A stretch of 64,000 bases of DNA from Mobula hypostoma (lineage: Eukaryota): the NCBI RefSeq assembly GCF_963921235.1, contig NC_086097.1, positions 4,774,001 to 4,838,000 on the forward strand. Reading direction: 5' to 3'. Made by a program: the position numbers and the translations under genes. The first letter of the stretch is position 1. The number at the start of each line of letters is the position of its first letter. The notes below the pieces were generated by a model. The model saw nothing but the letters and a program-made list of their open reading frames with translations, ran no database searches and was not told where the DNA came from. This document shows positions 1-64,000 of the stretch, in pieces.

Positions 1-49
1 ACCTGAAAGAAACCAGTCATCTAAGTTGATACATTTCACCTGATATCTA

Positions 50-361
50 ACACCAGAGGGCATGCACATAAGGTGAGATGGGGGTAATATCAAAGGAGAT
101 GTGAGAGGGAAGTTTTTTTACACAGAGAGAGTTGGGTGTCTGGAACGTGCTGCCTGGGGTGGTGGTAGAGGCAGATATATTAGGGATTTTTAAGAGACGT
201 TTAGATAGGCAGATGAATGTGAGGAAAATGGAAGGATATAGACAGTGTGTGGACAGAGGGGATTAGTTTAGTTGGCTATTTGCTGACTAATTTAATTGGT
301 TTAGTACAATATTTTGGGCCGAATGGTCAATTCCTGTGTGTACTGTTTTATGTTCTATGTT
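50..361 (+). mobile_element. CR1 LINE 3' end fragment
   Basis: Decayed TRGH...FFTQR...WN coding remnant, with 3'UTR ending in a (TTCTATG)-type tail. Confidence 0.8.
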
Positions 362-509
362 AGAAAATGGCAGCGAGGACTGGAAACAGTAAAGGCCACA
401 GGATCAGAAAACATCCATTCTGATACTGAAGATCTAATACTGAAGATCTGTGCTCCAGAATGAGGATATATATGGTGTGCTTTAGGATCCTTCACATTGT
501 TATTGCAAG

Positions 510-1082
510 GGGTGGTAATGGGGTAATGGGGACAAGCTCTCACTACCAATTAAATGCTTCAAAATGGCATGCTGCTCAAATAGCCTCTGACAAGCAAGTC
601 CAGCTCCTGGCCTTCACGTGTGGCTTAGATACTAAGCCCAGCAGAACCGTTTCTACTGACAGGAGAAGAGGCAAGGTCGGGTTACTGATACTTTAAAACC
701 AATCGTTTTGGGCAGATGGGGCTTTTCAGCTGTGATTGGCAGCATGGAGAAAGAAAACTCTGATCTCAAACCTCTGCTGCCTTGTGGCTACACCCACTCA
801 AGACGAAAGCCTCGAGAGTAATCCCACGCCAGAGCTGGAGTCCCTAAGGCAGTGCTACAGTGAACTCAACGGTGATTGACAATTCTTGCGATGCCACTGG
901 TGCCAAACTGTATCGGTCTCTGCCATTCTCTGGATTCAGCAGCTGTGTGGAGATGGGGAGCCTGCTACATGGGCAACAGCTTGCCCTCCATATCGTACTA
1001 CCCTGGGTTGCATACTGTCTTGCGTATTACACAGACAGCTGGCATGCAGCATCCATGGTTGACCTCAACCAGTGGAGGGCCT
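510..1082 (+). mobile_element. Short non-coding element resembling an RTE-clade 5'UTR or non-autonomous derivative
   Basis: GC-richer structured block with paired segments CTCCTG/CAGGAG and GGCTTAG/CTAAGCC; family assigned by resemblance only. Confidence 0.35.
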
Positions 1083-1555
1083 TGATATATAGAAATAAGT
1101 CATGTAAAAGGAAAAAAAATCGTGACGTAGCGTACAAGGTTCATTGCCAATTCAGAAATTTGATGGCAGACAATGAACCCACATACGCTATGTCACTGCA
1201 CACATCTATCAGTAAAATGGCGGAAATTGATGAGGCTATGAACCTGTACTTTCTCACAGATAACCTCACACCAATGCCCATTAGGGTGTTGCTATGATGA
1301 TATGATTCCAGATGTCATCATCTAACTCCAGACCAAAGAATTCCAGATGTGTGATTACACTAAAGCATTATTTGGTGGAGTGTGGCTTTAAGTCTCCTTG
1401 GTAGATCTGTAGTCATTGAGTAAAAGGACGAGGAGGCAGTCCTGTATTGAAGTCATATTTTACACAATGAAAAGTGGAGGTCTAGATCATCAATGTTAGA
1501 GTTCCTCACAGCAGTGTCCCAGGACAAACATGTTCTTCTGCTTCCAATATTAATC

Positions 1556-1907
1556 AGAGTCACAGAAAAGTAAAGCACAGCAACAAGCCCTTTGGACCAT
1601 CTGGTCTCTGCTGAACCATTTAAACTGCCTACTCTCATTGACCCGCACCGGGACCATAGCCCTCCATACCTCTGCCAACCATGTACCTATCCAAACTTTT
1701 CTTCAACATTGAAGTCAAGCTTGCATGCACCACTTGTGCTGGCATCTCTTTCTATACTCTCATCACCCACTGAGTGAAGAAGTTTCCCCGCATGTTACGC
1801 TTAAACTTTTCACCTTTCACCTTTAACCCCTGACTTCTGTTTGTATTCCCACTCAACCTAGTGGAAAAAGTCTGCTTGCATTTACCCTGTCTATACCCCT
1901 CATAATT
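1556..1907 (-). mobile_element. CR1 LINE 3' end fragment
   Basis: Reverse complement matches the 3' end of the CR1 copy at 15024-15378. Confidence 0.8.
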
Positions 1908-1964
1908 CAGAATTGTGAATATTCACTCCACTTGATGCTCAGTTCTATTTAATATTCCTCGACC

Positions 1965-2260
1965 AACGAGGCAGCTCTCAACTTAGTGTGCAGGAGCACC
2001 TGGACAATACATAAACATCCTCCAAGAGGAGCACAACCTTGTTGTGATTTGGAGGCTTGTGTACCTCCGTGCTCTGGAGAGCTATGCGGGCTGGAGTTAG
2101 GGGTTTATGCTTTACTCTTGGTTGGGTCACCCATGCTAAATAACTCAAAGGGTAGAGGGCAGACTAAGAGTGGTCCTCCAGGTTCGGGGGTTCAGCTCAG
2201 GTTCTAACCAACCCTGACTGGTCAAACAAAACTGTTACAGAAACGGCCAATGAAGTGTCA
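1965..2260 (+). mobile_element. RTE (Rex3/Expander-like) 5'UTR-type fragment
   Basis: Motif string ggaggcttgtgt...gagagctatgc...gggtcacccatg...cagactaagag...aaccctgac...aaaactgttacagaaac; resemblance only. Confidence 0.3.
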
Positions 2261-2284
2261 TTCATATGAACCAACATTCTCACA

Positions 2285-5200
2285 GGCAGGTTTATTAGAG
2301 CTGTTGGGGAGGGTTTAAACTGATTTGACAGGGGTTGGGAACTGGAGTGAAGAGACTCAGGATAGGATGGAGGGTGAAAAAGCAAAGATAGCGTGCAGTC
2401 AGACTGTCAGGACGGTCAGGCAGGCGATGGTTGCATAGTCGCAGCCAGCAGGGCGAGTATCAGTACATTAGGGATGCAAAGTCAAAAAGGATATCAAATA
2501 CGGTACTCAAAGTATTGTATCTAAATGTGCAGAGTATAAGAAATAAGGTGGATGATCTTGTTGCACTATTACGGATTGTCAGGTATGATGTTTTGGCCAT
2601 CACTGAATCATGGCTGAAGGATGGTTGTAGTTGGGATCTGAATGTTCCAGGTTACATGTTGTATCGGAGGGATAGGAAGATAGGCATGGGGGAGGCATGG
2701 CTCTACTGGTAAAGAATGGCATCGGAAGATGTTGAATCCTTGTGGGTTGACTTAAGAAACTGCAAGAGTGAAAGGACCCTGAAGGCAGTTGTGTACAGGC
2801 CTCTCAGCAGTGTCTGGGAAGTGAACCACAGATTACAACAGGAAATGGAAAAGGCATATCAAAAGGGCAATGTTATGATAGTCATGTAGGTCGACTGGAA
2901 AAATTAGGTTGATAATACATCTCAAGAGAGTGAGTTTGTTGAATGCCTAAGAGATGGCTTTTTAGAGCAGTTTGTCATTGAGCCTACTAGGGGATCAGCT
3001 ATACTGGATTGGGTGTTATATAATGAACCAGAGGCGATTAGGGAGCTTAAGGTAAAAGAACCCTTAGGAACCAATGATCACAATATGAGTTCAACTTGAA
3101 ATTTAATAGGGAGAAAGTAAAGTCTTATGTAGCAGTATTTCAGTAGAGTAAGGGAAATTTCAGTGGTATGAGAGAGGAGTCGGCCAAAGTAAATTGGAAG
3201 GAGCTGCTGGCAGGAATATCAGCAGAGCAGCAATGACGTGCTTTTCTCGGAAAATTAAGGAAGGTGCAGGACATGTATATTCCAAAAATGAAGAAATACT
3301 CAAATGGTAAAACAGTACAACCATGGTGACAAAGGAAGTCAAAGCTATTGTACAAGCAAAAGAAAGGGTGTACAGCAAAGCAAAAAATTAGTGGGAAGAT
3401 AGAGGATTGGGAAGTTTTCAAAAACCTACAGAGAACAACCAAAAGAATCATTAGAAGGGAAACAACGAAATATGAAAGCAAGCTAGCAAACAATGTCAAA
3501 GCGGATAGTAAAAGGTTTTTCAAGTATGTAAAAAAAGAGAGATGAGAGTGGATATAGGACAGCTAGAAAACAGGGGAAAAGGAGATGGCAGATGAACTAA
3601 ATGAGTATTTTGCAACAGTCTTCACTGTGGAAGACATTAGCAGTGTGCCTGATGTTGTGGGTGGAGTTACTGTTTCAAGGGAGAAGGTGCTCAAAAAGCT
3701 GAAAGAGCTAGTAGTACATAAGTCACCAGGACCAGATGAACTGCACCCTAGGGTTCTGAAAGAGGTAGAATTAGAGATTGTGGTGGCATTAGTAACGATC
3801 TTTCAAAAATCATTGGACTCTGGCATGGTGCTGGAGGACTGGAAAACTGCAAATTTCACTCTACGCTTTAAGAAAGGAGGAAGGCAGCAGAAAGGAAATT
3901 ATAGACCAGTTAGCCTGACTTCAGTAGTTGGAAAGATTTTAGAGTTAATTGTTAAGGAGGTGACACAATTGTTAATTGGTGACACAGGACAAGATAGTAC
4001 AAAGTCAGCATGGTTTCCTTCAGGGAAAATCCTGCCTGACAAACCTATTGGAATTCTTTGAGGAGATTACAAGTAGGACAGATAAAGGGGATGCAGTGGA
4101 TGTTGTATATTCTGACTTTCAGAAGACCTTTGACAAGGTACCACACATGAGACTGCTTAACAAGCAATGAGCCCATGGTATTACAGGAAATATTCTAACG
4201 TAAATAAAGCAGTGGCTGATTGGAAGGAGGCAAAGAGTGGGAATAAAGGGAGGCTTTTGTGGAGGGGCAGGTAGTGTTGAGGAAATAGGTAGGAACCAGA
4301 AAAACTTAGACAGATTGGGAGAATAGACAAGAAAGTAGCAATTGAAATATAATGTTGGAAAATGCATGGTCATGCACTTTGGTAATAGAAATAAATGTGC
4401 AGACTATTTTCTAAACAAGGAAAAAATCCAAGACTCTGATATGCAGAGGGACTTGAGAGTCTTTGTGCAAAATACCAACATTTCCACAATTCTGATAGAG
4501 AAATTGCAGAACCTGGGCCTCTGTACCTCCCTCTGCAATTGGATCTACGACTTCTTAACCAGAAGACCACAATCTGTGAGGATCGGTGATAAAAAATCCT
4601 CCTCTGTGACGATCAACACTGGTGCACCTCAGGGGTGTGTGCTTAGCCCACTGCTCTACTCTCTATATCCCCATGACTGTGTGGCTAGGCATAGCTCAAA
4701 TACCATCTATAAATCTGCTGACGGTACAACCATTGTTGGTAGAATCTCAGGTGGTGACGAGAGGCTGTACAGGAGTGAGATATGCCAACTAGTGGAGTGG
4801 TGTCACAGCAACAACCTGGCATTCACAGTCAGTAAGACGAAAGAGCTGATTGTGGACTGCAGGAAGGGTAAGACGAAGGAACACATACTAATCCTCATAG
4901 AGGGATCAGAAGTGGAGAGAGTGAGCAGTTTCAAGTTCCTGGGTGCCCGGATCTCTGAGGATCTAACCTGGTCCCAACATATCGATGTAGTTATAAGGAA
5001 GGCAAGGCAGTGGCTATACTTCATTGGAGTTTGAAGAGATTTGGCATGTCAACAAATACATTCAAAAGCTTCTATAGATGTAATGTGGAGAGCATTCTGA
5101 CAGGCTGCATCACTGTCTGGTATGGAGGGGCCACTGCACAGGACTGAAAGAAGCTGCAGAAGGTTATAAATCTAGTCAACTCCATCTTGGGCACTACCCA

Positions 5201-6290
5201 GGACATCATCAGGGATTGGTGTCTCAGAAAGGCAACATCCATTATTAAGGACCTCCAGCACCCATGACATGCCCTTTTCTGACTGGTCATCAGATAGGAG
5301 GTACAGAAGCCTGAAGGCACACACTCAGTGATTCAGGAACAGCTTCTTCCCTTTTGCCATCTGATTCCTAAATGGGCATCGAATTCTTGGACACTTTTAA
5401 TATATCACTTTTTTAATATACAGAATTTCTGCTTTTTGCATGTTGGATTTACTTATTTGTTTGTTTATTTATTATTTATTTATTTGTTATTATTATTATT
5501 TTTCTCTTCTATATTATGTGTTGCATTGAACTGCTGCTGCTAAGTTAACAAATTTCACGTCACGTGCTGGTGATAATAAACCTGATTTTGATTCTGATTA
5601 AATGTTAACTTGCAGGTTCTGTCAGTGGTAAGGACGGCAAATGCCATGTTAGCATTCATTTCAAGAAGACTAGAATACAAGAGCAGGGATGTGATGCTGA
5701 GGCTTTATAAGGCACTGGTGAGGCCTCACCTTGAGTATTGAGAACAGTTTTGAGCTCCTCATTTGAGAAGAGATTGCGCTAGCATTGGAGAGGTTTCAGA
5801 GGAGGTTCACAAGGATCATTCCAGGAATAAAAGGGTTATCATACGAGGAATGTTTCATGGCTCTGGGTCTGTACTTGCTGGAATTTAGAAGGATGAGGGG
5901 GGATCTCATTGAAACCTTTTGAATGTTGAAAGGCCTAGACAGAGTAGATGTGGAAAGGATGTTTCCCATGGTGGGAGAGTCTGGGATAAGAGGGCACAGC
6001 CTCAGGATAAGGGGTGTCCATTCAAAACAGAGATGTGGAGAAATTTCTTTAGCCAGAGGGTGGTGAATTTGTGGAATTTGTTGCCACATGCAGCTGTGGA
6101 GGCCAGGTCGCTGGGTGTAATTAAGGCAGAGATTGGTAGGTTCTTGATTGGACATGGTATCAAGGGTTACGGGGAGAAGGCTGTAAAATGGGGTTGAAGA
6201 GGAGAAAAAAAAGGATAGGCCATGATTGAATGGCGGAGTAGACTCAATTCGCCAAACAGCCTAATTCTGCTCCTATGTCTTATGGTCTCA
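2285..6290 (+). mobile_element. Degraded CR1 LINE ORF2 (APE endonuclease + RT) with 3'UTR, split by a Rex1-like insertion
   Basis: [54 protein letters not shown]; resumes after 5599 and ends in a CR1 tail; many stops and frameshifts. Confidence 0.9.
4474..5599 (+). mobile_element. Rex1/Babar-like LINE, 5'-truncated, nested in CR1
   Basis: [34 protein letters not shown]; (GATTCT)n tail at about 5584-5598; CR1 text continues on both sides. Confidence 0.85.
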
Positions 6291-7387
6291 TACTGTCATC
6301 TGAGTGTGACACTGTTCCTGATTCTCCACCCGGAACCTGCATGGCTGACTGTAGTGAAAACCAAGAGAAAGCTACCAGCACAATGAAGAAAGTCCTGAAC
6401 ACCATCAGAGGTAGAGGACCTTCACTGCTGCCGTCAGTGCCAGCGGCGTAACAGGCAGTAGATAACATACGGGCAGTATATAATACAAGCAGGTACCATT
6501 TATGCCACAGAAGTACCAAAAGTTGAACCTCTCCAATAAGAGTAAGTCTGCCCACCTCCCCTTGAATTTCAATTGCATTCCCAGTTCTGGCATTCCCACC
6601 AGCAACAGCTTTGCATCTAAATCTACACTTGAAAAGCTCTTAGACAGGCACATGGTTGAAGAAAAATGGAGGACTATGTAGGAGTAAAGGGCTAGATTGA
6701 TCTTTGGGATTGATTCAAGATTCAAGATTGTTTAATGCAATTTCCAGTACTCAAGTGTAAAGGAAAACAAAATAGTTCTTACTCTGGATCCGATGTAACA
6801 CAAGAAACTCAATAAATAAACATATTTCAGATATCTTATATTTATCAATTGATTGTATGTCCATGAAATGACATCTTAGAGTAGGTTATAATGTCTGCAG
6901 AACATTGTGGGCCGAAGGGCCTGTACTGTGCTTTAATGTTCTAGATTTTATTCTCTACATTCAATGTTTCATGTCATCGAGACACTGGGGCACCACCTTC
7001 GTGTCTCTATCTATGTCACAAAGACATAAAATATGAAACAGGCCTACCTCGTCTATTTGGTCAGAAATTCATCTAGAATGGCCACAAAAATACCATAACT
7101 ACAAGAGCAGGTCCAAGGCTGGGTACCCTGTGGTCAGTGATTCACCTATAAATACTTCAAGGCCTTCCACGAATTACCAAGTAAAATTCAACAGAACGAA
7201 AGAATACTGTCCACTCGCCTGACCACTACTGCCCAACAACCTTCATGAAGCTTAACACCATTGAGGGCAAATCAGCCCACCAGACTGGCACTCCATCAAT
7301 AACTCTGAACATTAATCGCTTCCATTGTCAGTGCACACTGGCTGCAGTGTGTTCTACTTACAAAATAAACGTTAGTCAACACCTATG

Positions 7388-7960
7388 TGTAACACGCTAT
7401 AAGGTTTCACTGCTAATGTAATGGCTTCTTTGTAATGTTCACCACTGAAGTAATGGTTTCTCTGTAACAGCAATGTTTGGGTTATAGCTGGAGATAACAG
7501 GACTATGTGATGCATGTTAGCCAATCAGGATTATGTTGCCCTGTCTTGTGAATCTGGAAGCAGTTGATTTTGCAGGCTTTTGCCACAGAGAGAGAGAGAG
7601 AGATGAAGAGAGAAGACGCGAATGGAGAGATTTGGTAAACCACCAGACAGGCTGGACTCGGAGCGAGGTCGATGGGGACCGGTCAGCCTATGAGTGAGCT
7701 CCAACTTTGCGCACAGCCTGTTAATAAGATTGGGCCCTTTTTTTCCTTTTATTTAGTTTCTCTACTAACCATATAGTCAAAGTAAGAGTTATAAAGCTTA
7801 ATTGTTTAATCGCATATTGTGTACTGTTTGTTATTTCGGGGTACTGATTTGTAACAGGGGACACACCGCGCAGCATGCACGCAAGTGAGATTTCTTACGT
7901 TTGGCTGGGCCGGGGGTTATCACCCCCTATGTTGAGCTGCTAGGCAAAGCGAGAGTTACA
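7388..7960. mobile_element. Solo LTR (573 bp)
   Basis: TGTAAC...GTTACA inverted termini; 4-bp TSD TATG at 7384-7387 and 7961-7964. Confidence 0.85.
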
Positions 7961-8216
7961 TATGTTTCTCTGGCATTATCTGCAAACGTCATAATGTCTA
8001 CCAACAGGAAGGACAAGAAAAATAGGAACGGGTGAATACCACCACTCGGATTTTCCTTGTCAAATTCCACACCATCCTGTTATGGAAATCTATCACCAGT
8101 TTCTTATAATTTCTGGTTCTAAGTACTGGAACTCCCTATCTGATGATACTGTGGGAGCACCTTAACCTGATGGACTGTAGTGGTTTAAGATTCAACATCC
8201 TCTCAAGGGCAAATCA

Positions 8217-8613
8217 ACTTACTTATCTTTACCTTATCATCCATACTGGGAGACAGGGTACTGACAGCAGCCTGCCAGAGTCCTCTGATCTGGTCATCCA
8301 ATTTGCTGAGAGAATTAAAAAACAAATCATGCAAACAATAAAAGTAAGTAAATAGCATTCAAAACTGGAGTTTTACGAAAGACGCAAAGCCAGGCATCTC
8401 TGCTCCCGGAGCAGGTCACAGACTCAGTTCATTGCAGAGCGGAGTAAACATCTGAAGTTGTCCCCAGCAAAGATCCATCCTCTCCGAGAGATAAGGTCTT
8501 TGGAGTGAATGTTGGCATTTCTGTCGCTCTGGGTTTTTACGAGGTGGGGTTGCTGGCTCTATGCCAACTCTCCTCCATTCACAGTTGGGCTTGGGAGCAT
8601 CCATGATACAGTT
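8217..8613 (-). mobile_element. Non-autonomous RTE-like retroelement (about 400 bp)
   Basis: 13-bp TSD CAAGGGCAAATCA (8204-8216, 8614-8626); minus-strand 3' tail TAAGTAAGT; 5' end CCCAAGCCC...GGAGGAGAGTTGG...GCAACCCCACCTCGTAAAAA. Confidence 0.75.
8563..8613 (-). ncRNA. Decayed twister ribozyme, 3' cleavage product
   Basis: AACTGTATCATGGATGCTCCCAAGCCCAACTGTGAATGGAGGAGAGTTGG resembles the twister pattern AAC...GGUCCCAAGCCCGG...GGAGG(A)GGG. Confidence 0.55.
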
Positions 8614-10164
8614 CAAGGGCAAATCAGGATGGGTAATAAATTCCGAGTTTGTCAGTAATGCCCAGACTGCTAAGAAGGAATAAAGAAAAGACACACAGAT
8701 TTTCGGCTCCTGATTATTATTCCTGCCAATAGTGCATGTTCCTTGGTAAAGAGCGAAGGGAGGATTAGATTAGCTTGTGAATTCCCCCACGGTCTCTTAA
8801 CCTGCAGACAATTCACTCTCAAGAATCATTAAAAGAAAATAACACTCAGCTGAGTAAGGTATTTCAAGCAGTTAACTGCTGATGAAGCTGTAGAGTACAT
8901 GGTGATGGCTCCAATAGGGAATGTACATGGAAAGAGTTGGCAGAAAAAATAGTGAAAAACATCAAAAATTCATTCAGTCCAAAGTCAATTCTTAAATTTT
9001 AGATGACAATACAGTTCAAAATCAATATTCTAAGTGCATTTCTTATCAAAGTATGTATTCAGTATACAACCCTGAAATTGGTCTTCCCCACAAACTGTCA
9101 CAAAACAGAGAACCATGCAACCAACCCATTCAAAGAAAAACATCAAATATCAAACCCCCCTCCCGCCCACTTGTAAAAATACTGCACCAGCGGCAACGAA
9201 CAAAGAGCAAAAACACAGCACATAAAACACAAAATCAAAAGGCATATTTCAGTTGAGTTCAGCTCAGCGATCATTATCAGCAGGCTGTCCGGTTCAGAAA
9301 TTGCCCAAAAGTTGTAATGAAAAAGAGCGACCAGAACTAGAACTAGAATGGGAACACATTCTGCAGTGATGCGTTTTTTCGCCTAGATATGTGCTGTTGC
9401 CAATGCAAATGATATATGTTCAGAAACCCACACTTGATGTATTATCCAGTGAATTGAATGGTCAAGGGCAAAGGAGGTTGAAGAGTCTTAGTATTTATTG
9501 TCACCACTCAGAATGGGTTGTAGGACTCAATAAGTTAATGTAATTTAAAATACCTCATCATTAGTAGTCACTGGAAGGATTAGCACAGTATCAAGGGCAT
9601 TTTACATGACCATATCGATATTTTTGCACTTCACCCAATTTCCTGAGAGATTATGTAGCTTTAGCCTTGATCAATGCCCCTATCCAATGTGCTTTCCTGA
9701 TGCTGAAATCTAAATCCATATCTTAATCTTACTAGAACCATGGACTATCACTCTCTTCACACTGATGATAGAGCATCCAAAACCTATTCCATATATCACT
9801 TGATGCTTATCATGGAACGTGACTCTGCAATGCAATTGAGATGTTTGGTCTGATTCTGAGCAAGGTGAGATATTGAAGGTGAAATATGAAAGTCACCAGG
9901 ATTCAACTGAATAAACAGAAGAAGGGAGAATACTTCTATTTGCCAGAAATAAATTATCATATTTATAATTCATGTTAAGAAATATTATATAAAATATGTG
10001 ATTAGCCATGTGTCATTTGAATCACCTGAAGGTATCATAAAAGGAATAAAAACTTGATAAAAAATTGAGTTTTTTTTCAGTTATTTTAGTATAGATTTCT
10101 GAATGCATCCTTCATTAATGTAGGGTGATGCAAGATCTTTGTAATTCATTTAGAACTGTTTTAT

Positions 10165-10800
10165 CAAAGTTCAGAGTTCAAAATAAATTTTATTATCAAA
10201 GTATGAATATGTCACCATATAAAACGCCGGGATTCATTTTCTTGTGGGTATACTCAACAAATCTATTGAATAGTGACTATAATAGACTCACTGAAAGACC
10301 AGCCAGTTACGACATTCAACCAGAGTGCAGAAGATAACAAATTGTGTAAATGCAAAGAAAAGAAGCAAGAATGTAAATAAGTAAGTGATCAATATTGAGC
10401 ACGTGAGATGGAGAGTCCTTGCATGTGTGTCCATTTGTTGTGGGAACATTCCAGTGAAGTTGAGTGAAGTTATCCTTTTTGTTCAAGAGCCTGATGGTTG
10501 ATGGGCATCAACTGTTCCTGAACCTGGTGGTGAGAATCCTAAGGCTCCTTCGACCTGATGGCAGCAGTGAGAAGAGAGCATGTTCTGGGTGGTGGAAATC
10601 CCTGGTGATGGATGCTGCTTTCCTGTCAGAGTGTTTCATGTAGATGTGCTCAATGGTTGGGAGGGCTTTACCCATTGCGGACTGGCCTTATCCATTACTT
10701 TTTGTAGGATTTTCCGTTCAAGGGCATTGGTGTTTCTATGCAGGCTGTGATGTAACCAGTCAATATACTCTCCACCACACATCTATAGAATTTTTTCAAA
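10165..10800 (-). mobile_element. Rex1/Babar-like LINE 3' remnant
   Basis: FYRCVVESILTGYITA (ORF 10695-10946) followed by the family 3' region. Confidence 0.7.
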
Positions 10801-11706
10801 GTTATATATTCTGCCGGGTCTATCAATACTGAGATGTACACATTAAAAATAATTGGTGTGGTAATAGTTAATGTGTTAAATAGATCAATGAAAGTTTGTT
10901 TGTTGTAGTGCTGTGTCACATGACAGGAAGTTGTTTGATCATGCATATGAAGAAAGGTTTTCCTCTGACAGTAAATGATGACACCCTATTGCCATGGGAA
11001 AAAATATTCTCACATTTGTTGTTGCCATGAGTTCAGAAGGAATGTGAACTCACATTCCTTTGCTTGAGAAATGCTGCTTCTTGGATCCATTGAGTGGACT
11101 TTCCCTTTGTCATGAGTGTTGTCAAGGACTATTGGTGACTCTTCTATTGGCTGTTGCAAGGATCTGTATAAAGAGTAGAGCTCTGAGAGTTGTTTATGTT
11201 AGCAGGGCAAATAGTTTTCTTGTCCCTAATTGATTAATAGAACAGTTTTAACAAATGTATTGAAAAAATCAGTATTATGTAATAATAAGCAAACAGTTTA
11301 AAGTGTATTCCCGTGGGGTGTGCTTTTGGAATGTTCTCCTGTGGTGGGAAGAATTGTTTGCACAATTCAAATCTGTTTGCAGAAAACTCATTTTACCTGT
11401 GGAGGGAGCTCAGACTCAAAGGTGCTGTTTGTGATTTTCTGATTCAGTTAATACTTCCAGTGTTAGCAGTTTTTTTTGTTGCTTTCCATTCACTGAATTC
11501 CGATTGCTGAAGGATGTGCAGGCATATGAATGATGAGCAGCGTTTCAACAGCAATGACTGCCTTCACAGAGAGTGAGCTTCATACGCATTGGAATCTTTG
11601 CATTGGATCTTGAGTGCTAGAGGATGTTAGATTACAGTGTAGAATTTTTATTTTACTTGTGCTTTCATTGTGTTTGAATTTTCCCAGTGTTTAAACTTTC
11701 CCATGT

Positions 11707-12005
11707 TCAGAATCAATTTTGGGTTCAATATCACCAGCATATGTTGTGAAATTTGCGGTCTTTGTGACAGCAGTACAATGCAATATATAATAGAGAAAAA
11801 CACTGTGAATTACAGACAGTATATATCTATTAAATAGCTCACTTAAATAAGTAGTGCAGAAATAAAAATAAAGATAAGTAGTGAGGTCGTGTTCATGAGT
11901 TTAATGTTCATTCAGGAATCGGACGTCAGAGGGGAAGGAAGTTGCTCTGGAGTCACCGAGTGTGTGCTTTCAAGCTCTTGGACCTCCTTCCTGATGGCAG
12001 CAACT
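11707..12005 (-). mobile_element. Rex1/Babar-like 3'UTR remnant
   Basis: cagaatc tail; matches the reverse complement of 5290-5598. Confidence 0.65.
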
Positions 12006-12220
12006 GTATTTTTATACAATAATCAATATGCATGTAATTGTTCAGTGATTACAGTACAGTTGCTTCTGCATTTTTCTAGAAATGTAGAAATGTAGTTTTC
12101 TGTAACAGGAGTCATACCTGTTGAAAGCCGCTTTCAGGCCGGGTTGCACCTTAATAAACGGGCACCAGCATTCCGGCAGCCAGGTTTGTCTCTGCAACAC
12201 GGGTGTGTTTAAACTAAGTA

Positions 12221-14545
12221 GTGGGGGGAGGGACGAACTGGAAACATAAGGATGGAGATAAAGGGAAAGTGAGAATAAGAAAAGTTAAGAAAGACAGCAG
12301 AATCAATGGAGCAGAAAGCTCAAGAAGGGACCGTACAGTATGGCCAGGTGAAATAGGAATCGATATGGGAGGTGAGGGGAGTAATGAATTAAAAGTATTA
12401 TATATGAATGCACGGAGTATAAGAAATAAAGTGGATGAGCTTGAGGCTCAGTTGGAAATTGATAAGTATGATGTTGTGGGAATGACAGAGACATGGCTTC
12501 AAGTGGACAGGGCCTGGGAAATGAATATTCAAGGGTATACATCCTATCGAAAGGTCAAACTGATGGGCAGAGGGGGTGGGGTGGCTCTGTTGGTGAGGAA
12601 TGATATTCAGTCCCTTGCGAGGGGGGACATAGAATCAGGAGACGTAGAGTCAGTATGGATAGAACTGAAAAATTCTAAGGATAGAAAGACCCTAATGGGA
12701 GTTATCTACAGGCCCCCGAACAGTAGTCTGGATGTAGGGTGTAAGTTGAATCAAGAGTTAAAATTGGCATGTCGCAAAGGTAATGCTACAGTTGTTATGG
12801 GGGATTTCAACATGCAGGTAGACTGGAGGAATCAGGTTCGTACTGGATCCCAAGAAAGGGAGTTTGTGGAGTCCCTCCGAGATGGATTCTTAGAACAGTT
12901 TGTACTGGAGCCTACCAGAGAGAACGCAATTCTAGATTTAGTGTTGTGCAATGAACCGGATTTGATCAGGGACCTCAAGGTAAAGGAACTGTTAGGAGGT
13001 AGTGACCATAATATGATAAGTTTTAATCTATGGTTTGAGAGGGAGAAGGGAAACTCGGAAGTGTCAGTATTACAAGTGATGGAAATCTGTGTAGGGGAGC
13101 ACTTTGGTTCCAGTGATCATAACACCATTAGTTTCAATTTGATCATGGACAAGGATAGATCTGGTCCTAGGGTTGAGGTTCTGAACTGGAAGAAGGCCAA
13201 ATTTGAAGAAATGAGAAAGGATCTAAAAAGTGTGGATTGGGACAGGTTGTTCTCTGGCAAAGATGTGATTGGTAGGTGGGAAGCCTTCAAAGGGGATATT
13301 TTGAGAGTGCAGCATTTGTATGTTCTTGTCAGGATTAAAGGCAAATTGAATAGGAATAAGGAACCTTGGTTCTCAAGGGATATTGCAACTCTGATAAAGA
13401 AGAGGGAGTTGTATGAAATGTATAGGAAACAGGGGGTAAATCAGGTGCTTGAGGAGTATAAAAAGTGCAAGAAAATACTTAAGAAAGTAATCAGGAGGGC
13501 TAAAAGAAGACATGAGGTTGCCTTGGCAGTCAAAGTGAAGGATAATCCAAAGAGCTTTTACAGGTATATTAAGAGCAAAAGGATTGTAAGGGATAAAATT
13601 GGTCCTCTTGAAGATCAGAGTGGTCGGCTATGTGCGGAACCAAAGGAAATGGGGGAGATTTTAAATAGGTTTTTTGTGTCTGTATTTACTAAGGAAACTG
13701 GCATGAAGTCTAAGGAATTGAGGGAATCAAGTAGTGAGATCATGGAAACTGTACAGATTGAAAAGGAGGAGGTGCTTGCTGTCTTGAGGAAAATTAAAGT
13801 GGATAAATCCCCGGGACCTGACAGAGTGTTCCCTCGGACCTTGAAGGAGACTAGTGTTGAAATTTCAGGGGCCCTGGCAGAAATATTTAAAATGTCGCTG
13901 TCTACAGGTGAGGTGCCGGAGGATTGGAGAGTGGCTCATGTTGTTCCGTTGTTTAAAAAAGGATCGAAAAGTGTTCCGGGAAATTATAGGCTGGTGAGTT
14001 TAACGTCGGTAGTAGGTAAGTTATTGGAGGGAGTACTAAGAGGCAGAATCTACAAGCATTTGGATAGACAGGGACTTATTAGAGAGAGTCAACATGGCTT
14101 TGTGCGTGGTAGGTCATGTTTGACCAATCTATTGGAGTTTTTCGAGGAGGTTACCAGGAAAGTGGATGAAGGGAATGCAGTGGATATTGTCTACATGGAT
14201 TTCAGTAAGGCCTTTAACAAGGTTCCGCATGGGAGGTTAGTTAGGAAAATTCAGTGGCTAGGTATACATGGAGAGGTGGTAAATTGGATTAGACATTGGC
14301 TCAGTGGAAGAAGCCAAAGCGTGGTAGTAGAGAATTGCTTCTCCGAGTGGAGGCCTGTGACTAGTGGTGTGCCACAGGGATCAGTGCTGGGTCCATTGTT
14401 ATTTGTCATCTATATCAATGATCTGGATGATAATGTGGTAAATTGGATCAGCAAGTTTGCTGATGATACAAAGATTGGAGGAGTAGTAGACAGTGAGGAA
14501 GGTTTTCAGAGCCTGCAGAGGGACTTGGACCAGCTGGAAAAATGA
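12221..14545 (+). pseudogene. Chimeric 774-aa CR1 ORF2 reading frame (outer EN fused in frame to inner RT)
   Basis: Duplicated SDHN motif; ends at a premature TGA in place of the conserved Trp after FADD. Confidence 0.85.
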
Positions 14546-15378
14546 GCTGAAAAATGGCAGATGGAGTTTAATACAGACAAGTGTGAGGTATTGCACGTTG
14601 GAAGGACAAACCAAGGTAGAACATACAGGGTTAATGGTAAGGCACTGAGGAGTGCAGTAGAACAGAGGGATCTGGGAATACAGATACAAAATTCCCTAAA
14701 AGTGGCGTCACAAGTAGATAGGGTCGTAAAGAGAGCTTTTGGTACATTGGCCTTTATTAATCAAAGTATTGAGTATAAGAGCTGGAATGTTATGATGATG
14801 TTGTATAAGGCATTGGTGAGGCCAAATCTGGAGTATTGTGTTCAGTTTTGGTCACCAAATTATACAGGAAGGAAATAAATAAGGTTGAAAGAGTGCAGAG
14901 AAGGTTTACAAGGATGTTGCCAGGACTTGAGAAACTCAGTTACAGGGGAAGGTTGAATAGGTTAGGACTTTATTCCCTGGAGTGTAGAAGAATGAGGGGA
15001 GATTTAATAGGGTATATAAAATTATGATGGGTATAGATAGAGTGAACGCAAGCAGGCTTTTTCCACTGAGGCAAGGGGAGAAAAAAACCAGAGGACATAG
15101 ATTAAGGGTGAGGGGGGAAAAGTTTAAAGGGAACATTAGGGGGGGCTTCTTCACACAGAGAGTGGTGGGAGTATGGATTGAGCTGCCAGATGAGGTAGTA
15201 AATGCAGGTTCTTTATTAACATTTAAGAATAAATTGGACAGATACATGGATGGGAGGTGTATGGAGGGATATGGTGTGTGTGCAGGTCAGTAGGACTAGG
15301 CAGAAAATGGTTCGGCACAGCCAAGAAGGGCCATAAGGCCTGTTTCTGTGCTGTAGTTTCTATGGTTTCTATGGTTTC
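13075..15378 (+). mobile_element. CR1 LINE of a different subfamily (inner copy), 5'-truncated
   Basis: Has its own SDHN, RT domain and (TTTCTATGG)n tail; TACA at 13071-13074 and 15379-15382. Confidence 0.95.
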
Positions 15379-17604
15379 TACAGTTGAACAAAGGGAACTA
15401 TGGTCCTATGAGGGAGGAGCTGCCCAATGTTCAATGGAACAATACCCTAGCAGGGATGACAGTGGAACAGCAACGGCAAGTATTTCTGGGAATAATGTTG
15501 AAGGTGCAGGATCAGTTCATTCCAAAAAGGAAGAAAGATCCTTTGGGGAGTAAGGGGAGGCCATGGCTGACAAGGGAAGTAATGGACAGTATAAAAATAA
15601 AAGCGAAGAAGTATAACATAACAAAGACAAGTGGGAAGCCGGAGGACTGGGAAACTTTTAAAGAGCAACAGAAGGTAACTAAAAAGGCAATATACGGAGA
15701 AAAAATGAGGTACGAAGGTAAACTAGCCAAGAATATAAAGGAGGATAGTAAAAGCTTCTTTAGGTATGTGAAAGGAAAAAAATAGTTAAGACCAAAATTG
15801 GGCCCTTGAAGACAGAAGCGGGTGAACTTATTATGTGGAACAAGGAAATGGCAGACGAGTTGAACAGGTACTTTGGATCTGTCTTCACTAGGGAGGACAC
15901 AAACAATCTCCCAGATGTAATAGTGGCCAAAGGATCTAGGGTAATGGATGAATTGAAGGAAATTTATATTAGGCAGGAAATGGTGTTGGATAGGCTGTTG
16001 GGTCTGAAGGCTGGTAAGTCCCTGGGACCTGATGGTCTGCATCCCAGGGTACTTAAGGAGGTGGCTTTAGAAATCGTGGACACATTGGTAATCATTTTCC
16101 AATGTTCTATGGATTCAGGATCAGTTCCTGTGGATTGGAGGGTGGATAATGTTGTCCCTCTCTTCAAGAAGGGAGGAAGAGAGAAAACAGGGAACTATAG
16201 ACCGGTTAGCCTGACGTCGGTGGTGGGAAAGATGCTGGAGTCAATTATAAAGGATGAAATTACGACACATCTGGATAGTAGTAACAGGATTGGTCCAAGT
16301 CAGCATGGATTTACGAAGGGGAAATCGTGCTTGACTAATCTTCTGGAATTTTTTGAGGATGTAACTATGAAAATGGACAAGGGAGAGCCAGTGGATGTAG
16401 TGTGGCTGGACTTTCAGAAAGCCTTTGATAAAGTCCCACATAGGAGATTAGTGGGCAAAATTAGGGCACATGGTATTGGGGGCAGAGCACTGACGTGGAT
16501 TGAAAATTGGCTAGCTGACAGAAAACAAAGAGTAGCGATTAACGGATCCCTTTCAGAATAGCAGGTGGTGACCAGTGGGGTACCGCAGGGTTCAGTGCTG
16601 GGACCGCAGCTGTTTACAATATATATTAATGATTTAGATGAGGGAATTAAAAGTAACATTAGCAAATTTGCCGATGACACAAAGCTGGGTGGCAGTGTGA
16701 AATGTGAGGAGGATGTTATGAGAATGCAGGGTGACTTGGACAGGCTGGGTGAGTGGGCAGATGCATGGCAGATGCAGTTTAATGTTGATAAATGTGAGGT
16801 TATCCACATTGGTGGTAAGAACAGGAAGGCAGATTATTATCTAAATGGAGTCAAGTTAGGAAAAGGGGAAGCACAACGAGATCTAGGTGCTCTTGTACAT
16901 CAGTCACTGAAAGCAAGCATGCAAGTACAGCAGACAGTGAAGAAAGCTAATGGCATGCTGGCCTTCATAACAAGGGGAATTGAGTATAAGAGCAAAGAGG
17001 TCCTTCTGCAGCTGTACAGGGCTCTGGTGAGACCACACCTGCAGTATTGTGTGCAGTTTTGCTCTGCAAATTTGAGGAAGGACATTCTTGCTATTGAGGG
17101 AGTGCAGCGTAGGTTGACAAGCTTAATTCCCGGGACGGCGGGACTGTCATATGTTGAAAGATTGGAGCGACTGGGCTTGTGTACACTGGAATTTAGAAGG
17201 CTGAGAGAGGATTTTATTGAAACATATAAGATTATTAAGGGATTGGACACACTGGAGGCAGGAAGCACGTTCCTGCTGATGGGTGAGTCGAGAACCAGAG
17301 GCCACAGTTTAAGAATTAGGGGTAGGACATTTAGAATGGAGTTGAGGAAAAACTTTTTCACCCAGAGAGTGGTGGATATATGGAATGCTCTGCCCCAGAA
17401 GGCAGTGGAGGCCAAGTCTCTGGATGCGTTCAAGAAAGAGATGGATAGAGCTCTTAAAGATAGCAGAATCGAAGGTTATGGGGATAAGGCAGGAACTGGA
17501 TACTGATTGTGGATGATCAGCCATGATCACAGTGAATGGCAGTGCTGGCTCGAAGGGCCGAATGGCCTACTCCTGCACCTATTGTCTATTGCTTATTGTA
17601 TTTT

Positions 17605-18212
17605 AAGGCCATAAGACATGGGAGCAGAACTAGGCCATTCAGCCCATCGAGTCTGCCATTTCATCATGGCTGATTTATCATTCCTCTCACCCTATTCTCC
17701 TGCTTTCTCCCTGTAACTTTCACACCCTGTCTAATCAAGAACCTATCAATCTCTCCCATGTTTGGAAACATCCTCTTCACATCCACTCTATCTAAGCCTT
17801 TCAATATTCAATAGGTTTCATTGAGATTGCCCTTATTCTTCTAAACTTCAGTGAGTACAGACCAGAGCCATCAAGCACTCCTCAAACGTTAACCATTTCA
17901 TTCCTGTAATAATTCTTGCGAACCTCCTCTGGACCCACTCCAATGCCAGCACATCTTTTCGAAGATAAGGGGCACAAATGGTTCACAATACTCCAAGTGC
18001 GTGATTATACTCTTCCCTGCACTATATTCCATCTGCCACCTCTTTACCATTCTCCAAATCTGTCTAAACCCTTCTGCAGATTCCCTGCTCCCCCAACACT
18101 ACCTGCCCCTCCACCAATGTAAATTTGAATCATCCACAAACTTGGCTACAAATCCATCATTTCTGCCATCCCAATCATCCACGTATAATGTGAAAAGAAG
18201 TGGTCCCAGCAC
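17605..18212 (-). mobile_element. CR1 3' fragment with internal deletions
   Basis: Reverse complement of the same family as 5600-6290. Confidence 0.8.
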
Positions 18213-18599
18213 AGGGGGGAGCTGCTTGTTGTACTTTTAAAATGTTACATAAATACTATTTAAATGCATTTGTTCTTTAATTAAAAATCTATTTGAATAG
18301 TTTTAAAAGTGCCTGATAATGAGAGTCTATAAAAGAATGCATTGAGAGCTGGTAAACCATCCACACTCTTCAGTATGATTCCAGTCTTCATAAAGAAAGT
18401 GCTCCACCTCACAGGATACCCCTTGGGTGCAACAAATCAGCACAGTTAGCCAGCTGCAGAGGTTGGCATGGCCGCTCATATGTTGTGAAAGAAAATCAAC
18501 ATGCAGGAATATCTGCTGATAGAAGGAGATTCTGGTTTGTTTTAAATCATACCTACAATCTCCTTGAAGAGCCGTTTCGAATACACACGCCAGAGTCAC

Positions 18600-19310
18600 C
18601 AAAGACTCCACAAAATTTCTACAAATGTACCATGGAGGGCATCACATCTGCTATGGAGAGGCCACTGCACAGGATTGGGGAAAAGCAGAAGGAAGCTGTA
18701 AATTCAGCCAGCTCCATCATCGACGTTAGCCTCTCCAGTACCAAGGACATCTTCAAACGGCAATGCCTCAGAAAGCCAGAATCTATCATTAAGAACCCCC
18801 ATCACAGACGACATGCCCCTTTCTAATGGTTACCACCAAAGAGGAGGCACAGGAGCCTGAAGTCACACACTCAACATTTCAGGAATGGCTTCTTCCCCTC
18901 CACCATCTTTTTTGCTCTCTTTTTGAACTACTTATTTAGTTTAATATATATTTCTTTTTGTAATTTATAGTCCCTTTTTAATTATAATGAGACATAGGAG
19001 CAGATTTAGGCCATTTGACCCAACAAGTCTGCTCCAGCATTCTATCATGGCTGATTTATTATCCTTCTCAACCCTATTCTCCTGCCTTCCCCCTATCACC
19101 TTTGATGGCCTGACTAATCAAGAACCTATCAACCCCCACCTTAAATATATTCAATGGTTTGGCCTGCACAATCACCTGTGGCAAAGAATTTCACAGATTC
19201 ATCACTCTCCGGCGAAAGAAATTTTTCAGTACACTGTGTATTGTAACATACTGCTGCGACAGCACAACAAATTTCACAACGCATACCAGTGATATAAAAC
19301 CCGATTCTGC
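18600..19310 (+). mobile_element. Rex1/Babar-like 3' remnant with a minus-strand CR1 tail inserted at about 18985-19222
   Basis: NFYKCTMEGI...KDIFKRQCLRK; tail CGATTCTG at about 19305. Confidence 0.7.
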
Positions 19311-20169
19311 ATAATCCCACCTCAGCGACAGAATGTGGAGTACAGATTCAAAAGAAATTGTCTGAGATCGCTTACTTCTTCTTGCGTATAATTGCAACGA
19401 TCTGACAATAGACCCCCCCCATTGACATCAATCTCAAAATAGTTACTGACAAATATATATTGTTTTTTTTTTCAAATCTATCTGAACAAGCACTAGATCA
19501 TTTGAAATATTATCTTGTGTTTCCTGTTATAGCAAAATCTGATGAGCTCTCCCAATGAGATATTGGATTTAGTTTATATTCCTGTGTGACATGCAAATTG
19601 TCAAAATTGCTTGCATAACTATGCAAACAGATGTGTTCAGTAAGATCACTGCACATTAATTCTCAACCATAATATTATGGCTGTACTGACATGTCTCACA
19701 TTATCATCTGTTAAATCTCTTGGGTTGAATTAATTCTTAGACTTCTGTTTCATTCTACAGAATGTATAAGATTTCCAAATCTGCAGTACATTCCTTTTAT
19801 ACACAGTCATTACCTGAATTTCCAAGATTTCGTTACATACTCACTAGCTCAGGGAGGTGCTGCTGAATATTTATGATGCAGATTAAAAGTATTTAGGGCA
19901 TATTTTTCTTAGTAATCATGTTAATTATTCTTTATCAGTTTTTGTTTGCTCAAAGCAATGGTAGGAATAATTTTGCATAGCTTTTATTGGAATAAAATGA
20001 ATGGTTCCAAAATAGCAACCAAAGTCAAGATCTTCCTTTCCTCTCCTGCTGCAAAATCATGTACTTGAACCCATCACACCTGCTGTGGTGTAGGCTGCTG
20101 ACAGCAGCTTATTAGTGTCCGCTGTGCTGGGTTGATAGAAGATTCACTACACAACTTCATACGTCTTCT

Positions 20170-20636
20170 AGGTCAGCTATCTACAGGAAAGATGGAAATA
20201 AGGTTGAAAGAGTACAGAGAAAATTTACAAGGATGTTTCTGGGTCTGGAGGACCTGAATTATAAGGAAAGACTGAATAGGTTAGAACTGTATTCTTTAGA
20301 ATGTAGAAGATTGAGAGGAGATTTTCCACTAGGGTTGGGTGGGACTACAACCAGATGTCATGTATTAAGGGTGAAAGGTGAGAAGTTTAAGGGGAACATG
20401 AGGGGAAACTTTTTCACTTGAACTATCATGAGAGTGTGGAATGAGCTGCCAGCACAAATGGTGCATGAGAACTTGATTTCAACGTCTAAGAGAAGTTTCA
20501 ATAGATACATGGATGATAAGGGTATGGAGGGCTATGGTCCCAGTGCAGTTTGATGGAGCTAGGCAGTTTAAATGGTTTTGCACGGACTTGATGGGCTGAA
20601 GGGCCTGTTTCTGTGCTGCACTTTTCTATGACTCTA
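20170..20636 (+). mobile_element. CR1 3' fragment
   Basis: YKERLNRLELYSLECRRLRGD...KGEKFKGNMRGNFFT; tail TTCTATGACTCTA. Confidence 0.85.
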
Positions 20637-20744
20637 GGTGAAGATTGTTCCTCTTCCAGAAATGTGGTCTTTGGAGCTTCTGTAGCTCTCTGTTTTTATG
20701 AGATGAGATGACTAGACCCATGCCTAACCCTTGTCCTTTCAAGG

Positions 20745-22483
20745 CAGAAAGATCTGCTTTGAATCGGTGAACTGGACTGTATTCAGGGATTCATCTTCGA
20801 ATCTGGATGAGTATGCTGCAGTTCATTACAACCTCACCGACTTCATTACAACCTGTGTGGATGAGTGTGTGCCTACAAAGACTCACTGTACATTCCCAAA
20901 CCTAAAGCCATGGATGAAACAGAAGGTACATCATCTACTGAAGGCTAGATCTGTGGCACTCATGGGTGGTGACCCAAGTCTGTACCAGAAAACCAGGTAA
21001 GACTTGCGGAGGGCTATTTCAAGGGTGAAGAGACAATCTCGAACGAGGTTGGAGGCGACATTGGATGCACGGCAACTCTGGCAGGGTTTGCAAGACATTA
21101 CTTCCTACAAAGTGAAACCCAATGCGAATGGCAGCGATGCTTCACAACCAGATGAACTCAATGCCTTCCATGCCTGCTTTGAAAGGGAGAAGACAACTAC
21201 AGCTGTGAAGATCCCTGCTGCACCTGATGACCCTGTGATCTCTGTCTCAGAGGCCGATATTAGGCTGTCTTTAAAGAGGGTGAACGCTTGCAGGGTGGAA
21301 GATCCAGATGGAGTATCTGGTAAGGCTCTGAAAACCTGTGCCAACGAACCTGTAGGAGTATTCAAGGACATTTTCAACCTCTCACTGCTATGGGCAGAAT
21401 TTCCCACTTATTTCAAAAAGGCAACAATTATACCAGTGCCTTAATGACTATCACCGGTAGCACTCACATCTACAGTGATGAAATGCTTTGAGAGGTTGGT
21501 CATGACCAGACTGAACTCCTGCCTCAGCAAGGACCTGGACCCACTGCAATTTGCCTATCGTCACAATAGGTCAACGGCAGATGCAATCTCAATGGCTCTC
21601 CACACGGCTTTAGACCACCTGGAGAACACAAACACCTATGTCAGGATGCTGTTCATTGACTACAGCTGAGCATTTAATACTATCATTCCCACAATGCTGA
21701 TTGAGAAGTTGCAGAACCTTGGCCTCTGCACCTCCCTCTGCAATTGGATCCTCAGCTTCCTAACCGGAAGACCACAATCTGTGCGGATTGGTGATAACAT
21801 CTCCTCCTCGCTGACGATCTACACTGGTGCACCTCAGGGGTGTGTGCTTAGCCCACTGCTCTACTCTCCGTGTACAATGACTGTGTGGCTAGGCGTAGCT
21901 CAAATGCCATCTATAAATTTGCTAATGATACAACCATTGTTGATAAAATCTCAGAGAATGTACGGGAGTGAGATATGCCAACTAGTGGAGTGGTGCTGTA
22001 GCAACAACTTGGCACTCAACGTCAGAAGTTGAAAGAGATGATTGTGGACTTCAGGAAGGGTAAGACGAAGGAACACATACCAATCCTCATAGAGGGATCA
22101 GAAGTGGAGAGAGTGAGCAGTTTCAAATTCCTGGGTGCCCGGATCTCTGAGAATCTAACCTGGTCCAACATATCAATGTAGTTATAAGAAAGGCAAGACA
22201 GTGGCCTCACTCAGTGATTCAGGAACAGCTTCTTCCCCTCTGCCATCCGATTCTTAAATGGACATTGAATCCTTGGACACTACCTCACTTTTTAAGATAA
22301 ATAGTATTTCTGTTTTTTGCACGATTTTAATCTATTCAATATATGTATACTTACCTATGTATTATTATTACAATTTTTATTTTATTTTCTTCCTCTTCTA
22401 GATTATGTTTTGCATTGAACTGCTGCTGCTAAGTTAACAAATTTCCCATCTCATACTGGTGATAGTAGACTTGATTCTGATTC
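20745..22483 (+). mobile_element. Rex1/Babar-like LINE ORF2 with deletions
   Basis: [48 protein letters not shown]; (GATTCT)n tail. Confidence 0.9.
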
Positions 22484-22723
22484 TGTGGAGTCGAAATGTG
22501 CCAATATAAATGATCAATATTTTGACTGTCTTTTTGTAGTGTATACAGAACTTCTGTAGTGTTATCCCCATCATAATATGCCATGTCATGTGATCTTGAC
22601 GATCGTAGTCTTTTGTGACGACGATTGTTTCTGGCAAATTTTCTTGCAGAAGTGGTTTGACAGTGCCTAAGATAGATGAGCCCAGGTATGATCAAAATTC
22701 TTCAGAGATTTTCTGCCTGACGT

Positions 22724-22910
22724 CAGTGGTCACTTGTAATCTGCACCGGCTGTTCAAACGACCATCCACCTCCTGTTCTCATGGCTTCACGTGCCCCTGA
22801 TTGGGGGCTAAGCAGGTGCCATACCTTGCCCAAGGGTGACCTGCAGACTAGCGGAGGGAAAGAGCACCTTACCCTTCCTTTGGTAGAGACGTATCTCCAC
22901 CCTGCCACCC
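22724..22910 (+). mobile_element. Short structured repeat, possibly RTE-derived
   Basis: CACCT...GGCTAA GCAGGTG pairing and a CCCC/GGGG hairpin; resemblance only. Confidence 0.3.
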
Positions 22911-23289
22911 GTTCTGTATTGTAGTGCACAGGAAAAAACAACTACTGTTTGAATGTGACCCGGATATAGACTCCAAATTGTCAATATATATCAGGAAGTA
23001 AATCATCTATTAAGGTGTGGAAGGAAAGAAATGTATTAATTGAGTGAAAGTGAAAATAACATGATTGTTTATTTGAAGTTCAGTATTTATGGGGATGTAA
23101 CAATAGAGAATTATCATGATTTCCAATGAATAGCAATGTACAGATACATTTGGTGTCTTCATGGGCAAGTATTTTTTAAAAAAGGGAATAATATGGCAAT
23201 CAATCTCAGTCACCTTGAAGAAACAGCTTTCACATATTCCAGTTTGTTCGGTATTATGTACTGTCTAGATCAACTGATTAGACTGGAGA

Positions 23290-23550
23290 CATGGGAGAAT
23301 TCAGATGCTGGAATCTGAAGCTAAAAACAGCGTACTGCTGGAGGAACTCAACGGGCCAGGCAGCATCTGTGAGCGGAAATGAACTGTCGATATTTTGGTT
23401 TGAGACCTTTCATTTGGACTGACAGTTGTCAGTTTGAGTCGAGACTCTTCTTCGGTTCAGAGGAAAGGCCTCAACCTGAAACGTCAACAGTCCTTTTCCC
23501 TCCGCAGATATTGCCTGACCTTCTGAGATCCTCCGACACGTTTTTTCTTC
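23290..23550. mobile_element. Penelope-like pLTR pair in inverted (tails-out) arrangement, old
   Basis: Left arm gaggaactcaacgggccaggcagcatctgtg is the reverse complement of right arm ccgcagatattgcctgaccttctgagatcctcc; decayed hammerhead cores. Confidence 0.65.
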
Positions 23551-24204
23551 AACAGACTAGATATGTCGAGACAATACCTTCCCCAAGCAGTAACACTGAT
23601 CAATAACTCCTCCCATTAACCCACCTCTCAACAACCTCAACCACCATTACTTTATCATTTCCCGTCAGTCAGCTTATGTACAGACACTCCTGTGCCTAGT
23701 GTCACTTTATGGATGTGCAATCAATCTATGTAAATAAGCTATCTTATGTATTTATATTTATTGTGAGTGTATTTTTGTGCTGCTTTGGATCCGGAGTAAC
23801 AATTATTTTGTTCACCTTTACACTTGAATCTTGAAAACCAGCCAACAATATCACAACAACCAAGAAATAGGCTGTAGTATATATCATTTGTGAGATTCGC
23901 CAAGGCTTCTTGAACAGCATCTTTTAGAGCTTCAGATACACAAACTGCAGGGGTACAAAAGCCCAACAACTTCATTTCTAGGTTACACGGCACAATGGTT
24001 TCTATGTAAGTTAATATCAAAAATCAAGAGATTCAAGATTGAGATTATAAGACCATTAGGTATAGGAGCAGAATTAAGCCATTTGGCCCATCAAGTCTGC
24101 TCTGCCATTTCATCATGGCTGATCTATTTTCTTCTCAGCTCCAGTCTCCTGACTTCCCCAAATAACCCCCCCCCCACCCCCGCAGTATCCCGTATGCCCC
24201 AACT

Positions 24205-26062
24205 AATTGGAGTAAGGAGAATTATGAGGCTATCAGGCAGGAACTTGGAAGCTTAAATTGGAAACAGATGTTCTCAGGGAAAGGTACGGAAGAAATGTGG
24301 CAAATGTTCAGGGGATATTTGTGTGGAGTTCTGCATAGGAATGTTCCAATGAGACAGGGAAGTTATGGTGGGGTACAGGAACAGTGGTGTACAAAGGCTG
24401 TAGTAAATCTAGTCAAGAAGAAAAGAAAAGCTTACAAAAGGTTCAGAGAGCTAGGTAATGTTAGAGATCTAGAAGATTATAAGGCTAATAGGAAGGAGTT
24501 TAAGAAGGAAATTAGGAGAGCCAGAAGGGGCCATGAGAAGACCTTGGCAGGCAGGATTAAAGAAAACCACAAGGCATTCTACAAGTATGTGAAGAGCAAG
24601 AGGATAAGATGTGAAAGAATAGGACCTATCAAGTGTGACAGTGGGAAAGTATGTATGGAACCGGAGGAAATAGCAGAGGTACTTAATGAATACTTTACTT
24701 CAGTATTCACTATGGAAAATGATCTTAGTGATTGTAGTGATGACTTGCAGCAGACTGAAAAGCTTGAGCACGGAGATATTAAGAAAGAGGATATGCTGGA
24801 GCTTTTGGAAAGCATCAAGTTGGATAAGTTGCCGGGACCGGATAATATATACCCAAGGCTACTGTGGGAGGCAAAGGAGGAGATTGCTGAGCCTCTGGCG
24901 ATGATTTTTGCATCATCAATGGGGACGGGAGAGGTTCTGGAGGATTGGAGGGTTGCGGATGTTCCATTATTCAAGAAAGGGAGTAGAAATGCCCCAAGAA
25001 ATTATAGACAGTGAGTCTTACTTCATTGGTTGGTAAGTTGATGGAGAAGATCCTGAGAGGCAGGATTTATGAACATTTTGAGGGGTATAATATGATTAGG
25101 AATAGCCAGCATGGCTTTGTCAAGGACAGGTCGTACCTTACGAGCCTGATTGAATTTTTTGAGTAGTGACGAAACACATTGATGAAGGAAGAGCAGTAGA
25201 TGTAGTGTATATGGATTTCAGCAAGGCATTTGATAAGGTACCCCATGCAAGGCTTATTTGGAAAGTAAGGAGGCATGGGATCCAAGGGGACATTGCTTTA
25301 TGGATCCAGAACTGGCTTGCCCACAGAAGGCAAAGAGTGGTTGTAGATGGGTCATATTCTGCATGGAGGTCTGTGACCAGTGGTGAGCCTCAGGGATCTG
25401 TTCTGGGACCCTTACTCTTCGTGATTTTTATAAATGACCTGGATGAGGAAGTGGAGGGATGGGTTAGTAAGTTTGCTGATAGTGTGGAGATATAGGACCC
25501 TGGTCAGACCCCTCTTGGAGTACTATGCTCAGTTCTGGTCACCTCACTACAGGAAGGATGTGGAAACCATAGAAAGGGTGCAGAGGATATTTACAAGGAT
25601 GTTTCCTGGATTGGGGAGCATGCCTTATGAGAATAAGTTTAGTGAACTCAGCCTTTTCTCCTTGGAGCGACGGAGGATGAGAGGTGACTTGATAGAGGTG
25701 TATAAGATGATGAGAGGCATTGATCGTGTGGATAGTCAGAGGCTTTTTCCCAGGGCTGAAATGGCTAACATGAGAGGGCACAGTTTTAAGATGCTGGGGA
25801 GTAAATACAGAGGAGATATCAGGGTAAGTCTTTTACGCAGAGAGTGGTGAGTGCGTGGAATGGGCTGCCAGCAATGGTTTTGGGGGCAGATATGATAGGG
25901 TCTTTTCAGAGACTTTTGGATAGGTATGTGGAGCTTAGAAAAATAGAGGGCCATGGGTAACCCTAGTATTTTCTAAGGTTGGGACATGTTTGGCACAACT
26001 CTGTGGGCCGAAGGGCCTGTATTGTGCTGTGGGTTTTCTTTGTTTCTATGTTTCTATGCTTC
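24205..26062 (+). mobile_element. CR1 LINE, 5'-truncated, internally deleted after FAD
   Basis: ORFs 24268-25014, 25166-25495 and 25434-25850; (TTTCTATG)n tail. Confidence 0.92.
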
Positions 26063-27178
26063 TAATCAAGAATCTGTTTAATGTCATTTCCGGTACACAA
26101 GTGCAAAGGAGAACAAAATAATTGTTACTCAGGATCGATGCAGCCCAAAAAAAACACAATAAGATAAAGAATATAATGATAAAGAACACGATAAAAAACA
26201 GTACATAAGATAGTTTACACACATAGATTGATTGTATGTCCATAAAGTGACACTGGGCACAGGAGTGTCTGTACATGAGATGACTGACAGGAAATGATAA
26301 AGTAGTGGTGGTTGGGGGTGTGGAGGGTGCTATGTCTTATAACTCCAAAACGTCAAACCAACTTAAAGAAGAATACGAAGCTGGGAGAAGTTTGTCTTAG
26401 TTTCGCTTTTACTTGCAGTGTGAAGCACGTGTATGAAATAGCGGTGTGATGTTGTATGCCATTCATGTACTTTTACATATAACCCTAATCAATTATTTAA
26501 ACAAAGAATGCTTAATTAAACACTATATTTAAAATAATAATCAAATATTATTGAGATAGTAAATACACAACACTCCTCCCTGCTTAGCCACAAAGTCCAA
26601 CTTAATATAAGATGCATCTCAACTTGTATAGGTATACAGTAAACTATATAACACAACTACTATATAGACATTCACAGCGTAGTAAATTTTAAGTTTTCCC
26701 AATTAGGCCTAAAGATTTAATTTCTGTGGAAGATTTCTTACTCTTGTGAGATAACAAGAGTAGGCTATAGCTAAGCCTAGTAATTTCTAAGATAGGGACA
26801 TGTTCGGCACAACTTTGTGGGCCAAAGGGCCTGTATTGCGCTGTAGGTTTTCTATGTTTCTATAATGTCTTTCCTGACCGGGGGGGGGGTGGGGTGGGGT
26901 GGGTGTGTGTGTGTGGCGGGGGGGGCGGGAAGAGTCACTTTGTTTGGCAGTTCAGACTTGTGGCTGTGAAACAATCTGAGTTTCTGGGGGTCTCTTCCAT
27001 GGTGGTTGCAGGAGTTGACTCTAGGACTGCAAGAAATGGTGCTGACAGCTCCGAACACCTTTCTTAACTAATAATTGATTCTGTTCTCTTCAGCTGATGG
27101 AGGTCTCGTCTCCGGATGATATTAGACGCAATCTCCACTGTGTAGGAGAGTGGTCCAGTTCTGACTTTCAACTTTCCA

Positions 27179-28342
27179 AGTATGGATTTCAGCAAGGCAT
27201 TTGATACGGTACCCCATGCCAGGCTTATTGAGAAAGTAAGGAGGCATGGGATCCAAGGGGACATTGCTTTGTGGATCCAGAACTGGCTTGCCCACAGAAG
27301 GCAAAGAGTGGTTGTAGACGGGTCATATTCTGCATGGAGGTCGGTGACCAGTGGTGTGCCTCAGGGATCTGTTCTGGGACTCCTACTCTTCGTGATTTTT
27401 ATAAATGACCTGGATGAGGAAGTGGAGGGATGGCTTAGTAAATTTGCGGATTACGCAAAGATTGGGGTTGTTATGGATAGTGTGGAGGGCTGTCAGAGGT
27501 TACAGTGGGATATTGATAGGATGCAAAACTGAGCTGAGAAGTGGCAGATGGAGTTCAACCCAGATAAGTGTGAAGTGGTTCATTTTGGTAGGTCAAATAT
27601 GATGGCAGAATATAGTATTAATGGTAAGACTCTTGGCAGTGTGGAGGATCGGGGGATCTTGGGGTCTGAGTCCAAAGGACACTCAAAGCAGGTTGACCCT
27701 ATGGTTAAGAAGGCGTACGGTGTATTGGCCTTCATCAAACGTGGAATTGAATTTAGGAGCCGTGAGGTAATGTTGCAGCTGGATAGGACCCTGGTCAGAC
27801 CCCACGTGGAGTACTGTGCTCAGTTCTGGTCGCCTCACTACAGGAAGGATGTGGAAACCATAGAAAGGGTGCAGAGAAGATTTACAAGGATGTTGCCTGG
27901 ATTGGGGAGCATGCCTTATGAAAACAGGTTGAGTAAACTCGGCCTTTTCTCCTTGGAGCGACGGAGGATGAGAGGTGACCTGATAGAGGTGTATAAGATG
28001 ATGAGAGGCATTGATTGTGTGGATAGTCAGAAGCTTTTTCCCAGGACTGAAATGGCTAACACGAGAGGGCACAGTTTTAAGGTGCTTGGAAGTAGGTACA
28101 GAGGAGATGTCAGGGATAGGTATTTTACACAGAGAGTGGTGAGTGTGTGGAATGGGCTGCCGGCGATGGTGGTGGAGGCGGATATGATTGGGTTTCTTAA
28201 GAGACTCCTGGATAGGTACATGGAGCTTAGAAAAATAGAGGGCTATAGGTAAGCCTAGTAATTTCTAAGGTAAGGATATGTTCGGCACAGCTTTGTGGAC
28301 TGAAGGGTCTGTATTGTGCTGTAGGTTTTCTATGTTTCTATA
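27179..28342 (+). mobile_element. CR1 LINE 3' part nested in the Gypsy element
   Basis: MDFSKAFD, QGSVLG, EYCAQFWSP, TRGH; tail TTTCTATGTTTCTA. Confidence 0.92.
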
Positions 28343-29148
28343 TTTTACCCATTTTTGGTCATCTCTGTGGTCCATCTGCCAGGACTGCTTGCTTAGAGCG
28401 AAACATCAGACCTCCTGGTTTGAGGAGCCTTCAGTTTGTCTCAGCTGTTTGCCCTGCATACTCCTTCTGGGGAGGTTTAAAGTGATCCACGTGTGAGTAC
28501 AGGTGAGGACCCAGGAGCAGCATGGTTGTGGAGCGTGTTGCATTTATGATGTTCAAGGGGGAAGTTAGCATGTTTCTGATTCAGTGTCTGTGTAGTGTGC
28601 TCTGCAGATATTGCCCCCGGTGCATTCTTTAGACTCTGCACAAACCCTTCCACCAAGCCATTTATAGCTGGTTGGTATGATGCAGATGTAATATTGCTTA
28701 TTCCATTCATTTTCAGGAGTGACTGAAACTCTTCCAAACAAACTGTGGTCCATTATCACCGACTAAGTATGCTGCAACCCCAGTCCTTCTCAACACACCG
28801 GCAGGGTGTGAGGCTGGAGCGGAGGCTGTTGGGAACATCTCTGGCCACTTTGTAGCTGCTTCCACTACTACCAAAAGTTGCATCCACTGCTACCCGTGAC
28901 TGGTCTGGCAAAATCCACATGAATCCTCTGCCAGGGCAATGCAGGCCATTTCCAGGGATGGAGAGGTGCTGTGCTTGGCATCTTCTGGACATGCTGACAT
29001 CCAGAACAGTGCACGGTGAGCTGCTCGATCTGCTGATCTACCCCAAGGCCACCAAACGTGGTGACATGATGATATATGCCAATCGCATACAGTGGCATAT
29101 AACCTGTAACGACATATCTACACCAACAAAGAATGCTTCATTAAACAA

Positions 29149-29304
29149 AAACAACAGGAATTCTGCAGATGCTGGAAATTCAAGCAACATACATCAAAGT
29201 TGCTGGTGAGGACGGACGAAGGGTCTCGGCCTGAAACGTCGACTGCGCTTCTTCCTATAGATGCTGCCTGGCCTGCTGCGTTCACCAGCAACTTTGATGT
29301 ATGT
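29149..29304. mobile_element. Young Penelope-like inverted pLTR mini-insertion in the Gypsy LTR
   Basis: 15-bp duplication TGCTTCATTAAACAA (29134-29148, 29305-29319); internal inverted repeat AAGCAACATACATCAAAGTTGCTGGTGA. Confidence 0.85.
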
Positions 29305-29825
29305 TGCTTCATTAAACAATATAGTTACAATATTAATTAAATATTACTGAAATATTAAATATACAGCAGAGGGGTGCATTCATGGTGGAGCTGTTGATCA
29401 GCCTTACTGCTTGAGGAAAGTAAATGTTTTTGAGTCTGTTGGTCCTGGCATGGGTGCTTTCTAGCCCCCTCCCTGATGGGAGTAGAACTAACAATCCATA
29501 AGCAGGGTCGGTGAGACCCTTCATGATGTTACTGGCCCTTTTCCAGCACCTTTTTTTCTCTATGGTATTGTGCATCTTTGGTTTTGTATCTGGTTTCAGG
29601 TTGTACGGCCTTCGCAGGGCCCTGAGTTCAACATCATCGAGGCTCAATGGGATTAACTGCAGAGACAGAAGCAAGCCAGACAGCCAAAGTCTGCAGAAGA
29701 ACTGTGGAATGTTCTCCAAGATGCTTGGAACAACCGAGCAGCCAATTGTTGTATAAAACTGCACAACAGTATAGCTAAGATGCAGTTTTAAACGCAAAGG
29801 GTGATCACACCAAATATTGATTTGA

Positions 29826-30770
29826 GCAACACACATCAAAGTTGCTGGTGAACGCAGCAGGCCAAGCAGCATCTATAGGAAGATGCGCAGTCGACGTTTC
29901 AGGCCGAGACCCTTCGTCAGGACTAACTGAAGGAAGAGTGAGTAAGGGATTTGAAAGTTGGAGGGGGAGGGGGAGATCGAAAATGATAGGAGAAGACAGG
30001 AGGGGGAGGGATGGAGCCGAGAGCTGGACAGGTGATAGGCAAAAGGGGATACGAGAGGATCATGGGACAGGAGGTCCGGGAAGAAAGACGGTGGGGGGGG
30101 GGTGACCCAGAGGATGGGCAAGAGGTATATTCAGAGGGACAGAGGGAGAAAAAGGAGAGTGAGAGAAAGAATGTGTGCATAAAAATGAGTAACAGATGGG
30201 GTACGAGGGGGAGGTGGGGCATTAGCGGAAGTTAGAGAAGTCAATGTTCATGCCATCAGGTTGGAGGCTACCCAGACGGAATATAAGGTGTTGTTCCTCC
30301 AACCTGAGTGTGGCTTCATCTTTACAGTAGAGGAGGCCGTGGATAGACGTGTCAGAATGGGAATGGGATGTGGAATTAAAATGTGTGGCCACTGGGAGAT
30401 CCTGCTTTCTCTGGCGGACAGAGCGTAGATGTTCAGCACAGCGGTCTCCCAGTCTGCGTCGGGTCTCACCAATATATAAAAGGCCACATCGGGAGCACCG
30501 GACGCAGTATATCACCCCAGTCGACTCACAGGTGAAGTGATGCCTCACCTGGAAGGACTGTTTGGGGCCCTGAATGGTGGTAAGGGAGGAAGTGTAAGGG
30601 CATGTGTAGCACTTGTTCCGCTTACACAGATAAGTGCCAGGAGGGAGATCAGTGGGGAGGGATGGGGGGGACGAATGGACAAGGGAGTTGTGTAGGGAGC
30701 GATCCCTGTGGAATGCAGAGAAGTGGGGGAGGGAAAGATGTGCTTAGTGGTGGATCCTGTTGGAGGTTGG
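29826..30770 (-). mobile_element. Penelope-like element 3' part: GIY-YIG endonuclease plus pLTR
   Basis: ORF 30222-30548 FTCESTGVIYCVRCSRCGLLYIGETRRRLGDRCAEH...PVATHFN...QPDGMN; 13-bp TSD AATATTGATTTGA (29813-29825, 30771-30783). Confidence 0.92.
29888..29925 (-). ncRNA. Minimal type I hammerhead ribozyme in Penelope pLTR
   Basis: TAGTC-CTGACGA-AGG(GTCTCGG)CCT-GAAA-CG-TC-GACTG: intact core, stem I AGTC/GACT, palindromic ACGT stem III. Confidence 0.8.
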
Positions 30771-30911
30771 AATATTGATTTGATTTAGTTTTTCACTGCT
30801 TACTGCTTTCTATTGTAATTTTTTTGATAGTTATAAACTTTTCATTATTTTTGAAAGTGCCTTTGCTTTGCAGGAATATCTTACATGTGCTAAGACTGAG
30901 AGCTGTACTGT

Positions 30912-31280
30912 ATGTCCTTGATGGCAGGTAGGCTGGTGGCTGTGATGCGATGGCTGTTTTGCTTACCTGTTGTAGAGCTTTCTTGTCTGATACAGTGCTG
31001 TTTCTGAACCAGGCTGTGATGCAGCATGTTACGATGCTCTCTGTGTACATCTGTAGAATGATGTGAGTGTAGGTCTTCATAGTCCAGCTCTCTTTAGCCT
31101 CCTCAGAAAGCCGAGGTGTTGGTGAGCATTCCTAACTGTGTAGAATGGGTTCTGGGACCATGAGTGGTTGAGTGAGATGTGTACTCCTCAGAGTTTGAAA
31201 TTGTTCACAGTTTCCAGTGTCGTGCTGCTGATGTAAAGAAGGCGGTGTCATCTCTCCTCAAGCTGATAACCATCTCCTTT
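30912..31280 (-). mobile_element. Rex1/Babar-like RT C-terminal fragment
   Basis: ESIVTCCITAWFRNSTVSDKKALQQVSKTA. Confidence 0.7.
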
Positions 31281-31284
31281 TCCT

Positions 31285-31830
31285 AGAGTCAAAAAGTCAC
31301 AGAACACAACAGAACCAAAACAGGACATTTGCCCTTCTAGTCTGTGCTAAACCATTGGCCCTTGGCCTATCTGCTCCACGCTGACCTATTAATCTGCCTA
31401 GTCCCATTGACCTACACCCAGAGACGATCACTCCCCCATACCCCTCCCATCCATGTATTTGTCCAAATTTCTCTTAAATGTTGAAATCAAACCTGCATCT
31501 ACCATTTGTGCTGGCAGCTCGTTCCGCTTTCTCATCACCCTCTGAGTGAAGAAGATTCCCTTCATGTTCCCCTTAGAAATTTTATCTTTCACCTTTAACC
31601 CATGACCTCTAGTTGTAGTTTAGTTGCACCCAACCTCAGTGCAAAAAAACTGCTTGCATTTACCCTTTCTATACCCCTCATAACTTTGTTTAATTCTTTT
31701 AAAACTCCCCTCAATCTTTTACGCTCTAAGGAATAAAGTCCTCACCTATTTAATCTTTCCCCATAATTCAGGTCTTCCAGTCCCAGCAACATCCTAGAAA
31801 ATTTTCTCTGCACCCTTTCAACCTTATTTC
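31285..31830 (-). mobile_element. CR1 3' fragment
   Basis: Same family as 1556-1907; minus strand decayed ERVQR...LGLYSLE...TRGH. Confidence 0.8.
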
Positions 31831-32999
31831 CTGTTGATATTGAGGTGCTGGGTGAAACTCCTTAGACTGTCCCCACTCACCATTCCCCAGAAACCCAATC
31901 AGCTCACAGACAATAGTCTGTCAGGCAGATGCTGAGTATCATCTCCTCAAGGATGGTTGTGTTTGGTCAGTAAATACTGATCTTGTCAGTGACACCCACA
32001 ACCTGGAGAATAAATATAAAAGAAAAAATGGACAAGCTGCTGCCTCAGGCCATTACGTTCCATATGGTCCACTAGAAACAGTGTGGTGCAGCATCCAAGC
32101 TGCAGCTGGTGCTGCCCCCTTGTGTTCACTTGGCAGAAGACAAGCCGTATTATGTTCGACTACAGATTTCTGCAATTTTCATGGACTCAGGGTCTTGATC
32201 TATATACATTTATTGTGTAACTGTATTTTACCGATATTCTGTAAGTGTGTGCTCTCTTATATATGCTAAGTGTGCTGTGTACTGTGTGTGACTGTTGGTG
32301 CAGTGTTTTGCACTGTGGCCCCAGAGTAACGCTGTATCATTAGGCTGTACTCACAGGTGTTCATGTATGGGTGAATGACAATTAAATTTGAACTTGCACT
32401 AACTATGAACCGTGCTGCAGGATAATGGATTGTGAGCAAGAGTGCTCATGGCTCAGGCCTTTCTGTCTAAATTCCCTTACGTTGCAAGGTGAATCTCCTT
32501 TATGAAGGATAATGAATGGAACGTTTGATGGATCCACTTTGTTACTTCCTATTCACACAAAACGCGCTCCACAGAGTTAATAGAGGGAGTGGTCCTGTGA
32601 GGTTAGTGCGTTCATGGTTTGAAAGACATATGAATCACATGGTGGGTACCGTAATTAATCACGTGTTCCTTGATTCATTTCATCAGTTCCATCAGCATTT
32701 CTGTTGTGAGTGCTCCTATGATGAATACACACTGCCAGTGAAACAGATAATAGATCTTTGCATCACATTCAGTTGCAAGAACTGCTGCCATGGGGTTACC
32801 CTGCTGAGACGCCCACCCTCACTGCCACCCTGCGTGTAAAGTGTGAAGTTAACTTGTGGATCTGTTGGCTTCAACTTCCTGTCCAAAGCCATTTCTAAAT
32901 CATGCATGCGAATGTAGAAATCTCAAATTGCCGGTTAGCCTTTAGTAGACTGTTCTGAGGTTGGTCTTGTAATCCAGCAACCTTTTGTAATAGTAATAA

Positions 33000-33545
33000 T
33001 AATAACAATAGTAACTTCTTTATAAAGCATTTTCATGTATGAAAAGTGCTATAGAAATATTATTATTAATATTACTATTAATGTTGCTGTTAAAAGTGCT
33101 TTACAATGAGATAAAGTTCAAATATGAAAATGTAAGACAAAAAGATGTTAATTAAAAGCAAGTTTAAATAAATAGGTTTTGAGTTGGTGTTAAAAGTGTC
33201 AACTGAGTCTGTATCCCTTATAGTTTTAGGCATCAACATCCACAGTTTAGGAACATAGTTCAGCAAAACTGACAACTATCTGTTGAGGAAGACTGTTAAA
33301 ATTTGAGAGACCTGGTGGAGGAAGAGCTCAGCACAAGCAGGGTTATAAAAGAAAAGTGATTCTATGGTGTACTCCGGTCCCAGGCCATTAAGGACTTTAA
33401 AACCAAGTAAGACAACTTTAAAACCAATTCTAAAAGGTACAGGAAGCCAATGCAGAGTAGTTAGGACAGGAGTGATATGCTCCCTCATCCTGATTTTGGT
33501 TAAAAGTCTAGCAGCGGCGTTCTGAATGAGTTGAAGTTTGTCAGA
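33000..33545 (-). mobile_element. L2-clade LINE 3' end
   Basis: REHITPVLTTLHWLPVPFRIGFKV...LNGLGPEY; (TTA)n-type tail sequences at about 32990-33080. Confidence 0.8.
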
Positions 33546-33899
33546 AACTATTAAAGATTAGTCATACAAAACTGTTTAAATTTAATTAATGTTGGAAGGC
33601 AAAAGAAATTAAAAACATATAAAATAGAAGAGATGTAACATCATATACAAAATGATGACAGAGCGTTGCAGGTCAGGCTGCGTCTTTGGAAGTCAATGAC
33701 ATGTACAGGAAGACGTTACTTCCTGCTTGGCCTTGTTGTCTGCTGCATCTCCATCAGTAGCCATGTCATCAGCCAGAGACCGTCACTCATTGATGTTTTA
33801 TTTCCTTAGCCCCGATAAACAGTCGCCGGTTCTCCCCGAGGCTCTTCTTCACTCTCGGCCCTGCCAATGAATACTTGGGCAGTGTGTGTTCAGCGCATT

Positions 33900-34013
33900 T
33901 GGTCTCGGCCCATAATATCAACTTTTATCCATTTCTATCGATGCTGCTGAGCTCCTCCAGCATTTTGTGTGTGTTGCTCTGGATTTCCAGCATCTGCAGA
34001 TTCCCTTGTGTTT
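33900..34013 (+). mobile_element. Penelope-like pLTR 3' fragment
   Basis: ggtctcggccc...gatgctgctgagctcctccagcattttgtgtgtgttgctctggatttccagcatctgcaga. Confidence 0.75.
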
Positions 34014-34500
34014 AAAAATGACCTATAACTGACCCTGCCCCATTGTCATCCTCTCGTGGTTCATTCAAATGACTGGAGATACTCTCAGTGAAGAGTCTGT
34101 AAGCAAATTCCCGATGACAAGTGCCAGGGAATTGTTGAACTTCAAACGAAATTCAACAACTAAACGTAGTTGGTGAATGTTTGTGAAAGAAAGTTTAATA
34201 AATTTGGAATGCTTATGTCTCATCGTTAGGTGTGCAGATGCAATGGTCTCAAATTTAGTGACAATTTGTTAGTCTTTGTGTGTATTTTTCACGAATTTTG
34301 TTGTCCTTTGTTCTATTGAGAATGCCAAAGTTGCCGTGGTCTTTCATTGATTCTGTTATGGTTATTATCTTCCGGATTTATTGAGTATGTCCACAAGAAA
34401 ATAAATCCCAGGGCAGTATTTAGTGGTATAAGTGCACTTTGATAATAAATTTACTTTGACCTTTTGAACGTTAAGTGTTTCCAGTATTTTCTAATTCAGC

Positions 34501-34588
34501 CTGACGAAGGGTTCCGGCCCAAAACGTTGACTGATCTTTTCCACGGATGCTGCCTGACCTGCTGAGTTCCTCCAGCGTGTTGTGAGTG
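34501..34588 (+). mobile_element. 88-bp Penelope-like insertion starting at the hammerhead core
   Basis: 13-bp TSD TTTCTAATTCAGC (34488-34500, 34589-34601); begins CTGACGAAGGGTTCCGGCCCAAAACGTT. Confidence 0.85.
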
Positions 34589-34748
34589 TTTCTAATTCAG
34601 CTTGCCTGAAATAATATCTTATCTCACATTTAGTAAGACTAAATAGGACTGATAATCAATATTCAGGCTTTATTCTAGAATATGGCAACATATCCACATT
34701 CATTTATTGAAATTTAGGGTACAAGTCACTGCTCCTTTCTTAGACTGG

Positions 34749-34828
34749 TAGGGATTCCTAACCTGGGGTCCACCGAGCCTTTGGTTAACGGTATTGGTCC
34801 ATGGCATTAAAAAGTTTGGGAACCCCTG
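34749..34828. mobile_element. hAT-type MITE (80 bp)
   Basis: Imperfect TIRs TAGGGATTCCTAACC / GTTTGGGAACCCCTG; no clean TSD seen. Confidence 0.55.
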
Positions 34829-35394
34829 TCTTAAGGCAAGCTTTCAGCAGAACTTTCCAATGTTTCATAATCTCTACAAGCACACAGGAAGATTCTTAAC
34901 TGTTTACTTCGATTGGCACAATACATACCAAATTATTATTGTAATTAAAGGATTATAACTAAGAAGTTTTTTATGTGTCTTCTGAATCTTACAGTTGTAA
35001 ATACTATTTATCAAAATTATATGATATTATACTACCCCAGGTTAATTGTGACTTAGTCAGTATGAACAAGTGACTCATTCAGGGGATGTTCTTATTCTGC
35101 AACTGTCATCCCTATGGGGCAAATTTATCTGGAATTATGCTCCACAGATGTAGCAGAATCACTAATTAATGTAGAAATCTGAAGGGCATATGTGTTTGCC
35201 TCTCCTCTTTGCATAACACATCAGCAAACTCTCACCTATTTGCAAAGTGATATATCTCATGGACTGCTAAATAACTAATTATCAATACCAATTTAAGAAA
35301 AAACTGTACATCTTTTAAACTTAAAAAAATTCAGTGGAAAATTGTATGCCCTAGGGAGTTTGAAATGAAACCAAAAAATTCTGTTGCAGAGATA

Positions 35395-36336
35395 CAGTAC
35401 TGTGCAAACGTCTTAGACATCCGAGATTTTTTATATGGTTTTAGGTTGTATGGCCTCCACAGAGCCCTGATCGCAACATCTGGGATTATAGAAACATAGA
35501 AACATAGAAAACCTACAGCACAATACAGGCCCCTAAGCCCACAAAGCCATGCCGAACATATCTTTACCTTAGAAAATACCTAGGGTTACCCATAGCCCTC
35601 TATTTTTCTAAGCTTCATGTACCTGTCCAGGAGTTTCTTAAAAGACCCTATCGTATCTGCTTCCACCACCGTCGCCGGCAGCCTATTCCATGCAGTCACC
35701 ACTCTCTGCGTAAAAAAAAACTTACCCCTGACATCTCCTCTGTACCTACTTCCAAGCACCTTAAAACTATGCCCTCTCATGCTGGCCATTTCGGCCCTGG
35801 GAAAAAGCCTCTGACTATCCACACAATCAATGTCTCTCATCATCTTATACACCTCTATCAGGTCACCTCTCATCCTCCGTCGCTCCAAGGAGAAAAGGCC
35901 GAGTTCACTCAACCTATTCTCATAAGGCATGCTCCCCAATCCAGACAACATCCTTGTAAATCTCCTCTGCACCCTTTCTATGGTTTCCACATCCTTCCGA
36001 TAGTGAGGCGACCAGAACTGAGCACATTATCTGGAGAGGCAGAAGCAAGTGAGACAGCCATAGTCTACAGAAGAACTGTGGCAAGTTCTCCAAGATGCTT
36101 GGAACAACCTACCAGCTGATTATTGTATAAAACTGCATGACAGTGTACCTAAGAGAATTGATGCACTTTTAAAGGCAAAGGGGTTGGTCACACAAAGTAT
36201 TGATTTGATTTAGATTTTTTACTCTTTACTGCTCTTTAAAGTAATTTTTTGATGTTTCGAAACTAGGCATTTCATTATTTCTGAAAACATTTAGAAAACT
36301 TTTTGTGTGTGTCCTTAAAACTTTTGCAGAGAACTG
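35395..36336 (+). mobile_element. Tc1/mariner non-autonomous element with nested CR1
   Basis: TA-flanked TIRs CAGTACTGTGCAAA... / ...TTTGCAGAGAACTG; WPPQSPD motif remnant. Confidence 0.8.
35490..36025 (-). mobile_element. CR1 3' end nested in Tc1
   Basis: ORF 35586-35990; (AGAAACAT)n tail; ATTAT at 35485-35489 and 36026-36030. Confidence 0.92.
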
Positions 36337-36777
36337 TAAGCAAATCAGTGACATTAACTGCACAGTGTATATAATGAGTAGTGCAAAAATAGAGAGGGAA
36401 ACATAGTGAGGTAGTGTACATGAATTCATTGTCCATTCGGAAATCTGACTGTGGAGGGGAAGAAGCTGTTCTTAAAACATTGAATGAATGTTTTCAGGTT
36501 CCTGTGCTTCCTCCTTGATAGTAACAAAGAGAAGTGTGCATGTAATGGGAATCCTTAAAGATAGATGGCATCATTAGCACAGGCTAGATGGTTGAAAGAT
36601 CTATTTCTGTACTGTAGTGTTCTACGACTCTATGACAGGCTAAAGCTAATGAAGGAAGTATTGCTTGAAGCTCTAGGTTTTGGCTATGAATTGCATGCAG
36701 CACACATAATAATTAATTTGTACCAGCAAGAGGCACGCAAAATATGCAGTCAGTAGTGGAATAAAATCCACAAAGTC

Positions 36778-38327
36778 TTTCTTTCTTTTTAAATCTTTTT
36801 ATTGAATAAGTATACAAAAAGGTAAGCCATATAGGCACTAATACACTGTTAGAATATAATAAAATTACAGGAGATATTAATACAGATAAAAAATGATACA
36901 AACAATGTAATTTAAACATAACATAATAAGGTAACATAATAGTATACTAATTTTTATATATATATATATCAATAGAGAAAAGGAAAAAAAAACCCCAAAC
37001 CCCCCCCCCAAAAAAACCCACCGTGCAACTAAACTAAAAGCAAAGCAAAGCAATGGGCTAACTTGGAACCAAGTAGAGTTAAAGAACTTAAAATCACGTC
37101 CTCAAACCCGACCTCCATTAAAAACAGTAAAAAAAAACAAGAAGGGAATATAAATATGGAGCAAAAAAGAGAAGAACAAAAAAAATTACATTAAATGAAA
37201 ATATTGAATAAAAGATCTCCAGGTCTGTTCAAATTTAAGTGAGGAATCATAAAGATTGCTTCTAATTTTCTCCAAATTCAAGCGTAATATCGTCTGAGAA
37301 AACCAAAAAAAGGTAGTTGGAGCATTAAGCTCTTTCCAATGTTGTAAGATACATCTTTTCGCCATTAAAGTAAGAAATGCAATCATTCTACGGGCTGAAG
37401 GAGAAAGATTACTGGAAATTTTAGGTAATCCAAAGATAGCAGTAATAGGGTGAGGAGAGATATCTATATTCAATACCTTTGAGATAATATTAAAAATGTC
37501 TCTCCAAAAAGTTTCCAGAGTAGGACAAGACCAAAGCATATGAGTTAAAGAGGCTATCTGCCCCGGACATCTATCACAAAAAGGATTAATATGAGAATAA
37601 AAACGAGCTAATTTATCTTTGGACATATGTGCTCTATGAACAACTTTAAATTGAATTAGGGAATGTTTAGCACAGATAGAGGAAGTATTGACTAATTGTA
37701 AAATCTGCCCCCAGTCATCCACGGAAATGATAGAGCCCAATTCCTGTTCCCAATCTACCCTAATCTTATCAAATGGAGCTTTCCTAAGTTTCATAATAAT
37801 ATTATAAATCATAGCTGATGCACCTTTCTGACATGGATTAATGTTAATTATAGTATCTAAAATATATGTAGGAGGAAGCATTGGAAAGGAAGAAAGTATA
37901 GTACTTAGGAAATTTCTAACTTGTAGATATCTAAAAAAATGTATTCTTGATAAATTATATTTATTAGATAATTGTTCAAAAGACATGAGAGAACCATCTA
38001 AAAATAAATCCAAAAACTGTGAAATACCCTTAGTCTTCCAAATTTGAAAAGCACGATCTGTGAAAGAGGGAGGAAAAAATATGTTACCTAAAATAGGAAT
38101 CATTAGCCCAAATTGGTTAAGATCAAAAAATTTTCTGAATTGAAACCAAGTACGTAAGGTATATTTAACTATCGGGTTAGAGATCTGTTTGAGGCGTTTC
38201 AAATCAAAAGGAAGAGAGGAACCTAAAATAGAGCCAAGTGTATAGCCCTGAACAGATTGTAATTCCAATGCTACCCATTTAGGAATGGATAGTATATCCT
38301 GGTCAAGTAACCAAAATTTCATATGTC
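36778..38327 (-). mobile_element. L1-clade LINE, young and 5'-truncated
   Basis: Uninterrupted ORF2 C-terminus (FFRYLQVR, QFKVVHR, CDRC...HMLWSC zinc finger); AATAAA plus A-rich tail; 19-bp TSD GAATAAAATCCACAAAGTC (36759-36777, 38328-38346). Confidence 0.92.
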
Positions 38328-38974
38328 GAATAAAATCCACAAAGTCAATGGCAGTGAGAAGATTATTTGAGATGTGACATCCTCTGCTGAATAAAATCTA
38401 AGAAGAAAACAGGGTAAAGGAAAGGGGTAGTTACGTTACTAAGCCATGAGGAGCAAGGTAACTATTTGGACAGATACATTGAAGTTTGCATTGTGCGTGG
38501 CAACTTTATACATGGGTCTCTGGCTCTGCTATTCTATCTCCCAGCTGGTCCAAAGCACAGGATAAGATGAAAGATGCTATTATGAAGGGACACGATATGC
38601 AGAACTATGCCAAAGGAACATCTGTGTGTATGAGGCATAATGGCTTTAGGTTAGGTTATTGGTTTAGAATCTAGTGGCTTGGACCATGGAACTGCAGATA
38701 GACCCATGGTGGTAGTTTCAGAACTTGAATTCAAATTAATTTGAAAAAAGCAACTGCTACCAACAAGGATAAAGAAGCAACTACCACTCTGTAATATCCT
38801 TTGTGGGAGGAAAAGTGCAGTCCTTATTTGCTTTAATCTAAATGTGACACCAGATAAACTGAAGTTGTTGATACTAAACAACCTCCCATATCCAGCAGCT
38901 TGGCTGGAGAGGGCAGTGAGAGACCATCAGTACTCGCTTTGACACCTTGGCCAAAGTTAATAACTTCATTGAAG

Positions 38975-39290
38975 GATGCAATGCTGAGAGTTATAAGGCA
39001 CTGGGCAGGCCATATTTAGAGTATTGCGAGCAGTTTTAGGCTCCTTCGCTAAGAAGAGATGTACTGACATTGGAGAGGGTCCAGAGGTTTATATATGAGG
39101 AGTGTTTGAGAGCTTTGGGCATGCGCTTGCTGGAGTTCAGAAGGATGTGGGGGAGGGGAATCTCATTGAAACTTGTTGTACGTTGCAAGGCTTAGGTAGA
39201 GTGGATGTGGAGAGGACGTTTCCTATTTTGGGGAATCAAGGACCAGAGGGTTCAGCCTCAGAACAGAGTGACGTCCATGTAGAATTTCAG
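38975..39290 (+). mobile_element. CR1 RT C-terminal fragment
   Basis: Decayed LYKALxRPxLEYCxQF...DVERTFP. Confidence 0.75.
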
Positions 39291-39900
39291 ACTTCAGTTG
39301 AGTATTTTTGAAATGCCTTTCAAAATCTTTTTGTGGAATGACTGCAACAGCCGAGGCGATGTCCAATTCCATTTTAATTAATTTGCTGATCACTTCTGGT
39401 GCTATTTTGCTTGTCTCATTTTAGTTTTCATGTTGTAAATCTCAAGGCTACTAAGTCCTGTGTCACTCTCATCATTATCAGATTTTTCACTAAAAGCATG
39501 CAAATTAGTGCTCTTCTCGGAAGTGCAACTTGACTCTTTATCTTTTCCTCTTCCCTGTGCAGTCCACTTATTTTTGTCTGCCTGGTATGCTCTTTGTACT
39601 TGTCCTACTTTTTCTGCATTTTCTGCAGATTTTGCCTTTAAACCTGCCTTGGTCTGGTGTATGTGAGCCCCTGCCACGACAGTAACACAATTTGTTTGGC
39701 TGGGCTGCTTTCAGTCTAGACATTGCAAGTTTGTTCACATTCACTTTCATTCTTGACTACAACTCAATTGCATCTGTCTGTGGTTTCCATCGATACATCT
39801 ATTTCAAATGCTCTTTTAAATGTGAGTTGTGCTTCTGTTAGAAGTTGTTCTTGAAAGTTTTCTTGTACGGTTCTACAAGTTAAAATAGATGGGACAGAGT
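39290..39900 (-). mobile_element. Gypsy gag zinc-knuckle and protease remnant
   Basis: CYCRGRGSHTPDQGRFKGKICRKC; minus strand at about 39335-39372 reads MELDIASAVAVIP (decayed DTG site). Confidence 0.7.
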
Positions 39901-40238
39901 TTGTCAAACATGTTCAAGAAAATTTCATTTATCCGTATATAAAAGTCCCAATGAACGAGCGTGTGATATTGGATTTGCTCTCAGGATTTGAGACAGGGCA
40001 GGTGTCAGGGGTTTGTGTAGGGGAACACTGCATCCATTTTTTTACAATGCCATTAGTTTCAAAGTACATATACAAAAAGATAGGTCTGATCCACAGGTTG
40101 AGATTGTAAATTGGAGAAAGGCCAATTTTGATGGTATCAGACATGATCTGGCAAGTGTGGATTGGGACAGGCTGTTTTCTGGTAAAGGTGTACTTGGTAA
40201 GTTGGAGACCTTCAAAAACAAAATTTTGAGGGTACAAA

Positions 40239-40646
40239 TTGGGCAGCCTCCAGCCTGATGGCATGAACATTGATTTCTCAAACTTCCGGTAATGCCCCCC
40301 CCACCCCTTCAACACTTCCCATCCCCTTTTCCCTCTCTCACCTTATCTCCTTGTCCACCCATCGCCTCCTCTGGTGCTCCTCCCCCCTTCCCCCCTTCTT
40401 TCTTCTTTCTTCCATGACCTTCTGTCACCAGTCAACTTCCCAGCTCTTTACTTCATCCTTTCCCCTCCAGGTTTCACCTATCACCTGATGTTTCTCTCTC
40501 TCGTCCCCCACCTTTTAAATCTACTCCTCAGTTTTTTCTCTCCAGTCCTGCCGAAGAGCTTCGGCTCAAAACATCGATTGTACTCTTTTCCATTGATGCT
40601 GCTGGCCTGCTGAGTTCCTCCAGCATTTTGTGTGCGTTGCTCTTGT
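40239..40646 (+). mobile_element. Penelope-like 3' end with decayed hammerhead
   Basis: LGSLQPDGMNIDFSNFR stop; CAGTC-CTGCCGA-AGAGCTTCGGCTC-AAAACATC-GATTG; TSD TTTTGAGGGTACAAA. Confidence 0.85.
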
Positions 40647-40654
40647 TTTTGAGG

Positions 40655-41302
40655 TGTAAGGGTTTTTGCCCTCCTGACCCCCTGTTGCCTAGGGTAAATA
40701 GCCGTTGACCCTGCCAAACAGTGCAATCACTTAGGTGCAGATAAGGTGCGAGTCGCCCAATGAACAGCCACAACACAAATATGAAAGCAATATACCAAGC
40801 GCGAGTAAAGAATTTTACTTTACTTTTTAATTTTTGGTGATGGGTTAGTAGAAATTACTACAAAAAACTAGGCCCCACATAAGTAACTTATCAGTCTTGT
40901 GCACATAATATTTTAATACGTTGGCGATCACGCCTCCGATTCCATCCGCAACGTCCTTCCGAGACTCCGGCCACCCTCCGAACACCCGAGGTCCGGTATC
41001 TGCTGCCCTGGAACCGCTGTCCGTTCCTCACACGTCCGTCCTCTCCGCTCACCTCCCGAAAAGCCCCGCGCTCCTCAACTCAGCACACATATACAAGATA
41101 GCAGAACATGACTTCCATTGGCTAACAAATGAATACAACTTCCATTATCTCCCTGTGTAACCCAGACATTGCAGTTACAGAGAACCCCTTGCTCAGCAGT
41201 TAACAGTACAAGAAACCATTTTAATATAACACTTCAGAGAAGCCATTTTGGTAATAAGCGATCAACAGTTAACAGTCCACCTAGTATACTGAGAGCCCTA
41301 CA
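40655..41302. mobile_element. Solo LTR (648 bp)
   Basis: TGTAAGGG...CCCTACA termini; 4-bp TSD GAGG (40651-40654, 41303-41306). Confidence 0.85.
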
Positions 41303-41335
41303 GAGGGTACAAAGCTTGGGTGTGCCTGTCAGAAT

Positions 41336-44117
41336 CATCATCATAGCTTGTCATACCCCAGACAGCCAGCCACTCTAGTGTTGTTTGGTTGATGTTGAGC
41401 AGGTCAGTGTCAGCTAAATCAGGTGAGAGTGGGCAGTTGTGCATGACGTGTTCAATGTTCTGCACCCTTTCGCCACACTCACAGGATTCGCTGGTCTTTA
41501 AACCCCACTTCACCATATTGTCTCCCGTCCTACAAACTCCCGCTCTCGCTCTGTTGAGAGCGCACCACTTCCGTCTGTCAAGCAGTGCCCCGTCTGGTAA
41601 CATTTCTGTGGGGTCTTGCACTGTATTGTTTGGTGGGATTCTGGCTTCTGTTTGTGGCCAGAGATCAATCTTGTATATTTGGGGGGGATGTTCCGTGCGG
41701 TAGTTCCTCCACTGTAGCAAAGCTTTTCCTCGAGTTTAGGCGGTTGGAAACTGGCACATGACGATGTAGTGGGTGCCGTGGATCCGAGTTCTGTTTACCT
41801 TTTTAAATTTTTGTTATAGTGTGTCTTTGGATCTCTGGGGTGCGATGCCTGCAAGTCTGTAGGGACATTAGTAGGTGTGGGGCGCAGTGTGCCCGTGATT
41901 ATTTGGTAGGCTTCGTTAAGCAACGGGTCTATTTTTTTCGCATGTGCACACAGGTGCAGGGTATTCTGCAGGTGCATAGCAGAGTGCTAGGGCAGTTGAT
42001 CTAAGTGTGTGAGCATTAGCTCCCCATTTCATACGTGCTAATATTCTCAGGAGAGAATTGCAAGAGCCAACTTTCCCTCGGAGTTTTTGGATGTGGGTGG
42101 CAAATGGGAGCGTCCTATCCAGTGTCACGCCCAGGTAAATTGGAGTCGGATGGTGTTTGAGCTCCTTCCCACACCAGAAGATCTGGAGTTTCCGAGCTGC
42201 TTCTCAATCCCTCAGGTGGAATACACACACCTGAGTTTTTGATGGATTTGGGTTTAGGGACCATTTTTCATAATACCACTTCATTGCTCCGAGGACTGTT
42301 GTAAGTCGTACTTCAACTTCTTGGAAGAGGTTAGCTTGTGTTGCTATGCATAGGTTGTCTGCATTGATAAACCTGCATGTGTTAGGAAAGGTTGGTTGGT
42401 CGTTTGTGTAGACATTAAATAGAGATGCCAGGACTGATCCCTGTGGTAGTCCATTCTTTTGTGGATGCCACCTACTCTTAGTTCCATTCATTTCTACATA
42501 AATTCTATGATTTTCTAGGAGGCTTCTTATTACTTTGACTGTGGTTTTGTTCTTTAACATTTTAGAGTTTATAGAGAGTGCAGAGCAAGGAAATTGGTCT
42601 GTAGTTTTTAAAAATGTTGGGGTCTTTATTGGGTTTTAGGAGAGCAACAACTTTGGCTCTTCTCCACTTTTTAGGTATCTTTAATGATCTTCGGCAAAAG
42701 GGGACAGAAGCCAGTGGAGTGCTTTAGGTCCAAGATGTTTAAGGAATTCATTAAGAATCCCATCTATGCCAGCAGCTTTGTTGGATTTTAGCTGTGATAC
42801 TTTATCCTTTAATTCTTCTAGGGTGAGAGGTGGGAAGTTGACTCCATCTCCTGATGTTGTTTTTTTCTTTTGCCTCCCCTCCTTGTTATTTGGTCGACCA
42901 TTTAGTATCAGTTGGTGGACAACCTGATTAGGTGTTACGGCAGAAATTTTCTGTGGTGGTCTATTGTCTGAGTTGAGTTTCTGGACAGTTGCCCATGCCT
43001 TCTTACTGTTCTTGGTCATGCCTGTGTTTTCTATCAGTTTCTGCCAACACTGTTGTCTCTCTTGGCTCAGTAGGGACAGAACTGACTCTCCCATTTCAAT
43101 TGTGTCTTGACTAAATGGGCCTTGTTCGTATAAGTTGACATACACATCATAACTTTGCTTGATATCACTAGTCAATCCCTGAGTATATTTGGTTCTGCAG
43201 CCTCTAGGTATGTTCTGCTGTGCTACTTTCCTGATTAGTCAGACAAATTCATCATAATGATCAGGTTCTGGTGGTATGGTATCAATAAGTTGATCAAAGG
43301 ATTCTGCGAAAGATGTCCAATTCGCTTTTCTCAGGTTAAATCTTGGTAGTTACTTTGATGGTACAGGTCTCAGAATTGGAAGGGATTCTACCTGGACTGG
43401 ATGGTGTTGGGATTTGGGTATATGTTGGAGGACTGTTCGTGTGAAGAGGTTGGAGCTTGCCGAGGTAACAAAGGCAAGGTCTGGGTTGTATCCTTTTCTC
43501 CATCTGGCACTTGTGAAGGTAGGGGTGTCCTTTGACTCGTATAGTAGCTCAAGGCTGTTGTTTAGAGCCCATGATACAACTTCTTCTCCATTTGCATCAT
43601 CATCTTCGTATCCCCAGTTGGTGCTATGGCTATTAAAGTCACCAATAATGAGGTACATTTTGTCCTGGAGATCTAGGTTAGGTAGCCACATGAATGGTTC
43701 ATTAGAGGTTTGTAGACCAAGATGATATTTATGTGTTTTGTTTGAACTTTCAGAAGTTCCATTGAGCCAGCTTGGATGTTTGCTGTGCTCATTACTATAG
43801 ATCTATCTTTAGCAAAGATTGCACTGCCATAGGGGTGTCAATAGCCAAGTGCATTCCTGGCACATAGGGTTGGTTGTCCAGCCTATGAGTCTCTTGTATG
43901 TACAAGATGTCCGGTTTAAGTTTGCCAGGATTTCTGCTTTACTGTGGCTGAAGCCTTCGAAGTTGTGGATAACGATTGTCATGGTCTCCAGTGGGCCGAG
44001 GGTTTATCCTTTTACCACCCACTGGATCACTTGGTCTGGCGCGTAATGACAGGATTGGTCTCCTTTCGGATTAACAGCGTCACGGCGTGAACGTTCCTGA
44101 CTCGACCCCCCCCCCCC
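41336..44117 (-). mobile_element. Vingi/Ingi-type LINE with both ends present, ORF disrupted
   Basis: ATG at 43982 (MTIVIHNFEG), IGDFNSHSTNWGY, SARWRKGYNPDLAF, KAAGIDGI, QKNGLPQGSVLA, WGANAHTLRSTALALCY, CECG...HVMHNC; no RNase H seen; (ATG)n tail; 8-bp TSD GTCAGAAT (41328-41335, 44118-44125). Confidence 0.85.
44048..44110 (-). ncRNA. HDV/CPEB3-like ribozyme at the Vingi 5' terminus
   Basis: P1 GGGGTC/GACGCT, P2 CAGGA/TCCTG, P3 ACG/CGT, L3 TTCACGC, J1/4 GT, P4 TCC-GAAA-GGA, J4/2 CCAA. Confidence 0.75.
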
Positions 44118-44392
44118 GTCAGAATAAAAGGTAAAGATAACAGGTGTAGGGAGCCTTGATTTTCAAGAGATACTGAGGCCCTGGTTAAGAGCAGAAAGGA
44201 GGTACAAAGCAGGTATGGGCAGGTAGGAACAGTTGAGGAGCTTATGGAGTACAAGAAATGCAAGAGAATACTTTGGAAAGAAATCAGGAAGGCGCCCACC
44301 TGGAGTGCAGAGTATAGTTGTGGTTTCCTTTAAAGGGTGAGGGAGGGGTTGGGATGAACTCACCTTTGAGACAGATGAAGATTGATGAGCTC

Positions 44393-45672
44393 GAGTGCCA
44401 CAGTAGCATAGTGCTTAGTACATAGTAGCCATACTTTACTTTATTGATCCCGGGGGAAATTGGTTTTCGTTTACAGTTGCACCATAAATAATAAATAGTA
44501 ATAAAACCATAAATAGTTAAATAGTAATATGTAACTTATGTCAGGAAATAAGTCCAGGACCAGCTTATCGGCTCAGGGTGTCTGACCCTCCAAGGGAGGA
44601 GTTGTAAAGTTTGATGGCCACAGGCAGGAATGACTTCCTATGACGCTCAGTGTTGCATCTCGGTGGAATGAGCCTCTGGCTGAATGTACTCCTGTGCCCA
44701 CCCAGTACATTATGTAGTGGATGGGAGACATTGTCCAAGATGGCATGCAACTTAGACAGCATCCTCTTTTCAGACACCACCGTGAGAGAGTCCAGTTCCA
44801 TCCCCACGACATCACTGGCCTTACGAATGAGTTTGTTGATTCTGTTGGTGTCTGCTACCCTCAGCCTGCTGCCCCAGCACACAACAGCAAACATGACAGC
44901 ACTGGCCACCACAGACTCGTAGAACATCCTCAGCATTGTCTGGCAGATGTTAAAGGACCTCGGTCTCCTCAGGAAATAGAGACGGCTCTGACCCTTCTTG
45001 TAGACAGCCTCAGTGTTCTTTGACCAGTTCAGTTTATTGTCAATTCGTATCCCCAGGTATTTGTAATCCTTCACCATGTCCACACTGACCTCCTGAATGG
45101 AAACAGGGGTCACCGGTACCTTAGCTCTCCTCAGGTCTACCACCGGCTCCTTAGTCTTTTTCACATTAAGCTGCAGATAATTCTGCTCACACCATGTGAC
45201 AAAGTTTCCTACCGTAGCCCTGTACTCAGCCTCATCTCCCCTGCTGATGCATCCAACTATGGCAGAGTCATCAGAAAACTTCTGAAGATGACAAGACTCT
45301 GTGCAGTAGTTGAAGTCCGAGGTGTAAATGGTGAAGAGAAAAGGAGACAAGACAGTCCCCTGTGGAGCCCCAGTGCTGCTGATCACTCTGTCGGACGTAC
45401 GACACTATTACAGCCTGAGGCATCAGAGTTCGGCCTTCAATTCTGGTGCCATCTTGAAGGAATTTAGATGTCCTCCCCATGAACACATAGGTTTCCCCGG
45501 GTACTTTGGTTTCTTTCCACATTGCCAACGATGTACTGGTTAGTACGTTAATTGGTCATTAAATTGTCCTGTGATTAAGCTAACATTAAATAGGTGGGTT
45601 GCTGTGTGGTGGGGGGTTCATTGGACTGGAAGAGCCTGTTCCACTCTGTATCTCGAAATAATGAAAATAAAA
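44393..45672 (+). mobile_element. tRNA-derived V-SINE-like element split by a LINE
   Basis: A-box-like head at 44395-44421 resumes at 45401; B-box-like TTCAATTC; V-domain-like ggtttccccgggtactttggtttctttccaca; AAATA tail. Confidence 0.7.
44422..45396 (-). mobile_element. Young Rex1/Babar-group LINE (second family), 5'-truncated
   Basis: Uninterrupted 273-aa ORF: GAPQGTVLSPFLFTIYTSD, KFSDD, YKYLG, SFLPVAIKLYN; GTAC at 44418-44421 and 45397-45400. Confidence 0.9.
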
Positions 45673-46044
45673 TAAAGTAAAGTAGATTTATGTGTAAGGT
45701 TTTGTCACATGATTTGGCAGAATGGATCCGTGAAGATCAAAAGCAAACTGCAGATACTTGGATCTGAAATGTAAAATAACAAGCACTAAGCATTCTATTT
45801 AGTACATACTGTACCTGACGTCTGAATTTTGAGTTCATTGGATCCAATGAATCTATGAAGGGACTGACAGAAATCCCACCAGAATGAGCATTCTTTCAGT
45901 TCTGGCATTTTTCAAATCTTTTTGCCACTCTTCCACTGGAGCTAATGAAAACAAGGGAGAGGCTCCAGAAGACTTCAAAATCATTTTTCCTCAAAATAAA
46001 CCAGCAATTAATGAGAGAGGAAACATGATGATATGTTTTTGATG

Positions 46045-46457
46045 GATCTGGGCCTGTACTCACTGGGGTTTAGAAGAATGAGAGAGATCATTGAATATTG
46101 AAAGGCTTAGATAAAGTGGACGTGGAGAGGATGTTTCAGATTGTGGGGGAATCTAGGACCAGAGGGCACAGCTTCAGAATAGAGGGACATCCATTGAAAT
46201 CAGAAATGAGGAGAAAATTTCTTCAGCCACAGGATGGTGAATCTGTGGAATTCTTTGCCACAGATGGTTATGGAGCCAAGGCATTGGATATATTTGAAGC
46301 CAGGTTTGATAGATTCTTGATTCATCCGCGTGTCAAAGGTTACAGGGAGAAGGTAGGAGAATAAGGTTGAGAGGGAAAATAAATCAGCCATGATGGATTG
46401 GTGGAGCAGACTTGATGGGCCGAATGCCTGCTTCTGTTTCTCTGACTTATGGTCTTA
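46045..46457 (+). mobile_element. CR1 3' fragment
   Basis: KGLDKVDVERMF...SRTRGHSFRIEG; tail CTTATGGTCTTA. Confidence 0.85.
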
Positions 46458-46591
46458 AAATCAGATGCAAACAGTGAATAAAAATCTCATGTTATTTAAT
46501 GCATGAGGTATACAAGTAGGAAAAGGCAATGTGTCCCCTCTGGCCTTCACCTCCATTCAATAAGGACAGTCAGCCTGATGACTATACATCA

Positions 46592-47611
46592 GGGAGTATA
46601 GTGAGAGGGACAGAGGGAGAAAAAGGAGAGAGAAAAAAAAAAGAGAATAATAAATAAATAAATAAATAAATAAATAAATGATGGATGGGGTACGAGGGGG
46701 AGGTGGGGCATTAGCGGAAGTTAGAGAAGTCAATGTTCATACCATCAGGTTGGAGGCTACCCAGACGGAATATAAGGTGTTGTTCCTCCAACCTGAGTGT
46801 GGCTTCATCTTTACAGCAGAGGAGGCCGTGGATAGACATGTCAGAATGGGAATGGGACGTGGAATTAAAATGTGTGGCAACTGGGAGATCCTGCTTTTTC
46901 TGGCGGACAGAGCGTAGGTGTTCAGCAAAGTGGTCTCCCAGTCTGCGTCGGGTCTCGCCAATATATAGAAGGCCACAAAGGGAGCACCGGACGCAGTATA
47001 TCACCCCAGCCGACTCACAGGTGAAGTGTTGCCTCACCTGGAAGGACTACCTGGGGCCCTGAATGGTGGTGAGGGAGGAAGTGTAAGGGCATGTGTAGCA
47101 CTTGTTCCGCTTACAAGGATAAGTGCCAGGAGGGAGATCAGTGGGGAGGGATGGGGGGGTCATGAATGGATAAGGACGTACCCCATCCGTTATTTTTTTA
47201 TATATACACACACACACACACACACATATATATATTCTTTTTATCTCTCTCCTTTTTCTCCCTCTGTCCCTCTCACTATACTCCTTGCCCATCCTCGGGC
47301 TTTCCCCCCTCCTTTTCTTTTTCCCTAGGCCTCCTGTCGCGTGATCCTCTCATATCCCTTTTGCCAATCAACTGTCCAGCTCTTGGCTCCATCCCTCCCT
47401 CTCCTGTCTTCTCCTACCATTTCGGATCTCCCCCTCCCCCTCCCACTTTGAAATCTCTTACTAGCTCTTCCTTCAGTTAGTCCTGACGAAGGGTCTCGGC
47501 CCGAAACATCGACTGTACCTCTTCCTAGAGGTTCTGCCTGGCCTGCTGTGTTCACCAGCAACTTTTATATGCGTTGCTTGAAATTCCAGCATCTGCAGAT
47601 TTCCTCGTGTT
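46592..47611 (-). mobile_element. Penelope-like element: minus-strand GIY-YIG segment (46592-47175) joined to an inverted plus-strand pLTR (47176-47611)
   Basis: ORF 46711-47037 GVIYCVRCSLCGLLYIGET; 46592-46632 is the reverse complement of about 47245-47284; possible TSD TCAGG. Confidence 0.9.
47478..47515 (+). ncRNA. Minimal hammerhead ribozyme with one stem III substitution
   Basis: TAGTC-CTGACGA-A-GGG(TCTCGG)CCC-GAAA-CA-TC-GACTG. Confidence 0.65.
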
Positions 47612-48354
47612 CAGGTTTAAATACACTGGTTGGTCATACATTAGGTTTAGTAGGGGGGTTTTTTCCCACTATTGAAGTGGGAAATCACATACAAGGAATC
47701 ACATACACCTATTGGTCAATCAGATGGTTAACAATGTCCCTGCCTGAAGAATATTACTGAACCAAAAGGGTTTGCTTAACTCAACAGCACTTGCATGATT
47801 AGCCTGGCTGATGACTGCTTCATATTCCAGATTTATTTCATTAGTTGAGTTTAAATTGCCCAGGTACTATGATGGGATTCAAACTTGTGCCTCTAGATCA
47901 GTGACCCAGAGTTCTGCTTATCCAGACTCCTAACCATTCCAGTAGCATACTGCACACTACAAGTACAAAGTGGCTCAAGAATTTTTACCCTGAAGTGTTT
48001 TCTGATCTTTAACCTTGAATTTAATTTATGATCTGTGCTGTTGCTCAATGGTTTCTTGCCAGTGATTCAGTGTGTTCGAGTCACTCTTCACATACAAGCC
48101 TAAAAGCATTCAGTTAAAAATGTAGCCCAGGGGACAGTGAAGCCACTGCTGGAAGTACAGGACTTGTTCAGCCCTGGCCATGCCTGCTCGCTAAAGCAAA
48201 CAAAACATCGCATGGAATTACTTTCAAAAGAGCAGAATGATCTTCTATTGTGCATCACAAAATTAATCAATCTTACTAAATCGGATTAGCTGAATTTTTA
48301 TTATTTTGCTGGCTGTGGGAGCTAGCTGTGTACAAGATTGGCAGTCTTATTTTA

Positions 48355-48985
48355 TGTATCACCCAAGACTTGCCCTCTTTTCATTGCTATCATCATGGAA
48401 GAGGTACAGGAGCCTGAAGACACACACTCAACATTTCAGGAACAGATTCTTCCCCTCCGTAATGAGACTTCTGAATGGACAACAAACCCATGAACATTAC
48501 CTCACTACTTTTGTTATCTTTTGCACTACTTATTTAATTTAATCTGATATGTATATATTATTGTAATTTATAGTTTTTTTATATGTGTTGCACTGCACAC
48601 AGGTGTAAAGGAGAAGAAAATCATTGTTACTCTGGATCCAATGTAGCCCAAAAAACACAATGAGATAAAGAACACAATGATAAAAAGCACAATAAATATA
48701 AATACATAAAATAGCTTCTATACATTGATTGTATGCCCATAAAGGCATGCTAGGCAGAGGAGTGTCTGTTTGAAATGATAAAGTAGTGGTGGTTGGGGGT
48801 GTGGAGGGGTGGGTTAGTGGGTGGATGTGTTGATCAGTCTTACTGCTTGAGGAAAGTAACTGTCTGGAGGTCCTGGTGCAGATGCTACGGAGCCTCCTCC
48901 CTGATGGGAGTGGGACAAACAGTCCATGAGCAGGGTGGGTGGGATACTTCATCCTTTTGGGCACCTTTCTGTACATATATCCTCA
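48355..48985. mobile_element. Two Rex1-group 3' remnants in opposite orientation
   Basis: Plus strand KRYRSLKTHTQHFRNRFFP; minus strand HPAHGLFVPLPSGRRLRSI. Confidence 0.7.
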
Positions 48986-49009
48986 CCTCACAATGACATC
49001 AAGCTTCAA

Positions 49010-50310
49010 AAGCATTGATCGACAGAGGGATCTTGGAGTCCAAGTCCATCACTGCCACGACTGCAACATAAATAGATAGACTGGTCAAAAAACAGAATTT
49101 GGGTTATATTCATCGGTCAGGCCAAAGAGATCAGGAAGAATGTTGTAGTTGTATAAAACTTAATAGTATTGTGTGGAGTTCTGGGCACCCCATTGCAGGA
49201 CGGATGTAGAGGTTTTGGAGAGGATGTACAAGAGGTTCATCAGAATGGATTCAAGTTCAAGTTCAAGATTAATTCAACCATACATAGTTTGAATTTTGCA
49301 GATTTTTCTACATCTACTGCGTGAAAAATATTTTTGTCAAGTTCAAATTGGACCAAGTCAAGTACACGTATAATTGTAATCGTTTTAGAAACATAGAAAC
49401 ATAGAAAATAGGTGCCGGAGTAGGCCATTCGGCCCTTCGAGCCTGCACCGCCATTTATTATGATCATGGCTAATCATCCAACTCAGAACCCCACCCCAAA
49501 CCAATACAACCAAACAAAAGTGTTGCTCCGTGACCACGGTGTAAAACACCGTACCATCAGTCACACAGCACAATGCGCATATAGTATCATATAATTACGA
49601 TAGCAGAAAAATGTACAGTTACAAAACAAAGAATATTAGACCAAATCCCTGAGACCAATGGCCTAGAGATTGGCGGTACATGGGACGTTGTCCTGAATTA
49701 GAGGATGTTAGCTAGAAGGAGAGGCAGGGCACATTTGGATTATTTTTCTTGGAGCGCTGTTTGCTGAAGGGAGACCTGATAGAGGTTATAAAATTATGAG
49801 AGGTGTAGATGGGGCACACAGTTAAAGATGTTTTCCCATAGTAAACATGTAGACAAGGAGAGGACACAGAAAATGCATAAAGAAGATATTGGGTCAAGTT
49901 TTCTTTACACAGTTTGGTAATGTGTTGAAATGGGCAGTCAGGTGCAGTGGTTGAAGTGATATGATAGTGGCGTGTAAGAGGCTTTTAAATAACCACATGA
50001 ATATGCAGGGAATGGATGGATATGGACCATGCGTACTGCCACTATCAGGGACGAGGCACAGGGGGCTGAAGAGACACACTCAATGTTTTAGAAACAGCTT
50101 CTTCCCCTCCACCATCAGATTTCTGAACGGACAATGAACCCATGTATACTACCTCACTACATTTTTTGCTCTCCTTTTGCACAAATTATTTATATATGTA
50201 TTCTAATTGTAATTTATAGATCTTTATTATTATATTGCATTGTATTGATGCTGTAAAACAATAAATTTCATAACATATGTCAGTGATATTAAACCTGATT
50301 TTGATTCTGA
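49010..50310 (+). mobile_element. Mosaic of old CR1 pieces (49010-49240, 49710-50035), a minus-strand CR1 tail (49387-49500) and a Rex1 3' end (50035-50310)
   Basis: Family-typical decayed coding remnants and tails. Confidence 0.6.
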
Positions 50311-50314
50311 AACG

Positions 50315-51350
50315 ATTCAAGTATATTTATTATCAAAGAATGTAAAAATTATACAACTTAATATTTGCTGGCTCACAGGTAGCCACAAGCAAGAAACCTG
50401 AAAGAACCCAATCTAAAGAAAAAAAGAATAGAATATAAAAATAAAAGACCAAGACTCGGAGCACAAGAGAAAGAAAAAAGTGCAAGTCAGGCAAACAATT
50501 GAAGTGAACAACAGCATTCCGAACCAAAATTGAGTCCTCAGATCCAAACCCCAGAGCAGGCCAGATAGGCCCAATGCCTCACGTATTGGTATTCATCATA
50601 TTAGTGGGCACAGAGCACAGCAGCTGGGGCAGTGTTCATAGCCTCAGCGCCATGGAGATGACCATCGGGGAGAGCAAAGTTTGCTCTTGTCCCGACCAAC
50701 ACCCTGTCTTTTTAGTCTATCAGGGCCGGCCAGTGTTTAAATTGACCAATGATGGAACAACAAAGGCTAAGGCACCCTGGAGAGAGGAGTGAACATCGTG
50801 GAGAGCGAGCAAAATCAGCACTCACCTCCAATCTCAGCCGGCATTTAAATTGTCTAAACAGTGCATTGTAACTCACACTGTGTCTGTAAAAGGCCCCAGG
50901 CCTAGACCATGCAGTCTAGCACAGTGTGCCACACCCAGATTTTGCCACCCAGTGACTCACTCTGGGCTCAGACCACACAGCCCAATGACTCGATCTGGGC
51001 CCAGGTTTCACCACCCAGTGATTTGCTCCGGGCCTTGACCACACAGACCAACGACTTGCTTTGGGCCCAGATTTCATCGCCCAGCCCGAAGCTGCTCTCT
51101 AGCTCTTCAAATCAGCTTGGCACCCAGAGTGATCCAAACTCACTCCGGGGCAGCTGTATGGGCATCGGAACGCCATCTGAATCTAGTCATCCCCCGAACT
51201 CATCTCACCATCACTCATCCCTTCGCTGTATGTAGCAATAATTTAACACAATTTACCTCGAAAACGTATTTTTAGTGATTTTTTAGTTGGATATTTTAGC
51301 TTTTTGACTACAAGAAAGCTGTCGCACATATTCGGTAGCACCATCATAAC
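50315..51350 (-). mobile_element. Non-coding LINE-derived element with internal tandem repeats
   Basis: Minus-strand start ATGATGGTGCTAC and end GATAATAAAT...CTTGAATC; degenerate repeats at 50930-51085. Confidence 0.4.
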
Positions 51351-51371
51351 TGGATTTAGCTTAACATAAAC

Positions 51372-51502
51372 ATGTGAAAATCTGCAGATGCTGGAATGCA
51401 AAGCAAGACACACAAAATGCTGGAGGAGCTCAGCAGGTCAGGCAGCATCTATGGAAAAGAGAAAACAGTTGATGTTTCTTGCTGACCCGTCATCAGGACT
51501 CT
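51372..51502 (-). mobile_element. Penelope-like pLTR fragment
   Basis: Minus strand AGTC-CTGATGA-CGGGTCAGCAA-GAAACATC-AACTG followed by the family 3' end. Confidence 0.75.
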
Positions 51503-52007
51503 ATAGTTTAATTTTATGTCACATCAAGCACAGACATTGTTCCTGTCCTATACTGTTCTATATTTTCTTTGATCATTGGCACCTTCAGTAGGGCAGCTCT
51601 CCCACTGTACTGTGGTGTAGTGTAGTGTCTGTCCCCATCGCCTTCATGGCTGCCTTTTATGCAGCTTGGACATTGTTACCATGGAGACAGGTCCATGAAG
51701 ACCTGCCAACATTCCCTGCACACTGCTTTCAGAATTATCCTCTGCTGCTTTCTGGAAAATGGACTGCTCTCATTTTACCCTGTTGTTCTGGGTATAAATC
51801 ACCGTTTCGGAATATTGTTCAGTTTTATGATTTTATTACTCCTGACTTGAGTCAGTTCTAGCACCAAGATTCAAGATTTAAGATTTAAGATTGTTTAATG
51901 TCATTTAGAGTTCAGTGTAAAGGAGAACAAAATTATTGTTACTCTGGATCCAAAGTAGCACAAAAAACACTGTAAGATAAAGAATTTAAAAAAGCACAAT
52001 AAAAATA

Positions 52008-52413
52008 CAGTACGTACTGTGCAAAAGTCTGAGGCACTCTGTATCTTTTATATGGTTTCAGATGGAATGGCCTCCACAGAGCCCTAGTCTCAACATCACT
52101 GAGGCTGTCTGGGACGACCTGGAGAGACAGAAGCAAGTGAGACAGCCAAAGTCTGTACAAGTTCTCTAAGACGCTTGGAACACACTGTCGGCTGATTTTC
52201 TTATAAAACTGCATGAATATACCTAAGAGAATTAATGCAGTTTTAAAGGGCAAGGGTGGTCACACTAAACATTGATTTAACTTTGGTTTTTACTGTTTAC
52301 TGCTCTTTATTGTAATCTTTTCGATATTTAGTAAATTCTCATTTCACTATTTTTGAAAGCATCTTCACTTTACAGAATCCTTTTCCACGTGCCTAAGATT
52401 TTGCACAGTACTG
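52008..52413 (+). mobile_element. Tc1/mariner non-autonomous element (about 400 bp)
   Basis: TA-flanked TIRs GTACTGTGCAAAAGTCTGAGGCAC / GTGCCTAAGATTTTGCACAGTACTG; remnant WPPQSPSLNITEAVWDDLERQ. Confidence 0.85.
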
Positions 52414-52438
52414 TACAGACATAAGATAGCTTATATGC

Positions 52439-52583
52439 GTAAACACAAGAGATTCTGCAGGTGCTGGAGATCCAGAGCAACACACACAAAATGTTGGAGG
52501 AATTCAGCAGGTCGGGCAGCAACTATGGAAGTGAATAAACAGTCGATGTTTCAGAATGAGATCCTTTAGGACTCAAAATATTG
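52439..52583 (-). mobile_element. Penelope-like pLTR insertion
   Basis: 11-bp TSD AGCTTATATGC (52428-52438, 52584-52594). Confidence 0.8.
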
Positions 52584-52974
52584 AGCTTATATGCTGCACA
52601 TAGATTAATTGTATGTCTGTAAAGTGACACTCGGCACATTAGTATCTTTCCACAAGGTGACTCTGACAGGAAATGGTGAAGGGGAGGCAGTTGGGGATGT
52701 GGAAAGGTAGGTTATTCAGTGGAGGTGTCGATCAGCCTCACTGCTTGGGGAAAGTAACTGTTTTTGAGTCTGGTGGTCCTGATATCGACGCTACGTCACC
52801 TCCTCCCTGGTGGGAGTGGGCACAAGCAGTCCATGAGCTGAGAGGGTGGGTGGGATGCTTCATGATGGTACTGTCCCTTTTCCGGCACCTTTCTATATAT
52901 ACAGTATGTTCTTGAAGGATTAATGATGCTTTAATACAGCAATGATAGATAAAGCCCAGTTCCTAGTCTTAACT

Positions 52975-54578
52975 TGTTGCATATTTAATATTTCAGTAAT
53001 ATTCAAGTAATACTGGAAATATCGCCTGGTAGCACTCACATTACAGCCATGAAATGCTTTGAGAGGTTGGTCATGACTAGTCCTCAGCAAGGACCTGGAC
53101 CCATTGCAATTTGCCTGTCGCCACATTAGGTCAATGGCAGATGCAATCTCAATGGCTCTCCATGTGGATTTAGACCACCTGGACAACACCTATGTGAGGA
53201 TGCTGTTCATCGACTGTAACTCAGCATTTAATACAATCATTCCCACAATCCTGATTGAGAAGTTTCAGAACCTGGGCCTCTGTACCTCCTTCTGCAATTG
53301 GATCCTTGACTTCCTACCCGGAAGTGGATTGGTGATAACATCTCCTCCTCGCTGACAATCAACACTGGTGCACCTCAGGGGTCTGTGCTTAGCCCACTGC
53401 TGTACTCTCTCTATACCCATGACTGTGTGGCTAGACTTAGCTCAAAAACCATCTATAAATTTGCTGATGATACAACCATTGTTGGTAGAATCTCAGGTTG
53501 TGACGAAAGGGCGTACAGGAGTGAGATATGCCAACTAGTGGAGTGGTGTCACAGCAACAACCTGGCACTCAACATCAGTAAGACGAAAGAGCTGATTGTG
53601 GACTTCAGGAAGGGTAAGACGAAGGGACACATACCAATCCTCACAGAGGGATCAGAAATGGAGAGAGTGAGCAGTTTCAAGTTCCTGGATGTCAAGATCT
53701 CTGAGGATCTAACCTGGTCTCAACATATTGATGCAGTTATAAAGAAGGCAAGACAGGGGCTAGACTTTATTAGGAGTTTGAAGAGATTTAGTATGTCAAC
53801 AAATACACTCAAAAACTTCTATAGATGTACTGTGGAGAGCATTCTGACAGGCTGCATCACTGTCTGGTATGGAGGGGCTACTACACAGGACCGAAAGAAG
53901 CTGCAGAGGGTTGTAAATCTAGTCAGCTCCATCTCAGGTACTAGCCTACAAAGTACCCAGGACATCTTCAAGGAGTGGTGTCTCAGAAAGGCAGCATGCA
54001 ATATTAAGGACCTCCAGCACCCAGGGCATGGCCTTTTCTCACTGTTACCAACAGGAAGGAGATACAGAAACCTGAAGGCACACACTCAGTGATTCAGGAA
54101 CGGCTTCTTCCCCTCTGCCATCCAATTCCTAAATGAACATTAAACCCTTGGACTCTACCTCACTTTTCTTTTAATATATAATATTTCTGTTTATTGCACG
54201 ATTTTTAATCTATTCAATACATGTGTACTGTATAAAGTATACTGAATAAGATTTACTTATTTATTATTATTATGATTTTTATTTTATCTTTTTCTTCTAG
54301 ATTATGTATTGCATTGAACCACTGCTGCTAAGTTAACAAACTTCATGTCACGTGCCGGTGATAATAAACCTGATTCGATTCCGAATATATTGTTCGATTC
54401 AGCATTCTTTGTTGGTTACGTAATTCATTATGGATTAGTGTATGAAGTATGTGAATGCAATATGTCATCATGCCTCTGTGTTTCACGAAAGGTAAAACTG
54501 AGAATGTGCATGAGATAGTCCCAGCTCCATGTTTTTCCTTTCAATTGATTTTGTGCTTTGGAGTTACAAAGTACAACA
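52975..54578 (+). mobile_element. Solo LTR of the 26328-29368 Gypsy family split by Rex1
   Basis: TGTTG...CAACA; halves match the reverse complement of 26328-26572 and 29320-29368; TSD not clean. Confidence 0.65.
53022..54384 (+). mobile_element. Rex1/Babar-like LINE RT region and 3'UTR
   Basis: ORFs 53104-53355 and 53385-54092 (YKFADDTT); GATTC tail. Confidence 0.92.
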
Positions 54579-54907
54579 TATTCTCATCCAGTATTAATTC
54601 TGTTGATGCTGACATCACATCGAGCTAAGCCTGACCTCATTGTACTCCAGCCTTTCAGTTGTGCGATAGCTGTGACTTGCAATGATCCAGCTGTTTGACA
54701 TCCCATTGGTTCTGCCCTTCAGGGCACGTAAAAAGTTAATCAACAGCTAAGGCTTGAATATTAGCATTTTCAATTATTTTTGAAGAATGTCTTATTGGTT
54801 CTCAGGCAATGAAATACTGCAAAGATGTTTGTTACTCTTCTCTTACTCTATCTGCAGTAAGACTAAATGTTAAAGTGATGGTAATTGGATTTGATGTTGG
54901 GTCTGTT

Positions 54908-57310
54908 GGGACACCATGGCAGTGTAGCAGCTAGTGCAACATTATTACAGCTTGGGGTGTCGGAGTTTGGCGTACAACTCCATCATCCTTATGGGAATCA
55001 TATATAGCCCTCCAAATAGTAGCCAAGATGTGGGGCTGACTTTGCAAAGGGTGCAGGAAAGGGCATGTAATAAGGATAATGACACAATTGTAATGGAGTC
55101 GGAGAATCAGGTTGGTGTCCGATTACAAGAGGGGGAATTTGTTGAATGCCTATGAGATGGCTTTTTAGAGCAGCTTGTGTTTGAACCTACTCGGGAAAAG
55201 GCTATCTTAGATTGGGTGTTGTGTAATAACCCTGATCTTACTAGTGAGCTTAACATAAAAGAACCCTTAGGAAGCAGTGATCATGATATCATTGAATTCA
55301 TATTGCAGTTTGAGAGGGAGAAGCATAATCACATGTATCAGTGTCACAATGGAATAAAGGGAATTACAGAGGCGTGACAGAGGAGCTTGCCCAGGTAGAT
55401 TGGAGGAGGACACTGGCAGAGGTGACAGCAGAGGTGGCTGAAGTTTCTGGGAATAGTTCATAAGGCGCAGGGTAGATATGTCCCACAGATGAAGTACTTC
55501 TCAAGTGGCGGGGTAGGCAACCGTGGCTGACAAAGGAAGTTAAGGACTGCATAAAAACCAAGGAAAGGGCATATAAGGTAACAAAATTGAGTGGGAAGTT
55601 CAATGATTGGGAAGCTTTTAAAATCCAACAAAAGCAACTAAAAAAGCTATAAGAAGGGAAAAGATGAAATATGAGGGCAGACTAGACAATAATATAAAGC
55701 AGAATAATAAAAGTTTTTTCAGTGATATAAAGAGTAAAAGGGGGATGAGAGTTGATATTGGACCACTGGAAAATGATGCTGGTGAGGTAGGAATAGGGGA
55801 CAAAGAAATGGCAGATGAACTTAATGGGTACTTTGCATCAGTCTTCACCATGGAAGACACTAGCAGTGTGCCAGAGGTCTGTGACTGTCAGGGAGCAGTG
55901 AGTGCCATTGCTGTTACTAAGAAAAAAGTGTGAGGCTAACTCAAAGGTCTCAAGGTGGATAAGTTACCTGGAACAGATGGAAACATCCCAGAGTCCCGAG
56001 AGAGGTTGCTGAAGAGATAACGGATGCATTGGTCATGATCTTTCAAGAATTACTTGATCCTGGCATGCTTCCAGAGGACTGGAAGATTGCAAGTGCCATT
56101 CCACTCTTTAAGAAGGGAGGAAGGCAAAGTAAAGGAAATTATAGGCCAGTTGGCCTAACCTCAGTGGTTGGGAAAGCGTTGGAGTCTATTATTAAGGACC
56201 AGGTTTCAGGGTACTTGGAGACTAATGATAAAATAAGTCAGGGAGTAGTGAATCTGTGGAATGCTCCGTCACAGACTGTGGTGGAGGCCAAGGCAGTGGG
56301 TAAATTTAAGGCAGAAGTTGATAGTTTCCTGATCAGTTAAGGCATCAAAGGATGTGAGGAGAAGGCAGGTGTATGGGAAATACCTCTATTTCCATCTTTG
56401 ATATCTCTTTTTCCCCTTTTCAAGGTTCTTTTGCAGACCCTGACCTGGAGATACACTTCAACTTTGGTTCTTTATGGGAATGGGACCTGCTCTCAGGGCC
56501 TCACAACCGGCTGCTTTTTGATATTGCAAGGACGCGGCCTGGAAGACTAGCGTGCATTCAGGGTATCGAACTTTCGTGGCTCTGGAGGGGGGCTGATTCA
56601 AGGCTGGTACCCCTGAATGAGGTGTCGCAGGAGAACACGGAGCATCGGGAGATGTGTGTCCAGAGCCGATTTTTATCATCATAAATCAACGAGCTGTTTG
56701 TTATGTCTCCCCTCTTGCTGTGAAATGGAGACATCTCTTTTTCCCTTGTTAGGGAGAGAGAGAGCCTGTGGTATGTTGAATTACTGGGTGAATGAGTAGT
56801 CTTTGGGGTACTGCAAGACTGTGTCTTTATTGATGCTTTGCTGCATGCTTGAGTTCTCGATGGGGAGGTACAGATGGTGGGGGGGGTCATTGCTTTGCTG
56901 CTGCTTATGCATGGTGGGGAGAGCTGGGGAGTCTTTGGGGTTCTAACATTTAACTGTCATTCATTCTTTGGGGCACTCCTCTGTTTTCGTGGATGTTTGT
57001 GAAGAAAAAGAATTTCAAGATGTATATTGTATATACTTCTCTGACATTAAGTGTACCTATTGAACCCGATGGGCTGAATGGCCTAATTTTGCTCCTTTGT
57101 GTTACGGTCTTGTCCTCTGTGAGATATTTTGTACATTCTTCCTGTGACCACATGGGTTTCCTCCCATACTCCAAAGACATACTGGTTAGTAGGTTAATTG
57201 GTCGTTGTAAATTGTCCTGCAATTAGCCTCGTGTTACATTGAGGGTTGCTGTGCCTCTTGGCTCAAAGGTCCAGAGGGTATTGCGCTGTGTCTCTGAATG
57301 AAATAAATCA
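54908..57310 (+). mobile_element. V-SINE-like element split by CR1 (head about 54908-54987; V-domain and tail about 57113-57310)
   Basis: The two halves align to the SINE at 44393-45672. Confidence 0.6.
54988..57112 (+). mobile_element. CR1 with a large RT deletion and a non-coding element nested at about 56374-57066
   Basis: IIYSPPNS, SDHD, GNYRPVGLTS, then a jump to VVNLWN; CR1 tail resumes at about 57067. Confidence 0.85.
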
Positions 57311-57605
57311 ATGTCCCAAGCTCTTTAATTTGCAACTTTAACTCCTTGGCACTAATAGAAGTAAGGTCTTCAGTGATATACATCTTACAACGTCAAGCCT
57401 TAAAGTTTATTAACTGGCAAGCTAAGGTGACTGATTGATATTGAAACATTCAAGCTTCTCTTGAGGAGATAGTGAAGTAAAAAAAACTGATTAATATAAT
57501 GTCACCCAAACGTACCAAAAGAACTAATTCCGGAAATATTTATTATTTATCTATGTTAAAATTGATTATTTCACTCTTCAATGGCCTCTCTTCCTCCATA
57601 TTAAT

Positions 57606-58296
57606 AAAGAGGAGGAGGAGAAGATGGCGGCGCGACGCAGCGCGCAGTGGTCACTCCGGTGATGAATACCTGTTATCTGTCAAGTAGGGTGCTGTGCACA
57701 ATCCTGATTTGATGGAAACAGATGTGAAAGCATGGAGGAACGTCTGGAGAAACTTCTGAAATGTCTGTTTCACTGCTGCTGCTACTGTGTGATGCAGAAT
57801 CTCCGGAGGAGAAGGCCCTGAGTCCTCGACTTTGCTTGTTGCTCGGTGGCCCGGGTGGGGTCAAAGCGCTCGGCAGAGGATGGTGCTCGGGAGGCTGTAT
57901 TGGAGGGGTTGGTCCGACGCTCAAGGTTTTCGGACGGACTCAAAGTCGGCTGTGGTCTGGTGCTTCCAATGCATCGGCAGTTGTTGGCGCCTGGAGGTTT
58001 ATGGCAGGGAGAGTTTCTCCCTTCTGCTGCCTGCTGTCGGGACTATCAGGAGTCAATCGGAACTTTGAGACTTTTTTTTACTGTGCCCATGGTCTGCTCT
58101 CTATCAAATTACGGTACTGCTTTGCACTGCTGTAACTATATGTTATAATTATGTGGTCTTGTCAGTGTTAGCCCTTGGTTTGTCCTTTTTTTTTGTGATA
58201 TCACTCTGGAGGAACATTGTATCATTTCTTAATGCATACATGCATTTCTAAATGACAATAAACGCGGACTGAGTGTCCTCATAATCTAATCTAATC
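57606..58296 (+). mobile_element. Non-autonomous LINE-derived element (about 690 bp)
   Basis: CpG-rich head with AAGATGGCGGCG; AATAAA and (AATCT)n tail; TSD TATTAAT (57599-57605, 58297-58303). Confidence 0.7.
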
Positions 58297-58409
58297 TATT
58301 AATCTTGAGACTGCGAAGTACAGCAGGGTCAAATTGTATAATTAATCCATTGAATAACGCTTTATTCTGCTGCTTCTGGAGGAAATTCCCTGTCAAGGAA
58401 TGATGCTCC

Positions 58410-58878
58410 CAATGCTTGATCTCATGGATTTCAATGAAGATAGCGTAGAAAGAGCGACTGTCCTGCTATTATCTGCCTTATACTGTTGGGCAGTACAACT
58501 CTCTCAGCCTCAGAAGTCTAGGTCCAGTTGTACGAGTAGTCACAAACTGGGGTTTTCCTTGGTTACAGCAGATGACCATCACGTTTTCTGTGCCTTGTCT
58601 TGCTTGCTCTCCACAAAATGTTGCAGAGCTGCCTTGCTGGTTGCTGGATCTTATCCGCCCAGTCCACTGGAGCTGACTTCACAGGCTAGGACAGGCATGT
58701 CCCTATCTCACCGAGGTATGTAGCCCACCAGCGACCCTCACCTCGTTTCGCCCACCTGTGGAAGCGCCGTACCAGGGTGTGGCACTGTTGCCAGCACACA
58801 GTCTTGGAGCCACAGGTGAGGGCTGTGTGTCTGCTGGGGCCCAACGGTGAGTGAACTGCCCCAGAATGGACACAACAT
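58410..58878 (-). mobile_element. RTE-like non-autonomous element with a candidate HDV-like 5' ribozyme
   Basis: Nested pairing pattern at 58735-58876 (see findings). Confidence 0.5.
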
Positions 58879-58880
58879 GC

Positions 58881-60540
58881 AAAATCAGAATCAGGTTTAT
58901 TATCACCGGCATGTGTCATGAAATTTGTTAATGCAATACATAATATAGAAGAAAAATAATAATAAATAAATAACTACATCAATTTGAGTATATGTATGTT
59001 GAATAGATTAAATATCATGCAAAAAAACAGAAATAATATACTTTATACTTATACTTTATACTTTATTGTCGCCGAACAATTGGTACTAGAATGTACAATC
59101 ATCACAGCGATATTTGATTCTGCGCTTCACACTCCCTGGATTACAAATATTAAGTATTAAAGATATTAAAAATAGTTAAAATTAGTAAATATTAAAAAAT
59201 ATATATTAAAAAGTGAGGTAGTATTCAAGCATTCAATGCCCATTTTGGAATCGGATGGCAGAGGGGAAGAAGCTGTTCCTGAATCACTGAGTGTGTGCCT
59301 TCGGGCTTCTGTACCTCCTACCTGATGGTAACAGTGTGAAAAGCGCATGCCATAAGAACATAAAATATTGGAGCAGAAGTAGGCCATTCGGCCTGTCGCA
59401 TCTGCTCCACCATTCAATCATGGGCTGATCCAATTCTTCCAGTCACCCCAACTCCCCCACCTTCTCCCCATACCCTTTGACGCTCTGGCTAATCAAGAAC
59501 CTATCTATCTCTGCCTTAATGACTTGGCCTCCACAGCCACTCGTGGCAACACATTCCACAGATTTACCACCCTGAAGCTAAAGTAATTTCTCCGCATCTC
59601 AGTTCTAAGTGGACGACCTTCAATTCTGAAGTCGTGCCTTCTTGTTCTAGACTCCCCTACTATGGGAAATAACTTTTCCGTATCTAATCTGTTCAGGCCT
59701 TTTAACATTCGGAATGTTTTTATCAGATTCCCCCCTCATTCTCCTGAACTCCAGGGAATACAGCCCAAGAGCTGCCAGATATTCCTCATACGGTGACCCT
59801 TGCAGATGCCTTTGATATACATCGTAAAAAGCAGTGGCCCCAACACCAACATCTGTGGAACTCCACTGGTAACTGGCAGCCAGTCAGAAAAGGATCCCTT
59901 TATTTGCACTCACTGCTTTCTGCTGATCAATCAATGCTCCACCCATGCTAGTAACCTCCCTGTAATTCCATGGGCTCTTTTCTTGCTAAGCAGCCTTCTG
60001 TGCAGCACCTCATCAAAGGCCTTCTGAAAATCCAAGTAGACCACATCCACTACATCTCCTTTGTCTACCCTGCTTGTAATTTCCTCAAAAAATTGAAGTA
60101 GGTTGGTCTGGCAGGATTTTCCTTTCAGGAAACCATGCTGGCTTTGGCCTAAGTGCTGGATGTCCTTAATAATGGATGCTGTCTTTCTGAGACACCGCTC
60201 CTTGAAGATATCCTGGGTACTTTGTAGGCTAGTACCCAAGATGGAGCTGACAAAATTTACAACCCTCTGCAGCTTCTTTCGGTCCTGTGCAGTAGCCCCT
60301 CCATACCAGACAGTGATGCAGCCTGTCAGAATACTCTCCATGGTACAACTAAAGAAGTTTTTGAGTGTATTTGTTGACATGCCAAATCTCTTCAAACTCC
60401 TAATGAAGTATAGCCGCTATCTTGCCTTCTTTATAACTGCATCGCTATGTTGGGACTTGGTTGGGTCCTCAGAGATCTTGACACCCAGGAGCTTGAAACT
60501 GCTCACTTATGATTCCTCCATGAGGATTGGTATGTATGCC
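58881..60540 (-). mobile_element. Rex1/Babar-like LINE with nested CR1 (59351-60148, minus) and a short 3'-tail insert (about 59039-59197)
   Basis: ORF 59931-60395 switches from Rex1 text (KDIQHL) to CR1 text (GQSQHGFLKGKSC). Confidence 0.85.
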
Positions 60541-60769
60541 CCCTCACCAGAGGTGCTTCCCCTCCCTGGACACTCTGTACATCCCCTGAGGGTAAAATCA
60601 CTCTTTACATTTCTGCTGACCTGGGTTATTGTGTGATTTAATTGTAACGAGGAGAGATGCAAAAATCAACTTGTATTGCCATTAATAATTCGATGGGCCG
60701 GATGGCCTCCCATGTCATAACAATTCTGAGATTTCTCTGATTTTATGATTAAATATGTCAATATATTGT

Positions 60770-62975
60770 TGATTTATGTGGCTAATGTGGATTGGGGGCA
60801 TCGGTTATTTGATAGGACAGTTGAGGAACAGTAGAATACTTTCAAAGAGATTTTTCACAGTGCTCAACAGAAGTATATATAATCATATAACAATTACAGC
60901 ATGGAAACAGGATTCCAGTCAAAAGTAAGGACAAGTGTGGGGAGAGCCAGCCTTGGATGACTAAGGAAATAAAAAATAGTATCAAATTAAAGGCTCATTT
61001 GTACAAAGTTGCAAAGAGTGGTGGGAGACTGGAGGATTGGGGAAACTTTAAAAAGCAACAAAGAACAACTAAACAAGAAATAAGGAAAGGGAAGATAGAG
61101 TATGAAAGTAAATTAGCACAAAATATAAAAACAGATAGCAAAAGTTTTTATAAATATATAAAGCGGAAGAGGGTGGCTAAAGTCAACGTAAGTCCCTTGG
61201 AAGACGAGAAGGAGAAATTGATATTGGATGATATGGAAATGGCTGGGGCATTGAACGACTATTTTGTGTCGGTCTTCACGGAGGAGGACACGTCTAATAT
61301 GGCAAAGAATTATGTTATGGATGAAATGGGAGGTGAGGACCTAGATAAAATCACTGTCACTAAAGAGATAGTGATGAGCAAACTAGATGGCTTGAAGGTA
61401 GATAAGTCCCCTGGTCCTGATGGGATGCACCCCAAGGTGCTGAGGGAATTGGCGGAGGTTATAGTACATGCATTGGTAATCGTTTACCAAAACTCTCTAG
61501 ACTCTGGGCAAGTCCCGGCGGATTGGAAGACAGAAAATGTCACACCACTTTTTAAAAAATGATGTAGGCAAGATGGGCAACTATAGGCCAGTTAACTTAA
61601 CATTTGTAATTTGGAAAATGCTTGAAGCTGTCATTAAGGAAGAAATAGCGAAACATTTAGAAAGGAGTGGTTCCATTAGCATGGATTCAGAAAGGGTAGG
61701 TCCCGTTTGGCAAACTTACTGGAGTTCTTTGAGGACATAATGAGTGCAGTGGATAGAGGGGAACAGGTGGACGTCATATACTTGGATTTCCGGAAGGCGT
61801 TTGATAAGGTGCTGCACAAGAGACTTATAAATAAGATACGGATGCATGGAGTCAGAGGAAGTGTATTGGCATGGATAGTGGATTGGTTAACCAACAGAAG
61901 GCAGAGAGTTGGTATAAATGGGTGTTTCTCCGGTTGGCAGTCAGTGGTGAGTGGGGTGCTGCAGGGGTCGGTGCTGGGCCTGCAACTGTTTACCATTTAC
62001 ACTGATGATTTGGAAGAGGGGACTGAGTGTAGCGTAGCAAAATTTGCTGATGACATTAAACTGAGTGGAAAAGCAAATCGTGCAGAGGATGTGGAGAGTC
62101 TGCAGAGGGATATAGATAGGTTAAGTGAATGGGCCAAGGTCTGGCAGATGGAATACAACGCTGGTAAATGTGAGATCATTCACTTTGGAAAGAATAATAG
62201 AAGAGCAGATTATTATTTAAATGGTGAAAGATTGCAGCATGCTGTTGTGCAGAGGGACTTGAGAGTGCTTGTCCATGAATCGCAAAAAGTTGGTTTGCAG
62301 GTACAACAGGTTATTAAGAAGGCAAATGGAATGTTGGCCTGTAATGCTAGAGGGATTGAATTCAAGAGCAGGGAGGTCATGCTGCAACTATACAGGGTAC
62401 TGGTGAGGCCGCACCTGGAGTACTGTATACAGTTCTGGTCTCCGTACTTGAGAAAAGATATACTGGCTTTGGAGGAAGTGCAGAGGAGGTTCACCAGGTT
62501 GATTCCAGAGATGAAGGGGTTAACCTATGAGGAAAGATTGAGTTCTCTGGGACTATACTCTCTGGAATTCAGAAGAATGAGAGGAGATCTTATAGAAACA
62601 TACAAGATTTTGAAAGGGATAGATAAAGATAGAAGTAGAAAAGTTGTTTCCATTGGTAGGTGGGACTAGAACTAGGGGACATTGCCTCAAGATTCAGGGG
62701 AGAAGATTTAGGACGGAGATGAGGAGAAACTGTTTTGCCCAGAGAGTGGTGAATCTGTGGAATTCTCTGCCCAGGGAAGCAGTTGAGGCTTCTTCATTAA
62801 ATATATTTAAGATACAGTTAGATAGATTTTTACATAGTAAGGCAATTAAGGGTTATGGGGAAAAGGCAGGCAGATGGAGCTGAGTTTACGGACAGATCAG
62901 CCATGATCTTATTGAATGGTGGGGCAGGCTTGATGGGCCAGATGGCCTACTCCTGCTCCTATTTCTTATGTTCTT
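60770..62975 (+). mobile_element. CR1 LINE, 5'-truncated
   Basis: ORFs 60957-61562, 61707-62669 (FADD) and 62644-62883; tail TTCTTATGTTCTTAT. Confidence 0.93.
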
Positions 62976-63035
62976 ATTTAAAAATGACAAAACAAGCTTA
63001 TACATAGAACATTGCAAATCAAACTAGAGCTGGCA

Positions 63036-63280
63036 TCACACAAACGCAAGAGATTCTGCAGATGTTGGAAATCCAGAGCAACACACACTAAATATTGGAT
63101 GAACTCACAGGTCAGCCAGCATCTATAGAAATGAATAAACAGGATGTTCAGGCCAAGACCCTTCTTCGGGATCTGATGAAGCCTGATGAAGGGTTTTGGC
63201 CCGAAATGTCAACCATTTATCCATCTCCATAGATGCAGCCCGAGCTGCTGAGTTCTTCCAGTATTTTGTGTGTGTTGCTT
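63036..63280. mobile_element. Penelope-like inverted pLTR pair with a hammerhead core at 63183-63210
   Basis: Arms 63077-63139 and 63216-63279 are imperfect reverse complements; CTGATGA-A-GGG(TTTTGG)CCC-GAAATGTC. Confidence 0.8.
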
Positions 63281-63814
63281 CAGAGATGGCATCCATAGTG
63301 CCTCATTAAATGTGAATCAATTCATGGCCAGCCGGACTGAAGAAATGCAGACGTGTAGACATGAAAAGATCACATCTCTTTCATTTAGAAATAAGTCCTA
63401 CTGTTGTGGCAGTGGCTGAGATTTTCATCATTAAATCACAGTGGTATTCTGAACTTCTGAATGAAAGAGATTGGCGACTACTTGTGGGAAAACCCAACAC
63501 AATTGAGCCTGAGACACTGAAGAAAGAGTTAAGAATTTGTAAAACACCTCCGTGAGTTATTACAGCTCATAAAAAGCATCACAGTAGTTATGGTAATTAA
63601 TTGTGGGTGAAATACTCTAACAGGTGTAATAAGGCATTGCATGACATGTTTTTGTCAGCCTATCCATGCATCCACTAAATAATTACATTTTAGAAAACAT
63701 ATTTTCTGTGATAGCTCTATCCATTAGCATTGGCCACAGCTTGTTCCCATTCTGTAGCCATGCTGCTTATGTGAAATTCATCCAACTTGAATATAAGTGG
63801 TAAATGTTGCAACC

Positions 63815-64000
63815 AAGCTGCAGAGAGTTGTAAAGTCAGCCAGTTCCATCATGAGCACTCACTTCCCCACCATCCAGGACACCATCAAAAGGTGATGCCC
63901 CAAAAAGGCATCATTAAGAACCCGCAAGGACTTGCTCCCTTGTTTTACTACCATCAGGGAGGAGGTGCAGGAGCCTGAAGACACACATTCAATGATTCAG
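63815..64000 (+). mobile_element. Rex1/Babar-like 3' remnant running off the window
   Basis: Matches 53900-54095. Confidence 0.7.

Follow-up and report, generated by a model that had tools for sequence, protein, structure and literature searches.

Structure of the element in the window

The window, a stretch of 64,000 nt of Mobula hypostoma DNA, contained a minus-strand element of 397 nt at 8217–8613, which was bounded by two exact copies of a 13-nt TSD. The element began with AACTGTATCATGGATGCTCCCAAGCCCAACTGTGAATGGAGGAGAGTTGG (in the longer reading, AACTGTATCATGG), and its last bases were GATAAGTAAGT, ending with TAAGTAAGT. In the 5′ to 3′ direction of the element, the features were as follows.

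8614–8626, minus strand: upstream TSD copy, 13 nt, TGATTTGCCCTTG (repeat search)
8564–8613, minus strand: decayed twister-derived head, element nt 1–50 (alignment; homologous heads match RF03160)
8453–8563, minus strand: family body, derived from the parent LINE's 5′ UTR (an RTE-like LINE of this genome has a homologous 5′ UTR)
8295–8452, minus strand: foreign insert, module B (internal fragment of another, very abundant repeat, outside the twister family)
8237–8294, minus strand: family 3′ body, what is left of the final codons of the ORF in the parent LINE (common to the copies; a longer member encodes the ORF C-terminus)
8217–8236, minus strand: short-repeat tail TAAGGTAAAGATAAGTAAGT (tails of other copies across the family: (AAG)n, (TAAG)n, or (TAAC)n)
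8204–8216, minus strand: downstream TSD copy, 13 nt (repeat search)

An exact 14-nt direct repeat at 8203–8216 and 8613–8626 was reported by the repeat finder, because the first A of the element equals the base after the second TSD copy. The TSD proper is the 13-mer, since every copy of the family begins with AAC. The exact 13-mer repeat of the flanks was beyond chance, as none of 240 comparisons with shifted flanks was better than 10/12. A preliminary description of the window had proposed a 13-bp TSD around a minus-strand element of about 400 bp with an AAC start; the TSD was found exactly where it had been placed, and the element agreed to the base.

When the element was searched against its own 3.48-Gb assembly, positions 8–150 matched one family, and positions 161–318 matched another, far more abundant repeat. 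The repeat of module B gave at least 2391 first-look candidates, its matches were separate from those of the head, and it continued well past both ends of the 158-nt fragment (27 loci). Judged by these matches, the window copy is a chimera with about 158 nt of a foreign repeat in the middle of the element. The combination of head and module B was found in no second copy among the 40 scored candidates. This insert had been overlooked in the preliminary description.

The head of the window copy began at the AA after the predicted cleavage site. Its P2, GCC triplet, P4, and GAGGG motif were all mutated, with GAGAG in place of GAGGG, and two of the four essential positions considered below, position 7 and the second G of GAGGG, were lost. 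Identity to the family majority in the first 150 nt was 80.7% for the window copy and on average 87.6% for the family copies. No Rfam twister was found in the window copy at E ≤ 10, either in the region or in a stretch trimmed to begin exactly with the element, and none was found in the whole window at gathering thresholds. The copy had earlier been called decayed, and these results bear this out.

The family and its 5′ ends

A search of the same genome with the full-length probe gave at least 4513 first-look candidates, and 40 of these went on to be scored. The typical member was 250–320 nt in length, and longer forms of 456 nt (L034) and about 480 nt (L091) were present. The common polymorphisms of the first 150 nt were all CpG decay sites. 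No subfamily signal was obtained from the linkage of the G/A site at position 7 with other sites in 48 copies.

The 5′ ends were sampled with an 85-nt internal probe (L059:1556–1640) that left the head untouched, which gave 30 copies including the locus of the probe itself. The alignment began at position 1, which is the initial A of AAC, in 21 of the 30 copies, and at positions 1–3 in 23. Copies L070, L076, and L088 had the same start by eye, despite mismatches or internal deletions, and four further copies (L080, L081, L083, and L087) were truncated or too diverged for placement. The flanks upstream of the copies were mutually unrelated. The 5′ junctions were therefore concentrated at AAC, as would be expected from the preliminary description, and were not scattered.

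A TSD of at least 10/12 that abutted AAC on one side and followed the tail on the other was found in 8 of 48 distinct full-length copies, compared with 6 of 240 shifted-flank controls. The base preceding the element was A in 15, T in 16, G in 11, and C in 6 of the 48 copies, which was near the flank composition, and no sign of an extra cap-derived G before the element was seen among them. In addition, no likeness to tRNA, 5S, or 7SL RNA was found inside the element by Rfam matches at E ≤ 10 in the window copy and 20 family loci. The head from a Pol III gene that marks a classical SINE was therefore not seen here.

Twister matches and architecture of the head

In a search with all 4227 Rfam families, RF03160 matched the element head in 11 of the 20 loci, with scores of 21.7–29.9 bits and E values of 0.02–5, and matched nothing outside the heads in the same 64 kb of these loci. 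A search of the whole genome with RF03160 gave at least nine matches at E ≤ 0.001 among 62 scored of approximately 199,000 rough candidates, the best at 46.9 bits (E = 3.7e-6). No match was found in the control genomes (0/14). The five best copies all matched RF03160 with 41.1–46.9 bits and E values from 1e-8 to 5e-7. The gathering score of 67.2 bits was reached by no copy found, with 46.9 bits as the best. The Rfam twister-P1 search proposed in the preliminary description was thus positive for the heads of the family and negative for the window copy itself, with all scores below the gathering score.

The cleavage site of the model, U5|A6, lay on the junction of flank and element in 16 of 16 alignments. 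The U was the last base of the flank, and the AA was formed by the first two bases of the element. The idea that the element starts at a predicted twister cleavage site was therefore upheld to the base. The natural intact heads of L109 and L111 both read AACTCCGCCATGGACGGTCCCAAGCCCGGCTGCGAAAGGAGGAGGGTTGG, and the following parts were assigned in them.

Head positions 1–2: AA after the cleavage site
Head positions 3–6 and 38–41: P2, CTCC / GGAG
Head positions 7–9: conserved GCC triplet
Head positions 15–17 and 26–28: P4, CGG / CCG
Head positions 18–25: P4 loop, TCCCAAGC
Head positions 35–37: linker, AAA
Head positions 42–46: conserved motif, GAGGG
Head positions 47–50: 3′ strand of P1, TTGG

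The 4-bp P2, located just before GAGGG, was paired in the intact copies, and 89.8% of its cells were paired across 48 copies. The GCC triplet and the P4 hairpin with the loop UCCCAAGC, which contains the T2 partners, were present in L108, L109, L110, and L111, and the letters of the P4 loop were retained in 42–47 of the 48 copies. The GAGGG motif, which contains the T1 partners and an essential A, was also present in the intact copies; the A was kept in 35, and the next two Gs were kept in 36 and 41, of the 48 copies. The intact natural copies thus retained the letters of P2, P4, and the T1/T2 pseudoknot partners, which the earlier proposal had made a point of its own refutation.

The P3 hairpin was missing in every copy, with ATGGA at its place, and model positions 14–34 were deleted in every alignment. 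The 5′ strand of stem P1 was also absent from the element, as had been noted for the window copy; the sequence at that place was flank DNA, which was unrelated from copy to copy. In L108, the flanking bases made up a complete P1 by coincidence. The low RF03160 scores are explained by the deleted P3 and the lack of a real P1, which would form only by chance. P3 is an optional stem that 78% of twisters possess, and cleavage does not depend on P1 (PMC6154101), the latter also according to PMC5113685.

Essential positions and conservation of the head

Position 7 of the head, the G of GCC, corresponds to rice G13 when counted from the cut. Rice A46 and G48 presumably lie in the GAGGG of the head, as placed by the Rfam alignment and the rice sequence. 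In the mutational scan of the rice twister, any substitution at G13, G30, A46, or G48 reduced the relative activity to below 0.2 (PMC5113685). Among 48 copies, 30 carried A at position 7, 12 carried G, 5 carried T, and 1 carried C, so that the majority letter of the family at this essential G was A. L059 is one natural variant with this A. All four essential positions were kept in only 8 of the 48 copies.

Position 7 is the G of a CpG, and the teleost relatives described below carry G there. Decay of the CpG in a position that was ancestrally G would explain much of the A. Such decay is expected to give TG and CA about equally, whereas 9 T at the C and 30 A at the G were observed. This imbalance suggests that some source copies may have carried A, and with it a crippled ribozyme, and yet produced progeny starting at AAC.

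When the helix pairs were counted in the 48 heads, 77.4% of the cells were paired, compared with a mean of 77.7% in shuffled sets and 25–52% with the partners slid. Covariation did not exceed that of the shuffled sets, as expected of copies that decay neutrally. The pairing shows that the ancestral sequence fits the twister fold; in dead, freely decaying copies it adds no independent support to the fold and does not contradict it. The count set the loop CCC–GGG one column off the scheme of PMC5113685; these columns are nearly invariant, and the outcome was unchanged. Furthermore, the head was no better conserved than the rest of the element, with identities to the majority of 85.9% and 88.5%, respectively.

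Relationship to a LINE

The element of L091 consisted of the head, a body of about 190 nt, and a reading frame with two stops. The 3′ part, with X at the stops, matched residues 944–1015 of the ORF of L092 (31 of 72 residues identical, E = 1e-15). L091 was considered as the autonomous partner of the family and rejected, as it is itself another short derivative. The ORF of L092, in the same genome, was intact, with 1018 aa and the domains Exo_endo_phos, RVT_1, and DUF6451; downstream of it lay a 3′ UTR of 12 nt and an (AAG)n tail. By eye, the 5′ UTR of L092 held the stretch that follows the twister in the short family, and the short family kept the start-codon region of the LINE.

The first 95 nt of L092 were different from the twister head and gave no Rfam match. 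L092 therefore represents a sister family, and not the parent. The 5′ end of the L092-type family was equally sharp, without a recognisable ribozyme. A permuted or degenerate twister and an HDV-like ribozyme were both considered for the L092 head, and no support was obtained for either. A protein search gave relatives with approximately 60% identity from snails, amphioxus, a cyprinid, and also a Schistosoma, whose names were uninformative for the clade.

A scan with a relative of the ORF yielded a metagenome contig (L183) with an element of about 3.15 kb, whose ORF was in pieces. The head was located at 971, the ORF match extended over 1201–4052, and the (TAAG)n tail was like that of the window copy. 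This head was P3-less and mutated; 43 of 50 nt were identical to L109, and 81 of 105 nt were identical to L059 when the UTR was included. The flanks contained a probable 8-nt TSD (7/8 by eye). As read from this contig, the full architecture of TSD, twister head, UTR, endonuclease and reverse-transcriptase ORF, short-repeat tail, and TSD does exist. In eight metagenome relatives with a complete N-terminus, the exact loop motif was absent, and no Rfam match was found at E ≤ 5; the head was seen in L183 alone. An intact autonomous partner with a twister head was not found in the Mobula hypostoma genome, where the LINE-specific stretch of L034 gave 48 candidates, all of them short.

A short-repeat tail, a very short 3′ UTR, and TSDs are marks of RTE elements. 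The RTE-type traits found here were tails of short repeats and not of poly(A), the very short 3′ UTR, and the TSDs in 8 of 48 copies. The label "RTE-like" given to the window copy is supported by a 3′ part homologous to the C-terminus of an endonuclease and reverse-transcriptase ORF, and by a full-length element that carries the same head. The assignment to RTE is based on this architecture and on its likeness to the layout of Perere-3 published in PMC8501958.

Comparison with known systems

The occurrence of twisters in RTE elements of Schistosoma, on which the preliminary description had drawn, is documented for Perere-3. T-variant twisters at the 5′ end of this RTE element of Schistosoma mansoni cleave in vitro and in reporters, the TSDs directly adjoin the cleavage site, and the 5′ strand of P1 is made up by the TSD (Liu et al. 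2021, PMC8501958). The present family shared with the described Perere-3 the twister at the extreme 5′ end, the TSD beside the cleavage site, the flank as the 5′ strand of P1, the short 3′ repeats, and the non-specific insertion sites. It differed in the absence of P3, in the host, with its genome of 3.5 Gb, and in the carrier, which was a non-coding, deleted derivative of 250–480 nt in thousands of copies and not the LINE itself. Furthermore, the activity of the Perere-3 twister has been demonstrated in that paper, whereas that of the Mobula hypostoma family is predicted from its sequence.

Supplementary Document 1 of PMC8501958 lists vertebrate T-variants from teleosts (Sinocyclocheilus, Scleropages, and Ictalurus) and snakes, which the main text does not analyse. 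Some of the teleost entries shared with the family the start AACTCCGCC, the loop region CCGGTCCCAAGCCCGG, the AAAGGAGGAGGG stretch, the continuation TTGGGC(A/G)TGGGG, and the same P2. By these shared stretches, the teleost entries and the heads of the family are homologous. These entries carried a P3 hairpin of approximately 20–45 nt, whereas the family had ATGGA at that place. None of eight cartilaginous-fish names occurred in the supplement.

"Truncated but catalytically competent" twisters at the 5′ ends of the RTE superfamily were mentioned, in one sentence without data and as "in preparation", by de la Pena et al. 2020 (PMC7761336). As in that remark, twisters without the 5′ P1 strand are placed here at RTE 5′ ends, where they would be conserved for 5′ processing. 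Among open-access papers and bioRxiv, no follow-up to the remark, no later paper on twister retroelements, and none on those of vertebrates was found.

HDV-like ribozymes occupy the 5′ end of R2, RTE, baggins, and L1Tc elements, and SIDEs of R2 have been described (review PMC6765202). The likeness to these systems lies in a self-cleaving RNA that frees the element from a co-transcript, and in short deleted derivatives that keep the ribozyme and the 3′ end. HDV-like ribozymes are, however, another class, whose cut falls at the first base of the ribozyme, whereas a twister parts from its 5′ P1 strand on cleavage.

Osa-1-4, a rice twister of the basic type-P1 form without P0, P3, and P5 (PMC6154101, PMC5113685), resembles the family head in its minimal architecture, which has no P3. 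Head positions 7, 8, 19, 20, 24, and 25 after the cut agreed with rice G13, C14, C25, C26, G30, and C31, respectively. Compared with Osa-1-4, the family head had a longer linker between P4 and P2, and its P4 was composed of three pairs followed by an A–G mismatch.

The principle is already published, and homologous vertebrate sequences are in print; the new aspects are the host, the P3-less form, and the abundant short carrier. A mechanism known from one flatworm, in which a twister trims the 5′ end of an RTE RNA, is extended to an animal genome that differs greatly from it, and to a SINE-like non-coding derivative. The finding overturns nothing.

Proposed mechanism and alternative explanations

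The window copy is probably one dead, chimeric member of a family of short, internally deleted RTE-type derivatives whose AAC starts would be set by twister cleavage. A member is composed, in order, of a minimal twister of 50 nt, a portion of the LINE 5′ UTR together with the initial codons, the final codons of the ORF, and the short-repeat tail. In this model the element lacks its own promoter and would be transcribed within longer transcripts of a host or neighbouring gene. The twister would then fold and cut directly 5′ of its AA, giving an RNA that begins with AACUCC, and the endonuclease and reverse transcriptase of the LINE would copy the released RNA by target-primed reverse transcription. 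A complete insertion would therefore start at AAC, immediately after the TSD. At each new site, the flank would give a fresh 5′ strand for P1, a stem that is dispensable for cleavage; for the window copy, this strand would be provided in a read-through transcript by the upstream TSD copy. We infer both the cleavage of the RNA and its role as the setter of the 5′ end from the sequences of the copies.

A sharp 5′ end could also arise if an internal promoter for Pol II or Pol III initiated transcription at the first base, with the head as an inherited relic that no longer cleaves, for example after the loss of P3. The A at the essential G in 30 of 48 copies that nevertheless start at AAC would fit such a relic, as would the lack of covariation beyond the shuffled sets in these neutrally decaying copies and the equally sharp 5′ end of the related LINE family of the same genome, in which no ribozyme is recognisable. 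Against this stand the lack of tRNA, 5S, or 7SL likeness in the Rfam search of the element, the lack of an excess of G before the element, as copying of a cap would give, and the coincidence of the start with the cleavage site of the model, which held to the base in all 16 matches. The P3-less head has, moreover, persisted in copies that number thousands, as well as in another organism's full-length element, and P3 is optional in twisters (PMC6154101). Initiation at the first base of a relic head is therefore considered unlikely.

It is also conceivable, though quite improbable, that the head cleaves and serves mainly elsewhere, in the translation start of the downstream ORF or in the protection or folding of the 5′ end, with the uniform 5′ ends as a by-product. 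The start-codon region of the LINE retained by the family points in this direction; the short elements, however, have no ORF of any length to translate, and such a role largely overlaps with the setting of the 5′ end by cleavage and does not exclude it. That the twister likeness is a matter of chance in a single decayed repeat copy would agree with the window copy taken alone, which had no Rfam match at E ≤ 10. This is very improbable, and a chance likeness is refuted by the RF03160 matches of the sampled loci, the whole genome (E down to 3.7e-6), and the five best copies, which never varied in place or orientation, and by the homologous sequences printed as twister variants among the entries of the PMC8501958 supplement.

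With the setting of the 5′ end by twister cleavage as the preferred explanation, a further-reaching proposal can be made more tentatively. It is possible, although rather doubtful from the sequences at hand, that the 50-nt head without P3 works as a minimal twister with full activity and that 5′ processing by twisters is an old, shared trait of one widespread RTE lineage. If so, the remaining intact copies would cut the host transcripts that run through them. The lineage would then comprise fishes, snakes, flatworms, and snails, and the head upstream of a conserved UTR module would have been swapped several times, with replacement heads that are structured and described by no current RNA family. 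The intact heads of the family represent a natural candidate for a minimal twister without P3 and P1 that is directly testable. Families of this kind are overlooked by pattern searches that require P3 or P1.

Structure of the sister LINE and its head

The RTE-like LINE at locus L092, in the same genome, represents a sister family of the twister family.

G000:C36:131599000-131603000, minus strand: RTE-like LINE ending in an (AAG)n tail; its 1018-aa ORF, encoding endonuclease and reverse transcriptase, is intact

A common 5' start base was present in 12 of the 15 fetched copies of this family (5' ends in L093–L107). The head of the family was conserved, approximately 95 nt in length, and began with ACCC, and the UTR module located 3' of this head was the same module as in the twister family. 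RNAalifold predicted a long-range helix with almost no covariation, and the head gave no Rfam match at E≤10. A G residue directly preceded the head in 7 of the 15 copies; this is a hint that the transcripts carry a cap, and not that a ribozyme acts here.

Four copies of the twister family (L072, L035, L066, and L038) among the 48 in alignment A1 lacked four bases, aligned as GGAG, from the GGAGGAGGG stretch (columns 46–49). The sequence left at this stretch was GGAGGG, and the L092 family carried the identical form at the same place. With this form, the twister would lose its GAGGG motif.

Possible exchange of heads in the LINE lineage

Other conserved heads were located upstream of the ORF start in metagenome relatives of the same LINE lineage, L114, L116, and L191 (and L120 and L130). 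The UTR module behind them was the same (..GGGTTAACA..CCTGTAAAAA..GTTACAGAA..), and the heads had no Rfam match at E≤5. The head seems to be an exchangeable module in this lineage. A P3-less twister-like head was also found in a further metagenome element, in which the core of the head was mutated and an 8-nt duplication was probable.

L183, 971–4113, metagenome contig: full-length but broken element with a P3-less twister-like head and a (TAAG)n tail

Distribution of the lineage and of the 5'-end arrangement

The same 5'-end arrangement seems to hold in a grass, because dozens of Aegilops tauschii entries in part 31 of supplementary file 1 of PMC8501958 start with AACTCCGCC and have a common 3' strand, while their upstream bases are unrelated to one another. 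The arrangement in this species is not discussed in the main text of that paper.

A protein search with residues 560–1018 of the L092 ORF gave relatives at 57–65% identity in snails, amphioxus, one cyprinid fish, and one Schistosoma, and also in many short assemblies. This identity is unusually even for such distant animals, and the LINE lineage may therefore have spread horizontally.

Other repeat sequences in the window

Two further features were identified in the window.

Window 20633–20741, minus strand: second twister-family copy, 5'-truncated and strongly decayed
Window 8295–8452, 158 nt: internal piece of another, very abundant repeat, inside the element and its duplication

The second copy showed 67% identity over 121 nt. 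The foreign fragment contained neither end of its own repeat family and was not bracketed by a separate duplication. Template switching during reverse transcription, or later conversion, could have placed it there.

Follow-up and report, generated by a model that had tools for sequence, protein, structure and literature searches.

The locus considered here raises the question of whether a LINE may carry, at the very start of its RNA, a self-cleaving ribozyme of the hepatitis delta virus (HDV) type that resembles the CPEB3 ribozyme, and to which LINE clade such an element would belong. The window, by which is meant the whole stretch of DNA that was analyzed, comprises 64,000 nt of Mobula hypostoma (NC_086097.1, 4,774,001-4,838,000, forward strand), and all positions given below are those of the window. 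On its minus strand lies a LINE at 44117..41336, an insertion of 2,782 bp that opens with a run of 12 G directly inside an 8-bp target-site duplication. This arrangement, along with the minus-strand string that follows it, reads exactly as the original prediction had claimed. The parts of the element, in the order in which its minus strand is read, are the following:

44125-44118, minus strand: 5' copy of the target-site duplication, ATTCTGAC, read from the sequence
44117-44106, minus strand: 12-G run that opens the LINE, read from the sequence and followed by UCGAGUCAGGAACGUUCACGCCGUGACGCUGUUAAUCCGAAAGGAGACCAAUCCUG
44048..44109, minus strand: candidate HDV-like (CPEB3-type) ribozyme with predicted cleavage 5' of G44109, from threading, descriptor and Rfam
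43983..44047, minus strand: remainder of the 5' UTR, read from the sequence
41345..43982, minus strand: single decayed ORF with AP endonuclease, reverse transcriptase and C-terminal zinc knuckle, from Pfam and frame reading
41344-41336, minus strand: 3' tail of the LINE, (ATG)3, ATGATGATG, read from the sequence
41335-41328, minus strand: 3' copy of the target-site duplication, ATTCTGAC, read from the sequence directly after the 3' tail

The duplication is perfect (8/8 bases) and exactly 8 bp in length, since the bases immediately outside its two copies differ. The empty site was sought in the contigs of three public runs (X1, X4 and X11, each from another organism) mapped on 43800-44300. In the contigs of all three runs the upstream flank, 44118-44293, is a very abundant repeat; 139-226 contigs per run match this flanking repeat as far as 44118 and then run on without the LINE, their consensus beyond that point agreeing, by hand count, in 23 of 30 bases with the window sequence past the 3' duplication. 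The insertion site is thus bridged by copies of the host repeat that have no interruption, and the inserted DNA starts at the first G, 44117. A raw-read run, X21, added a single read on this interval and is uninformative. Because these copies cross the empty site and the duplication is perfect, the 5' end of the LINE is fixed without reference to any fold of its RNA. Among the 18 loose ends listed, with 640 further ones outside that list, none suggests that copies share sequence upstream of the G run, the case named in the original prediction as refuting it, and no second copy of the LINE was found within the 64-kb window.

The coding region of the LINE is a single frame that opens with the ATG at 43982 and reaches the tail, interrupted by 11 in-frame stop codons and by no frameshift, and in comparison with the best relative its reverse transcriptase is without approximately 77 aa, roughly at 42566-42704. 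By virtue of these stop codons and this deletion, the copy is dead. A stop codon also falls between the ribozyme candidate and the ATG, which places the candidate in the 5' UTR. Relatives of the LINE protein in the protein database are 910-995 aa in length, often on contigs of 3.0-3.6 kb, and were found in Branchiostoma, sea urchin, crustaceans, insects, fishes and Anolis; a protein-profile scan of viral contigs revealed no relative. The database names of these relatives are uninformative ('jockey-like', 'X-element' or 'hypothetical'), and the relatives in the PDB are L1 ORF2p, R2 and TRAS1, which leave the clade unsettled. Endonuclease and reverse transcriptase are shared by all aligned relatives (21/21) and the zinc motif by 8/21, while RNase H is found in 0/21. 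The Vingi clade is described, in the relevant passages of two sources, as compact, with a single ORF of 993 aa, without RNase H and sister to Ingi (PMC3708506, PMC13708176); Vingi-2_Gav is given as 3128 bp (PMC5786205), and amphioxus and Anolis both have named Vingi families (PMC3391268; PMC13708176). The LINE studied here is likewise compact, with a single ORF for AP endonuclease and reverse transcriptase and no RNase H, and by architecture and size its family most likely belongs to the Vingi clade.

Read from G44109, inside the terminal G run, the minus strand presents the helices and core letters of the HDV nested double pseudoknot in canonical order. The ordered threading put forward in the original prediction is correct in this respect, and the empty-site evidence locates it at the true 5' end of the element. 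In RNA letters, the predicted parts of the fold are:

44109-44104 with 44081-44076, minus strand: P1, GGGGUC/GACGCU, pairing G.U, G-C, G-G, G-C, U-A and C-G
44103-44102, minus strand: J1/2, from the threading
44101-44095 with 44054-44048, minus strand: P2, CAGGA/UCCUG, five pairs, with U-U towards the outer end
44094-44092 with 44084-44082, minus strand: P3, ACG/CGU, pairing A-U, C-G and G-C
44091-44085, minus strand: L3, UUCACGC, 7 nt
C44089-G44075 and U44090-U44074, minus strand: P1.1, C-G plus U-U
44073-44059, minus strand: P4, 3 bp closed by a GAAA loop
44058-44055, minus strand: J4/2, C-C-A-A, adjoining the 3' strand of P2, with C44058 as the predicted catalytic C

P1 is closed in this copy by the G+1 wobble, G44109-U44076, and the G that P1.1 needs follows P1. 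The core letters of L3 (U, C and G at positions 1, 3 and 6) and of J4/2 (C-N-A-A) are both present; the list of core positions of HDV-like ribozymes draws in part on general knowledge of this fold. P4 consists of 3 bp with an irregular base, and the Rfam alignment flags three P4 pairs as non-standard. Eight G (44110..44117) stand between the duplication and the predicted cut, and thus the insertion does not begin at +1.

The Rfam CPEB3 model, to which the original prediction had looked as a check, singles out the expected family at a score beneath its cut-off. At gathering thresholds, no Rfam family matches anywhere in the window. At E-value thresholds, CPEB3_ribozyme (RF00622) alone among 4227 families matches the region, over the full length of the model and with 14.7 bits against a gathering cut-off of 35, the E-value being 0.34 for a query of 351 nt and 0.089 for one of 91 nt; none of the other HDV-like families among the 4227 matches the region. 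The fit of P2 comes on top of these 14.7 bits, because the Rfam model omits that helix. In nested folding this copy has no advantage in stability over shuffled sequences (z +1.45, with 193 of 200 shuffles equal or better), and the pseudoknot was not recovered by minimum free energy folding.

The level of resemblance to be expected by chance was gauged with a descriptor of the HDV-like fold, written after the candidate was known and run on both strands of the window and on dinucleotide shuffles of it. In its loose form the descriptor calls for a P1 of 6 bp and tolerates a single mismatched pair in it, and in its strict form it adds U, C and G at positions 1, 3 and 6 of L3 along with the P4 hairpin. 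The real window contains a single match on both strands, at 44109. The loose form found 1225 matches in 1258 shuffled windows, 137 of them with a perfect P1, and at about one match per shuffled window it is, taken alone, at the level of chance. The strict form gave 100 matches in 1543 shuffles (0.065 per window, or ~5e-7 per base), and 10 in the same 1543 when a perfect P1 was demanded as well (~5e-8 per base). The argument for more than chance is the location of the match, which starts among the 12 bases that open the LINE, at a 5' end set without regard to the fold. As a control, the 17-base P3-L3 core was scanned in genome contigs, which returned 53 sites in 52 prokaryotic loci, approximately the number expected by chance; the full fold occurred at 0/53 of these sites, and the 303 kb of control loci, on both strands, held one loose match, away from the sites of the 17-base core. 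Two metagenome scans for ribozyme motifs gave no match.

The 5' region of the LINE is present in the contigs of all three runs, and its letters there bear on the weak points of the copy in hand. These data are depth-weighted majority letters per site, not linked sequences, and are given in RNA sense. Among the variants listed, three sites within 44048-44109 differ in their majority at 10% of depth or more, namely 44078, 44049 and 44076. Site 44078 is C in 96-98% of the depth across the three runs, which turns the G-G of P1 into G-C; site 44049 is A in 98-99.6% of the depth, by which U44100-A44049 is gained and, with G44101-C44048, P2 is lengthened to 7 bp. With the majority letters at both sites, the energy of P1, P3 and P4 combined falls from -6.1 to -10.5 kcal/mol. 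Judged from these letters, G44078, at the third pair of P1, and U44049, in a pair of P2, are private pair-breaking changes of this copy, and the suspicion that the G-G mismatch was peculiar to it is borne out by the restored pair in three other organisms. The wobble U at 44076 is uniformly U in X4, while X1 and X11 read G at 69% and 55% and A at 19% and 8%, respectively. The P4 loop shows a minor G-to-A variant at 44067, and among the variants listed none of at least 10% falls on the J4/2 C-N-A-A or the L3 core sites.

The deviant letters at 44076 probably come from a second, more abundant family that shares the 5' end of the LINE. In X1 and X11, though not in X4, the depth over 44038-44088 exceeds that downstream 5-10 times, and a loose end at 44034 is supported by 31 contigs in X1 and 51 in X11. 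This depth step and the supported loose end point to a second, far more abundant repeat family that would carry only the first ~76 bases of the LINE, those above ~44034. A comparable case has been described in the alligator, in which bases 61-127 of SINE2-1_AMi match bases 2-74 of Vingi-2_Gav (Kojima 2018, PMC5786205). As far as descriptions can be compared, SINE2-1_AMi and Vingi-2_Gav show the same arrangement as the second family, with ~76 bases in common and divergence thereafter; in the passages of PMC5786205 that treat them, the shared module is not termed a ribozyme and Vingi does not figure among the ribozyme-bearing clades. By way of speculation, a G at the wobble position could stop a SINE-like family from cutting off its own head.

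Taken as a whole, the candidate is likely to be an HDV-like 5' ribozyme heading a compact single-ORF AP-endonuclease LINE family, most likely of the Vingi clade and here in decayed form. The LINE family probably trims the start of its own RNA, as several other LINE families do, an activity suggested by the fit of about the first 61 bases of the LINE to the hepatitis delta/CPEB3 fold. Nascent RNA of an active element, in many cases read through from host DNA upstream, would fold into the nested double pseudoknot, in which C44058 of J4/2 would act as the general acid and the chain would be cut 5' of G44109, wobble-paired with U44076. The ribozyme would then stay on the 5'-hydroxyl LINE RNA and give it a defined and protected 5' end, and translation of this RNA would begin at the AUG at 43982, while target-primed reverse transcription would copy it into a target. 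The eight G at 44110..44117 were probably added at the 5' junction during the integration of this copy, by untemplated addition or slippage; they would not be templated, because an RNA cut at +1 would start downstream of them. The borders of the element, the threading, the Rfam match and the majority letters in relatives are direct observations; that the RNA folds and is cut, where the cut falls and how the extra G arose we infer, the last by analogy with the 5' junctions of R2 (PMC3774820).

Two other explanations deserve consideration. It is improbable that the resemblance arose by chance and that the conserved first ~75 nt serve as a 5' module with another job, be it an internal promoter like the Pr77 of L1Tc, or a signal for the protein of the element or for second-strand synthesis. 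Such a reading accords with the frequency of loose matches in shuffled windows, with the subthreshold Rfam score and with the absence of a thermodynamic signal, as well as with majority letters other than U at the wobble position in X1 and X11 and with the keeping of the module in the more abundant family, as an active ribozyme within a SINE would be expected to cut off its head (PMC5786205). It does not readily account for a match so close to an independently determined 5' end given the strict rate, nor for majority letters that repair P1 and extend P2, the latter a helix outside the Rfam model that then pairs at every aligned position. A promoter role, moreover, would be compatible with a ribozyme, since L1Tc has both (PMC3185411).

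The other explanation grants that the fold is real and assigns the element to RTE, an L2-like group or some other clade of compact LINEs with a single ORF, in which a 5' ribozyme has already been described. RTE elements are of similar size, have reported 5' ribozymes and have donated 5' parts to SINEs (PMC5786205), the names of the relatives in databases give no guidance, and the placement in Vingi follows from architecture and size, not from a reverse transcriptase phylogeny. The combination of endonuclease, reverse transcriptase and C-terminal zinc knuckle, with RNase H in none of the 21 relatives, nevertheless argues against this assignment. The lengths of the relatives and of their contigs agree with the 993 aa of Vingi (PMC3708506) and the 3128 bp of Vingi-2_Gav (PMC5786205), close relatives occur in Branchiostoma and Anolis, where Vingi families have been named (PMC3391268; PMC13708176), and the second family shares the 5' end to about base 76, matching the overlap of SINE2-1_AMi with bases 2-74 of Vingi-2_Gav (PMC5786205). 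Assignment to another clade is accordingly regarded as rather unlikely, and a Vingi element with an HDV-like 5' ribozyme is the reading carried forward here.

Elements of six LINE clades are known to carry an HDV-like ribozyme at the 5' end; no report of a Vingi ribozyme emerged from the full-text literature searched, a body that does not extend to key older works. If Vingi is indeed a ribozyme-bearing clade, the case for a 5' ribozyme inherited by the Ingi-Vingi lineage would be strengthened, and the preservation of the first ~75 nt in internally deleted derivatives and in a SINE would be explained. Gene-writing platforms derived from Anolis Vingi-1 keep the native 5' UTR on both driver and donor RNAs (PMC13708176), and the pertinent passages of this 2026 review of Vingi-based gene-writing tools describe that retention and name no ribozyme (PMC13708176). 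A self-cleaving, exonuclease-resistant fold in the Vingi-1 5' UTR, if true, would affect the design of gene-writing RNAs.

One of the nearest known systems is the mammalian CPEB3 ribozyme. Counted by hand, the candidate agrees with the Rfam CPEB3 consensus at 37 of 65 bases, starting at +1, and 16 pairs can be aligned (6 in P1, 7 in P2 and 3 in P3), five of which are changed on both sides and yet remain paired; one of the 16 is altered from G-C to G.U and none is broken, given the two majority letters. Within P2, all 7 aligned positions pair with the majority letter at 44049, three of them with changes on both sides relative to CPEB3 (hand count). Both RNAs have a G-rich start, an L3 identical at 6/7 positions, GU after P1, C-N-A-A-U before P2, and a P2 of equal length and place. 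The background on known HDV-like ribozymes in the original prediction, which had credited CPEB3 with a single P1.1 pair, is borne out by published work; a P1.1 of one G-C plus U:U, described as a peculiarity of CPEB3 (PMC9901934), is common to both. In contrast, the P1 of the candidate is one pair shorter and its P4 much shorter and unlike that of CPEB3, and the candidate occupies the 5' end of a multi-copy LINE, whereas the CPEB3 ribozyme is intronic in a conserved gene at a single locus.

That the mammalian CPEB3 intronic ribozyme is the exapted 5' end of an ancient Vingi-type LINE can be entertained as a tentative possibility. Conservation of the CPEB3 ribozyme is reported to reach back ~159 My, with no reconstruction of what came before (PMC8233481); the human genome contains a Vingi fossil family, X12_LINE (PMC5753468). 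The unlike P4, the shorter P1 and the score below threshold count against descent, as does the fact that unrelated cores can resemble each other, since HDV-like cores of separate origin share many bases, R2 and HDV agreeing at 21/27 (cited in PMC8256844). The idea is nonetheless plausible and testable and makes a good lead; the likeness opens the origin of the CPEB3 ribozyme to a simple genomic test. If true, it would give that ribozyme a concrete transposon origin, with the 5' ribozymes of Vingi elements from reptiles and other animals as its closest surviving relatives.

The 5' ribozymes of R2, R4, R1, RTE and LOA have the position and presumed role, excision from a co-transcript, proposed for the candidate. 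They belong to other LINE clades; the P1 of R2 often uses upstream 28S sequence, and many of these ribozymes have a long J1/2 or no P4. R2 is instructive in regard to the extra G, as its 5' junctions are variable and contain untemplated bases, much as here, even with a ribozyme that cuts at the exact 5' end (PMC3774820; PMC5786205), and such bases are not passed on, being cut away when the ribozyme next cleaves (PMC3774820). In R2, mismatches in P1 are uncommon and accompany a loss of in vitro cleavage, and P4 can be absent (PMC3774820). By this analogy, the P1 mismatch of the present copy probably impairs it, in line with the suspicion voiced in the original prediction, and its short P4 would be no obstacle.

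A proven case is L1Tc of the sister clade Ingi/L1Tc, which has an HDV-like ribozyme with a single-pair P1.1 in its first 77 nt, a 5' module that acts as both promoter (Pr77) and ribozyme (PMC3185411). Cleavage has been shown experimentally for L1Tc and is predicted from sequence for this LINE, and Ingi/L1Tc elements encode an RNase H, whereas the LINE family described here is without one. Both are LINEs with one ORF and an AP endonuclease, in which the ribozyme or its candidate takes up the opening ~77 nt and has one Watson-Crick pair in P1.1, and in both, non-autonomous derivatives retain the 5' module.

The dead, probably Vingi-type LINE (minus strand) lies within a very abundant interspersed repeat, window positions 44118-44293 and 41298-41327, which is its insertion site. 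Across contig sets from three other organisms, the contig depth summed over this host repeat lies in the tens to hundreds of thousands. Stretches of 54-107 bases are missing from the interior of many of these contigs, between approximately 44138 and 44253. The decayed LINE ORF (41345-43982, minus) features in-frame stops that are TAA in 8 of 11 cases and bears zero frameshifts across 2.6 kb, an unusual decay pattern.

Two other open stretches in the window have retroelement-type matches:

44565-45404, minus strand, 279-aa open stretch that belongs to a separate retroelement and lies a short way upstream of the LINE
37186-38397, minus strand, open stretch of 403 aa with a zf-RVT match (1.1e-05)

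The latter probably represents the C-terminal portion of ORF2 from another LINE. The 279-aa stretch presents Pfam RVT_1 (1.3e-07) followed by ALKBH8_N (1.2e-11), an odd combination for a LINE C-terminal region.

Among the prokaryotic control loci sharing the 17-base P3-L3 core of the candidate ribozyme, one Gemmatimonadaceae MAG (L046 1501-1717 and L004) contains three occurrences, two of them just 200 bases apart, which suggests a local repeat; the HDV-like descriptor was completed at none of the three sites.

The candidate ribozyme module itself is shared with a second family (44034-44109, minus), present in two of the three contig sets at 5-10 times the abundance of the LINE. In these two, it is common to the LINE over only the first ~76 bases, corresponding to the module, and diverges beyond. 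Position 44076, which in the LINE is a U predicted to wobble-pair with G44109 (+1) in P1, is probably mostly G or A in this family, which may represent a SINE of the SINE2-1_AMi kind.
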